Assembly: GCA_035221665.1 (NCBI GenBank)
Contig: CM069145.1
Span: 16,306,001-16,370,000 of the forward strand
Length of the DNA: 64,000 bases
From: Okamejei kenojei
Taxonomy: Eukaryota
Reading direction: 5' to 3'
Part shown: piece after piece, positions 1 through 64,000 of the stretch
Layout: every line of letters begins with the position of its first letter
Position numbering within the stretch: the stretch's first letter is position 1
Notes under the pieces: generated by a model
What the model was told of the DNA's origin: nothing
The model's database searches: none
Seen by the model: only the letters and a program-made list of their open reading frames with translations
Made by a program: the position numbers and the translations under genes

Positions 1-390
1 GTATTTGGGGAAAGAAAATACGATAAAGTAAAGTAATACAGGACAATATAGAAGCATGCAGGGACTTCTGAGTGTGTTTTAGATCAATGAAGATAACAAA
101 GTAAGTGGTAAATAAGGTGTACAGGTTAATTTACTTTCATCACTGAAGCATAGCAAATAAGACCAGGCAGGTCAGATTTATCTGGCTTTGAGACATGTTC
201 TTTTCCAACAAGATAGTTGTGATGGGGTAGGGGAAGGGTGTATGTACTTTGCAAGTACTTAGATAAGTACTTGCAGTTCCATAATCTATAAGGTCATGGA
301 CCATAGATCAAAACATGACATTAGGCAGGATAATTTATTTTTGCCAGCAGAACAATCGGTAGTTTGAACTATTTTTATGCTGTACCTTTT
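1..390 (+). mobile_element. Highly decayed CR1-like LINE 3' fragment
   Basis: Weak resemblance to the CR1 3' end seen in younger copies in this window (ttagataagtacttg...ggtcatggacc...tatgctgtac); no intact ORF. Confidence 0.4.
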
Positions 391-464
391 AATGGTTGAA
401 AAATAAACATGGAAGCCCATAAAAAATAATTGTCCAAGACAATTTGATTGTCATAGGTACCTAG

Positions 465-774
465 GGGTGGTACGGTGGCACAGCAGTTGAGCTACTGCCT
501 TACAGTTCCAGAGACCCAGGTTCGATCCTAACTATGGGTGCTTGTCTGTACGGAGTTTGTAAATTCTCTCCGTGACCTGTGTGGGTTTTCTCTGGGATCT
601 CTGGTTTCCCCTCACACTCCAAAGACGTACAGGTTTGTAGGTTAATTGGCTCGGTATGAATGTAAAATTGTACCAAATGTGTGTAGGGTAGGGTTAAACG
701 GGCATGGATCGCTGGTCGGCGCAGGCTCGGAGGGCCGAAGGGCCTGTTTCCGCGCTATAACTCTAAAACTAACT
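465..774 (+). mobile_element. HE1-like tRNA-derived V-SINE, full length
   Basis: A box (ggtggcacagcagtt), B box (ggttcgatcc), V-core (tctgtacggagtttg...cacactccaaagacgtacagg), LINE-derived tail gggccgaagggcctgtttccgcgct ending in aaaactaact. Confidence 0.9.
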
Positions 775-1397
775 ATTTGATCAGCAGCGGTTCCTTAACT
801 TTGTTCAAGGCAGTGGTGTGTGCCATCGATGAGAAGCACCGTGCTGTTTACAGCAGCTTCTTTTAACTACTCCAAAAGCCACAACATTAACCACCAAGGA
901 GGGCAAGATAGCATTGTCACCAAATAATTATCCACTGAGGTGCATGCCAGGCAATCCTCCTGTAATGACTACAGTGCTTCAAGACAATACCTTATCAACA
1001 CTTTGCTTAAATGACGATATGATACGACGCGATACGATAGAACTTTATTTATCTCAACAGTCATAAAACACAACAAGATACATGAAACATGAAATTAAAG
1101 TGACAAATGGAAATTCCAGGACTGGGGATGTACAAAGATTGGGGAGGGGAGGTGAGGAAAGGGAGTCATGTCAAGGATGGGAATTATCTGTTGAACCTGA
1201 ATGGGTACTTCAATGTTGACGTGGTAGGAACTTGAAAAGATTTTCAACCTACAAATAAATAAATCTTTCCTCATCTCAGTCCCAATTGATCAACCACTAA
1301 TCTTGAGGCTAAGTCTCCAGCTCCAAATCACCCAATGTGAGGAAATGGCCTCTCAATACTCTAGAATGAATAGCCATGGAATTTGCACTGACATCTT

Positions 1398-1582
1398 TTA
1401 TTTTAGAGATACAGCGCGGAAACGCCCTTTGGCCCACCATGTCCTCTCCGAACAGCGATCCCCGCACACTCACGCTATCCTACACACACTAGGGACAATT
1501 TCACCAATGCCAATTAACTTAAACCTGTATGTCTTTGGAGTGTGGGAGGAAACCGGAGCACCCGGCAAAAACCCATGTGACC
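1398..1582 (-). mobile_element. HE1-like SINE, 5'-truncated
   Basis: Reverse complement of the SINE core and tail (gtctttggagtgtgggaggaaaccggagcacc; gatacagcgcggaaac). Confidence 0.85.
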
Positions 1583-1934
1583 TATTAACCCTCGCGGCCT
1601 GTTCTACTAACACACAAAGGCTAAGAACAGCTGACTTTTTCTCTCCCCAGTTGGCTAAGTAGGATGTTTTAATTCACGTCCGATTAATTCTACGGCTCTC
1701 AGAGTAACTTGGCTGCCTGTGAGATTGTTGATCCTGTCAGTGTATTTGTGAATCTTAGGGATTTGTATTCAACATCTGCATATCCAAGTTCAAATATAGA
1801 CTTAGGATGATTGGCTGAAATCAGATGTTGATTTTCTACATGACCAGATATCCCTTTTTTCCCCAAATTTGTCTGATTAACGTTATTTATGCGGTTTGTA
1901 AAATAATTCAATTTGCAATTGATGCAATTGTCAA

Positions 1935-3480
1935 TGCACAGCATTAGCCCCCATTGCCCAGCTTATCCATGTTGACCAAAATGCCCTATGACAGTCCCAT
2001 TTATCCACATTTGAACCATATCCCTTCAAACCTTTCCTATCTATGTGCCTATCAATAATCTCTTTTAAATATTGTTATTGTGCCTGCCCCAACTATTTCC
2101 TCTGACAGCTTGTTTCGTATATCCACCACCCTGTTTATGAAAAAGTTGCGCTTCAGGTTCCTATTAAATCTTGTCCCTCTTGCCTCAAACCTATGCCCTC
2201 TAGGTCTTGATTCCCCTACCCTTGAAAAATGTATCTGTGCTTTCAACCTGATTTTGCCCCTGATGATTTTATACACCTCTAGAAAAATACCATCAGCCTC
2301 CTGCATTCCAAGTCTGCCCAGGCCTGCCCTGTCTCTTCCCATAGTTCAGGCCCTTGAGAACTAGCAACATCCTCATGGATGATCTCAGCACCCTTTACAG
2401 CGTTGACATCTTTCCTATAGCAGGCCACAACACTCGTACGCTTATCTAAATTATCTCCATTAACTGTTCCTTAGCCCACTTGCCGAGCTGATCAAGATCC
2501 CACTGTATTTCTTGATAACCATTTTCATTGTTTACGAGGCAACCTACCTAATCTGCAAACTTACAAAATTATGCCGTGTGCATTCTCATCCAAATCACTG
2601 ATGAAAACCACAAACATCAATGAGCCCAGCACCGATCCCTCAGGCAAGCCACTAGTTAAGGAGCCTCCAGTCCGAAAAACAACCTCACACCAACAGCCTC
2701 TGATTCCTATCATGAAACCAATTCTGTATCCAGTTCACACATCAGTCTGAAGAAGGATTTCGGCCCGAAACATTACCTATTTCCTTCGCTCCATAGATGC
2801 CGCCTCACGCGCTGAGTTTCGCCAACACTTTTGTCTACCTTCGATTTTCCAGCATCTGCAGTTCCTTCTTAAACACTCTACAGTATATCCAGTTAGCCGG
2901 CTCTCCCTGGATCCCATGGCAGCTAACTTTCCAGAGGAGCCTACCATGAGGAACATTATCAAAGGCCTTGCTGATGTCCATATGTCTACGGATTTACCTC
3001 TGTCCACCGTCTTGGTAACTTCTTCAAAAAACGTAATAAAATCCACGAGATGCAATCTACCTCATTCAAAATCATGCTGACTATCCATAATCAACCCCTG
3101 TATGTACAACTTATCCCCCGGAATACTCTCCAGGAACCTTCCTACCACAGATGTTGGGCTCACCAGTTGTTTTGTGCAACCCTTCTTAAATAGAAGCACA
3201 TTAGTCACTTTCCATTCTTCTGTCACCTCAACCATGCCTAACAATGATTTACAGTATATATCTCAGCGAGGGACTCCTGCTATTTCATCACTAGCTTCAC
3301 CATTTCATCATAGTGTCCTTGGATATATTTTATCAGGCCTAGGGGATTTATCTATTAATCTATATTCACATGTTGTAGGGTGTTCAGTGCCTCCTGATTG
3401 CAATATGGACAGTCCTCAAGGAGTCTTCATTAAGTGTCCCAAGTTCCCAAGTCTTCATGTCTTCATCAATATTCATTGTG
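1935..3480 (-). mobile_element. CR1/HER1-like LINE, decayed ORF2 (RT and C-terminus)
   Basis: Minus-strand peptides LEVYKIIRG...ESRPRGHRF...NFFINRVVDIRNKLSEEIV, FFEEVTKTVDRGKSVD and VTEEWKVTNV.LFKKG are typical of CR1 ORF2; interrupted at 2736-2885. Confidence 0.85.
2736..2885 (+). mobile_element. Short Penelope-derived element with hammerhead-like core
   Basis: CTGAAGA-AGGATTTCGGCCC-GAAACATT (2747-2774) followed by the family body (gatgc..gctgagtt..ccagcatctgcagttcc); flanked by direct repeat tatccagtt (2727-2735, 2886-2894). Confidence 0.75.
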
Positions 3481-4379
3481 TACCTTGACCGTCTCCTGTG
3501 GATCTCAGATACATGACTACTTTGGTTTCTTAGGGGCCCTATTCATCTCTCTCCTCTCTAGTTACTCTTCTTCACCTTCATACACTTAAATTATCTCTTT
3601 AGATTCTCCTTAATTTCATCTGCCAGAGTTAACTCTTGCCTCACCCGAGAGCTATCTCGAGTTTGTAGAAATTATGAATTATGCAATTCAGGCCTAGGAA
3701 TTGAGACTGTGTATATTTAGTCATTTTAATCCAGTCATTACAAAACAAGGTATTTCAGGTTTAAAGATGGATCTGTGCATGAAATAAAAAAATAAAATGT
3801 ATTGTTTTATCAAAGAATGTAGTATGTTCTCATTAATAAACACAAGACATATTGGACAGATGGACAAATTGAAACTCAGATTTTCAATTTGCCTAAACAT
3901 TTAATGTTCCAGTGCAAATATTAACCCTCTATCTGGTCCAGTTTAGCTAATAAACACATCTCGCCATTCTGATCCTTGCACCAGCTGTTGTATAGACAAG
4001 AAGACAAAAGGTCCTTCATTCCTAGCTTCCTCATCTTCATTAAGGACAAGTTAACGACGGATTTAAAATACGTTTCAAATGTCCATCAGAGTGGTGACAG
4101 AAATATTCAGAATCTGTTGTTTATGTTTCACAACTCTTTTTCTCGCTCCACAGATACTGTTTTATATTCAGTTTAGATTTTAAATTTCCATCATCCGAAG
4201 TAATATTTGTTTTTCATCTAACGTGATGATATTTTCACTGCTTGCCTCGCATTCAATCCCAAATATCCTGCCGTTATCCCATAATTTTCAATTTTAATTT
4301 CCTGTATTATCCAGCCAGTAGGATATTGTTGGTATCTACAAGTCCCTTGATGCTTATATATTGTTAGCTGAAGAGAAAA

Positions 4380-4708
4380 GGATGGTATAATGATGCAGCT
4401 GGTAGAGCTGCTTTCACACAGAGCCAGAAATCCAGGTTCAACCCTATCTTTGGGTATTGTCTGTGTGGAGTTTGCACGTTCTCCCTGTGACCATGTACGT
4501 TTCTCCGCTTGCTCCGGTTTCCTCATACATCCCCAAAACATGTGGGTTTCTATATTATTTGGCCTTTGTAAAATAGTTCCTTATATGTTGCGAGTTTATG
4601 AGAAAGTGGTCTAACATGGAACTACTGTGAACAGATGATCAATGGTCAGCGAGGGCTCGATGGGCAGAAGCGCCTGTTTCCATGTTGTACCTCTAAAACT
4701 AAATAAAC
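4380..4708 (+). mobile_element. HE1-like SINE
   Basis: A/B boxes, V-core (tgtctgtgtggagtttgcacgttctccctgtgacc), tail cctgtttccatgttgtacctctaaaac. Confidence 0.85.
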
Positions 4709-5481
4709 CAAAAAGCCTGGGCAGAGTCTTGGAAAGGCAGCAAATGAACAGGGAGGCTGAGATTTGAAAGTTGGAATTTTCTTTTCATAGGTTGTGGCCC
4801 TAGTTTGTTTATGATCTAACCATTAGCTCCAGGAGAAAAAAATATTTTGGTATCCCGCCAGGTGAAGCAGTTACTAATAGTTACTTTATTATAATAGTCT
4901 TATCTACAGATAAGTCCACTTTTCAGCAGCAATAATGATTTGTGTTGAACATTAATGAGTAAAGAGTCCTGAACAATGCCTAATTATAAAATTATAACAT
5001 CTCTAGAAGGATATCAAACCGAGTAGCTGCACACTGCATGCAGATTTTTCACTGTGGTCGAGAGATTTAAATTCCAGCAAACAGATGTTGAAAGGGAGCA
5101 ATATGGAAGCAACATCTGGAAGTTTTTTTTCATCCAGACAGCAACATAATTATGGACTTAGTTGCTGGGTGATGGCGTTAAAACAGAAACCGAACAGTTT
5201 GAGGAGTATACTGGAACGGAGTGTCAGTCTGATTAAACTGTGATCTAAAATAGAATGTTTGAATGAGACTGACAATCATTCCCAGTGTTCAAATATATAT
5301 CCTTGTATATATAGCATTTTCCAATTCAAAAGTTGTGAAAGTTGCAAAGTAAAATACATAAACCTTGGAAAAAGTGAAATATGTTTTTACCTTCAATAAT
5401 AGACGACTTATTTTCTACTTTATTCCATCTTTCCCCTCCACTGCTGTTGATGTCACATGCAGATTGGAAGAATAAAATATT

Positions 5482-5622
5482 ATATGTCATAGTCATAGAT
5501 TAATACAGTGCGGAAACAGGCCCTTCGGCCCAACTCGCCCACACCGGCCAACAATGTCCCAGTTATCCTAGTCCCACTTGCCCACGCTTGGTCCATAACC
5601 CTCCAAACCTGTCCTACCCATG
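5482..5622 (-). mobile_element. HER1/CR1-like LINE 3' tail
   Basis: acagtgcggaaacaggcccttcggcccaac...cttggtccataaccctccaaacctgtcctaccca is the reverse complement of the LINE 3' end. Confidence 0.75.
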
Positions 5623-6744
5623 TGCTTGCTGGACTGCAATCAGTTTTAAAGATATTCTCCAGGATATTTTGTTGCTCCTTGGCCCTGCTGTTTTTGATAA
5701 ATAAATGTGAAAATATTTGTGTGGAAATATTTGCCTCCTGAAAGACTGAATTTATTTGTATAACATCGTCACACCAGCAAAACCATGGGTACAATATTCC
5801 CCTTAAATGAAAGAAAAATAAATTGGGGATATTGCGAAGGATTCACAAGCCAGGTTGGTTCATAAAAATCATTAGCATTGCTTTTAAAGGCATCAGAATG
5901 TATTGGCCAGATTTCAGCGCAAGCAAAAATAAAGAGAGTAAATACCACTTATTATGGTGGTGTTACAGTATAAGGTCTTTGAAAAGTCAGAACACAGCAA
6001 ACTTTCCGAAGTTAATGTGCCTCCCCCCACAATTAGCTCAGTTGTTTATTTTAGTCAATAACAGTCGGCATTTACGACTCATGTCGTAAACCCAAGTAAA
6101 AAAAAATATGGCGTGGCATTAAAACCATCAAAAGAGGCATTAACACTAGAAGCGCTACTTTCCATCTGGAAACAGGTTGATGTAAAAACTAGTGGTACTT
6201 TGAAGTGTTACTGGCCAGCATACAGTACATTGAAATCTAGTCGTTCAGTGTATTTTGATTTCATTTACTGCTGGCTGGCAGCGTTCAAAATTGCCATTAA
6301 TGTCTGGAATTTCTTTATAATCACCCAAAAACTTCCTTGCAAGGAATCTTTGCCTTGACATGAGTGGCTCTTGACATTTATAGCTTAAGCTAATATTTTT
6401 AATCAGGAGTATTGAATTATACCATGTTCAGTTGGTGACTAAAGGACGTTAATGATCACTTAAAGTAACTGATGAATGGGATGCATTCAGCGTGGAAACC
6501 CAAACAGAAAAAAATAAAGTTTAGTGCAAGACATCATTAAGTCCATCGGCCGCAGATCAAAGAACTGGGGCAGTCCCTTTGGTCGAAATTAAAATCGCTC
6601 CCCTCCTCTTCTCCTCCCCTTTCCCTTTCCACAGCAATCTTCCTCCAATTATTCAGAAGACTTTAAAAGGATAATCCTAATAGGATCCAACAAATCGTTC
6701 CTTGCTTCTGTTGAGCCAGGGAGGGAATTAGTCACAATTCTTAC

Positions 6745-6759
6745 CTTCTGAGTGGCCTA
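6745..6759 (-). other. Candidate 15-nt microexon
   Basis: Minus strand reads ttcttcctcctcctttccgcAG|TAGGCCACTCAGAAG|GTaaga; splice motifs only, no transcript evidence. Confidence 0.3.
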
Positions 6760-8007
6760 CTGCGGAAAGGAGGAGGAAGAACGTAGAGGGGGATGGCCAA
6801 CACTTAATGGAAAAGAAAGCCACAATTTCATCTTCAATTTAAATTTGCATTGAAAAATCTTGATTAAGCTTTCTGTCCGGGATGTGACTATTATGTGGAA
6901 ATGCAACCAGTATATTTTGCTGTGAGATTGCAAGAGCTGGAGAGATATTACATTAATAGGGGGTAAAGCTTTCATAATTTTTAATTTCTGCTTGTATGCC
7001 TTCATGGTGGGTAAATAACTTCACTGGTCCTCTCATTAATCTTTTATCCCATTGTTCAAGATCAGGCCATCCTCTCTTACTTCCCTGGCAGCTTGCCTTT
7101 TCCTCTGCTGGAATGAGTCATTCCAAGTGGTTTATTGGCAATGCTGAGCATTTAATGACTCCATTATCTCAATGGTCCAGCTGTGGATGTCATTAGGAAA
7201 AGTTGAAGTCCTTGCCAGTTCTCAGGATTCCACGAGGTGATGTTTGTTTTGGCAAGCACAGGTTTTGTTCTGTCTGCGGGGAGTAGCCGGATGCTCTGGC
7301 CAGTGAGTTGCATTGTTTTTATTTTTCCACTTCAGGACTTTGGCAACCATAAGGTCCCCCTCATTAACCTTAAAAATAATTGATACATTTCAAAAGTTAA
7401 TTTATTTTCTAACGGAAAATAATACACAGCCATCATGATGTCGCATTTTCTGCAGTGTTTTGACCTGTTTGGCTGATTTATTCTTTAAAAATGGGTGCAT
7501 GTAATCTGATAATGTAACTCTTGCATCTAATTTCTGCATTAAGTTGTTTAATTTATTGTTATCAGACAAAAAATTGACACTGGTTTGAAGCTGCACTATT
7601 TAACTTGGGTAACGAGGAGAGTAGAAATGATATCTCAGTCACATGAACCAATGCACGTTTCCATATCATATCATATCATTCCATTCCATATCATGTGGCT
7701 GTCACCCCTATAATTCAGTTCCTTGAAATGCGGTGTTTAGTCTGTGGACACAACTAAAGAACATATACAAGAGATACACACTGAGATGATTTTAAGTATA
7801 TTAAGTTTTATGTTGGGTCAGTAATAGGGACTGGGACAGTGAGGTGCCCTTGCCCGTTTGACTTGACATAGGCAACATGCCAGATCCGAGCTAAATGCTC
7901 ATTATGAAGATCACAGCATCCAACCATTGCTAAACATGATTTTGATTAGCTTAGCTGCTCAGCATGGGACACAAGTCTGAAGTACCCATCAGTAAATGTG
8001 TAGAGGG

Positions 8008-8215
8008 CTGTGCGGCTCAGAACTTGCATGGGCCAGCTGCCAGGTATATTTGTGGACATCTTTAATCTCTCCCTACTCCAATGTGAGCTTCCCACCTGCT
8101 TGAAGAAGACCACTATCATTGCGATGCCAAAGAAAAACCAGGTAGCATGCCTTAATGACTACCATCTGGTGGATTATCACAAAGCACTTCGAAAGGCTGG
8201 TAATGGAACACATAT
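8008..8215 (+). mobile_element. Rex1/Babar-like retrotransposon RT fragment
   Basis: Peptide QLPGIFVDIFNLSLLQCELPTCLKKTTIIAMPKKNQVACLNDY matches the Rex1-type RT N-terminal block. Confidence 0.8.
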
Positions 8216-8299
8216 ATCCGAGCATTCCCTAATTCTAATTGATACATTCCCTAGTGAAGTCCAAGTTTGAGGTTTTCATGACTTTGGATAATCCGGACC

Positions 8300-8493
8300 T
8301 ATGTAGGAAGTCTTGTAGCCAGCATCATCAGAGACCCGTCCATCCTGGTCCACATTCTCATTTCACCATTGCCATTGGGAAGATGGTACAGGAGTCTGAA
8401 AACTGTAACGTCCAGTTTCAGGAACAGCTTCTTCCCTACAGCCATCAGGCTATTACACACTACAACCTCAAATAAGCTCTGAACTGCATGGAA

Positions 8494-8544
<51 letters not shown>

Positions 8545-8590
8545 GATGATTATTATTATGATTACACCACTATTGTTTGTTTTTTGAGTA

Positions 8591-8630
<40 letters not shown>

Positions 8631-8773
8631 TTTGTGTATATATACACACTGAACTTTTTTTTTCTCTCTCGTTTATCGTATTCTTTACAGTATATTATGT
8701 TGTGTTGCAAAAGTAAGGATTTCATTGTTCTATCTGGGACATATGACAATAAAACACTCTTGACTCTTGACTC
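8300..8773 (+). mobile_element. Rex1/Babar-like 3' end
   Basis: Peptide ..PLGRWYRSLKTVTSSFRNSFFPTAIRLL; 3' UTR ends gacaataaaacactcttgactcttgactc. Confidence 0.75.
8494..8627. repeat. (ATT)n and (TA)n microsatellites
   Basis: (att)n at about 8494-8560 and (ta)n at about 8599-8627, inside the Rex1-like 3' UTR. Confidence 0.95.
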
Positions 8774-9367
8774 GATATATTTTTCAAAACAATTGCCCAT
8801 TTTTCTCGTACTGTGAGGGGTGAGATCACCATGTCACTGAACTTCTTATCCCTGGATTATTGCACACAGTGAAGTCTGATTTTCACCACATCTCTTCGCT
8901 GCCTTTGTACCTTTAAGGAGGGTCTTCACTCAAGGAGAGGGGAATTCATTCTGCCTCCTTTAATTGAAGCAAGCAGTCTGTGCCCATATGTAGCAAATTC
9001 TTAGCCAACAATCAACATTGCAATGATCAGTGAGCGGCAAGCTTCCACTGTGCCACGGACACATGACTACCAATGCATTTAAACATTTCCCCTTGATGTT
9101 GTCTGCTCTCCCACCAACAACATCCTAGGGATCACTATTGTCCAGAAACTGTCCAGGGCCAAGAGTTCAAATACTATGTTCATATATATGGAAGCTGTGG
9201 AATTGGCAATGAGGGCCTCCACAAATGAATTGGCAAAGACATTAAGTCTTTACAAGAGAGGAGTCTGGGTTATTGAAGGGCATTCTCCCGATACCTCTGA
9301 TACAGCAGTTCCAATGATATTGAAGAAGCTTTAACTCATTCATTACAAAAAAAAAGACTCACAACTG

Positions 9368-9566
9368 GACGGCATGGTGGCACAGCAGTGGAGTTGCTGC
9401 CTTACAGCGCCGGAGACCCCGGTTCGATCCTGACTACAGCTGTTTTCTGTACGGAGTTTGTAGTATTAGTGTGCATGGATTAATGGTTGGCCATTAATTC
9501 AGACCCAGTGGGCTGAAGAACCTGTTTCCACGCTGTATCTCTAAACTAAACTAAACTAAACTAAAA
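9368..9566 (+). mobile_element. HE1-like SINE with internal deletion
   Basis: A/B boxes intact, core cut after cggagtttgta, (taaac)n tail. Confidence 0.85.
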
Positions 9567-9824
9567 AGCTAAGCTTTACCAAACTATCAACCATGCAGAC
9601 ATGGTTTGAACATCCCTTCCAACAGAACTGGTGTGACTTCTAGCGAAGGCCTGGAAGCTCTCTGCATCTCCAATGAGGTCTGTGGGTGTCAGGGGCACTC
9701 TGGTTGGCTCAGACCTCCTTGGTGGAGGCCAGAAGGTTTATTCCTGCCACATTCCTGGCATTGTCCTCTGCACACATTAACTAATTTTGCATGTGGACCT
9801 TTCTTGAGGATTCAACATGTCCTA

Positions 9825-10030
9825 TCTACTATATATCTCACTGGAGACCCTCGGACTATCTTTAGTCGGACTTTACTGGACTTTATCTTGCACAAAATGT
9901 TATTCCCTTTATCATGTATCTGCACACAGTAGGAGGCTCGATTGTAATCACATATAGCTTTCCGCTGACTGGTTAGCACGCAACAAGAGCTTTTTACTGT
10001 ACCTTGACATTAGACATTAAACTAAACTAC
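9825..10030 (+). mobile_element. Rex1-like 3' UTR fragment
   Basis: gattgtaatca..tccgctgactggttagcacgcaacaa..actgtacct..aaactaaac matches the tail of the Rex1-like copy at about 18330-18440. Confidence 0.6.
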
Positions 10031-11073
10031 CCCACCTGGCCTATAATCCCCACCAGCCAAACAGCCATCAGCCTTGAATTAAGGGGTAGCTGATGATGAT
10101 TTTAACATCTGCCAAGTAGATTGCATGTTCCAAATGTCTATCTCCACTTCTCAGTTTGAAGTGGATAAAAATGAACCAAGATTACCATTGTGAATAAATC
10201 TCCTTGTTAACATCCATCTGCTGATTATCTCAGTGCCTGATGAGTGCCAATTAAACAACCAAACATGCCAAATCATTTTATGCTGCATCTGAGTACAGGG
10301 ACAAAGTTGATACATTTCATGACAATTCACCCTTGTGAATCTTCTAAGAACTTGAGTTCCACGTTCTTTTGCCTCTGGTCGAAGTTTCCTTGATGATTGC
10401 AATCAAGTAGTTGGACCCTTGTTTATTTGACACGGTACAAGTTGCAGATGGATAGGGATTATGCTGTGTCTCCTCGATCCATCGGCTTTAGACTTCCACT
10501 ATCTCACCATGATCAAGCACATTCAATCCTCAAGACGGTAAAGACATTTTAGAGCAAGACTGGCCTGGAAATTAATATCAAGAAGGCAGTTTGCCCAAAT
10601 GGTCAAAAAATCGTGGGCAAAAACACAATGGTTAATCACCTGGGGACAGAATAAGGGTTCCTCCAGATGGCCATTACGAGTGGATGATTATTTCCACTTG
10701 CTCCCACAGCGAGGTTGCAGTCTGTGCTCACCTCTCACTGAAAAGATGCAAGTAATAAATAAATAAATCAGCACAGATCACTTTCAATTGGTGCATGGAA
10801 CTCCTGGAATTATTCCTTGTTATCGAATATTAATGGGAAAAGAACTGCAATCACACAAAGCAACTTGAGTATGTGTGTCTGCATGTCAATAGTCAGGGAC
10901 AGAAAGCAGGAAAGGTGCCCATAATTTCTGCAAAATGTAATCTCGTGCCTATCCCGTTGAGTTACTCCAACTTTTTGTGTCTATCTCTTGCTGAAGATCT
11001 CCTTATCAAACCTTTTGTAATCTAAAAGTGGAAGATAGATACATCATTAATTATGCCACCAAATGTTTACTTT

Positions 11074-11445
11074 GGGCTGCACAGTGGCGCAGTTGGTAGA
11101 GCTGCTGTCTCACAGCACCAGAGACCTGCATTTGTCCGTGACCTCAGATGCTGTCTATGCAGAGTTTATACCACATTCTCCCTGTGACCGCATGGGTTTC
11201 CGCCAGGAGCTCTGGTTTCCTCTCACATCCCAAAGACGTATGGGTTACAGATAAATTGGCTTCTATAAAATTGCCCCTAGCGTGTCGGGATTCGATGAGA
11301 GAGTGGAATGATATAGAACTAATGTGAACGGGTGGTCGATGGTTGGAGTTGACTTGGTGGGCCGAAGGACTTGTTTCCATGCTGTATCTCTGATCATAAA
11401 CATAATAAATGTGAACTTGAACTTGAACTAGAACTAAACATAAAC
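11074..11445 (+). mobile_element. HE1-like SINE
   Basis: cagtggcgcagttggtagagctgctg head, V-core, tail gggccgaaggacttgtttccatgctgtatctc. Confidence 0.85.
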
Positions 11446-11993
11446 AAATGCTTTGACAGTTCTGAGCTTTGCTCCTTGACTGAGCTCCCTGATTGTGCAT
11501 GGTGTACAAATTATAAATTGTAGGAAAACTTTGCACTATTTAAATTTCCCACGCTCTCAACATTGCTGAGGATATAAAGATTTGAAGAGAAATCCTTTTT
11601 GTTTAACAGTAATCTAATCTTGCATGTAAAATCGATTCTCCTTAAATTACGCAACCAGAGAGTGAATTATGAGGTTGGATTTACAAATAGAAATATAATA
11701 ATCAGATCCAAACATGGGGATTCATTTCTTATTGTCTAACATAAAAACATGCATTATATTGCTGTTGTAATAATAGTAAAGACAAATTTATATACTCACT
11801 TAAACTCACAGCAATTCTCTCGGTATTATTTTGAAGTGTTGCATAATAGCAAATATTTTTCAGGTACCATGTATTCAGCCACTAGAACGCTTGACTAGTC
11901 AATCAGTTTTAAGTGTTACCTATCAAGAGCAGTGAATGGCCAATATTATATTTAGTTGCAATAGCACCTTAACTATGAGAAGGGCGGCACATA

Positions 11994-12253
11994 GGGTGGG
12001 ACAATTGTGCAGCTCGTAGAACTGCTGTCTCTTAGCGCCAGAGACGAAGGTTCAATCCTGAGCTCAAGTGCTATCTGTGTAGAGCTTGTATGTTCTCCCT
12101 GTGGCCTTGTGGGTTTCCTCTAGGTGCTCTGGCTTTCTCTCACATCCTAAAGACATGTGGGTTTATAGGCTAATTGGCCTTATTAAATGGGTGACTGATG
12201 GTTAGCTTTTGGTCTCATTGGTCCGAAGGGCATGTTTCCATATTGCATCTATA
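11994..12253 (+). mobile_element. HE1-like SINE, partly deleted
   Basis: B box ggttcaatcc, V-core, tail ccgaagggcatgtttcca. Confidence 0.8.
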
Positions 12254-12649
12254 ATCTATTATCAGGAGGCAGACAATGTCTCAGACTAGTGCAACTTCCA
12301 ACCATGTTGCACTCCATACATTCTGTTCATGAGTACCAGCCTAATATCGATTATATGTTTAGGCAATGTCTCTGATTTCTGATTGAGCAAACGTGGTACC
12401 CTTTACCTTTTCTGAGTGCTTTAAATGTATAATGGTCATTGTAGCAGATGTGAAGCTGCACATTTTGTCATTGAAAAGGCACTGCCAGAGGCTGAGGCCG
12501 GTCCCGGGGTTTAGGTGGCCTTAAACTGAAGGCTAAAGCCTTGAGCTGGATTGCTGAACATGTAAGGTGGCTAGAGTAATGGGATGGTAACAATGAAGGG
12601 ATTGTGTCTGTTGGAAAGACTGGGCTGGAGTGAGGAGTCTAACGGAAAA

Positions 12650-13070
12650 GGTTTGTGCTGAGATAAGGAGGCTGTTGAGGGTGCCAGTCAGTTAAAATAT
12701 GCAGGCAAAGGTGGATGGTGAAGATCTGATAAGTTGCCAAGGAGTAGGGCCTGGTGACAGGTTAATGAGGATGGGTCACGGCAGGGTAATATCAGACCTA
12801 ATATGATGGGCAGATTTTGGTAACTGGAGAGTTGAAACCATAGGGGATTGGTTGGTTGGTAGTTGACATTAGGAGTTGTCATAGGTAAGATTGATGATAG
12901 CAGAGAAGGGAAGCATTTAGTGTCATGTGGAGGAGATAACCCAAACAATGGTTGTTATATACAGAACTTTACTTGGCTTCCAAATCCAGTGATGCATGAT
13001 TAAAACAGCTGATGGTTGCTCTCTAGACAAGATTGGTTTAATATATTGAGTGATATTCCTAAAGGAGTGC
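12650..13070 (-). mobile_element. Possible old Penelope-like coding remnant
   Basis: Frameshifted minus-strand peptides (YQPTN; SPGPTP) loosely resemble the PLE RT-endonuclease linker. Confidence 0.3.
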
Positions 13071-13284
13071 TTCGTGGAGACTAATGTCATCCCATTTGAG
13101 AAGAAGGGTTTCGACCCTGAAATTGTTTCACAAGAGAATATCCTGGGAAGTTCCCCAATCAAACTTCCAGAATGACACAAACCAACCAGAAAATTGACGT
13201 TAAAGCCAATTATCAATGTAGTATTATGTGACTGAAGGAATCAGGACTGGAAATTTTAACCAACCAAAGCCTGGAGAAGCCTTA

Positions 13285-13860
13285 CGCCCCTGTCCCATTT
13301 TCACGACCTAATTGGCGACCTCTGCCGAGTTTGCCCTTGACTCATACTCGCAGCATGGTCGCCAAGAGGTCGTAGGAGATCGTAGGAGGTGTTCATAACT
13401 CTTCCTCATGCTCGTGAGTGGTCTCCGTGTACTCATGGCCTCGAGTAGGTCGCGGCGTTTTTTCCAGCCTGATGAAAAATGTCCACGAGTTTAAAAAAAA
13501 GGTCGGCATGGAAATAATTGACACTTTTTACTCGTAGGTAGGTCGTAGTAGGTTGCAATGGTAGTCGTAGATAGTCGTAGATAGTCGTAGGTCAGTAACT
13601 GGCCCTAGAAAAAAATGCAAACATTACATCATTTTATCATGTGATCATTTTCCACTCGTAGCTAGTCGTAGTGAGTCTTAGGTGTGGAAGACTGAGGTCG
13701 AGGGGGGTCGTAGGAGGTCGTAGACATAGTCGTAGGAGGTCGTAAACATAGTCGTAGGAGGTCTTTTACTTCTGCGAGTCAACACGACCTTGACATTTTT
13801 TTCAACTCGTTTAGGGTCTTCTAAACATGTGGATTATGTCGTCCAAGTGGGACAGGACCT
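13285..13860. mobile_element. Non-autonomous DNA transposon (PIF/Harbinger-like MITE)
   Basis: TIRs cgcccctgtcccattt / aagtgggacaggacct; flanks tta/tca (degenerate TWA TSD); internal TCGTAG repeats. Confidence 0.7.
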
Positions 13861-13899
13861 TCAGGTAACTGGAGAATTGGAACCATAGGAGATTGGTTT

Positions 13900-13993
13900 T
13901 GTCTGAAGAAGGGTCTTGACCCAAAATGTCACCTATTCCTTTTCTCCAAAGATATTGCCTGGCCCACTGAGTTACTTCAAATTTGTGTGTCTA
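13900..13993 (+). mobile_element. Short Penelope-derived element, decayed hammerhead-like core
   Basis: gtCTGAAGAagggtcttgacccAAAATGTCacctattcc...gagttacttc. Confidence 0.75.
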
Positions 13994-14379
13994 AAGTCTG
14001 GTCAACGATGAGTATTATCAGCATTAAACAAGGCCATATTCTTGCCTCATTTTTAATTCTGAAATTGCATTTGTTTTGTATTTCAAAGTCATGAACCTTT
14101 GATACATTATTTTGCTTCATTACATGTTTGTTTAAAAAAAACCCCATCTACTTGAGTTTGAGTGGAATGTTTAATTTTTTTGTCTACTCTATCCTGTAGC
14201 TTGGGAGACTGCAGAGATATTCAGAGATTAATTATAGCCAGCACTCTGATTTTCTTTGAGAGATAAATATTTGAAATTTAAAACATGAATCATACATATG
14301 CTGTGAACCTTTTCTAGAAAACACAAGTCTTCATTTTGAATGGAAGCAGGAGAGATCCAAGGAGACCTGAAGGGTTCAC

Positions 14380-15060
14380 ATGCAAAGATGATTAAAATGT
14401 CAGACACAAGTATAGAAAATAATAAGGCTATTGGAATCCTCATTATGCCTCATAGACAGGAGTACGAATGAGTAGACGTCATGCCCCAAAAATATCTGGG
14501 TCTGGTTAGACCACATCTGGAATACCTTGAGAAACTCTGGAGGTCACCTAGTAGGAAGGATGCAATGGTATTGTGCAAGGTGTGCCATGGGTTAAATTTT
14601 GAGGCGAAGCTGCATAAACTGGGGTTATGTTTCATTGAATCTATAATGTTTTGGGCTGACTGGCTGAAATTTCAAGATAATAAGGCGTAATGATGGATTG
14701 AGAGAACCTATTTCCACGGGCTTGGAGATTAATAATAGAGGCCGCCGTCATGAAAGAAAGAACAAATATAAAAGAGGGAAGAAAGTTTAAAAAAAGTAAA
14801 GGGAATAGAGTAGCTAACATAAATCCTTTAGAGGGTGAGACAGGGGAATTGAGAATTGGAAAGAGAGAAATGGCAGAGGTTTCAAGTAATTATTTTCCAT
14901 TGTATGGTAGAAAACACAAAAAGACATTCCAATAAAAGTAGGTAATCAAGGGGCTATGGGAAGGGAGGAACTTGAAATAATCTCTATTGCCAGAAAAATG
15001 GTGCACTGAAAATAATGAGGCTGAAGGCTGACATGTTCCCCAGATATGTTGGCCTGCTTT
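14380..15060 (+). mobile_element. Old CR1-like fragments
   Basis: Peptides YLGLVRPHLEY and INPLEGETGELRIGKREMAEVSSNYF. Confidence 0.7.
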
Positions 15061-15320
15061 CCAGAGCAATGATTATTCCTCACTCCATGAAACATGAAAC
15101 AAAGATGTTCGATGTTGTGTGGGAGCTTCCTGCGCACAAACTGTCTGTCTTGTTTCCTGCAGAGGCGCAGAAACTGCAGTCCAAAAACACTTCAGCCAGG
15201 TTCAGCTAACACCACCCTCTTCTGCTTGGCTGAAAATACTTCTTTATTGAATAGTTTTTCCTGAATTCCATTCAATTTTTCCAAATAAAAGCTATGGTAA
15301 CCCATACAGTTTGCAATACA

Positions 15321-15406
15321 ATCCCGGTTGCCAAGCATTTTAACTCCACTTCCCATTCCCATATTGACCTTTCTGTCCTGGGCCTCTTCCACTGTTAGAG
15401 GCCAAC
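15321..15406 (+). mobile_element. Penelope-like element, GIY-YIG endonuclease C-terminal region (left part)
   Basis: Translates [25 protein letters not shown]; continues at 16401 after the CR1 insertion. Confidence 0.75.
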
Positions 15407-16400
15407 ACTAGTGGGGTACCACAAGGCTTGGTGCTGGGACCGCAGCTATTTACAATATACATTAATGATTTAGATGAAGGGATTAAAAGTAACATTTGCA
15501 AATTTGCAGATGACACAAAGCTGTGTGGCAGTGTGAACTGTGAGGAGGATGCTATGAGGATGTAGGGTGACTTGGTCAGGTTGAGTAAGAGGGCAGATGC
15601 AAGGCAGATGCAATTTAATGTGGATAAATGTGTGGTTATCCACTTTGATGGCAAGAACAGGAAGGCAGATTATTATCTGAATGGTGGCAGGTTAGGAAAA
15701 GGGGAAGTACAACGAGATTTGGGTGTCCTTGTACATCAGTCACAGAGTAAGCATGCAGGTACAGCAGGCAGTGACGAAAGCTAATGGCGTGTTGGCCTTC
15801 ATAAGAAGAGGAGTTGAGTATAGGAACAAAGAGGTCCTTCTGCAGTTGTACAGGGCCCCGGTGAGACCACACCTGGAGTATTGTGTGCAGTTTTGGTTTC
15901 CACATTTGAGGAAGGACATTCTTGCTATTGAGGGAATGCGGCCTAGGTTCACAAGGTTAATTTGTGGGATGGCGGGACTGTCATATGTTTAACGAATGGA
16001 GCGATTGGGCTTCTATACACTGAAATTTAGAAGGATGAGAGGGAATCTTATTGAAACATCTGCGATTATTAAGGAATTGGACACGCTGGAAGCAGGAAAC
16101 ATGTTCTCGATGTTGGGGGAGTCCAGAACTAGGGGTCACAGTTTAAGAATGAGGGGCTGCCATTTAGAACGGAGATGAGGAAACACTTTTAAACCTAGGG
16201 AGTTGTGAATGTGTGGAATTCTCTGCCTCAGACGTCAGTGGAGGCGGATTCGCTGGATGCTTTAAAGAGAGATTTAGTAAGGGATATGGGGAGAAGGCAG
16301 GAATGGGGTACAGATTGTGGATGATCAGTCATGATCACTGCCTCAAAGGGCTGAATGGCCTACTTCTGCATCTATTGTCTATTGTCTATTATCTATTGTC
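15407..16400 (+). mobile_element. 5'-truncated CR1 LINE with intact 3' tail
   Basis: [64 protein letters not shown]; (ctattgt)n tail. Confidence 0.92.
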
Positions 16401-16820
16401 ACACGCAAATTGAAGGAACAGCACCTTATATTTCACTTGGGCAGCTTACAACCCAGTGTTATGTATATTGATTTATCTAATTTCGTAACCCTGGCATTCG
16501 CTCTCTCTCTGTCGCTCCTCTGCCCTAGCCATCTTGCTAGTTTCACCATACGTGTCCCTTCATTATCACCTCTTCCACAGCCAACAATCGATCATTGTGT
16601 GCTCCACCTTTCCATGGTCATTGGTGTTGGCCCTGATTTGTTCTGTACCTTTTCATGTCTCTAGTTTCCCTCTCCCCCGACTCTCAGAATGAAGATGGAT
16701 CTCAAACTGAAATGTCAGTTATTCCTTTCCTCCAGAGATGCTGCCTGTCCTGCTGAGTTACTCCAGCATTTTGTGTCTATCTTTGGTGTAAACCATCATC
16801 TGCATTTCCCTCCTACACAG
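16401..16820 (+). mobile_element. Penelope-like element 3' end (right part)
   Basis: TRKLKEQHLIFHLGSLQPSVMYIDLSNF, then a 3' region with a decayed hammerhead-like core (about 16688-16716) and family body gatgctgcctgtcctgctgagttactccagc. Confidence 0.8.
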
Positions 16821-17639
16821 TTCCTAACTTTGTTGTTATCTTGTGGTATATCTGGGGATTTCATTCGTCCTGACTTACACAAGTCCCCTACTTGGATAAT
16901 TCTTCTAGTTCATTAAGGACTGATTCACGGGCACTTTCTTCTCTTAGTTTCATTAGGAACTTTTGTTAACTTTCCTTCTTATATCCATCCCTCCTTTATT
17001 TTCCATGTGGAACATCCCTAACTCTTCCATTACTTAATTACTTTCCCATTTGTGACCACCAGAGTGTTGGTGAAATGCCATTGGACTGATACATTAACCC
17101 CATCCACAAAACCTGTCTAAGTGTTACCAGCTTTCTCTATGTTTTGTTTATTACAATGCAGACTAATCTCTGCACTGCCCGAGCAATCTGGCTGAACCTG
17201 AGGTTGCATTGAAAGTCTAAAGAAACGATGATATCACTCAGGACAACTACATCTGTCAGGGAAAAATTAGCTCCCGTCTGGGTGGATTCAAAACTTGGAT
17301 CCCAGAGCTGAAAGGACAACACTTACACTCCTTTCCACCCACTCCCCAAGGTAGGTGATTTCAAAAATCTGGATTACCACAGACTCCAGAGTATCTTCAC
17401 TGCACTGTCATGACATGTAGAAAGTAATATGCTGCAGAATCATAGTCACAGAGTGATACAGTTCAGAACCAGGCAATTTGGCTACAAAGCAGTACTGTCC
17501 ATCAAGCACCCAATGGTACTCAACTATTTCCTTCAACCAGAATATATATTGATATATGGGTAGAATATGCGATCGTGTGAACTCCAGTACAGAGTATAAC
17601 GAAAGCTAACTTTTAATTTAATTTATTTATAAGATAAAC

Positions 17640-17792
17640 TCCACCAAGGAGGACCCGGCGTGGGAGAACCTCCATGAAGGGGGGGTGGGGAGGGGAGATC
17701 AAGGAGGACCTGAAGCAGGATTTGGTCGGCGTCCTTTATGTGACTTGTCACATGTGACAATAAAGTATTCATTCATTCATTCATTCATTTCA
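17640..17792 (+). mobile_element. Non-LTR retroelement 3' end with (TTCA)n tail
   Basis: gtgacaataaagtattcattcattcattcattca: polyA signal followed by a tandem tail. Confidence 0.55.
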
Positions 17793-17924
17793 TAGTGAAC
17801 CATGACTGTAATTGGGAGTTTGGTTATCTGGGGATGGGGGGAGGGAGGGGGGTGGGAGTTTAAAGTGGTCAGCTGTATCAGTAGCCCTCTATGTAAGAGG
17901 TCTCCCCCAATGTTAGCAAGGGCA

Positions 17925-18440
17925 AAGGAGATTATGATCGACCAGGAAGGGATGTAGTGCACTCACATCAGTATACATTGATGACACTGAAATAAAGAGG
18001 CAATAAATATCACCAGCAGTATATCCTGGGCCAGCTACATCAAAGCAAAGGCTGATAAAGCACACCAACATCTATACTAATTTAGAATGCTTAGGAAGTT
18101 TGGCATGGCCCCCAAAAACTCTCACAAACTTGTAAAGAAACGCCATGGAAAGCATTTTATCAGGATGCATCACAGCAAGGTTTGGGAACAGCTCCTTCCA
18201 AGACTGCTGGAAATTGCAGAGAATTGTGAATCAGGCAAGAGATACAAAAGATTAAAATTGCACATCTCCAGATTTAGGGACAGTTTCTTCCCAGCTGTTA
18301 TCAGGCAACTGAACCATCCTCTCTCCATCCTTGATTGTAATTATGTAGAGTCTTTTCGCTGACCCGATAACAAGCCACAAAAAGTTTCTCACTGCACCTC
18401 ATTACACATGACAATAACAAACCAAACTAAGCTAAACTAT
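17925..18440 (+). mobile_element. Rex1/Babar-like 3' portion
   Basis: KAHQHLY..RMLRKFGM and SGKRYKRLKLHISRFRDSFFPAVIRQLN; aaactaagctaaac tail. Confidence 0.8.
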
Positions 18441-18749
18441 GAGTTGCATTCACAATGCTCCTTTCAGTTTCAGATGATCAAATATAAACAAGAATATTAT
18501 GCACAATATTATGTCATGGGAGGAGGTCACCTAATGGACAGAGGAAAAGATTTAAGGATGTGATGTGCTGAAAGACAATATCTGCACTGACACTTGAGAA
18601 AGTCTAGTCCAGGAGTGGAGTAGAAGCACTCAGAATGGTATTGAGAACTTTGAGGACACATATTAGGAGCATGCAGAGCCTCAAGCAGAAGATAGTGTGG
18701 TTACCCATCTACCCATCTTATCAGGTGCTGCTTGCCCCATTGGTGGAAG

Positions 18750-19108
18750 TCTGCAATGAGGCCCAGTGCAGGTTGGAGGAACAGCACCTCATATCTCGCT
18801 TGGGCTTGCTCTCCCTCTCTCTCCATCCCTTCCCCTTCCCGGTTCTCCGGCCAGTCTGACTGTCCCTCTGATTACATTGTATCTCGTTTGCTTTGTTGTC
18901 ACCGTCTCCGAGCTAACAATGTCTATTCTACATTTTCCTTCATCTGCAACTCTTTTGATCTCTTACACTTCCTTACCTCTGTAACTCCCTCTCTCCTGAT
19001 GCTCAGTTTGAAGTAGGGCCTCGACCAAAATCTCACCCATTTCTTCTATCCAGAGATGCTGCTTGTTACTGAGTACTCCAGCATTTTGTGTCTATCTGCA
19101 GTTCCCAC
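18750..19108 (+). mobile_element. Penelope-like 3' end
   Basis: CNEAQCRLEEQHLISRLG, then a decayed core (tttgaagtagggcctcgaccaaaatctc) and family body. Confidence 0.75.
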
Positions 19109-22100
19109 ATTGGTCTCACCTGCCACCATGGAACCCACTGACCAGAGATATGTTCTAATCTCCAGGGACTGCTTAAGAAGGTGACCTCTAGTTCGTTATC
19201 ATCAATATAATACATTTGTTTTTGTTTTCCTTGGAAGGCAAGTGATGTGGTGTTTTGAAGCTAGAAACATGCAAACTACTATGGTGCTCTGTCCTTGATA
19301 GCTTTTAGGTTGTTGATGAAAACAACCACACTTATGCTATTGCTGCAGGACTTGGTTTGATAAATCGTGGCACCATATGTAAACATATCAATTTCAAAAG
19401 TACACTAATGTTCAATGCCATTTACAACGACCAAGAACAAGGTCGGTCTGAACACATTGCCTGGAGCTACTCTAGAATTGACCTTCCCCACTGAAGGCAC
19501 ATGCTCAACTAAGACAACACTCTGGAGCTGGACAGCCAGCAGGCTTTTAGCTCTACATTCCTGAAACTTTGCCATTAGATCCTGGTACTGCACTCAATCA
19601 AAACTACAACCAATATCAGCAGACCTAAGTGGGTTTTAGATTCAGAACTGATATATTAATGTTGTGAGGGGTTATCTGCATCTACAATTTCTTGTTAAAT
19701 CTGAGTTATTATATAAATGATTGGCTGTATCACTTAGTTCATTATTAATGTATATAAATATTTTCATTTGTGAACACCATTGTCTTCTGCAGCTTTCATA
19801 CATAAATTAATAAATACCGTTGTGTTGTACATATTTTTGATACAGATGTGAAGAACAACTATATATTGCCTATTATCTATGGACAACTGCCTTTTATTTG
19901 TTCACAAGTCAATTATGTTATTGTTTTGATCCTCTAAATCTGACACCAGGCAAATTTATATTTCTGTACTCCTAATTAGCCAATAATCCTTAAGGATTTG
20001 AATGATTCATAGCCCAAATTATTTATTTATTCACTAAATGTGAATTCCATCTCCTCCAATGCACACACGCACTCCCACTGCCCACATTCACAAGTACATA
20101 GATGCACGTGTTCACTCATTCATACACATGCATATGCCCACACCCACACACGCCACACAATCGGATAAAGAAGTCTTGAACAATAGCCCAAGAAATCGTA
20201 ATACTGATTGTGCTCCTATAATGGACGCTGATATCATTGATATCAAAGAATTTTATAAAGATACAAATCCTTATTAATGATAAAAGGATGTATTAAAGTT
20301 TGACGGGATATTAATTTAAATGCAAAGTCAGTTTTCCATCTAACTTGGTAATGCATAAATGAATGCACCCTCTGAAAATTCTATAGAAACATTTTATCTC
20401 TGAAAAGTATAGTGTATTTATTATAATTTGAATATAATCATTGGTAAGCTTTGATCCTTTGTTTTATGCTGTATTCCATCTCTGTTGTATGCGATTGAGA
20501 CAATAGTACAATTCATTTGATGATTCCATTAATTCAAATATATCACTGAAATAATTAAAACAAGGAAACTTAAAATTAAACGTTGATTGATAATTACTCA
20601 GTCTGTAATCTTATTCATACGTTCCAATGTATGGTGTGGATCATGACCTTCATACAAACAGTATTTATAATATTAAATAAAGTGATGTATTAGTATTAGG
20701 GCACAGCTTTCATCTGAAAAGGAAATCCAGGCATGCTAAATGAGTGTGGCGAGTTGGTGTGATATTATTCATATGGTGAACTGACACAAACCGATAATTA
20801 AACATTCTACACACTATTACATTTTTTATTATCTTGACAAGCAATGCAACAATTAGTAGCCACTCTATGCATCCAAATGTATTTTGTGTCATACTTAAAA
20901 ATAAGCTTGTGAGAAAAATCTGTAATAAACATTCTTTTGAGTTTTGCAATTATTATTGTATTTCTTTATGACTCTATAACTCTTTGTCTATGACTCTTAT
21001 TGCAATTTATACATCATGATTGACCATGGTTTAGTAGTTTAAAATATTCATTATTTCTCTCTCAAAGTCATTGTGTTTTTCACCCTTTCTGCAAACTATC
21101 ATCTTTTGGTCTCATGAAATGTTCATCTGTCTTCACTTTATCAGCTCTGGCCCAGGACTCCAGTAAAGTCTGGGACACATGTGTGAGCAACCATTTTAAC
21201 TTTGCTTCTTGTGTGACTTGGTCAATTGGTCCTCCTGTTAAAATGGAAAATAAATTGAAAAGAATGTCAGAGATTTTTTTATTCCACAGGTACTAAACCT
21301 TAGACAGGGGTGAGGCTAATACCGAAAAAAAAAAAAATCAGGAGATGTTAATTGCTCTGTTGGTGAAATAAACCACATGTTATAAAAGTACAGTTCATGT
21401 CCTTTGTCTAAAATCTAGTTATAATGTTGACTATGTTTTTTTTAATTTTTTATAATGATTCCAAGATGTTACTTGGAATGGGTGACAAACCTCTCAATCC
21501 CAAATTCCAATCCACTTTATTAATTACTGGTTTTGTTTCCAAGCCTCAAGCCTGGCCAATCCAAGGTAGGGTGTTGTCCTTTACAACCAATGTATATTTC
21601 TTATCAGACACATACTTGGAACTTAATCTTAAATATGTTTGGACGTGAATAGATTCTCATCCATTGTTTTATGCTGGCACATACTTTCTGCATAGGATTG
21701 AATTGAATGCAATGAACAACAGACCTAATAACTCGACAGATGTTGTTGCTCCAAATTTCGTTTTTGCTAGATTGAAGGAGGTTGATTATGTGTAATGAAA
21801 CAGCACATGTAAGATTATTTTTAAATGTTGTAGGAAAAATCAAATCGAAAAGAAAAAATGCACTCTTCACTTGTTCTGATTTGCAACCATTGGCAATAAG
21901 GTCCAGTTTAGGTTCAGGAATGGGGTATCAGTATTGTCAATGATAATAGTACGCACACCACCCATTCTGCGTCCACTGGCCCAGTGTATCAGAATTCCAA
22001 ATTGTACAATACAGGGGAATACAAACATCGTCATAAATTCCACTACTTGGACTGATATTCAATTCATTTTGCATGAAGCCGCACCTTCTTGCAGCTAGCT

Positions 22101-25100
22101 GTGCACCAGTATAGATAACTGCCAAAATGCCTGGTTGTACACTATTACGATTAATTTTGCACTACAGTGCTCGACTATGCACTGATTCAGCAAGTGGTGT
22201 GCCATTGCAGCTAACTGCTCTGTTGTTGGAAGGGGATCATTTGTTTACAAATGCTGAAATAAATTTGAAAGGCTGACTATTATCTTCATCCTGTTTGTAT
22301 GGATGATACTGGTTTATCTCATGCATTTTTCAGTGTAAACCTTGACTGAGTCAATAAACATTTCCAAATGAATATTGCTGTCATTATTGTACAATTCATT
22401 AAATAACTGTTGCTTCTTAACTTTATCAAAATACAATTCAAGCAATTTCCCACAGTTTGAAAGCCAGACACATCAATCAGATTATTTTATTTATGATGCC
22501 TCACTCTTGCTGAACTAATCAAATTCATGAATGAAACTATTTTAACCTATTAAATACATTACTCTGAAGATACACTGTAAGTCAATGATGTTAGAGATGT
22601 CATAATACCTGTGTCACCAGATACATAGCACATTTATGGTTATAGTCCTATACAGTTTGATGGATTTTTATATTCTTCCCAAGTCAAGATTTTACACAGC
22701 CAGGTTTATTATTTAGTAATTTACAGTGCAGTCAGGCATGTTTGGTTTAATGTAGGATAAACTTATAAATCTATTGTCCCTCCAGTGACTGGGGCTGGTG
22801 TGCAATGAACTAGCTTGATGCTTATACATTTCAGCCAAGCTTATTTCTTTGATGGGGAAGAAGGCAATAGATAACACAGTGACAGTGGTGTCCCAAGGGA
22901 CAGCAAAATGTGAGAGCAACACAGACTCAGGTTAGTAGGTCATTATTGTATGAGCAGTGAGCCATTAATTGACTACTGTACTGGGCTCAATCTGTGTCAG
23001 ATTATGGCCTTCGGCTATAAAGGCTCGGTCTAATAGCAGACTAAGGTTTCTTCAGTATCATTTTGTTTGTCTACTCAGTGATGCAGGGTAAATGTTACTT
23101 TGTACAAGTTTATAATCCCAAAATATACGTGATGAGTGAGTTTCGAAAGTGCATGTACATATAACATCTACTGACACTCCTGCCATTAAGATAATTGTGG
23201 ATAATACCTATTTTTAAATTGGCTTTGATTAGATAATAAACTGGCGGGCTGAATAATAAATACATATTTTATTTGTGTACTTTGAAAATAAATTTGTTGT
23301 ATTTATATTTACAGATTCATAGACAAATTGTGCTGATCATAAAAAAACCAATGAAAGCCACACTATCTCATTTATTAAAAAAAAAACAAATGAGGTAAAA
23401 AAACATATAATCATGATATTTGTAAATTCAGATGTAGCCTCAATTATTTTTGGTCAAATGTAAAAACAAACGGTTCAATGGTCACCTTGCACGCGTCAAA
23501 GGTTCCACGGTGACATTGGGTAATCTGGTAATTGTAATCAATACGGAGTTGCTAGCTGCTTAATTGGTCCAATAATTTGAATCCTGTTTATTTTCTTTGT
23601 TGGTCTTTTACCATTTATATACAAGCAAAGATAATATATGTTTTGCTTGATTGAAAACCATCCCACATTGTTTGCTTTTTCTTGCAAAGATAACTACAGC
23701 CCAAAATGGAGGATGATATTCAAAGCAAGATTCAATATCGATAATTTAATTGGCCCTGGAACAAGAAAGTAATGATCAGGTGAGTTAAATGCTGCAATGT
23801 TAGTGTTATTATTAAAAATAATAGTCCTCACTATAGTCATGGTTACCTTATTCTGATTATTAAAAACAAAGCATGTAGTCCTATAATTTGCAGAACATGA
23901 CTTTAGAAATGTAGAGATTAATTATATATTTCATTCTTCTTCCTTTCCCAGTTCATAAGACCCCGTGAAAGCTGGTTGTGGGATTTTATGTTGGTTTCTC
24001 TGCTTCATTTAGCTTCTTTTCTCTTAGGAAAACACATTATGATTTTGTACAAGAGTTGATCGATTTCTTAAGAGGTCTTATCTGATTGCTTTTATATTTT
24101 ATTGATTTTTCTGAATTAAGTTTTACAGCCCTCAATTATATCCTTGTACGATTGGTCAGAGCTATGAATGTGTACCGCAGAATTGCAGGGCTGTGTGATT
24201 GTGCCTGGCTAATAATCCCATTTTAATATATGACATTTTCCTTTTCATGAGATTATCTTACATATGCAGGCAGATCTTTTGAGTTTCCTGCCTTTGATAT
24301 AAACTCAAATCACACAAGCTCTTATTCACTATAGGGGCCACTATCATATGAGTATGACAGGCTGACAGAAGCATTTACTGTGGAATGTTGTGATCATCAG
24401 CTTCATTAGGAAAGCATTTAACAATCATAGAAGATGATTTTTATAAACCTGCTGTTCTGCTGACTGGGGGATACAGCTATCATAGCACAATTAAGTTTAA
24501 AATGGATTTTGAACACTGATGGCTAATATAATTCAACACTAGCAGTAGACTGTTGCATTATACAATCATTTATCATTTGGGGCAATATTCTGACAGTACT
24601 CAAATGTTAGGCCCTCGATTAAACTGTCTCTTCGCTGTAGCCTTTACCAACCAGCCCAATCTATTTCTTCAGGTGATGTTTAAGAATGTGTTTAAGACGA
24701 AAACAATTGGCTGAGGAGAAGTTTAATCAATTTATTAAACGAACTGTGCACTATAAGATATTTTTCTTATATAGTATATGTCTATCAAAGCTGTCATAAG
24801 TGACACTGTAAATGGCTGAATGCTTTATGGTGACTAGATAGCTAGCATTGTTCTAGGATTTTTTGAACCTGCTATGAATATAAATGTATGGTTGGAAGCT
24901 TTCCCGGGATGCCGGTGTACCTTTAATGCTATTTGTATGCAGTGCAGCATATTTGTGCTTCCTTCCTTCACAATGTTACAAAGTGGTAGTGTTATTTCAT
25001 ATCGCTAGAATTTTTATTATTTTTACATAACTGAAGTCTTTTGATCTGCATTTATTAAAGAAAGAGAGACACAAAAGCCTAACCCATTTTGACAGAAGTG

Positions 25101-26082
25101 CTGCAATATGTTCATTTTCTCTAGCTACAATTCAATATATTTATATTCAGAATCCTTTATCTAATAGTGGTTATTAGATTGTTTTGGCTACAGCTGAAAA
25201 GCAATATATCACTGAAAAATAATAGGTATGTCTTTTCGAGACTATGATATGATTTTCTTTGGCTCTAGTAGCATGAAAACCATGTCTTTCAATAATAAGA
25301 AGGTACTTCTGATGAACAAATTTTCTTGTCACTACTGACAACAACAGAGCTAATTTTTCTTACCTTTGTTACACGTGCACTATAGATTCAAAAGGTCATG
25401 TTGGTTCAAGTGACAGGCTCTACTTTTCACTGGTAACATGTAGGAGCGAGTTACAAGGCTGCTGCCCATTGAAGGGGCTCGGGTGACATCACAGGCTGCA
25501 AAGCTGAACTCTTGACATTGGATAAGTGATTTTTGGCATCTTGCGTTTGAGAAGGCAGCTTAAATATCTGCAGTTCTTGGTTTCATGCCTAAAACAACTA
25601 AAACAGGTACTGGCTTACCAGAGTAACTTTGCTGCACATGCTAAAGGTCACCAGCGGATTAAATGTGAATGCAAAAAGCAAGTCTTTGTGACATAAGCAA
25701 ATGGAAGATATCAATCATTGGCCTTGTGGAAGACCATACCAAAGCTGTCTTTCTTTCGATGAAGTGCCATATTCAGCACTTAATTGTTTTTTAACTCTTT
25801 GACCACTCAGTGCTTGCTTCTGCGATGTGTCTTTCACATGAAATGATCATCACACATATAGCATGGAGCAAAGAGTGCTCTGAGGAAGTTGTTTCTTCGC
25901 TGCCAAAGGAACATAAGCCAAAATAAACTACATGTTTGAATAACTTACGCAGTCTTTCTCATGAGTAAAATAATTTAAATCAGAGAGTGTTAGTGGTGCA
26001 AGGTTGTGTTTCTTGGAGAAGAGTTTAAAGACTAACCCAGAATCTCTACTATGGCACAAATTGTAAAGTTTTAAGAAGGTAA

Positions 26083-26640
26083 CAACATAAGCAGTAGGAG
26101 CAGGGGAAGGCCATTCAACCCCTTGAGCCTGCTCCACCATCCAAAACAACCATGGTTGAATACGATTTTCCCTCTCTGCCCTCCTATCCCTTGATTCCAT
26201 TAATATCTAGCAATCTAGCAATCTATACTTTGAATGCAATCAATGGCAAGGGCCCAAAAGTCATCTTCCTTTGAATTCAAAAGTTTCACCTTCCTTTGAA
26301 TGAAGACATTTTGTTTTATTTTAGACTCCTTGATTTGAGACTATGACCTCTTGTTCTAGATTCCTCAACGAGGGTAAATATTCTCCAACATCTACCCTGC
26401 TGAGCCTTCCAAGAATTGATGATATTTCAATGCTGTCATGTCACAATCTTATCAACTCTAACAGAATAGAAGCCTCGACTGTTCAATTCTTCTTCAAATA
26501 AAGGAACCATCTTCCAAGAAGTCAGTCTAATGACTCTTTACTGTACACTATTCTATTGTAAGTCCATCCTTTTTGGGACAAGGAGACAAAAACCTCTTCA
26601 CGGTATTCTCGGTGTAATCTCACTAAGTCTCTATACAATT
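26083..26640 (-). mobile_element. Old CR1-like 3' fragment
   Basis: gtaggagcaggggaaggccattcaaccccttgagcctgctcc is the reverse CR1 tail; decayed ORF2 follows. Confidence 0.75.
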
Positions 26641-26654
26641 GCAGCAAGATATTA

Positions 26655-27315
26655 TTACTCCTGAAGAAGCGGGTGAAGTATTAAATGAGTATTTTGCATT
26701 GATATCCAGCAAAGAGAAAGTCGTGGAGGACAGCAAGCTCGGGAGGGAGGTATCAGCAGGAAGTACATTAAAGTGGATGTCCCCAGGGGCTGATTGGACC
26801 TACCCCAAGTTATTGATAGAAGGAAGAGAGGAAATTGCTGCCCTGACAGAGATCTTAGATCCTCTGTACCAACAGATGTGGTCTGAGAGAACTGGACAAT
26901 AGCCATTGAGCCGTACATCAGGGATGGAGAAATTATTGGAGAAGATTCTTGGACAGGATTTACTCACATCTGGATTGGATTGGACAGGATTTACTCATAT
27001 CTGGAAAAGCATAGACTTACTTGGGATAATCAGCAGGGCTTAAATTGAATATTATGAGGATGATTGATGAGGGAAAGGCAGTGGATTTTTTATACAAGGA
27101 GTTTAGTAAAGTATTTCACAAGCTACTTCATGATAGACTCATCCAAAAGATTAAGGCACATGGGATCCTTGATTTGGTAGATTGGATTCAAAATCAGAGT
27201 ACAGTGTTGGAAAGGTGTTATTCTGACTGGAGGTCTTTGAGCAGTAAAGTCCAACAGGGATCAATGCTGGGACCATACGTATATGATTTGGTTGAAAATG
27301 TAAATTCAGATTAAG
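26655..27315 (+). mobile_element. CR1/HER1-like ORF2 fragments
   Basis: GEVLNEYFA, SPGADWTYPKLL.EGREEIA, IDEGKAVDFLYKEFSKVFHKLLHDRL, VQQGSMLGP. Confidence 0.85.
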
Positions 27316-27458
27316 NNNNNNNNNNNNNNNNNNNNNNNNNNNNNNNNNNNNNNNNNNNNNNNNNNNNNNNNNNNNNNNNNNNNNNNNNNNNNNNNNNNNN
27401 NNNNNNNNNNNNNNNNNNNNNNNNNNNNNNNNNNNNNNNNNNNNNNNNNNNNNNNNNN
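27316..27458. other. Assembly gap (N run)
   Basis: 143 consecutive N. Confidence 1.
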
Positions 27459-27568
27459 CGAAACGTTGCCTATTTCCTTCGCTCCATAGATGCTGCTGCA
27501 CCCGCTGAGTTTCTCCAGCACTTTTGTCTACCTTCAATTTTCCAGCATCTGCAGTTCCTTCTTAAACA
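27459..27568 (+). mobile_element. Short Penelope-derived element (same subfamily as 2736-2885)
   Basis: cGAAACGTTgcctatttccttcgctccatagatgctgc...gcagttccttcttaaaca; 5' part lost in the gap. Confidence 0.8.
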
Positions 27569-27599
27569 AGGTAGGGTTAAGAGTGAGAGTAAGCGGCAG

Positions 27600-27800
27600 C
27601 ACCTCCAGGAATGAGGTGAGAAAATGATGAATGATTCAGGAGTCGGGTGGCAGTCGGGGAAAAAGATGTTCTTGAGTCTGGATCGCTGAGCTTTATAACC
27701 CGTGATATCTTTTCACAGAATGTGGAAGAGAGAAAAGGGAATAGCCAGGTTGAAAGACATCCGTGGTGACACGTCCAGCCTTCCTGATACAACGCACTGT
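27600..27800 (-). mobile_element. Rex1-like fragment
   Basis: Minus-strand peptide SRTSFSPTATRLLN. Confidence 0.55.
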
Positions 27801-27829
27801 GAAATGGATTGTATTGAAGGAACAGACAT

Positions 27830-28788
27830 AGTTCTGGCCATTGCATTACAGGAAGGATGCGAAGCTTGGTTGAGGATGCAGAAAACGTTCATCAGGATAT
27901 TGCATGGATTAAAGAGCATTAGCTTATAAAGAGAGGTTGGAAACATTGATTGTTTTTTCTGGAGTGATGTAGCCTGAGGGGCAATTGACAGAAAGCCATG
28001 ACATTATAAGATAGGCATAGAGGCATAGATAGGGTAACACCTTATTTGCAGGGTGGAAATCAATAATACTGGAGGGCATGGCTTTAAGGAGAGGGTGGTA
28101 AGATTAAAGGAGACTAAAGTGTCGTGTTATTCTATACTGGGAGTGTTCAGTGCCTGGAACATGCTGCCAGAGGAGGCTGTTGAAGCAGATATAATGGCAA
28201 TGTTTAAGAGGCCCATAAACAAGCAAAGAATGGAGAGATATAAACCATGTGCAGGTACATGGGATTAGTTCAAATTACCATCATGGTCAGCACAGACATC
28301 ATAGGTGAAGGGCATAGAAACATAGAAATATAGAAAATAGGTGCAGGAGGAAGCCATTCGGCCCTTGAAGCCAGCACCGCCATTCATTGCGATCATGGCT
28401 GATCATCCCCAATCAATAACCCGTGCCTGCCTTCTCCCCATATCCCTTGATTCCACTTGCCCCTAGAGCTCTATCTAACTCTCTCTTAAATCCATCCAGT
28501 GATTTGGCCTCCACTGCCCTCTGTGGCAGGGAATTCCACAAATTCACAACTCTCTGGGTGAAAAAGTTTTTTCTTACCTCAGTCTTAAATGGCCTCCCCT
28601 TTAATCTAAGACTGTGGCCCCTGGTTCTGGCCTCGCCCAACATTGGGAACATTTTTCCTGCATCTAGTTGTCCAGTCCTTTTTGATAATTTTATAAAATT
28701 ATATAAGATCTATAAGATTTCGCCTCACCCTTCTAAACTCCAGTGATGTTATGGCCTGTTTCTATGCTATATGTTTCTATGTTCTAAG
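27830..28788 (+). mobile_element. CR1/HER1-like 3' end, interrupted by a younger CR1
   Basis: MQKTFIRILHGL, AWNMLPEEAVEA; tail ggtgaagggc...ggcctgtttctatgct is split by the 28314-28745 insert. Confidence 0.75.
28314..28745 (-). mobile_element. Young CR1 LINE 3' fragment
   Basis: MFPMLGEARTRGHSLRLKGRPFKTEVRKNFFTQRVVNLWNSLPQRAVEA; (catagaaa)n tail. Confidence 0.92.
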
Positions 28789-28812
28789 TATTTCAATCCT
28801 CTACCAATGAAG

Positions 28813-29255
28813 CCACTTAGGAGACCTGAACAGAAACCTCTGGTGATGTTGCCCGCCACCCAAGGTTTCCATGAGGTCACAGGAGGTTTTGGTCACTCTC
28901 CCTAATGGTCGAAAGTGGTTTCCGCATTGTCGAGGCTTCATCTAGGTTGCTGCTATTTTTTCATCATGATTAAAACCGGCCTCGACTAAAAATAGGTTGC
29001 CGTTTTGAAAATCGATAATTTTTTTGTTGCAAGTCTAGTTAAAGCTAGTTAAGTCTAGTTAAAGCTGTTTGCGATGCTAGTCAAAGGTAGTTAAGGGAGG
29101 TCGAAGGAGGTTTACTTCATAGTCGAGGAAGGTTTTCAACATATGCGTGGGAGGTGGTAGGAGGTTGCAGGTCACTTCGATCTTGATTTTTTTTTTGGGT
29201 TGCGGGTAAGGTCACCAGAGGTTGCTGTTTATGTCTCCTAAGTGGGACAGGCCCT
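28813..29255. mobile_element. Harbinger-like MITE, left tip missing
   Basis: About 50-bp imperfect TIRs ccacttaggagac..aacctctggtga / tcaccagaggtt..gtctcctaagtgggacaggccct followed by taa. Confidence 0.7.
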
Positions 29256-29299
29256 TAACACAACATTAGACTTCCTACCTGCCTAATGTTAGCTGTCAG

Positions 29300-30450
29300 T
29301 GAGCTGTGTATGAAGACAGCAATGACCCTTTGATCATCAACAATTTCCAAACACTCTACATTTAAAAATTACACGGAATTTCTATTTATTCTGCTAACCA
29401 CACAATTTTCCACAGTGTTTTCCATCTGTTGTGTCAGTGCCAACATACTAAGATTGTCCTGGTTGCCCTGAAGTTTTTTTGCATGCATTTCACGTTTCCA
29501 ATTATTTTTTTTACAATTTCCAAACTTGTCCCCTCAACCGGTTATTGATATCCATTGTAATTAGTTGAAACTAAGCACTAAGCCGTGTGGCACGCCAATA
29601 GTTACAACTTGTAAATGTAAGGAGCACCCTTTCTTTCATGCTCGATGCTTTCTAGCCGACACTTGGGCCTCGCTAGTATATTAACATGATTCCATTTGTT
29701 CTAACCTTGATCACAAACCTGCTATTTGGGACCTTAATGAAAGCCTTCTGTAAATCTAAATACACCACATCCACTACTTTCCCCTCAATCATTCCACTTG
29801 ATACATCCCCAATGATCTTCAATAAATTATTCAAGCTTGATTTCCTTTCCCACATTCACTTTGTTCAATCATTTTTTAATTTCCTTAGTGTCTTCATATT
29901 GCATTCATGATCATAGATTCTAGCAACTTCTTCCGACTGATGTAATGCTGTCAGCTAGGTGATTCCCTGCTTACTCTATACCTTCTTTCAGGAATAGTGG
30001 GGCCACATTGGCTAACCTCTAATCTGCAGGAAACACAATTGCAGAATTACACAATTCACAGAGTTTTTGAAGATGATAACCAGAGCACCTCTTTCACAAC
30101 TCTGGGATGTGGCTCATTGGGATTTATCAATTTCAGGTTCATTAACCTCTCCAGTATTATTTCTTTACCAATATGTTATTTTTTTAAATGTCTTCATTCA
30201 CGCTGGGCCCCAGGTTTCTCCATTATTTCTGTGAGTATTTCTTAGTCTTTTCCCATGAAAAGCAATGGAAAGTATTTGTTTTGTTGCTCTACTCTTTAAC
30301 TTATTCCTCATTATATATTCTCCCGCCTCTGTCTAAAAGAAATCCCCTTTAGCTCTTGTGGATGTTTTTCTACTTACAGGCCAATAGAAATTCCTATCTG
30401 ATTTTCTGTTATAACTCTTGCACCTAATTTTATTTTCTTTATCAATTTCT
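29300..30450 (-). mobile_element. Old CR1-like LINE
   Basis: IEGKVVDVVYLDLQKAFIKVPNSRFVIKVRTNGI and further decayed ORF2 blocks. Confidence 0.75.
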
Positions 30451-30668
30451 TGGTTATCCTTTGTTGAACTATGAAATGTTTTTAGTCCTCCAACCTAGTG
30501 TTTTTTCTAGAAACGTTACAAATCTTTTACTTGGATTTAATACTTTTAATTGTTCTTGCAATTTGCCTGTTGTGTTTTATGCCGTAAAGGAATATGTTTG
30601 CTCTAAATCATATATTATTTCTTTAAAAGGTAGCTATTATCTGTCGACTGCCATGGTTGCACAGTCAC

Positions 30669-30893
30669 ATAGAAACATAGAAACATAGAAATTAGGTGCA
30701 GGAGTAGGCCATTCAGCCCTTCGAGCCTGCACCGCCATTCAATATGATCATGGCTGATCATCAAACTCAGTATCCCGTACCTGCCTTCTCTCCATACCCT
30801 CTGATCCCCTTAGCCACAAGGGCCACATCCAACTCACTCTTAAATATAGCCAATGAACTGGCCTCAACTACCCTCTGTGGCAGAGAGTTCCAG
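30669..30893 (-). mobile_element. Young CR1 3' fragment with 6-bp TSD
   Basis: (catagaaa)n tail and CR1 3' UTR; agtcac at 30663-30668 and 30894-30899. Confidence 0.88.
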
Positions 30894-30937
30894 AGTCACC
30901 TGCCCCTCAGACCTCCAAAGATTTCTTTGTTTAGCCT

Positions 30938-31216
30938 AGGTTTGGTTTGATTTAGTTTAGTTTAGTATAGTTTATAGGTACAGCATGGAAACAAGCCTTT
31001 GGCCCACCAAGTCCACGCCGACCATCGATCACCTGTTCACATTAGTTCTATGTTATCCTATGTTATCTGTAAATGGGCAATTTACAGAGGCCAATTAACC
31101 TACAAACTCGCACACCTTTGGGATGTGAAAAGAAACAGGAGCACCCAGAGGAATCCCATGCAGTCACAGGGACAATGTGCAAACTCCACACAGCGAACAT
31201 CCAAGCTCAGGATTGG
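30938..31216 (-). mobile_element. HE1-like SINE
   Basis: (gttta)n tail, tacagcatggaaacaagcc, reverse V-core. Confidence 0.8.
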
Positions 31217-31690
31217 CTTAGGTTACAAGATTTTTTTTGTTAAAATAAAGATAACAAGCTTTAGAACAAAGATACACACAACATTAGTCTATCTGAAAGA
31301 TGCAGTGGCTCATTCAGACTAAATGGTCTACTCATACTTTTAAACTGCAGAGAAAGGAAATGGGTCAATTCCTGTTAGTTTTGGAAGTGTAATGGTTAAA
31401 AATATCATCTGACCTGTTATTTTCAGCATTAGCTGAAGAGTAATTTTGACACATTCTTGCATTTTCGAAACTGTTCAGTTTCAGCTGCCCAAGGACACAT
31501 AATGTTTTCATACTGCCATTTGGAATGTATGATTACTTTTTGGCAAAGGTTAGTCAAGGGCAAGCCAGAAAGTGTTTCTAGGTGGATACCTTGGCATTCA
31601 AAAGTTATTGTTTCAAATGACAACATTCAACATTCTAAAAATTATGCACCTCGTTTCAGCACAGACTGCCAAAGCAGCTTTATATATTAA

Positions 31691-32864
31691 CTAGACCAAG
31701 TGCGGACCCGTTGGGCCCGCTACCCCAACGCAATATTCCACCAAACTGCGCATTTGCGGCTGCCACGTTCAAAGTTGTGCCATTGTCGGCTGAGATTATG
31801 TTAAATTTAATGATAAAGTGAATAGAGGACCCGTGTTTGTAAAGTAGAAGGAAACATACCCGTGGAGTCGTTGAGACCCCGTTGTGAGTACACGCAAAAA
31901 CATATCAATTAAAAAAAAAAGAAATTTGGGATCCTATTGTGACGTCATTGTGATGTTGTATGCGGCTAATCGGCAGGGCAAGCGGAAAAGTAATTTTTGT
32001 AAAAGTGATTCTTGTAAAGTTTAAAATAACGTAAAATATACCATCAATCTGAATGAAACTTGTTGAATGAAATAACGTAAAATATACCATCAATCTGAAT
32101 GTAAACTTGTTTACATCACAGGACGATGTTGAGCAAGGTGGGCCAAAAATTGTAGCACTATCGTGTATCGTATTGGTGGGATTTTGGACACACACGCACA
32201 CATATATAAATATGAACACACAAATATATTTGTGTGTTCATATTTATATATGAACAAATATACACAAATATATATATATATATAACCAGAGCACCTCTTT
32301 CACAACTCTGGGATGTGGCTCATTGGGATTTATCAATTTCAGGTTCATTAACCTCTCCAGTATTATTTCTTTACCAATATGTTATTTTTTTAAATTTCTT
32401 CATACTTATATATATAACTAAAACTCTCATCTTGACCACTTTCTGTCTGTGCTGTAGTTAAATGTGCGCTACAATTTTTCGCCACCTTAATCACCATTCT
32501 CTGCTGCAAGGCAAATACGTTTTGTACCGATCGGTGAAATAGTACAAAAGTTTTAAAGGTTCCCCCCTCCCCCACACACCCCATCACCCAGAACCCCCCA
32601 CACCTGCCTCCCCCACACCCACCCTCCCCCACAACCCCTCCCCCTCACACACGCCCTCCCCCACATCCCCCCCTCCCCCACACCCAGATTGATGTTATAA
32701 AACTTGACACAAACCACCACAACACAATTGTGAGTAAGGTGGTGCAAAAATTGTAGCGCTATCATGTACTATTTTGGGTGTATGTTCGTGATCACAGTTA
32801 CAGACAGACACACGCGCACGCACAGAAACAAAGAAGATGAGAGTTTTACTAATATATAGATAGA
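31691..32864 (-). mobile_element. Composite non-autonomous Helitron
   Basis: Minus-strand 3' end has hairpin gcgggccc-aac-gggtccgc 11 nt before the terminus ..CTAG|T; 5' end A|TCTATATAT.. at 32860/32864; no TSD. Confidence 0.7.
32561..32686. repeat. C-rich low-complexity tract (G-quadruplex-prone on minus strand)
   Basis: Many runs of C3-C6 separated by short a/ac/t spacers. Confidence 0.85.
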
Positions 32865-34379
32865 TAATGTAGCTTTCCTCTTCTTCGATATTGCCATGTT
32901 GGTGTGAGCAATGAAATAGGCTTCCAGGGCTCATTTCAAAACTGCTTTTAGGCTCCCTATTTACATCTGCAAGGAGTCCATTCCACTTTTGAGTCTCCCA
33001 TAGGTTTGCCTTGAGTCATTTAGTCTGTTCTGTCTGCACTGAGCCAGCAGAGGGTCTTCAACAAGGCACCTCCAGCCCATCTCAGATAAAATGACACACT
33101 TAAACGAAAGGTTCAGATGAGCATGGATGCTCCTTCCATAATTATGACCATGGTCTCTGGCTTGTTAAAGTTGTCCTCCTATTGCAATATTGGCATAATC
33201 ACTAATCACTACCACTGAGTTAGTCCAGCTCTTTGTGTCCATCGTTGGTTCCTTTGTTATTTCCTCATGGAGCCTGCCATCTTAAATCCCTGCTCATATG
33301 ATCCGCTCAGCTTCCATTCACTGGGTATCCTCTCTATTCAAAACTGCTCATGGATTGTCCCTGGGAAAGTAGAGGCATAATGCGTTGGTGAAGGACCCAG
33401 GACGTCCTGGAAGAGTAAATCAAAAAATAACGCTGACACTGCAAATTTGAAATAAATACAGAAGATGTTGAAAACACTCAAGAGGTTGAGCAGCATCTGA
33501 AGTTCAGGACTCTTCGTGACTTTCATTATTCTACGGATACTTCCGAAGCTGCAAGTTTTCAGCATTTTCTCTTTCATGAAACTGTAAGAGATGATGGGTC
33601 GTCATTAAAAACCCACTATCGGGAGCATCTCACACCTATCTGCTCCAGTGCACTTACAGAAAGTTTCCTTGGTATGCATGATCTCCAATCCTTCTAGATC
33701 TACCAAACAAAACCTCTCCATGTGCCTGGTTGAACACATGTAATACAATTCTATTGTTTATTTTGTTTATTTGAGGCAAAATCTCACAAAGAAATTAAAT
33801 TGATTTAAGGATTCTACAATGCATTAAGGACAATACTTGGGGAGAAACCTTCTCATAAGTCATATAGTTGGGGATTATTCCATTTAACCTTCCAAGAATG
33901 AGTGTTCAGACTCTGACCATAATTACAATGCAGATGGGGATCAATTAGGCAGGATCTGTTACTGTAATTACAAACACAGCCTTATAACACATCTGTTTTG
34001 TGCTTTCTTTGTAAGTTAATGGATGTAACCCTGTTCTCACATTCTGACATAAAACTGTAATAAACATGTTTGACTAGGGTCAAATGCAAGGATATTGCTT
34101 TTTAAGCACTTACTCAAAGTAAAATATAACCAGGATGATTTTATTTTCCCTAGAAATCAAAACCTCAAATGTTTGGAATTCTAATGTATCCCTTACATTT
34201 AGCCTCAATATTCCACTAAGAAACTTTTTTTCAGGATTCAATTTCTCATACAATACAAAAGATTTGGCACTTCGCAGATAATGGGCTTAACTATTCGTAT
34301 ACAGATGTTCCACACCAATTTAGCTTCCCTGAGTTTAACAGCAATGCAATCAATTTGAATAATTTCCTACTCACAGGGA

Positions 34380-34550
34380 CTCACAAGGTCCTGCAGATGC
34401 CGGAATCTTGAGAAAACACAAAGTGCCGGAGAAACAAAGTGGGTCAGGCTGCATCTGGAGAGGGAATGGACAGGTGAAGTTTTGGGTTGGGCCCTGTCTT
34501 CAAACTGATTGGCGTAGGGGAACGAAAGCTGGAAAAGAGGGGGGATGGGG
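34380..34550 (-). mobile_element. Short Penelope-derived element
   Basis: ctgcagatgccgg..gggtcaggctgcatctgg..aggtgaagttttgggttgggccctgtcttcaaactga is the reverse of the family with a decayed core. Confidence 0.7.
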
Positions 34551-37500
34551 GCATTTCAACTACCTGTCATAGCAACAAAAGTACAAGAATGAGTGCAACA
34601 AGCATTCCTTGTGCAAAGCTATCAATCTCAATCATAAAGTGTTCCATTAAAAATAAGAGCTGACAATTTTAATCAAGCAAGAGGAAAGCTGTAGGATTGA
34701 GGTGTGAGGAGGATTTCAAATAAGACATTGTATTTATGTCTTATCTCAAAATATTGAGGAACGTACTGGGAAAATGGTGCCTTAGAAGCGTCATTCTAAG
34801 TTTCAATGGATTCAATCTACTAGAACATGTGTTGAGGTAGAAACACCATGTGTGAAATTACTAAATTGATTCAGGTTAGCCAATGGTATCTTCAGTAATT
34901 TGTAACTTCCATCTGAGCTCAAAGAAGGTTGGCCATGGCAGAAGGGTGGATCCAGGAAAGAGGCAATTGCCTGTTCTTCATTTGTTTATTATGTGGTGTA
35001 ATATACCTCTCCTTTGCATTGGCCTCTGTGAGGCTGAACACAATGAGGAGAGAGTCTGGAGGAACACTGAATGCCGAAATTATGTGATCTAAAAGAATGT
35101 ATTGAATCTAGATTGGATTCACCAGCATCGACTTGGTAGGGTTGGATTATGAATGGAAGAAAACACTGATCTGAGGAAGGACGGAGTGGGAGTGCATTGC
35201 ACTTGGGATCTGTGGAGTTAATGGAAAAAGTCAATGTATGATACATTATGTGCAACAAATTGGATGTGATTAGAGCAAGCAGTCTATAACACTGATCTAG
35301 CTTTGGTGGAAGACTGTATGATGGTAATTAATTTAGCATGTAGTGTGCTAATCATCATCAAAAGTTCTGGAGATGTCTTTAGGTCTTCCATAATTTAGGT
35401 GACAAAATCACCAGGGAATCTATTATGTCAATACATATGCTGGTGTTCAACTATGATGGAATTCTCTTAAATGAAGGAATATCATGAAAGTTAATAACCT
35501 TAACCATTGACAATACTTACAGTAATAATCAACAAAATCAATTTGCAGATGCTATCTAAGAAATAACTGATCCTTTGCAAGGGAAGCAAACAAAACTGGC
35601 ATGGTACAAAGAACCCCCAATGAGTTATCAAGGGGAATCTTTGACTGTTTTATTTTAGGGCATAGGTCAAATTATCTGTTAAAATGAATTCAAATGTAAA
35701 TACTCTGCTGATCCTTTGAATATTGTTGCTGGGAGACTTCTTACAGCCAATATACTATTGGAGTGAGCTATAAGAAACACAGATGCTGGAAAGCCATGAC
35801 TACTTCATATGAGCATGAAAACAATAAGTAAACTTTACCTGAATCTTCTACTATAGTTGGATAAACAGATATTCATGAGATGCAAAGATTCCTGCACACT
35901 CCCCTATTCTGCACTTGGTTCCATACATTTCATTGCAAACTTAATCCTATTTTATTGACAACAGCAAGGGAGAGCAATGTCTTACCTCTTGTATGTCTAT
36001 GGCCCTTGCTGTTCTGTATCAGTTAGTAACACATCGCCTTCTATGAGGCAGGAAAGTTATTTCTGCCAATTCCTCTCTTCTGAGGTAATGCACTCCATGA
36101 CCCCAATGGAATTTATCTCTTGTCATCTGGTCGAGTGCCAGTGAAAAGTAGTTCAATTTTACAGTCAGTTGGAGTCCAATATATAAACCTCAGGAAAAAT
36201 ACAATTACCCATCACAGAAGCTGCAAAAACTATTCATTCAGTAAAACAAAACAAGCAATGAACTAACAGCATCCTCTCTTATTAAGAATACAACATTTTA
36301 ATCTGCAATTATGAAGGCTATGGTTTTACACACAAGAGAAAGAGGTGAAAACTGTACATCTGCCTATGCAGTGAATCTCTCTGGTCAAAAACAATTTCAT
36401 TTCCCACCAATATACATTTCTGGAAGCTGGTCTCCAGATGTGAAATGGCAATAAAGGGGAATACCTGGCTGGGTTCCTTGACTGAAATGTGAAGGTGCGG
36501 ATGAAGGAACTAACTGTGGCTCTGTTTGCACAGCTGGTATATTAAAGTTTAGAGCTTTCCCACCGAAGCCTGTGGGTGGCCGGAAAAATGTCTTCATAGC
36601 CTACGTGATGTCCATTCATATTGTGTTTTGCTTTGTCTTATGCTGATGAATGGACCAGGCTCCTAAAAGTGTTATTTTTGAGGAAGTGGACCTTCACCAA
36701 GCTGAGTAATTTCACTCTCCTGATAACACAATAATTTTTCCTGAGGTTAACATTCCAATAATTAGACCATGGACCCCATTTGTAGTTTTTCCCACAGCAT
36801 CTAAATCGGAATCAAAAAGCAATAGAAGCCAAAGTATTACCTTTCTATTCCCACTGCTTTAGCATTTTCACATTCCAGGGGGAAAAAAATGGTTGATTTA
36901 ATAAGTCTTAAAACTCCAGTGGCTACCACATTATCTGACAAATGTGTTGAAACATTTCTGTTGTGTGGGGAGGTTGGCCTAAACTTCAAAGTTACTCCAT
37001 GTTCCTAAGCAACTGAGTTCAAGTTTTTAACGTAGTATTAAAATTCATTTCAAACATCGGGGCTTCAGGTTTCTGGCATGGCAGAATATTTTGTGCTTTT
37101 CATTTGTCTAAATCCTGATTGATAGCGTGATAGGGCACACTCGCAATTTGAGTTTGGTTCTATGTGCGTATGACAGGCTTACCCATGGAGGCTGCCGGGT
37201 ATGTGTTGCAACATCAATCAGTGAACACGCCTGTACAATGTGGTTTGTGCAACATTCTATCATTCACACACTACTGGCAAACATGGCAGGTTTCATCCAC
37301 AGGTGCAGGTCTTAATCATAGAGTTGTGGCTTGCTCCGGCATTCATTAAAGGACTTGTTGCTACCGAGGTAGCCCGAAGCCTCTGTGGAGACGATCCTTC
37401 TTAAGATGAGTTTCTGTTTTGTCTCTGCACTCGGAGTGATTGCTCCTGTCCATCCCCACATTCCATCTTCCTCCTTGCTGAGGTTCTGCAGCTTTCCACA

Positions 37501-37671
37501 AATTAATTTCCATCTCACATCTCATCTTAACTTGAATACATTTTCTTCATTTTTCTCCAATTTGCTCAATTTCCCCTCTGATCATCTCCCACACTGGGAT
37601 CAGCTCCCCCCCCCCCAACCACCCAACAACCTGGTCTCGAATTCCTCTCTGAAATACCACTCCCTGCTGTA

Positions 37672-37937
37672 TAGTTTAGTTTAATTGGGAGATACAGTAT
37701 GGAAACAGGCTCTTCAGCCCATCAAATCCACACCGACTATTGACTACTCTTTCACACTAGTTCTATGTTATTCTGCTCTCTCATCCATTCCCTACACACT
37801 AGGGGGCAATTTACAAAGACCAATTAACCTTCAAACCAGCACATCTTTGGGATGTGGGAGACAACTGGAGCACGGGAAGAATCCCATTGGGTCTCTGGCG
37901 TGGTGAGGCAGAAGCTTTACCTACTGCTCCACTGCAC
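37672..37937 (-). mobile_element. HE1-like SINE
   Basis: gatacagtatggaaacaggc tail, reverse V-core, partial head. Confidence 0.8.
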
Positions 37938-40900
37938 TTTATCCACAATTGCTCCTGCAAGCCTGTTCCTAACGAACACAACACATCGTAGCATGAAAAG
38001 CACAGTTTAACACTGGTACATCTAGTAAATCAGAGCCTCATTGCACACAGATCATTATTACATACTCTGATGAATCCTATGTAGGACAACACTGATGACA
38101 TTAAATTCCATGAGGGATAAAATTCTCCACCATTCTTTGCAACGTCGATTATCGATTAACTTTATTTTATGAAACTTCATTCAAGGTGAAAACATTTGCG
38201 GACCATAATTTATGTCAAGGATCATAATAACTTGTTACAAACATCATAAAAATCAAATCCTAACTACTTTTGAATTTTATCCTAAGCTGCCTTTTAGTTG
38301 GAGTCCATCTGTTTATAATCAATAGAAACTTGAAACTGGGAGTGAAGAGCAGTCGGATTGACTGGGGAATGATCCGCGCATACTCTTTCTATTTACAGCT
38401 TCAAGTTTTACGGCTTGATGTTACAACTGATTGCATTCACCAAGGGAACTTCAGGTTGTGTTTTTTTTTGCTGTTTTTTTGTAAGTTTCACCAGTATTTT
38501 CCTTGAATTTAAAAGGTGCTTGAAAATGCTTTCCTTTTAACCAAGTGTCCAAGACAAATTTCCAAAAAGGATTTCCAGTGTTAGTGACTTTGTAGTCCAG
38601 CTCCTACTTCCTACCAAGTCAGCTATGTAGAAAATATTGAGGCAAATTTTTGAACTTTCAGCCTAGAAATTTGCTCACAGAGTATAAAAACTTTACAGGG
38701 ATTTGATGCAACATTTTCAATGTAGTAAGCAGGAGATCTGTCCCATATGTCAGAAATTCCATAGCACAGATATGCAACCAAAGTTAATTTAATTTTGAAT
38801 GGGACACAATGTGACCAATTGAACAAGGTAATCTTGAAACTTTAGCTGAGCATTTTTGGTTGAGATTCACTGTTTGAAAAACTGTTCTGTTTTGTTTTCA
38901 CATGAATGGACCTGTAATGCTACAGCAAGTAAGAATATAATTGTTCTGTTGCTGGCGCATATGACAATTAAACATTCATGACTCTCGACTGTTGTCGTGT
39001 AGAGAATTTTGAACCATTTCCATGATTTCCACATCAGATAAAATGGGGGTAATGTTGAACCCAATGTTGTGCTCTTTTATGACCCAGCAGTGCACGGCAT
39101 TCCCAAGATAGCGAGGCCATCAAACAAATTACTGGATTGGGACCCTGGCAAGATATATGTAACTTAATTCCTTCTCCCATAATGACACTGATCTTTCCTC
39201 CATGACCTTCTCTCCACAATACCCCCCCCCCCCCCCCCTTTACCAGGGTTCAGTCAGGATCAGTAACCATTAAACTGGGGGCAAATTCTCAGAACTACAA
39301 AGTGAAATGACCCAACCTCACATCCAAATAGACAAATATAGAGGTGTAGTAATTTCTATCTTGATTACAACTTTATGACTTGCGCTCAGTTCTAAAATTC
39401 AGTTTAATTAAGCTTCATTGCACAGTTGCCAAAGGAACCTGTTGGCTGGGTAAAAAGTGATGGTACACAACTCACATCCTGAGCAAGATAAATTGTGGCC
39501 AGTTTGGTTTCCTGGTCTACCACTACTCAGTTAGGAGGCCAGAGAAAAATTTCCAAGAGTTTCCTTTACCAATATTGGCATTTTGGTTATTTTTAATCTG
39601 TTTACTTCTTTCCCACTGTAGGCCACATGGCTGCAGTGGGTGAAAATCTTGTAAGTACTAACTGCACACTATGTACATTATTTTATCATGTCTGTGAGAA
39701 TCAGTCTTGGTGGAGATGTTCCTCGAGTCATACAGCGGAGAAACAGGCCTTTTAGTCCACCTTGTCCATGTTGACCATTAAATGCGTATCCACTGACCGA
39801 ACATTTCATCTCCGTTGTTTTAATATCCGTGCCTATATGATTATCATCGAATCTGAGGCATAGTCCAAGTGTTAGAGCAAGCCTTTACAGGGTAAAGTGA
39901 ACAAGCACTATCACAGTGTTAAAGGGTGTTTAAACTCTTGTCTGAAGGTAACTATTATTACTTATTTCACTGATCAATTTAAATCAGAAAAGACTAGATT
40001 TTTATTAAGCAAAAATGTTAAGGAATTTGGGAAAAGAATGTGGATTTGTGGAGTTAGTCATGCGTCTCATGGCTTGGGTAAATGGGTTATTGCTAATCCT
40101 ATGTTCCTTTGCCACTTTGTCTTAGTTTTAGGAATTCTCATAACTTTTATGTTCAAATCCACTTGAATGCTTCTCTCGAATAGAAGCGGAACTGTACAAT
40201 GCCTTAGTACAAACATGCAGAAAATACATGGTTCGCTTTGTTATCTGAGGGTTAAATAAAGGTTGCATGATTAAAACCAATTAATTAGTTAGAACAGATT
40301 CCAGACATCTTTCCCGTTTCAGTTGAAATCCATTTAAAATAACGATTATTTTCTCTCATCAGAGATGGCAAATCACAACTAATATATTTTGTTCTTAAAT
40401 CAGTTTCTAAAATTCTAATTTAATTCCTAAATTAGTTTCTAAACTTATATAGGTCTGAAATAAGCAACAATGGTTTTATGTTTTTCCTTTAACACATATA
40501 AAGTAAAAATACTTCATGGGATAATTCCACTTCAATCCAAACATTTACTAAGATGAGATAAATGATGTACTCTTCAAATAACTAGACTTTAGAATGGAAT
40601 TTAAATGTTGACACTATACTCAAGACCCTTGTGGCTGTCAGTCACATATATACAAACTCATTCTTCAAGCATTCAGGGAGAACTATACCCATCTTGATTG
40701 AGTCATTGCATAAGTACTTCCCTAATTCAACATGCCCAATTGTAATTGACTTGTGCATAAATTATAAGAAGTCGTGACTTTCTGAGGAGAGGTGGCTGTA
40801 AAACGTCAAAATGAATCTGTTCTTGCCGTGGAAAGTCCAGCGATTTGTATCATCAATTGCACTATATTAGCTTGTAGCACCCTTTTCATATACTGCAAAT

Positions 40901-43164
40901 GAAAAGAAAAATGAACATTGAAGAGCAGGAACAAGTACTAGTCCACCCAGGCTGTTTAACCCTCGGGTCATTGTGTTTGTATTTCACTTATTGGATTGTT
41001 AATAGATTTTCTTCATTTGTGTGAGACATTGTGAATGATGTGCTGAGGCCTTCCCATTATTTCAACATTGGTGCCTGTGGCCCAACTTTAAGAAGATAGT
41101 GTTAAAAGCTGCTGGAGTTTCCACCTCTTGACAACATCCCAGCTGTAGAATAGCAATAGCAATCCTCTTGTGGCAGTTTTAATTATCGGCACTGGCGATA
41201 CCATCAGTAAGTGTGTAATTACGTGTCAGTTTCCTGGCTGTTGGGTATGAAAAGTGGAACCAGTGAGATGATGATTGTTGAAACTGTAGACTCATATTTA
41301 AACAATTCAAAATGTGTAACTGGCAGTGTCATTAAACAGAGAGAGCCTGACCCTGGCTGTCAGTTACTCTTCCTTTATGCAGATTTCTTCAGCTGTCTGT
41401 CAAAGTGTTACATGCTTAAAATGGGATGGAACAGGAAGTGTAAAGCTTGGAGTGCAATACTGCCACTTCATTCAACTCCAACAGAGTGAGTTATATGCTC
41501 TGAATAATGACAGCTGCACTGATTTTTTTTTAAATTCTAAAACTCTATAGACTTCACAGGAAATTGCTTACTTCTGGGTGCACATAAATAAACCCACATT
41601 ATTATGACAATATAATTTTATATACAGAATAATGCTCTGGAGACCCATCTTTCAGATATTTGGCCCTACAGTCAAGATACTCTAAGAAGAGTGTCTTACA
41701 GCAAAAATATTTATAGCCCTTGGATTCTATTTCTTGTGTAATTTTTTCAGTTAGTTAGAACATGGAAAATTACATTGTTTTCAAAGTAATTCATTTATAC
41801 CTGAAAGTAAAAGTTTAACTGTTTTTTTAAAGTTATTAAAAACTTTATCATGGATTTATTTAAAATGTTCAACGTTATTTTTGGGATGCTTGCTAATATC
41901 AATTTACACAAAGGTTGCATTCTGTAAATTAAAAATTAATATGTAAGGTTTTTTTAAATTAAGCTGTGGGGAATTTAGGTACAATTTCATACAATAAAAC
42001 TTTTGAAATGCAAAAGGATACCATCACATAAGTCTTTAAATGGTCCTTTAAAACTGGACTATAAGAAACCCATAAAATGATTGAATCATAATTATTTTGT
42101 TTAAAATGTATTTACTAAAATGGAAAGAAAAAGGTAACATGGAAATAATCCACAAGAAATATAGGCTTACCGATGTGCATACATTTAAATCGTCAGAGTT
42201 ATTTGAATGAAATATTTCTAATCTGTTCTGGATCATCACATTTATATTTGTTTCAGTAAGTGGGTTAACTGCTTCTGCTGATCAAGAAAATGCTAAAGTT
42301 CTCCTGTTTTCTTAAAAGCCAAGTCAGTACTCTAATTAAACTATTGAAAGCTTAATATCATGAATTATTTATGATATCATAGAGAAACAATAAGAAAGGT
42401 GATCAGCAATATTTACAGAATTTGTCTCTGTGTATTTAAAATACTTTTTGTCCCCCTCTTTGAAATGTTGTGAAATGAGAAGATGTTCTGCTAAAATAAA
42501 TGTTGAGGACATTGTACTTAAAGCGGTAGATTAGCGTGTTTATGCAACAGAGTCATACATCAATGGTGAATTGGAGGCCATTTCTACTTCCCTTCTGATT
42601 TGCTGTTGCCCACTAAAACCACCATTGTGCAGAGTCTAAATCCACTTCAGAATTTGCTGTTAACTTTGCAATGCATTATCAGCACTTGATTGGGTAAATA
42701 TGAGAACAATTTCTGACATGTAAGTATCCAGCGTTAACTTTTGAAATGCTATAACTACTGTCAAAGATCTCCTGTTACTTAATGAGTTCTCAGCAATTGA
42801 CTCAGCGCTGAAATAGTTGTAATATCATGAACCTTCAGATTATGCCCTTCTGCGAAAAAGATAGCTGAAGAATTATGACTGTTTACATTGAACTGTATGG
42901 AGATACTAACAATGAAATAAGAGCTAATTTAACATTTACCATTACTCCAAACTCTGAAAATGTAATTTTACAAGTGTTGTGACTGAGCCCCTCAATTGAA
43001 AATGAATAGGATATCTAATTGATAATGCCCTTGGTTGCTGGAGTCTCATGTCCAGATGAGATGCAGATCTTGCAGCCATGGCTGTTCCCCATGAGCTTTA
43101 ACTCTTGATAAAACTCATGCTTTTAACGAATATTTGACAATTTCTTCATGCCTTTAATTAGAAG

Positions 43165-43325
43165 AATATCATACAGCATGGAAACAGTCCCTTTGGCCCA
43201 ACATGTCCATGCTGACCAAACTGTCTCATCTGCACTAGTCCTACCCGGCCATTTTGGTCCATATCCCTCTATACCTTTCCTATCCACGTACCTGTCCAAA
43301 TCTCTAGTAACTGTTGTAATAGTAC
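43165..43325 (-). mobile_element. HER1/CR1-like 3' tail
   Basis: tacagcatggaaacagtccctttggcccaac...ggtccatatccctctatacctttcc. Confidence 0.75.
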
Positions 43326-43744
43326 TAAGTGTCTTTTAAATGTACAATAACAACATTTAAAATCACCACATCTTATTTTATTTAGATGCAATTATATTTA
43401 AAACGCACACAACTGATGTGAAGCATTGGTCTGGGTTGTGCTTCTCTTCAGTAAGTGATTGTCTCCATCACTGCTGTGTAATGTATTCATCAGTGGTTCA
43501 ATGGACAACCACCAGCTGAAGAGGAGCATGGTCATGAACCTAAACCTCAGATTTAAACTATCTACACGTATATCTCCCATTATCCCAATGTTTGTCATTG
43601 CTTCCCTTCATATTTCCAATGTTCCATCAACATTTTGTGCATTTTGTACTTTATACTTCTTGTTTAAGACATTGCCGCATACTTCAGTCAGAGGGGTTAC
43701 TCTTCAGAGATCGTATTCGATTCCCTTGGAAGATACCTCTGTTA

Positions 43745-44070
43745 TTGGGATTGGTTTCTTATTGTCAAAGGCATAGTGAAAAACTTTGCTTTGCCTGCTG
43801 TCATGCAGATCAAACTGTACATTAATGAAATTATACGATATACGAGTACATCATATAGTGCAAAAGAGAAAATAAACATCGTACAAAATATGTTGTTACA
43901 GTGACGGAATAAATGCAGATAAAAAGATGACAAAGTGCAAGGGTAGCAAGAGGTAGATTGGAAGATTGGCTATACTTCCTGAGCATTTGAGAAGCCCATT
44001 CAGAAGTCTGACCACAGCAGGGAATGTGTTGTTCTTGAATCTGGTTGTGTGGTTGAATCAAGCTTTGGTA
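43745..44070 (-). mobile_element. Rex1-like 3' tail, decayed
   Basis: ccattcagaagtctgaccacagcagggaatgtgttgttcttgaatctgg is the reverse of the RF.NSFFPA..RLLN-coding block. Confidence 0.6.
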
Positions 44071-44199
44071 TCTTCTGCCAATCCTCCCCTCCCCCTCCTT
44101 TTCACCTACCATTCCCCTTCTACATTTCACTACTCATCTTTCTTTCTCATCAGATATCAGTCCAGTTTTTCTATTCCACTGTTGTGATTTCTACCATAC

Positions 44200-44363
44200 A
44201 TTCCCTCACCAGCTTTCCCTCCTCTACCCCATCAATCTGCACAAGGCTCCTGATCCAAAAAGTTGTCTGTTCATTTCCCTCCATGGATGCTGCCCGACCC
44301 GCTGAGTTCCTCCATCAGTTTGTATTTTGCTCAGGATTCAAGCGTCTGCAGTCTCTTGTGTCG
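44200..44363 (+). mobile_element. Short Penelope-derived element
   Basis: gatgctgcccgacccgctgagttcctcca...gcgtctgcagtctcttgtgtc. Confidence 0.7.
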
Positions 44364-44377
44364 CCAGATCAAGGATA

Positions 44378-44612
44378 TTAACACTATCCTACACACACTA
44401 GGGATAGTTTTTACATTTACCAAGCCAATTTACCTACAAATGTGTATGTCTTTGGAGTGTGGGCGGAAACTGCAGATCGCGGAGAAAACCCACGCAGTCA
44501 CAGGGAGAACTTACAAACTCTGTACAGACAACACCCATAGTCAGGATCGAACCCGGCTCTCCAGCATTGCCAGCACTGTAAAGCAGCGATTCAACCACTG
44601 CGCCTCCATGCC
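44378..44612 (-). mobile_element. HE1-like SINE
   Basis: Reverse B box (ggatcgaacc) and V-core. Confidence 0.85.
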
Positions 44613-45803
44613 TTAGTGTTGTTGAAGATTGTGAAATGTCACATATTTCTCCTCTTCCATTTTTCCCCCTTCCCCTCTTTTTAATCTTTATTCCCTCTCC
44701 TTTCTCTTTCCAGATCCAATTGGGTATTGACTTCATCCATTGTAATCAATGTTCCATCATAGTTCTGTTTATTTTTAGTCCTTTACATTCGTGGAATCAG
44801 CGGATAAGCAAGTTTTCCTTTCACTTATCAAACTTCCAGGTGTCCTCTTACCCCAGTTGCCAGCTGACCCCCCAAGAATTTAACAAAGCAAAGAAATAAG
44901 AGCAACTCCACTAACTGGACAGATCTTGAGATGCCACGCACCAAAAATTGTGGTCTGATGTGTGCCGGTTAGGTGCTCATTAGCAGAAATTTAATGCGCA
45001 GTGTATTACACAAGGTATCTCGGCAAAAATGTCAATCCTAGCAACAGAAATGTCACTTGCAGAGGGGGAGAAAAAAAATAATATATACAATAGCCTGTGC
45101 GGGTTAGAGGTGGGAGGTTATTAATTCAGGTCCTGTAAATTAAAAAAAAAGATTATGTACTTAGGCAATATGCATAATAAGGGTAATAAACCAACAAAGA
45201 TAGTTTATAATATAAATAAGTTGATTTTTGGAAGGGAAAGACCCTTACATCCTCCATACTAATAAAATTCAAGTATATTCATCAGGAATTGTAGATATTG
45301 CATTAAAGGTTGTAATTGAGAATAAATTAGAACCCTGAAGAGTAATGGATAGGACTGTATTTAAAATCTCTGAGGATCAATTTGTCACAGTAAATTATTA
45401 TCCAGGAAGGGCCATTTTTTTGCCAACTTTGGAGGCCTCCTTCTGCATATTTATAGTAGTATTAGTTATATAAAAATATATGCATATGATCAAATTACTT
45501 AAATACAATATTGAAAACACCAACTCAATTATCAAAGCCATATTAATCATAGACACACAGTAAATCTTCACAGGTTGCATTTATACCTATCTTTTCAGAA
45601 TTGTCACATTCTTGCTTTTTTTTTGCATGCAGAGGCAGGTACAGTTCATCCAGCAGAACTATGCAAGCATGTCTCACAAAGAAACTAATTATTCCTGATG
45701 CGCTACTTAAGAAATCATAGCCTTTGTTTCTCACACTTTGCTGTCACAGCATTGCTTGCTGTTCCCATTCTCAGTCAACAAATAATAGCCTGGATTTCGC
45801 AGT

Positions 45804-45914
45804 TGTAATGATGGCGAAACTGGCAGCATTCGCCATCATTACACGTGAAATTGACAGCAACGTCTGAAGTCCGCACATGCACAGCTAAACACGGAAATCC
45901 AGAAGTCGCTGTCA
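45804..45914. repeat. Double-hairpin element, unclassified
   Basis: Perfect 15-bp IR tgtaatgatggcgaa/ttcgccatcattaca (45804-45843) and a 13/15 IR (45852-45866 / 45900-45914). Confidence 0.7.
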
Positions 45915-48900
45915 GTAATTCGGAGGTTGTCCATGTGCTCCACTGTTTTGCAGGCTCCTTCAGCTGAATCAGTGAATTGGCATGAGCTCCAGTTATTTAT
46001 GAACTTTTCCTGCTGTAAAATACCCCGAGAAAATATTACGCTGCGTTGCATGAAATGTAAGTGAATTTTTAATGGAATTCTGATATTTAGCTATCTTGCC
46101 GGCTTTAACATATGTTAGACACTTGAATTGTCATTCCATGATTTAAATATTAGAATTGTCTTTAAAATATTTTTTTGTTTTTCTCTTAAACCTATATGAT
46201 GCATTAGCTGCAGTCTGATAGAACATGCTTACTTTATTTTTACTTCACAATCCAGAAAATGTTTAAGATGTTGTTTAAAAGTTGTACTTTTTGCTTCCTG
46301 GTTTGATGCCTGTGAGGATCATTCAATGCCTTGGAACATCTGTGCCATTGTTTCCGCCATACTGTGCAGTGAAAATCATCTCCACTCCACAATGTTGGAA
46401 GGATTGGATTAGTAGCAAGATCACTGGGTATAGCTATGTATCTCCACTGCTGTTCTATGTGCTAATTAAAGTTTCAACCTGAGAAATAGCCCTGGCTAGA
46501 AATATTTTACCACCTCCTAATGACTGTGTGAGTGTTTGAGTCTTTGAACATGCATATTTCAAGATTAGACTCATTTCACTCACTAGAAGAAACCAGTTGA
46601 ATTGCCTTCAACTGCTCTTAAAAAAACTAATCCAATTAATCAGATAATTTCTTTTTTCAGTTGTATGAATACAAGAAATAGTGGCAGTAGGAGCCAAATG
46701 ACCCATCAGGCCTAATCCTCTGTCCAATAACATCATGGCTGGTTTGATCTTTAGCCTCTGCACCATTTACCTGCCCATGATGATAACCTCGCCACCTTGC
46801 AACAGGCTTTTTGAAAAGTTGTTCGTAGTTTAGGCTCTTTGTTTCAACTACATTAGCTGGAATATCACTGCTCTAGTTTCTGGACAGGAGTTCTGCCAGT
46901 CGTTTACAGGGCAATAAGGGCTCACTGTGCAAAGTGACAAAAGACTGATTCTTTCTCTTCCTCACTACCCAAGACTAGCTTAGCAGCATCCCCTCCCCCC
47001 CTCCCCACTCCACGCCTGTAAACGACAGAGCAATTCAATCTGCGGGCCGGCCAAGAACCAACAAGACTCACAAACAGAGGCCAATCTGGTTCAAGTGTCA
47101 GTCAAAGCTGGCGTTTTGAGCTCAGGCCCACTAAAGGAGAATCAGATCAGCTAGTTTAATCTGAAGCAACTTCCTTGTAAAGCAGCTCAAGTCACATCAC
47201 TGAGAAAGGAGTCAGCTTGGTGCAATAAGCTCCATTCCGCCCTCTCATATGTGCACACTCATTTTGTCCTCTGGATGAGAATGTTGAAGATTGCTTTTCA
47301 ATGCAGAGATGTGGGATGATTTGTAAAACATTCATATGTGTATCTTTCCCATCTGGTTTCTGCTCTGGGAAATCAAAAGTGAATTTAAAAAAATGTGTTG
47401 AGTGAATTATTAAGTGAAACTATATTTTATTTAGATTTCTTAATTCTGCACTTGAAACTTTATCAGCTGCAAGCCTTCCTTATATTGCTGACTGCAGCTT
47501 ACCTGTAGAATCTGGTTTTTGTGTGTGTGTATATATATATTACTTTTCACAAATATCACTTTTGTTTTGTTTCAAGGAATCTTGCCAGTTATAAAACAGA
47601 GTTGCTTTTAAGGTATGGAGACACTCGATTTGACATTTTCGCAGAAAGTATTTTAATAATTGTCTTGGGATGTCAGTATGAGTAAACACCTCACTGTAGA
47701 ATTTTAAGGTAAACTACAGAGTGGTGTTTGCTGTGAACTTGTCCAGATTTTGTTGGTCGGCGAGCTGTGTAGTGAGTTAATTAAGACAAAGTAAAGCCAT
47801 TTTTTCTCATTTTTGTTTCACCACTGAATGGAATATGTTAGTCTAGTTTACATGCATTGATATTTCCTGAGCATTGACCTTTAAACTCGTATGTAGCCAC
47901 AGCGTCGTAATTGCTTCGAGTGCGAATTATCTGACTGGAGCCGCTGCCTAATCTTTTCAAGTCGTTTGCAGTGCATTCCACAGTAGGACAGTGCTGTTAC
48001 GGGCTCCTGAATTTCTTGCTTACCCGGCAATGGGCAAAGTCATTAAACATTAACAGTAATAGTATTTCCACTGTAATTAACTGTTAATTACTTCCACATG
48101 TTAATAGAGTTTGGGGGAAAGGATTTTTTGCTATTGTTACAGCTCCTAAAATAATTTCCATGTGATAATTTTCCAGGATATCAAAATTTGAATAATTATG
48201 CACTAATTAAGAAAGAGGGAAAGTAGGCCTGCTACAGGAGTTAAGACTGCATTAATTTTAATGTTTTTACAGCATTTTAATTGGTATAAGGGCAGTAAAT
48301 TGAGAGCTGCTGCACAGCTCTAATAGGAATGGGGCTGCCTTGCAATATGCCTCTTATGTACTGAAGCCCAAGGTCAGCACAAGTTTGCAAAATCCCTCTG
48401 CTCTTCAGACGAAATGTATTGGTGGTGAAGCATGCATCTATCACTCTGACAAGCATTTAACTCTGCAAGAGCACATGCTCTCAGATCTTAAATTATTAAT
48501 TGCATTAAATACATTTTCATATTGCAGGCTGTTTGCTGTAAACTGCTCCCCAGTACGAAGATATTTTCCCTACAGTTTGAAATTTCAGTAACCTTCCGTG
48601 TTTGAACTTAGCCAAGCTGGGTTGGGGACTTCTAGCAGGCATGCGGCAGAAGGCGTGCTTCTATGGCATGCGACCCTGTGATATACGGTACCTTTTTCTT
48701 CTGAAATATAAAACACTTACAGTGATTAGAACACCTGCTGTTTAAGTGGAAAAAAAGATGGTAGAAAGTTAACAAAGACAAATTATGTGAACATTCGCCA
48801 AGGCATTTTTCACCCAACACTTTTTTTTTTTCCTGCTCCAGTTTTACAGATACCATTGCATTAATTAGAAATTTAGGCAAATGACATAAGTGCTCTAATT

Positions 48901-51900
48901 TTTTATTTCTGCCAGGAGAACAATTAGGCAGTTAGTTCTAACAAATGGTCTGACCGCACAATGCTTGTTGGAAATTTCCAGACTACATTATTTCTGAAAA
49001 GTCAAAACAAATAACGGTTGTTTCTCCCAGTTTTTACCATCAGCTTTGTCAGCTTCAGCAGATGCACTGTACCATTGTTGTCTCCATTGTCATGCCTCAT
49101 TAAAGTATGCTGACTCTTGTGGATTCACATTTCCTTTAGGTAAATAGTTATTTACATGAACTGTGACATTTATCTTAGATGACAATTTCTAATTACTCAC
49201 AGAACTAAGGGTGATGCATTGAAGATGGCTTCACCTGCAGAAAAATTACTTTGAATTAGCTCGCTTAAAATACATAGGATCTGCAAAGTGGACAAATTAG
49301 GGTCTTCTTAGCCACATATGGCACATGTTTAAAAAATGTTTCATATAGTACTGACTCTGGAGAACAATTCCTGATGATGGAGTAGACAAGCTCTTTGCTC
49401 ATATGGGGGGTCCATTTTGTTGCTGAGCTTTGCCAGGATAGCACAGGCTTTGTTAGGGCTCCTTTCAGTCCATCTTGCTAGTTTGGTGTGGTCTTAATAA
49501 GACAAAATATATTTTGCTGACATTACCTGCATCTTTCCCCACATCTACATATGCGAATCTTTTTGCTGGCGCTGGAGGGAAATCTGTTTTAAAAAATACA
49601 TACTTGGAGGTATGCATCAGTCTGTTGCTATGAGGCTGCAGACAGATCAAAGGATTGTATTGTCTTATAAATATATCTACCCTAGCGCAGGTGGACACCA
49701 GCCATGCAATCCACCATAATTTCAGCAATCACGTCACAAACAATCTCTAACATAGACGTATTCTTCTTAAATTTGAAATCATCCACAAAGAAAGTTGTTC
49801 AGAATCCATGACAGCCACCCTAGAGATTATTCCCCATCTAACTGATAGGTTTTTCATTTTCCAAACTTCTTTATCGAGACAATACAGCTCCTTTAACTCC
49901 ATGTCGAAGTGTAATCAATAGTCGTGCACTGACATGTTACTATTTCAGTTGCCTGTACTCATTCTCTGTATATCTCTGGTCTCTTGACCTTATTACAATA
50001 TCTGTATATTGTTTTACCTTGAAAACCAGTACGTAAATACAATGTATTCGCCTTTAATCTAAAAATGAGTCTTTAATAATTGTCAGGCTCTGCGTATGGC
50101 AAAGGAAATGAGTTCTTAGCAAAACCATCCGATACGATTAGAAAATTGTTTTTTTCCCAATACGTAAATGCAGGGAAAAGTAATATTTATAGGCTTACCA
50201 GAGATTTATTGAATACAGGCTTTACAACCCACATAGGTTCTTCCTGTAGTCGAACAAAACAAAGAAAGGAACTGAGTGGTCTCAATAGCTCTTTCCCCAT
50301 AAATCTGTGTTGGCATAAAAATTGGTATTGCCTCTATCCTTATTTGTGAATGATTCTCCCTAACGTGACTTTGGTTACCAAGATTGGTTTGATTTGATAC
50401 ATTTGCGGCACAGCATGACGTTGAATGTGCATCAGTTTTTTGGACATTAATTGATTGATCAGAATAGGGAATAAAAAGACAGAGACAAGAACTGCCTAAA
50501 TAAATAAATACAAGTAAATTATAACCAGCAGTTTTGAAAACCTTCTTGGCTACTGTCTGGTCTAACCTGATTGGCCTGTGGTGAGTTAAAATATATAGCC
50601 ATAATATATGACTACCCATGTCAAACTAGCCTCAGCCTGAAGCCTAAAAGGAATTCTGAGCACAGGGTAAGTAGTATTTCATCAATAAAATCATAAAATA
50701 AAGACATTAAAATGAAGGAATGATTGAATGCTGCAGGACATTTGTACAATCACCCTTCAGTCATTGCTTATAATAGGGGAAATCTTAAAAACCATATACT
50801 CACTATATAAATTTGCTTATAAATAAAGTATTTTAAGACAAAGTCTGCTTGTAGTATCCAATGTACACTAAGGTGTCAAACACTTGCCTGCCAGTACAAA
50901 CCTCGCACCCGTTCGGTTTAGCTTTCCTTTCGCTTTTAAATGTAAATCTAGTGTAAAACATTGCTGCAATAATGTCAGCAACGACAATCTTGTGTAAGGA
51001 CAGAAATACTTGAGCCTTCCAACAAGATTACTCAAAATATTTAATTTGTGAATTTACCGCGAGAATAAGCATCTCATTCTTTTTCCTCAGTCTCGTTGCA
51101 TGCTATGTGATTTTACAGATGCATTAGAGTATTTCATACTCACTTTCCTCTGTAATTTTATCTAATTAAATTTTTGAATGATCAGCTGAAATATGTGCAT
51201 GTTTTAATGGTCATGTTATTTTTGATGCCTGTAGACTCAGCACTTTGCATTTAAATGTACAAATGCTACACGTTTACCTTAACAAAACAGTTTAAAATAA
51301 ATACCCCAAATGTGCTGTCATGGAACTTGCTTTCAGCAGTCATTCGCAGGATGTTGCAAATCCTTTTGTGTAAAATTTTAAGATATTTATGTTTTCATGA
51401 TAAGAATTGCTGCCTATTGAATGACCATTACCGTACCAAGTTCAAGTCAGGGTCTTGAGTATTGAGCGACTGTGTACTGGAACTACTTGTCAAAAGCTGG
51501 TCATGTTGTTGGTCTCAGCTTTCCAAAGATAGCTAATTTACCCGTGAAGTGATGCTATTTCATGCCCTAATTTTCCATCGAAAATTTGCAATGGAACCGC
51601 TCAATACACATAAACACAATGGACCACACTAAGCATAATGACCTCGGAAGTGTTGCAGCCATCGTCTCACGCCACCTGCATCAAAGAGCTGATCAAACAG
51701 AGTAATAAAGGTTCGATCTGAATCATTGGACACCTGATTTCAAATCCATTCACTGTATCGAGCCTGATTTCAGACAGACTGCTGCGTAACATAGATATCC
51801 GGTTGGTAACTTCAGTTTTCCGAATACTCACATTGCCTTGCATTTATAAGACAATAATATCAACTTAAACTATGTTTACTATTCTCAATTTTAACCAAAG

Positions 51901-52096
51901 ATTGGGTGGAGGGAATTTGGAGAGAGGAAAGGTGGATGGGACTGGCATTGTCTTCCCCAGTTTTAGGGTACGGACATCGATCATTGAAGATCTATTTTAG
52001 AAGCAATATGCCTTGTGTCTTAAAGGTACAATGAAATAATTCCATGGCATATCTGTGATAGCGTAAACAGGGAATATGTCCATGGATGTACTGGAT

Positions 52097-52773
52097 TGTG
52101 TGCGGACGGGACGTCGAAGGACGAGAAGCTGAAGCGAAGAAGTGGAAGCCAGGATGCTGAACGGACATGGCACCGAAAGGATACGAACCCTAATGGACAC
52201 GACGCCACAAAGACAGGACGCAGAACGGACAAGACATCGAAAAGCCGCCGAACGGACATGACGTCTCCTGGGAAGGGATTTGTCCAGGACCTTGTTAGCG
52301 ATTGGTCCAGACTCCCGCATCCATCACATCACTGGCCGGGGAAAGACAGGAAGGTGGGGGGGGGGGGGGGGGGGGGTGGGGGGGGGGAAACTTGAGCTTG
52401 CATTTGTAAAATGGTGGCAGTGACACTAAGCTGCTGCGATTGCCACAGAGGCAGTGATGTGATGGACGCTGCGGGGGTTTGGACCAATCGCTGACCTTTG
52501 TCGATGACTGACAAAGTGTCGGACCAATCCCGCCCCTGGAGACGTACAAGGTATAACAATTTAACTATTTCAAAATGTAACAAGGTACAACATTTCTTGC
52601 AGCAAATATAGATATTTTAAAGTGTTTCATACCTATTTATCATTTTGGCTACATCAGATTGTTTTTCAGCTTAAAATCTGACGGGAACGAACATGACATT
52701 GAAAAGCCTCTGCGTCAATCGCAGCTCCTTGGAGTCACTGGCTCCATTTTACAAACGCAAGCTCAAACTCCTC

Positions 52774-52806
<33 letters not shown>

Positions 52807-53109
52807 ACCCTCCCTTCTCCCCCCTGGCCAATGATGTGATGAACGCGGGGGTCTGGACCAATCGTTGACCTTTGACTGACGAGGTGTCAGACCAATTCCA
52901 TCTCCGGAGGCATCATGTCTGTTCGGCGGATTTTCGACGTCATGTCCGTTCTGCGTCTTGTCTTTGTGGCGTGGTGTCTGTTTGGGTTCGTGTCCTGTCG
53001 GCATGACGTACTTTTGGTATTTTGGCTTTTCGGCATGATGTACTTACGGTATCTTGGCTTCCACTTCTTGGCTTCAGCTTCTCGTCCTTTGACGTCCCAT
53101 CCGGGTACC
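52097..53109. mobile_element. Foldback non-autonomous DNA transposon, Mutator/MULE-like
   Basis: Imperfect TIRs of about 350-400 bp (52097-52452 / 52706-53109), exact 9-bp TSD gtactggat (52088-52096, 53110-53118), no transposase ORF. Confidence 0.8.
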
Positions 53110-53659
53110 GTACTGGATAATGCAGGGCCAAATGTAATTTCAAAGAAACTTACATGAAACTGAATGATTTGTGTAGATGGCACACTCCACTGTTTTTAGG
53201 TTTACTTTTATGATCCAACCAGCAGGAATCAGTAGAGACTGCTAAAACCAGCCCCTATAAAGGTGGGTTTTACGGAAAACAAACTTAAATCAGTTTCTGA
53301 CCCAAATGCAATTTCCAGTAAGGCCGATGATTACCATTGACCATCAGTACCACTGTACGCCAGCCTCAACACAAAGTACAGGATCTTTCACAGATTCAGC
53401 TAAAAAAATAGCAGCATTAAAGAAAAGCATTTACTTTATTTTACTTTGGTCAATTTATTTTGTCATCATAAATTTAAATATAGGAATCCACGTTAAAACA
53501 ACCATATAAGTACAACATTTTTGTCATTGTTGCGCTACCTACATGTGTTATAGCTGTGTTTGTGGCTACATTGAGCTATGTAAGAAGTTATATAGGTAGA
53601 GAACCTAATGCTTAGTTAAAGAGGGGAAAGGGGCATGCAGAAAAGACCTTGACAAGTGA

Positions 53660-53756
53660 AGATACATACAAAATGCTGGAGTAACTCAGCGGGTCAGGCA
53701 GCATCTCTGGAGAGAAGGAATGGGTGACGTTTCAGGTTGAGACCTCCCTTCAGTCC
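53660..53756 (-). mobile_element. Short Penelope-derived element
   Basis: aaaatgctggagtaactcagcgggtcaggcagcatctctgg...ggtgacgtttcaggttgagacctcccttcag. Confidence 0.8.
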
Positions 53757-53814
53757 AAATTCAAGGCTACTCAAGAAGATAGAATTGGAAAAGGGTGGAT
53801 ACATTGGAAAATAA

Positions 53815-53980
53815 ATATGCAATGTGCTGGTGTAACTTAGCAAGTCACGCAGCATCTCTGGAGAACATGGTTAGATGACCCATCCTGAGATGTTTTCCAG
53901 ATATGCTGCCTGACTTGCTGAGTTACTCCAGTATATTGTGTCTTTCATTGTAAACCAACATGTGCAGTTCCTTGTATCTC
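53815..53980. mobile_element. Inverted pair of Penelope-derived fragments
   Basis: 53826-53868 is the near-exact reverse complement of 53890-53932. Confidence 0.75.
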
Positions 53981-54034
53981 ATGGCTGTACATTTGCAAGG
54001 CAAGAAGAACATAGAACATAGAACACATATTTTA

Positions 54035-54300
54035 CAGAACTAGGGAAGGATGAAACCACAAAGGGATTTGAAAATAACGATGAGGATTTTAAAATCAAAC
54101 TCTTACTTAACTAGCAACAGTCAGCAAAGCTGTTGGTTTCATGGGACTTTTTCAGAGTTGGGGCATAATCAGCAGAGATTGGATGACCTTATGTTAATCA
54201 AGAGTCGAAAGACTGGAATGTGTTGGAATAGTCATGTGCAGTGTCATGAATTAAGGAATTAATAGCAGATAAACTGAAGTATGAAGAGTGTGAGAACCTG
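54035..54300 (-). mobile_element. Probable L2-like fragment
   Basis: gaaaccacaaagggatttgaaaataacgatgaggattttaaaatc is the reverse of a D-F-K-I-L-I-V-I-F-K-S-L block typical of the L2 C-terminus. Confidence 0.5.
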
Positions 54301-54594
54301 ATGGGAGGATTTAATGATATCCTCAGTGGTCACAAGCTGTTGGAGGAGCAATGAAAATTTGTCACTAAATATTGTGCTAGATTCCACTAGCTAATGCTGA
54401 GTGATTCTGAGTTGCAGTCAGTTCTGGACCAGCAGATACACTCATCTCAATACAACTCAATGCTGTAAATAACAACTGGATATTTAATTACATGGAAATA
54501 TCTGGGGCAAATGGTTAAAAAATTAGATTTATTTATATTCTCTACATCTGTAAAAAAAAATTAAGAAATACCAGACAGCCTGTTGTTAGAGGAG

Positions 54595-54686
54595 ATTTGA
54601 AGGGGTCTCGACCCGAAACGTCACCCATCCCTTCTCTCCGGAGATGCTGCCTGTCCAGCTGAATTACTTCAACATTTTATGTCTAG
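54595..54686 (+). mobile_element. Short Penelope-derived element
   Basis: gggtctcgacccGAAACGTCacccatccc..gatgctgcctgtccagctgaattacttc. Confidence 0.8.
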
Positions 54687-55040
54687 CCCGTTGTTCGATT
54701 TGTAAACTGTACGTTTTAATCTGAGTGTACATGAAAATGGACAGTATTTTGATTGGTGTAGACCTAGCTATCTACGTTTTAGTTCCAGTAATAGATTATT
54801 TTAGGTTGTAATTTGCCATTTTGGAATATTTCCTTAGATTCCCACCATTTTCCATTTCCAACAACCCACTTATTTATGCGGCATTGATATGTCAGGTGGT
54901 TGGATAATATTATAATTTGTGACAGATGTTTGCAACAGATTTTTCAATAGCTTCTACTGCTGATAGAAATATGTCAATGCAAAATTTGACACATAGTCAA
55001 AATCTCAACTTCAGACTTTAAAGAGTAGATTAGATTAGTT

Positions 55041-55197
55041 AGCATATCTGGAGCGATGGAATGGATGATGTTTCAGGTCTAGACCCTTCTTCAGACTCTG
55101 ACGAAGAGTCTCGACCCAAAACATCACCCTGCCTGTTACTCCACCATTTGGTGTCTATCTTCGGTGCAAACCAGCATCTGCAGTTAGTTCCTACACA
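55041..55197. mobile_element. Back-to-back inverted Penelope-derived elements with two hammerhead-like cores
   Basis: Minus core 55067-55094 and plus core 55098-55125, 3 nt apart. Confidence 0.75.
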
Positions 55198-55280
55198 GTT
55201 TATTGTCACATACACAAGGGTGCAATGAAATTCCTCCTTTACATGAAGCTCACAGGGTAAACAGTATTCCTGCAGTAATG

Positions 55281-55472
55281 ATTTACAGTGGCCAAGTAAC
55301 CTACGAACCACACATCTTTGGGATGTGGGAGGAAACCGGAGCACCCGGGGGAAACACATGTGGTCACAGAGAGAACATGCAAACACTGCACAGACACCAA
55401 CCGAGTTCCGGATCAAACCTTTCTCTGGTGCTGTGATTTAGCACCAATTTCAACTGCACCACCGTGCTGCCC
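55281..55472 (-). mobile_element. HE1-like SINE
   Basis: catctttgggatgtgggaggaaaccggagcaccc...ctgcaccaccgtgctgccc. Confidence 0.8.
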
Positions 55473-55632
55473 ATTTTTATCTCATGGTCTTCTTTTATTA
55501 TAGAAAGTACCTGCATTAGAAACTAACGGGAATAAATTTGTCTTTGATTACTGAAACTGATATCAAGCAGAACAGCGCCCTCTTGTTCTATTAATTTCCC
55601 CGCGCAATGTCCTATCCCCACATTGTGATTCC

Positions 55633-55775
55633 AATTCAGATTCCTATTCAAATTGAGATTCATGTTCACATTTAGATTCAGATTTAGATTCTGATTTTGT
55701 TTCCTGTTCCGATTCAGGTTTAGATTCTTAGATTTTGATTTAGATTTAGATTTAGTTCAGGTTCAGATTCAGATG
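55633..55775. repeat. Degenerate (AGATTY)n tandem repeat, probably a retroelement tail
   Basis: ttcagattc/tttagattt repeats followed by tttattgtc. Confidence 0.75.
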
Positions 55776-55829
55776 AGTTTATTGTCCATACACCAGGGTA
55801 CACCAGGTAACAATCCAATAATAAATACA

Positions 55830-55954
55830 ACACATGTAGATGCTGGTTTAAACCAAAGATAGACAGAAACAGCTGGAATAACTCAGTGGATCAGGCAGCA
55901 CCTACGGAGAAAAGGAATAGGTGACGTTTCAGGTCAAGACCCTTCTTCAGACTG
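55830..55954 (-). mobile_element. Short Penelope-derived element
   Basis: Full family body on the minus strand, with the best-preserved hammerhead-like core in the window. Confidence 0.8.
55920..55953 (-). ncRNA. Minimal type I hammerhead-like ribozyme motif
   Basis: agt-CTGAAGA-a-GGGTcttgACCT-GAA-ACGT-C-acc: CUGANGA and GAAA boxes, stem II hairpin, palindromic stem III (ACGU), GUC site; stem I only about 2 bp. Confidence 0.55.
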
Positions 55955-56360
55955 CACCCGAGTGTAAAACAATAGAATAGTGCAAGATTGTAGTGTAATC
56001 TGTAGCAATTATGAAAATGGACTAGATGGATGGAGGTGACAATTTGTAATGGACTGGTGCTTGCCGTTTTATAACTTTAATCACTCAGCCTGCGTTTATC
56101 TGTGACATGGCTATGCTTAAACATAGGAACTGAGATCTTCATCAGAGCATATTTGGCTTGACCAGATGATTAAATGTGCTAATGTGAAATATGTAAAATG
56201 AGGCCATGAAATTAAAGATTAAGATGAAATATTCATTACCATCCTGATAGTGCTGCTGTCTTTCAAAGTAAATAGTGGATCAAAAAGACTGCAACATGGA
56301 TGAGAAAATAATTAGTGATGTAAGATCATCAATAGAAATGATCAGATGATAAACACATTA

Positions 56361-56660
56361 GGGTGGTCACGGTGGCGCAGCGGTAGAGTTACTGCCTTAC
56401 AGCGAATGCAGCGCCGGAGACCCTGGTTCGATACCGACTACGGGTGCTGTCTGAATGGAGTTTGTACGTTCTCCCCTGACCTGTGTGGGCTTTCTCCGAG
56501 ATCCTTGGTTTCCTCCCACACTCCAAAGACGTACAGGTTTGGAGGTTAATTGGCTTGGTAAATGTAATAATTGTCCCTAATGGGTGTAGGATAGTGTTAA
56601 TGTGCGGGGATCACTGGTGGGCGTGGACCCGGTGGGCCGCGCTGTATCTCTAAACTAAAC
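56361..56660 (+). mobile_element. HE1-like SINE, full length
   Basis: A box ggtggcgcagcggta, B box ggttcgatacc, V-core, (taaac)n tail; possible TSD acatta. Confidence 0.9.
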
Positions 56661-57147
56661 ATTAATTGTGCGACTATAGGTGCTGCAAATAAAATTGCAG
56701 TAAAACCTTTAATTTTGAACCTTATAATGGCACTGGAAGGGTCTGCCTGCCAAGGATGGCCTCAGTCGGCAACAGCTAGAAATGCAACCACAGATGAAAC
56801 ATTGCCCCGCCAAACAGAGTAACATCAAAGCTGCATCATCATCTCTTGACCAGATGGATGGATGCTAACAAATATGGTTGAATGGTGCTTAAGTGGTTTA
56901 ATTCACCGGTATTACCAAATATATATCTATATATATATATATATACAGCAAATATTACTGATATGGTCAGCCAAAGTGATCATAATGTGCGTTGCTGAAC
57001 ATATTATTTCCCACATCCAGATGTGTTCTTCCATGGACCAGCCACTGCTTCACTACTGTGCCTTTGTCAGTAAAGATACACGGAGATACACAGGAAGATA
57101 TGGAACATTTCCCATGACTTGGAAGCCATTTCTTGACATTAGGTGGC

Positions 57148-57465
57148 TTTAGACTTTACTTTAGACTTTAAAGATGCAGCGGGGAAACAGGCTCTTTGGC
57201 CCACCGAGTCCGCACCAACCAGCAATCATCCGTACATTTGCACTATCCTACGCACTAGTGACAATTTACAATTTTACCGAAGCCAATTAACCTAAAAAAC
57301 CTACAAACATCTTTGGAGTGTGGGAGGAAACCGAAGCACCCGGAGGAAACCCATGTGGTCACAGGGAGAACGTACAACTGGAGACAGCACCAGTAGTCAG
57401 GATCGAAAGCAAGTCTCTGTTGCTGTAAGCCAGCAACTGAAACTGCTACACCATTGTGTTGCCTT
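57148..57465 (-). mobile_element. HE1-like SINE, full length
   Basis: Reverse tail, core and head. Confidence 0.85.
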
Positions 57466-57484
57466 GTTGCATTAACGATGAAAT

Positions 57485-57800
57485 TCCACCATCAGTAGCC
57501 ATCTATAATCAATTGTGGAGGAAAGCCATTTGTAGATGAGACCTCCAGATCTGGCGCACTGTTGATGGTCAGCTGGGCCAGAGTCATAATACCTGCCCAC
57601 TTATATGCTTATGAGATCTGGGCTACCAAAAGCAAACATTGGAAAAATTCCACTGGCTCCACAAATTCCTCCAAATTTATTGGAAAGACAAGTAAACCAA
57701 TGTCAGTGTACACCCCCTGTACTGAGGCACTCAGTCAACTACCCTAGGCAAGTCACACTGTTTGCATGCCTGATACCAAACCCCTTATGCTGACATCGTG
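57485..57800 (+). mobile_element. Old RTE/BovB-like LINE fragment
   Basis: LMVSWARVIIPAHLYAYEIW resembles the RTE block LMVYRAVIIPALLYASETW. Confidence 0.55.
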
Positions 57801-58584
57801 TTCTTATCGAAATTGATGAGCAAGTGGACAGAAGAAAAATTCCAAACTGTGCGCACAGAATATGACCTCTCAACCCATTTTCTCCCTGCTGATCCTGATT
57901 ATTTTCCACCCAAAGAAAATGACAGGTGCACAGCAATATGCTGTGCTTTTTTTCATCAACAGGACATGTGTTCTCAATAAATCGGAAGAAAGTTGCACAC
58001 ACAAAGAAGCAATGGGATGGTCCTAATTTACTGCATTCAAAGTCGATAATGAAACACAGACATTAATGCTATTGAGAATTTAAGTCCTGATAGATGTCCA
58101 AATGTTTAATGTCACCAAGAGTGTTATCATGGCTGAGGATCTAATAAAGATTCATGTCAGAGAGGATGGTTCCAATTATGAAAAATAATGTGAAGTGATT
58201 GGCTACATTGGAGTTGAACGCAGCAATTAACATGCTAGCTGTAATGAAAAGCTCAATAGCATTATGACTATGCAATAGCATTGGCACTAACACAAGCAAT
58301 GGTCAATTCATGTACCTGTGGTCAGGCTCACAAGATTAGCCTATTGCCTGTTTTCAGATCAGAGCCCTTGGATCTTCCTCTTTAAGAAGTTGTGTCATTC
58401 ATAATGACTTCTCTGCATTGTTCTATTGGTATTCTATTTAGGATCAACTGCAGATCTCCCCTTCACCTTTTGGGCCAAACAATCGTATCCAAGCAGGTAC
58501 CAGTCACCCAAGTAGTCACCCATTCCTTCTCTCCAAAGATGCTGCCTGCCCCGCTACTTTATTCCAGCATTTTGTGTCTGTCTT

Positions 58585-58638
58585 GGGGTGGAAGATTGCA
58601 ACCTTCATGTGGTCCGCCCTGTTTCGACTAATGCAATC
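58585..58638 (+). ncRNA. Minimal HDV-like self-cleaving ribozyme fold
   Basis: P1 GGGGUGG/CCGCCCU with G1-U wobble; P2 GAUUGCA/UGCAAUC; P3 ACC/GGU; L3 UUCAUGU; GU after P1; J4/2 CUAA with catalytic-position C at 58628; starts exactly at the element's 5' end. Confidence 0.8.
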
Positions 58639-58725
58639 AACTCGACGTGCACAAACAGAAGATCAAATAGAACAAGTTGTCCTACAACTTTAGGCTGTGC
58701 ACGCCACACGAAAGAAGAAGAAGAA
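58585..58725 (+). mobile_element. 141-bp non-autonomous retroposon (SINE-like) with 5' ribozyme and (GAA)n tail
   Basis: Exact 11-bp TSD gtgtctgtctt (58574-58584, 58726-58736), tail aaagaagaagaagaa, no convincing tRNA-like head, no recognisable protein-coding content. Confidence 0.85.
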
Positions 58726-59054
58726 GTGTCTGTCTTCAGTGTAAACCAGCATCTGCAATTCCTTCCTACGCAATGCTATCTAAGCAGTGGAGCAATCAGG
58801 TGGAGGGAAACTGTACAGAGGCATTGAAAAGATGGATGAGGGATGTAGAGCATATGATGAAGTATACATTTGGTTTGCCTGTGTCACTTTCTTTGTTATT
58901 TTTCCCCTTTATTGCTAATTCATATGCACATAGTTCACCACATGAAAATGAATATATGTGTCATTAGAGAGAAAAGCCATGCAAATGTTTTGGTAAAGAT
59001 GGTATCATTGCAGTTTGTGTGTGACTTTTTATGAAACACAACTTGTTATGTTTC

Positions 59055-59662
59055 ATAACAAGAGGAGTTGAGTCTAGGAGCAGTTGTACAGGGCTCTAGC
59101 GAGACTACACCTGGAGTATTGTATGCAGTTTTGGTCTCCAAATTTGAGGAAGGACATTCTTGCTATTGAGGGAGTGCAGCATAGGTTCACAAGGTTAATT
59201 CCTGGGATGGCGGGACTGTCATATGCTGAGAAAATTGAGCGGCTGGGCTTGTATACTCTGGAATTTAGAAGGATGAGAGGGGATCTTATTGAAACATTTA
59301 AAATTATTAAGGGTTTGGACACGCGAGAGGCGGGAAACATGTTCCTGATGTTGGGGAAGTCCAGAACCAGGGGCCACAGTTTAAGAATAAGGGGTAAGCC
59401 ATTTAGAACGGAGATGACGAAAAACGTTTCAACACAGAGAGTTGTGAGTCTGTGGAATTCTCTGCCTCACAGCGCAGTGGAGGCTGGTTCTCTGGATACT
59501 TTCAAGAGAGATCTAGATAGGGCTCTTAAAGATAGTGGAGTCAGGGGATATGAGGAGAAGGCAGGAACGGGGTACTAATTGTGGATGATCAGTCATGATC
59601 ACATTGAATGGCGGTACTGTCTCGAAGGGCCGAATGGCCTCCTCCTGCATCTATTGTCTATT
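59055..59662 (+). mobile_element. Young 5'-truncated CR1 LINE
   Basis: Open 164-aa ORF2 C-terminus (59084-59578: LYRALARLHLEYCMQFWSP...RGDLIETFKI...TRGHSLRI...LWNSLP) and CR1 3' UTR ending ctattgtctat. Confidence 0.93.
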
Positions 59663-62230
59663 TAAAATTTCCCAACATTTATGATCAAATTTACCAATAT
59701 TTATGTGAGGCCTAAGCGAACATGAAGCAAACTGATTCGAAGGTTGGGATTTATGCTAATGTTAAAATTAATTGAATCAGCCCCACAAAATGTCAATAAT
59801 TGCTTTTTTTGATTTCATGATGCAAATACTGCCACAATAACTGAGTTATTGCTTTTTTCTCCTGGAGTGGAAACAAAGTAACCAATGCTACTATATTGTC
59901 TCTCTCACCTTACCAATCTCAAGCAGTATTGAGGTTGTGAAGATATGTAAAATTCACTCTGCTGTGCCGTGCAAGAGGTCATGCAGAGTCTACTCGGCGC
60001 TTTTTTGAAGATCTATACTATTCTTTGATTTTAACAAGGTGAGAGGAGGCAATGCTGGAGAATAGAGCACGGTTATTTGTGGCAGCAGTGTGAAGATAAC
60101 AAACTCTGGATGAGTGTAAATATAAAACACAACGTTATGTAATTTGTCCAACAAAATGCTTGCATGTTCACCTGCAAGAGGGCTCACCTTCACACCAGCA
60201 TCCTCTCTCCATATAGCTCTCCTTCTCAGCCTCTTGTCTGCAGTCAAAATCACTTTGTACACAATTGGCACACAACTCGAGGAATTGGGCTGAAGAACCA
60301 TTGCAGCTGCCAGAGAAATAACACTTTCATCTTATCAGTCTGGCTAGATACTAACTCTCGCCCCAGAGGGGATGGACAGTGAACTAACCTACTGCACAAC
60401 CAAGTCACTCAGCCAGAATTTATTTGCATGTAACAGAATCAACGCTTGTCACAAAGTGCCCCAGTCCTTTAGTAACTAAATTATACCCAACTGAACCTCT
60501 TTGACTATTGCTTTTTCTACCTAGTAATTACACCTATAAAGTCTCACATCTAATCTAAAACTGTTCCAATAAACTAGTAGTTTTCTATTACCCAATGCAG
60601 CAAATTAATCTGTGTCTGGGCAAATGTCCTTTTAAAGTGAACATTCTCATTAATAGGATGTCTGTTAACTGCCTGGTATTAGGAACTGTGTTTTTTTTAC
60701 AGGCTATAAAGATATTGGTGTTAGCAATGCATTCAGTCTTTCATTTGATAAGTAAATAGCAAAAACCCTATCGAGATAAGAAAGAAAACAGTCGGCTGAT
60801 GGCAGGGTTACTAGTGTTTCTATGTCTCGGTCTTCTTTCCCTGAGTGTGGAAACTTTATTGCTCATTATCTACAGGGCTGTGATGATGTGACAGATGATT
60901 TATTGTGAGGCAAAAACTGTGTTTCGATTGCAGACATTTTTATCCTTTTGTGATGCTGCCTGCCAACCCCCTCCAACTGCTGAGACATCGAATAAAGGAA
61001 ACTAGAAGCTATGTTTTTTTTCTTCTGGCTATCACTCATAAATGTCTAAAGTTAAAACTAGTCTGCAGTTTTAATTTAGACCAATTCCCATTTGTTCCTT
61101 AAAAATTCCATTTATTTAATTGAGTTGTTGAGATTAAATTTAGAATTGCATTCACTTGAAGCTTTCCTGTTAAATCTGCTACACGTTTTAAGCTGACAGT
61201 AATTTGCTTTAAGAAGGCCATATTAATTTATATGCACTCACCTTTACCACTATTAATGGAAGTAGCAGAGACTTACTTTATGCATGTTCGCTAATATTTG
61301 TCACTATTATTCAAATATGTCTTAAGTAGATAGTGAAAAATGAAGGGACAAATTGTGGTATTGTTAATTATTTATGGCTAATCCGTTGGGTAAATGAAAG
61401 ATTCTCCCACTACTTGCAATTTGAAAGCTAAATTATTATCATTGTTCACATTAATTGCAAACTTAATTTCACATTTGTTAAATATGAAATTAAGACTTTT
61501 ATAAATCAGTTAGCGTATGAGCCTGTGTTGTTTTCTTCAAAATGCTAACACAGCTTTACAGTGGATAGAAAAGACTGAGAATAAGACTCAGAGATTCAAA
61601 ATAACTGAGAACTCAACACAGAGTGCATTGATTGTCTGAATCCAGCAACAAAAGAAACTCAACTATGATTATCAAATAGTCCAATATAGGAGTATAGTAA
61701 CAATATAATTGCTGAAAAGTGTGTGATGAGTCTTTTTTTTCATGTATGTGATACTGATTTAATTATTATCATCTTGCACTGATTTTCACTAGCAGACATC
61801 CTGTATATAATTAAGCTCAAATTAATGTCAGAATGATGACATCATTATCATCTGTGGTAACATTTCATCACAGTAAATTGCTTCACAGGTAAGGCAAATT
61901 CAGATGGCAAATGTAGCAGGCTGATAATTCATTAGGAAAGTGAAGGCTAGCTATTTATCATTTTTTAAAGCTGTGTTTGGTCTCTGGGATTTTTGCTACT
62001 CATCTATTCATTAACTGTTTTAAGTGGAAACATTCACCGTCATATTTAAAACATTTAGTTTTATTGTAAGCTTCTTCCCTACTAAATCTTCCCAAGCTTT
62101 TAATTTAATTTGATTATGCAACCTTCAACCCAAACAAAGATGTGGTATTAAAATCTGGCCTCAATATAAATGTACACGGTTTTTGACAATTCATATCATC
62201 ACACTACTTATTACTATGGATATGGCAGAT

Positions 62231-62560
62231 GGTAGGGTTGCATGGATACCCGGAAACCTTAATCGAACAACAATGCTTGAGAATTTTACAAAAGAAGCTC
62301 CTTGTTTCAAACATGCATTCATATTAATGTCTCCTTAATATTTGTATCTACTTCCTAAGCACCGAGTTCTTCTGTCATCTGTTGGTGATAAGAATGGCAA
62401 AGTCTATAGCATTGGTGCAAAGTAGTTAGCAATAGTGTAATGCTGATGGGCAGAAGGAAGGTTTTTCAGGGCAATGTCGATCACTATGCCAATGTTATGA
62501 TCAAGATAAAACCACCCACTATCGCAAGAAATGTGGCCACAAGAGTGCTAAACTTTCATC
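62231..62560 (+). pseudogene. Possible decayed F5/8 type C (discoidin) domain sequence
   Basis: KVFQGNVDHYANVMIKIKPPTIARNV fits the F-x-G-N-x-D-x4-V-x5-P-P-x-x-A-R spacing; upstream GRVAWIP and KVYS blocks lie in shifted frames. Confidence 0.4.
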
Positions 62561-64000
62561 TACTTTATGTGACCTCTAATGATTTCAAGGTCAGGTACTT
62601 AATGGAGAGTGTCTATACCGGAAGCACCATGATAGCTTAAGCAGACTATCCAATTTGTAATGCATTTCTTGGAAGCCTAACAATTGATACAGTACAGAGG
62701 TAGATGCTGTGATGACTGGTAAAACATGGCATGCATTGTAATCAGCAGTTGCCAAAGCTGAGTAACTGTACCTAAAGCAGCAGTGCCCTGATTATTGCAA
62801 TATAGATGAGTTACTTTCTCTATTTTAAAATATGGTTGTCCAATCAAGTGAATAAACAATATTGTGTCTGTATAACTTGAGATTGCATACTAGTGTCAAA
62901 TTTACCTTCAACCCTCAGTATCCAATCAGTATGTATTTTTTACAGAATGTTTGCCAATCAATAATCAATGTGTTCTTTCTTTTCTTGTTTTCTACTTTAA
63001 AATGTTTATCATGATTTTGGATGATGTATAATATTTGTTTCTTAACAGACAAAATGCTGAATTTGGAAAATGTAGAACTGATATTCAATAATTATTAGAT
63101 ATAACAAACTTCAGAGTTCAGTTTGCTCAGAAGCTGAACTGGAATCATTGACATAAGATTTGGTTTGAAGATGCTTTATTTCATCATTTATCACAAAGCA
63201 AAATTTAGAAAGCATCTCAAACAGAGGCAAGAACTTTTATTTAGCTATGCAGTGTGATATTTACTATGTAACGTCTTTTGGACTATTGCCATTATTTATT
63301 AAGGACAATTGTAATCCAATAATGTTTTTTATCAGCATTTTTGTACTTAAACTATTTCTTGCAAAACAAAACAATTTACATTAAATCAGCTGGGAATTAA
63401 AACATTCTGAGAGTAATTTTCAGTGCACAAACTGACTTTTCATGGAAATTACAACTTAACGTCATTGTAAATGTTTTCTAAGCCTCGTCTCAATTTAATT
63501 TCCTGTGTTAATTTCCATATAATAATAATATGTATTTCCATTTTTGTAAAATATTGCTTTGCTACTTGTTACTGAAATGTTTCACAGTGAGCCTTCGAGA
63601 GATTTTGACACCAATAAATCAGACTTTCTGAATCACAGGGCATATCTTTCCTGCATTTTATTATGATTGTCGAATTTCCTGAAACTTTTATTTTCACAAT
63701 TTCTGTTTACTGATGATATTTTTAGGTAAAATTACTTTTTTCCATTTATAATTCATATTTCTCAAATACTTCCAAGTTTATAAGTGATTGGTAAAGAACA
63801 GCCAGTAAAGACTAACATAATGGATGAGCAAGTAATTGTACAGGTGCATACATGCACTATACTAACTTTAAAATACATGGGAAATATGGCAAGAGATTTA
63901 ACCAACATATCAAGGACATTAGAGCATGATATGATGCATTTTCGAACCAAATCTTATTTTCTATCTTTCCAACAGAGCTGTTGCTGCAAGAATATAGTTA

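Follow-up and report, generated by a model that had tools for sequence, protein, structure and literature searches.

A short retroposon headed by a minimal HDV-like ribozyme fold in Okamejei kenojei, and its probable descent from a Vingi-type LINE

What makes the exact 5' end of a short retroposon, and whose enzymes moved it? Both questions are raised by a 141-bp element in a 64,000-nucleotide stretch of Okamejei kenojei DNA (GCA_035221665.1, contig CM069145.1, positions 16,306,001 to 16,370,000 of the forward strand; hereafter the window), for which a sequence-only reading had proposed that a minimal HDV-like ribozyme of the CPEB3 type heads a promoterless, SINE-like unit that cuts itself out of read-through transcripts and borrows the enzymes of a LINE. 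Short internally deleted derivatives of LINEs (SIDEs) with a ribozyme at their head are an already known class. Bipartite non-autonomous LINEs have been described for RTE, Ingi, Vingi, and R2 (PMC5786205), the ribozyme-headed precedents include R2 SIDEs (PMC3414825) and NARTc and the SIDERs (PMC4035085), and reviews report that some LINEs and SINEs employ HDV-like ribozymes (PMC6765202) and that HDV-like ribozyme matches occur in sea urchin, lamprey, and lancelet (PMC8256844). HDV-like ribozymes that lack P4 are active in vitro, with about 99% of them found in gut Caudoviricetes, often beside tRNAs (PMC10879173); in the literature searched, we found no precedent for one in a vertebrate.

Layout of the element and its ribozyme fold

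The element occupies positions 58585-58725, ends in (GAA)n, and lies between exact 11-bp direct repeats (Table 1). The predicted cleavage site had been noted to coincide with the boundary of the target-site duplication, and it does: the cut would fall directly 5' of G58585, the first base after the left repeat. The surroundings are an older high-copy short repeat that the element interrupts, and contigs from four sequencing runs span both flanks and join across it, for example from 58584 to 58742/58743. Including those of the flanking repeat, contigs aligning to this stretch number hundreds to thousands in three of these runs and 56 in the remaining one, and the element is present in runs from at least nine organisms. 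Several contigs start at 58583-58585; the runs, 24 in all and each made up of contigs, are presumed to be RNA, and contig starts cannot show RNA ends. A check for a host gene gave no Pfam match for any of 19 open frames between 45.8 and 62.6 kb of the window. One 166-aa open frame at 59078-59578 (+), likewise without a Pfam match, is taken by us to resemble the 3' end of a CR1-type LINE.

Table 1. Features of the element and its flanks (window coordinates)
Feature	Positions	Strand	Remark
Left target-site duplication, 11 bp	58574-58584	+	Identical to 58726-58736
Minimal P4-less HDV-like ribozyme fold, 54 nt	58585-58638	+	Same fold at start of full-length LINE
P1, 5' strand	58585-58591	+	Partner 58614-58620; G1-U wobble at cut site
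P2, 5' strand	58594-58600	+	Partner 58632-58638; 7 Watson-Crick pairs
P3 (3 bp) plus 7-nt L3	58601-58613	+	P3 = 58601-03/58611-13
J1/4 plus 5-nt loop instead of P4	58621-58627	+	J1/4 = G58621 (P1.1 partner) + U58622
J4/2 (C-U-A-A), putative catalytic C58628	58628-58631	+	Second base U or G by subfamily
Part derived from LINE 1-80	58585-58663	+	73/79 identical to majority LINE 5' end
5' arm of 5'-3' helix, just behind ribozyme	58646-58653	+	8-bp inverted repeat
A-rich 18-nt linker at deletion junction	58664-58681	+	Without LINE alignment
LINE 3'-end part: last codons, stop codon (58691-58693), 3' UTR	58682-58720	+	37/39 identical to majority LINE
3' arm of 5'-3' helix	58696-58703	+	8-bp inverted repeat
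(GAA)n tail	58714-58725	+	Common to element and LINE
Right target-site duplication	58726-58736	+	Exact copy of 58574-84
Older high-copy short repeat interrupted by element	58515-58775		Contigs of four runs

Every ribozyme part described in the sequence-only reading was found, and in HDV order: P1, P2, P3, and P1.1 make up a nested double pseudoknot, in which the 7-bp P1 includes the opening G-U and one internal U-G. The active-site bases are likewise present, namely the G1-U wobble, the L3 U-G (in the window copy, the first base of L3 is U and its sixth is G), and the C of a C-N-A-A J4/2. A strict HDV descriptor matched once in the 64-kb window, both strands included, and not at all in 766,284 shuffled bases. 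P1.1 had been read as a single C-G; the pair itself (C58606-G58621) stands, and the junction is refined, with J1/4 best taken as two bases (58621-22) that supply the C-G pair plus a U-U contact, followed by a loop at 58623-27. One C-G pair plus a U-U contact is also the composition of P1.1 in the CPEB3 ribozyme (PMC9901934). The arrangement of J1/4 and 5-nt loop recurs in the parent LINE and in a second short family, both described below. By analogy with C75 of HDV and C57 of CPEB3 (PMC9901934), C58628 would be the catalytic base; it is retained in 56 of 60 full-length copies.

The pseudoknot-free minimum free energy of the fold is unremarkable (z -0.18), as expected for a pseudoknot. Comparison with HDV and CPEB3 models, which had been proposed as a check, came out negative: the window copy matched no ribozyme family in Rfam at E<=10, the best matches of an older-type copy (L055) were CPEB3 at 15.9 bits (cut-off 35) and HDV-F-prausnitzii at 14.4 bits (cut-off 44), and the RF00622 gathering cut-off of 35 bits is not reached by this element family. 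The strict descriptor is still fitted by only 19 of 69 sampled copies, and a possible competing 2-bp stem, 58621-22 with 58627-28 around a UUCG loop, would sequester the catalytic C. We regard the fold as confirmed to be that of an HDV-like ribozyme without P4, the minimal type, from which cleavage is a prediction; that the ribozyme was active in the source copies is quite likely.

In the family, L3 reads UUCACGU, the same heptamer that the Rfam CPEB3 consensus has, and the window copy departs from it at 58608. The suspicion that this was a CpG-type C>T change proved right. The change is private to the window copy, in which only 58608 and 58657 depart from the majority of its subfamily, each by a CpG transition. 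A "young subfamily" with a changed L3, drawn from the 40 best matches, was rejected: these matches had been selected for resembling the query, and CpG decay accounts for the change.

The genomic family and its parent LINE

Exact matches in the 2.76-Gb genome number 3,988 for a 24-mer from the 3' end and 9,563 for a 22-mer from the ribozyme core. Capture-recapture gives a family of about 22,000-24,000 copies, which is a lower bound because young copies are over-sampled. To avoid a bias towards full-length copies, 5' ends were studied in the first 70 matches to the 3' motif in order along contig C1, two of which represent one duplicated locus. The expected piling up of 5' ends at G1 is plain: similarity starts at position 1 in 51/70 copies and at positions 2-4 in 10/70 (61/70 at 1-4), and further in for 9/70, one of which, on checking, is a LINE end. 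Conservation is about 85% at G1 and at background one base upstream. Target-site duplications of 8-15 bp (median 11) flank 50 of 60 full-length copies, compared to 0/60 in a swapped-flank control, and the left duplication copy touches or overlaps G1 in 37 of the 50. The duplications begin with A in 37/50 and are preceded by a pyrimidine in 42/50, and base -1 is T in 30/60 full-length copies. With its many copies, subfamilies, tail, and target-site duplications all present, the family shows the marks of independent spread by target-primed reverse transcription (TPRT).

The two subfamilies (n=27 and n=33) lie 4.6% and 5.7% from their own majorities. Copies diverge at similar rates in helices (74/1,911, 3.9%) and loops (36/876, 4.1%), with 91/2,213 for the rest and 90/635 at CpG sites; single copies are not under selection, and their decay is neutral. 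Since decay is neutral and even, covariation has to be sought between families. Accordingly, the covariation in P1, P2, and P3 that had been suggested as a check is absent among copies and appears only between families (see below). Sampling by the ribozyme core gave 30 copies, every one of them a short element. Both the family and its parent LINE look inactive now.

The parent was found by means of a pattern of the last 21 nt combined with different upstream sequence. This gave 366 matches, and 18 of the 30 viewed are ends of a LINE. One copy (L261) is a full-length LINE of about 3.05 kb with an 8-bp duplication, two others are near full-length, and all three begin with the same 54-nt fold. 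The majority sequence of 53 fragments is 3,140 nt long and holds a single frame of about 1,000 aa, with an endonuclease, a reverse transcriptase (RVT_1 match), and a C-terminal Cys/His motif, ending about 300 aa behind the reverse transcriptase. A negation pattern placed behind J1/4 returned only short-element variants in 30 of 32 viewed matches, because the LINE has this part in common with the element.

The LINE protein has 649 database homologues at E<=1e-30. The 120 that were listed are mostly endonuclease-reverse transcriptase proteins of about 1,000 aa on contigs of about 3.2 kb, and the closest full-length one among them (P0001, 75% identical) has no RNase H match. In a tree in which the LINE sits among unnamed APE-RT proteins, it and its homologues are set apart from the RTE of the same genome by a long, fully supported branch. 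Vingi elements are defined by a single ORF of about 1,000 aa with APE and RT, no RNase H (in contrast to Ingi), and a length of about 3.1 kb (PMC13708176). The parent shares its single APE + RT frame, lack of RNase H, and length with Vingi-1_Acar, Vingi-2_Gav, Vingi-1_BF, and Vingi-2_SPur, and we call it Vingi-type by its fit to this definition. No intact copy of it occurs among the 150 protein matches listed. Most LINE fragments lie 4-12% from the majority, and to judge by divergence parent and derivative would have been active at about the same time.

The element consists of LINE positions 1-80, the linker, and the last 39 nt of the LINE. Because the parent has both of these ends, with the interior missing in the element, the latter is almost certainly a SIDE of the Vingi-type LINE, and the ribozyme was inherited from the LINE, the element being made of two LINE ends. 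The earlier picture of a SINE-like unit relying on LINE enzymes thus survives in its LINE dependence, the partner having been found, and falls in so far as it implied an independent SINE that acquired a ribozyme. Three fixed differences separate the LINE from the subfamilies inside the 54 nt, and each leaves the fold intact: a P1 pair goes from U-A to U-G, and J1/2 and J4/2 each differ in one base, which in J4/2 is the second. By eye, and from intermediates such as L372, the linker looks like stuttered copies of LINE positions ~69-78. The same LINE has at least two further deletion junctions, at positions ~90-97 (L189, L204, L209, L230).

Related folds, possible pairing of the RNA ends, and probable mode of spread

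A second Vingi-type family in the genome, with about 99% identity between copies, starts at G1 of a full-P4 HDV-like fold with a 2-bp P1.1. Five of 11 upstream pieces pass the scan (0/100 shuffles); of the remainder, three have the same start with single changes and three are truncated. Members of this young family (L383-L389, L393-L403) have open frames of up to 778 aa and, like the element, the word CATACGC before the tail. In two of its copies (L394, L395), the first ~11 nt are duplicated before G1, resembling the template jumps at R2 5' junctions. Beyond this genome, a strict scan of 80 metagenome homologue loci gave 2 matches, and when the criteria were relaxed and the sequence upstream of those 23 homologues that have an N-terminal part was scanned, 3 showed the fold about 200 nt before the endonuclease (0/230 shuffles). 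The other 20 of these 23 are without a fold in the relaxed scan; many appear truncated or decayed.

There is also a second P4-less short family (L429-L435, e.g., G000:C1:8173675) of about 165 bp, with CPEB3-type P3/L3, a (GAA)n tail, and duplications. A 21-mer from it has 1,485 exact matches, and it keeps the catalytic C, the G1-U wobble, and the L3 U-G. Its members start with four G, so that P1 would reach 7 bp only if base -1 were included; at the 3' end they are similar to L391/L392.

Across five elements of four families, 10/17 helix pairs are changed on both sides; between families this applies to 3/7 pairs of P1 and 6/7 pairs of P2. The G-rich P1 start, the G1-U wobble, the L3 U-G, the P1.1 C-G, and the J4/2 C are invariant in all five. 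The descriptor selects for pairing in this five-element table, and therefore only the location of the folds and the two-sided changes are independent. What P1 and P2 conserve between families is pairing, not primary sequence.

A further shared feature is a potential helix between the two ends of the RNA. It would join bases lying 5-8 nt behind the ribozyme to the final ~15 nt that precede the tail, over 8 bp in the element, and the two arms originate from opposite ends of the LINE. Such pairing is also found in the parent LINE (L262), the young family (7 bp, unrelated sequence), the second short family, and two metagenome elements (shuffle p 0.000-0.01 in those cases); in L263 and L435, both of them decayed copies, it is not significant. 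When arms of different families are combined, they pair at up to -14 to -15 kcal/mol, compared to -16.7 to -17.5 for own pairs, so that the specificity of the helix is moderately supported. Among 39 LINE copies, nine have 5' inversions; five of the nine break at positions 71-82, and two further inversions come from another set of copies. In L220, L223, L267, L268, L207, L216, L225, and L410, the first ~70-80 nt, which carry the ribozyme, are inverted and joined to a 3' piece. The pattern appears twin-priming-like, with a hot spot just behind the ribozyme. Deletion junctions at 80-97 fit the position of the 5'-3' helix, and both deletions and 5' inversions starting near 70-100 would be explained by a pairing that brings the RNA ends together.

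Our preferred reading, to which we give a probability of about 0.7, is that the element is a SIDE of a Vingi-type LINE whose P4-less ribozyme cuts 5' of G1 and which Vingi protein mobilises in trans; its fold and ends are observed, and cleavage is predicted from them. A source copy would be transcribed from an upstream host promoter or an internal promoter, and the ribozyme in its RNA would cut 5' of G1, so that all transcripts, irrespective of their promoter, would have the same structured 5' end. Vingi protein would then bind in trans to the 3' end common to LINE and element, nick a loose site between Y and A, at which the (GAA)n tail would prime, and copy the RNA by TPRT, giving duplications of ~11 bp. 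Nicking and TPRT are established steps of APE-type LINEs, and the sharing of the 3' end, the duplications, and the site bias are directly shown here. The young full-P4 family could in principle cross-mobilise the element. Pairing behind the ribozyme with the 3' end would probably bring the RNA ends together, and the fold may in addition shield the 5' end, as in R2 templates (PMC11331408). The RTE insertion signatures described in PMC6007223 provide no discrimination for the element.

Cleavage is likely the main maker of the element's 5' end, although an internal promoter with its start at +1 would also produce a sharp end. In L1Tc, a relative from the Ingi clade, and in NARTc, one and the same stretch, the first 77 nt, acts as ribozyme and as internal promoter (PMC3383444). 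By a dual signal of this Pr77 kind, the first ~80 nt of the element would mainly be a Pol II internal promoter at +1 and the ribozyme a real but secondary back-up, so that the element would not be promoterless. The retained LINE 1-80 is close to Pr77 in length (PMC3383444), Vingi and Ingi are sister clades (PMC13708176, PMC5786205), and dispersed insertion suits an element with its own promoter; the conservation of P1 and P2 as pairing rather than as primary sequence speaks against this account, which we consider unlikely.

Still less probable is that the fold acts as structure, either as cap-like 5' protection or as a protein site for second-strand joining, with cleavage slow or lost after the loss of P4. 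The missing P4, the possible competing mini-hairpin, and the few copies that still fit the strict descriptor would agree with such a role, as would the finding that a stable HDV-like fold raises the insertion efficiency of R2 templates (PMC11331408). However, neither the five elements compared (5/5) nor the second P4-less family has lost the catalytic C, the G1-U wobble, or the L3 U-G, and some process would still have to make the precise 5' end. A conventional Pol III SINE or RTE-dependent element with an incidental HDV-like pattern is very improbable and was rejected: a (GAA)n tail is present in the abundant RTE too, along with a related P3/L3 stretch at the RTE 5' end, and the element contains weak A/B-box-like words, but the RTE 3' end is unrelated (30 RTE loci have only the tail in common) whereas that of the Vingi-type LINE is 37/39 nt identical, 17% of shuffles give such box matches as well and sister families have none, and Rfam gives no tRNA, 5S, or 7SL family match for the element. 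RTE starts (L091:1220, L093:1249, L101) themselves show an HDV-like fold with a P1 that opens with C-G and a long P4 region; the two bases of their P1.1 are swapped, with G in L3 and C in J1/4, and P3 and the end of P2 look imperfect.

The preferred reading places the element among bipartite derivatives such as NARTc, RIME (L1Tc/ingi), the Drosophila R2 SIDEs, and the Vingi-1_EE derivatives, in all of which the 5' and 3' ends of a parent LINE are joined. NARTc and the R2 SIDE also have an HDV-like ribozyme at +1 (PMC3383444, PMC3414825), and bipartite non-autonomous LINEs are mobilised in trans (PMC3383444, PMC3414825, PMC5786205), as the element would be. At 141 bp it is shorter than NARTc (263 nt), and unlike the known SIDEs it has a ribozyme without P4 and a copy number of at least about 22,000, reached in the genome of a vertebrate. 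It resembles minimal HDV-like ribozymes (drz-Mtgn-1, theta) in the missing P4 domain and the size of ~55 nt; unlike theta ribozymes, it heads a vertebrate retroposon and is neither in a phage nor adjacent to a tRNA. With this family, P4-less minimal ribozymes, so far nearly all from gut phages, gain a vertebrate representative that is present in very many copies. Together the copies form a natural library of mutants and may supply introns with cleavage sites, and the element amounts to a 141-nt minimal cis template for Vingi, comprising ribozyme, 5'-3' helix, and tail. Vingi has been used with its native 5' and 3' UTRs in RNA-only gene writing (PMC13708176).

Probable kinship with the CPEB3 ribozyme

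The CPEB3 resemblance noted in the sequence-only reading was well seen, and would reflect kinship via the Vingi clade. The element shares with the CPEB3 ribozyme (RF00622) the L3 heptamer, the G-U J1/4, the P1.1 of one C-G plus U-U, a G-rich P1 opening with G-U, and a 2-nt J1/2; it differs in lacking P4, in having another P2 and P3, and in being multi-copy and mobile instead of a single intronic locus. Searching the genome with RF00622 gave at least 30 loci above the cut-off, with a best score of 66.8 bits, among 59 loci scored from a very large candidate set; the cut-off was reached in none of 14 control genomes. Three of 24 examined CPEB3-type loci (L413, L416, L418; G000 C14, C27) continue into a Vingi-type endonuclease reading, with tblastn E values of 1e-8 and 4e-13 and with L416 91% identical to L413. 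In L413:1511-1574 (+), the CPEB3-family ribozyme lies directly upstream of this reading. Seven of the 24 are the ~165-bp second P4-less short family, and the remaining ones, L436 left out, are 5' pieces without a clear downstream element. Sister Vingi-type families in this genome thus do exceed the CPEB3 cut-off, unlike the element, which by its sequence ranks as a cousin of the CPEB3 type, not a member.

Supplementary file 1 of PMC5786205 contains the 5' ends of Vingi-2_Gav, Vingi-4_Crp, Vingi-2_SPur, and Vingi-1_BF. An HDV-like fold is recognisable by eye in these named Vingi 5' ends, as it is in the element, which differs from the CPEB3-type ones in the sequence of P1, P2, and P3 and in lacking P4. 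By eye, Vingi-2_Gav from gharial is identical to the Rfam CPEB3 consensus at 52/54 compared positions (38/40 from P1 to the start of P4 and 14/14 from the end of P4 through P2). From the genome loci together with this match, we infer that the mammalian CPEB3 ribozyme is probably a domesticated, that is, fixed, Vingi 5' end.

Bendixsen et al. (2021) traced the CPEB3 ribozyme to the therian ancestor (PMC8233481). Neither "origin" nor "transpos" occurs in the main text of that paper, and a Vingi-CPEB3 link is absent from the relevant passages of PMC8233481 and PMC10919898. The ribozyme-bearing clades named in passages of PMC5786205 are R1, R2, R4, RTE, and Ingi as well as LOA, without Vingi, and its passages on Vingi do not remark on a likeness to CPEB3. 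Among the literature titles and abstract openings listed for Vingi and ribozymes, for the CPEB3 ribozyme and retrotransposons, and for Vingi in sharks or skates, none connects Vingi with the CPEB3 ribozyme. It is quite possible that the CPEB3 link or a P4-less vertebrate ribozyme has been noticed before.

The balance tips slightly towards a wider picture that joins these strands. In it, an HDV-like ribozyme would be the standard 5' module of Vingi, of which two independent P4-less versions were amplified here, to thousands and to tens of thousands of copies; the CPEB3 ribozyme would be the domesticated 5' end of a Vingi-2_Gav-like element or a short derivative of one, placed in the CPEB3 intron before the marsupial/placental split; and the 5'-3' helix would circularise Vingi RNA, explaining why two-ended derivatives recur. 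If true, this would provide a concrete and testable origin for the best-studied human ribozyme. In the alligator SINE2-1_AMi, positions 61-127 are a Vingi-derived segment with a P4 stem like that of CPEB3 (PMC5786205 supplement), and the changes in its L3 would probably silence cleavage.
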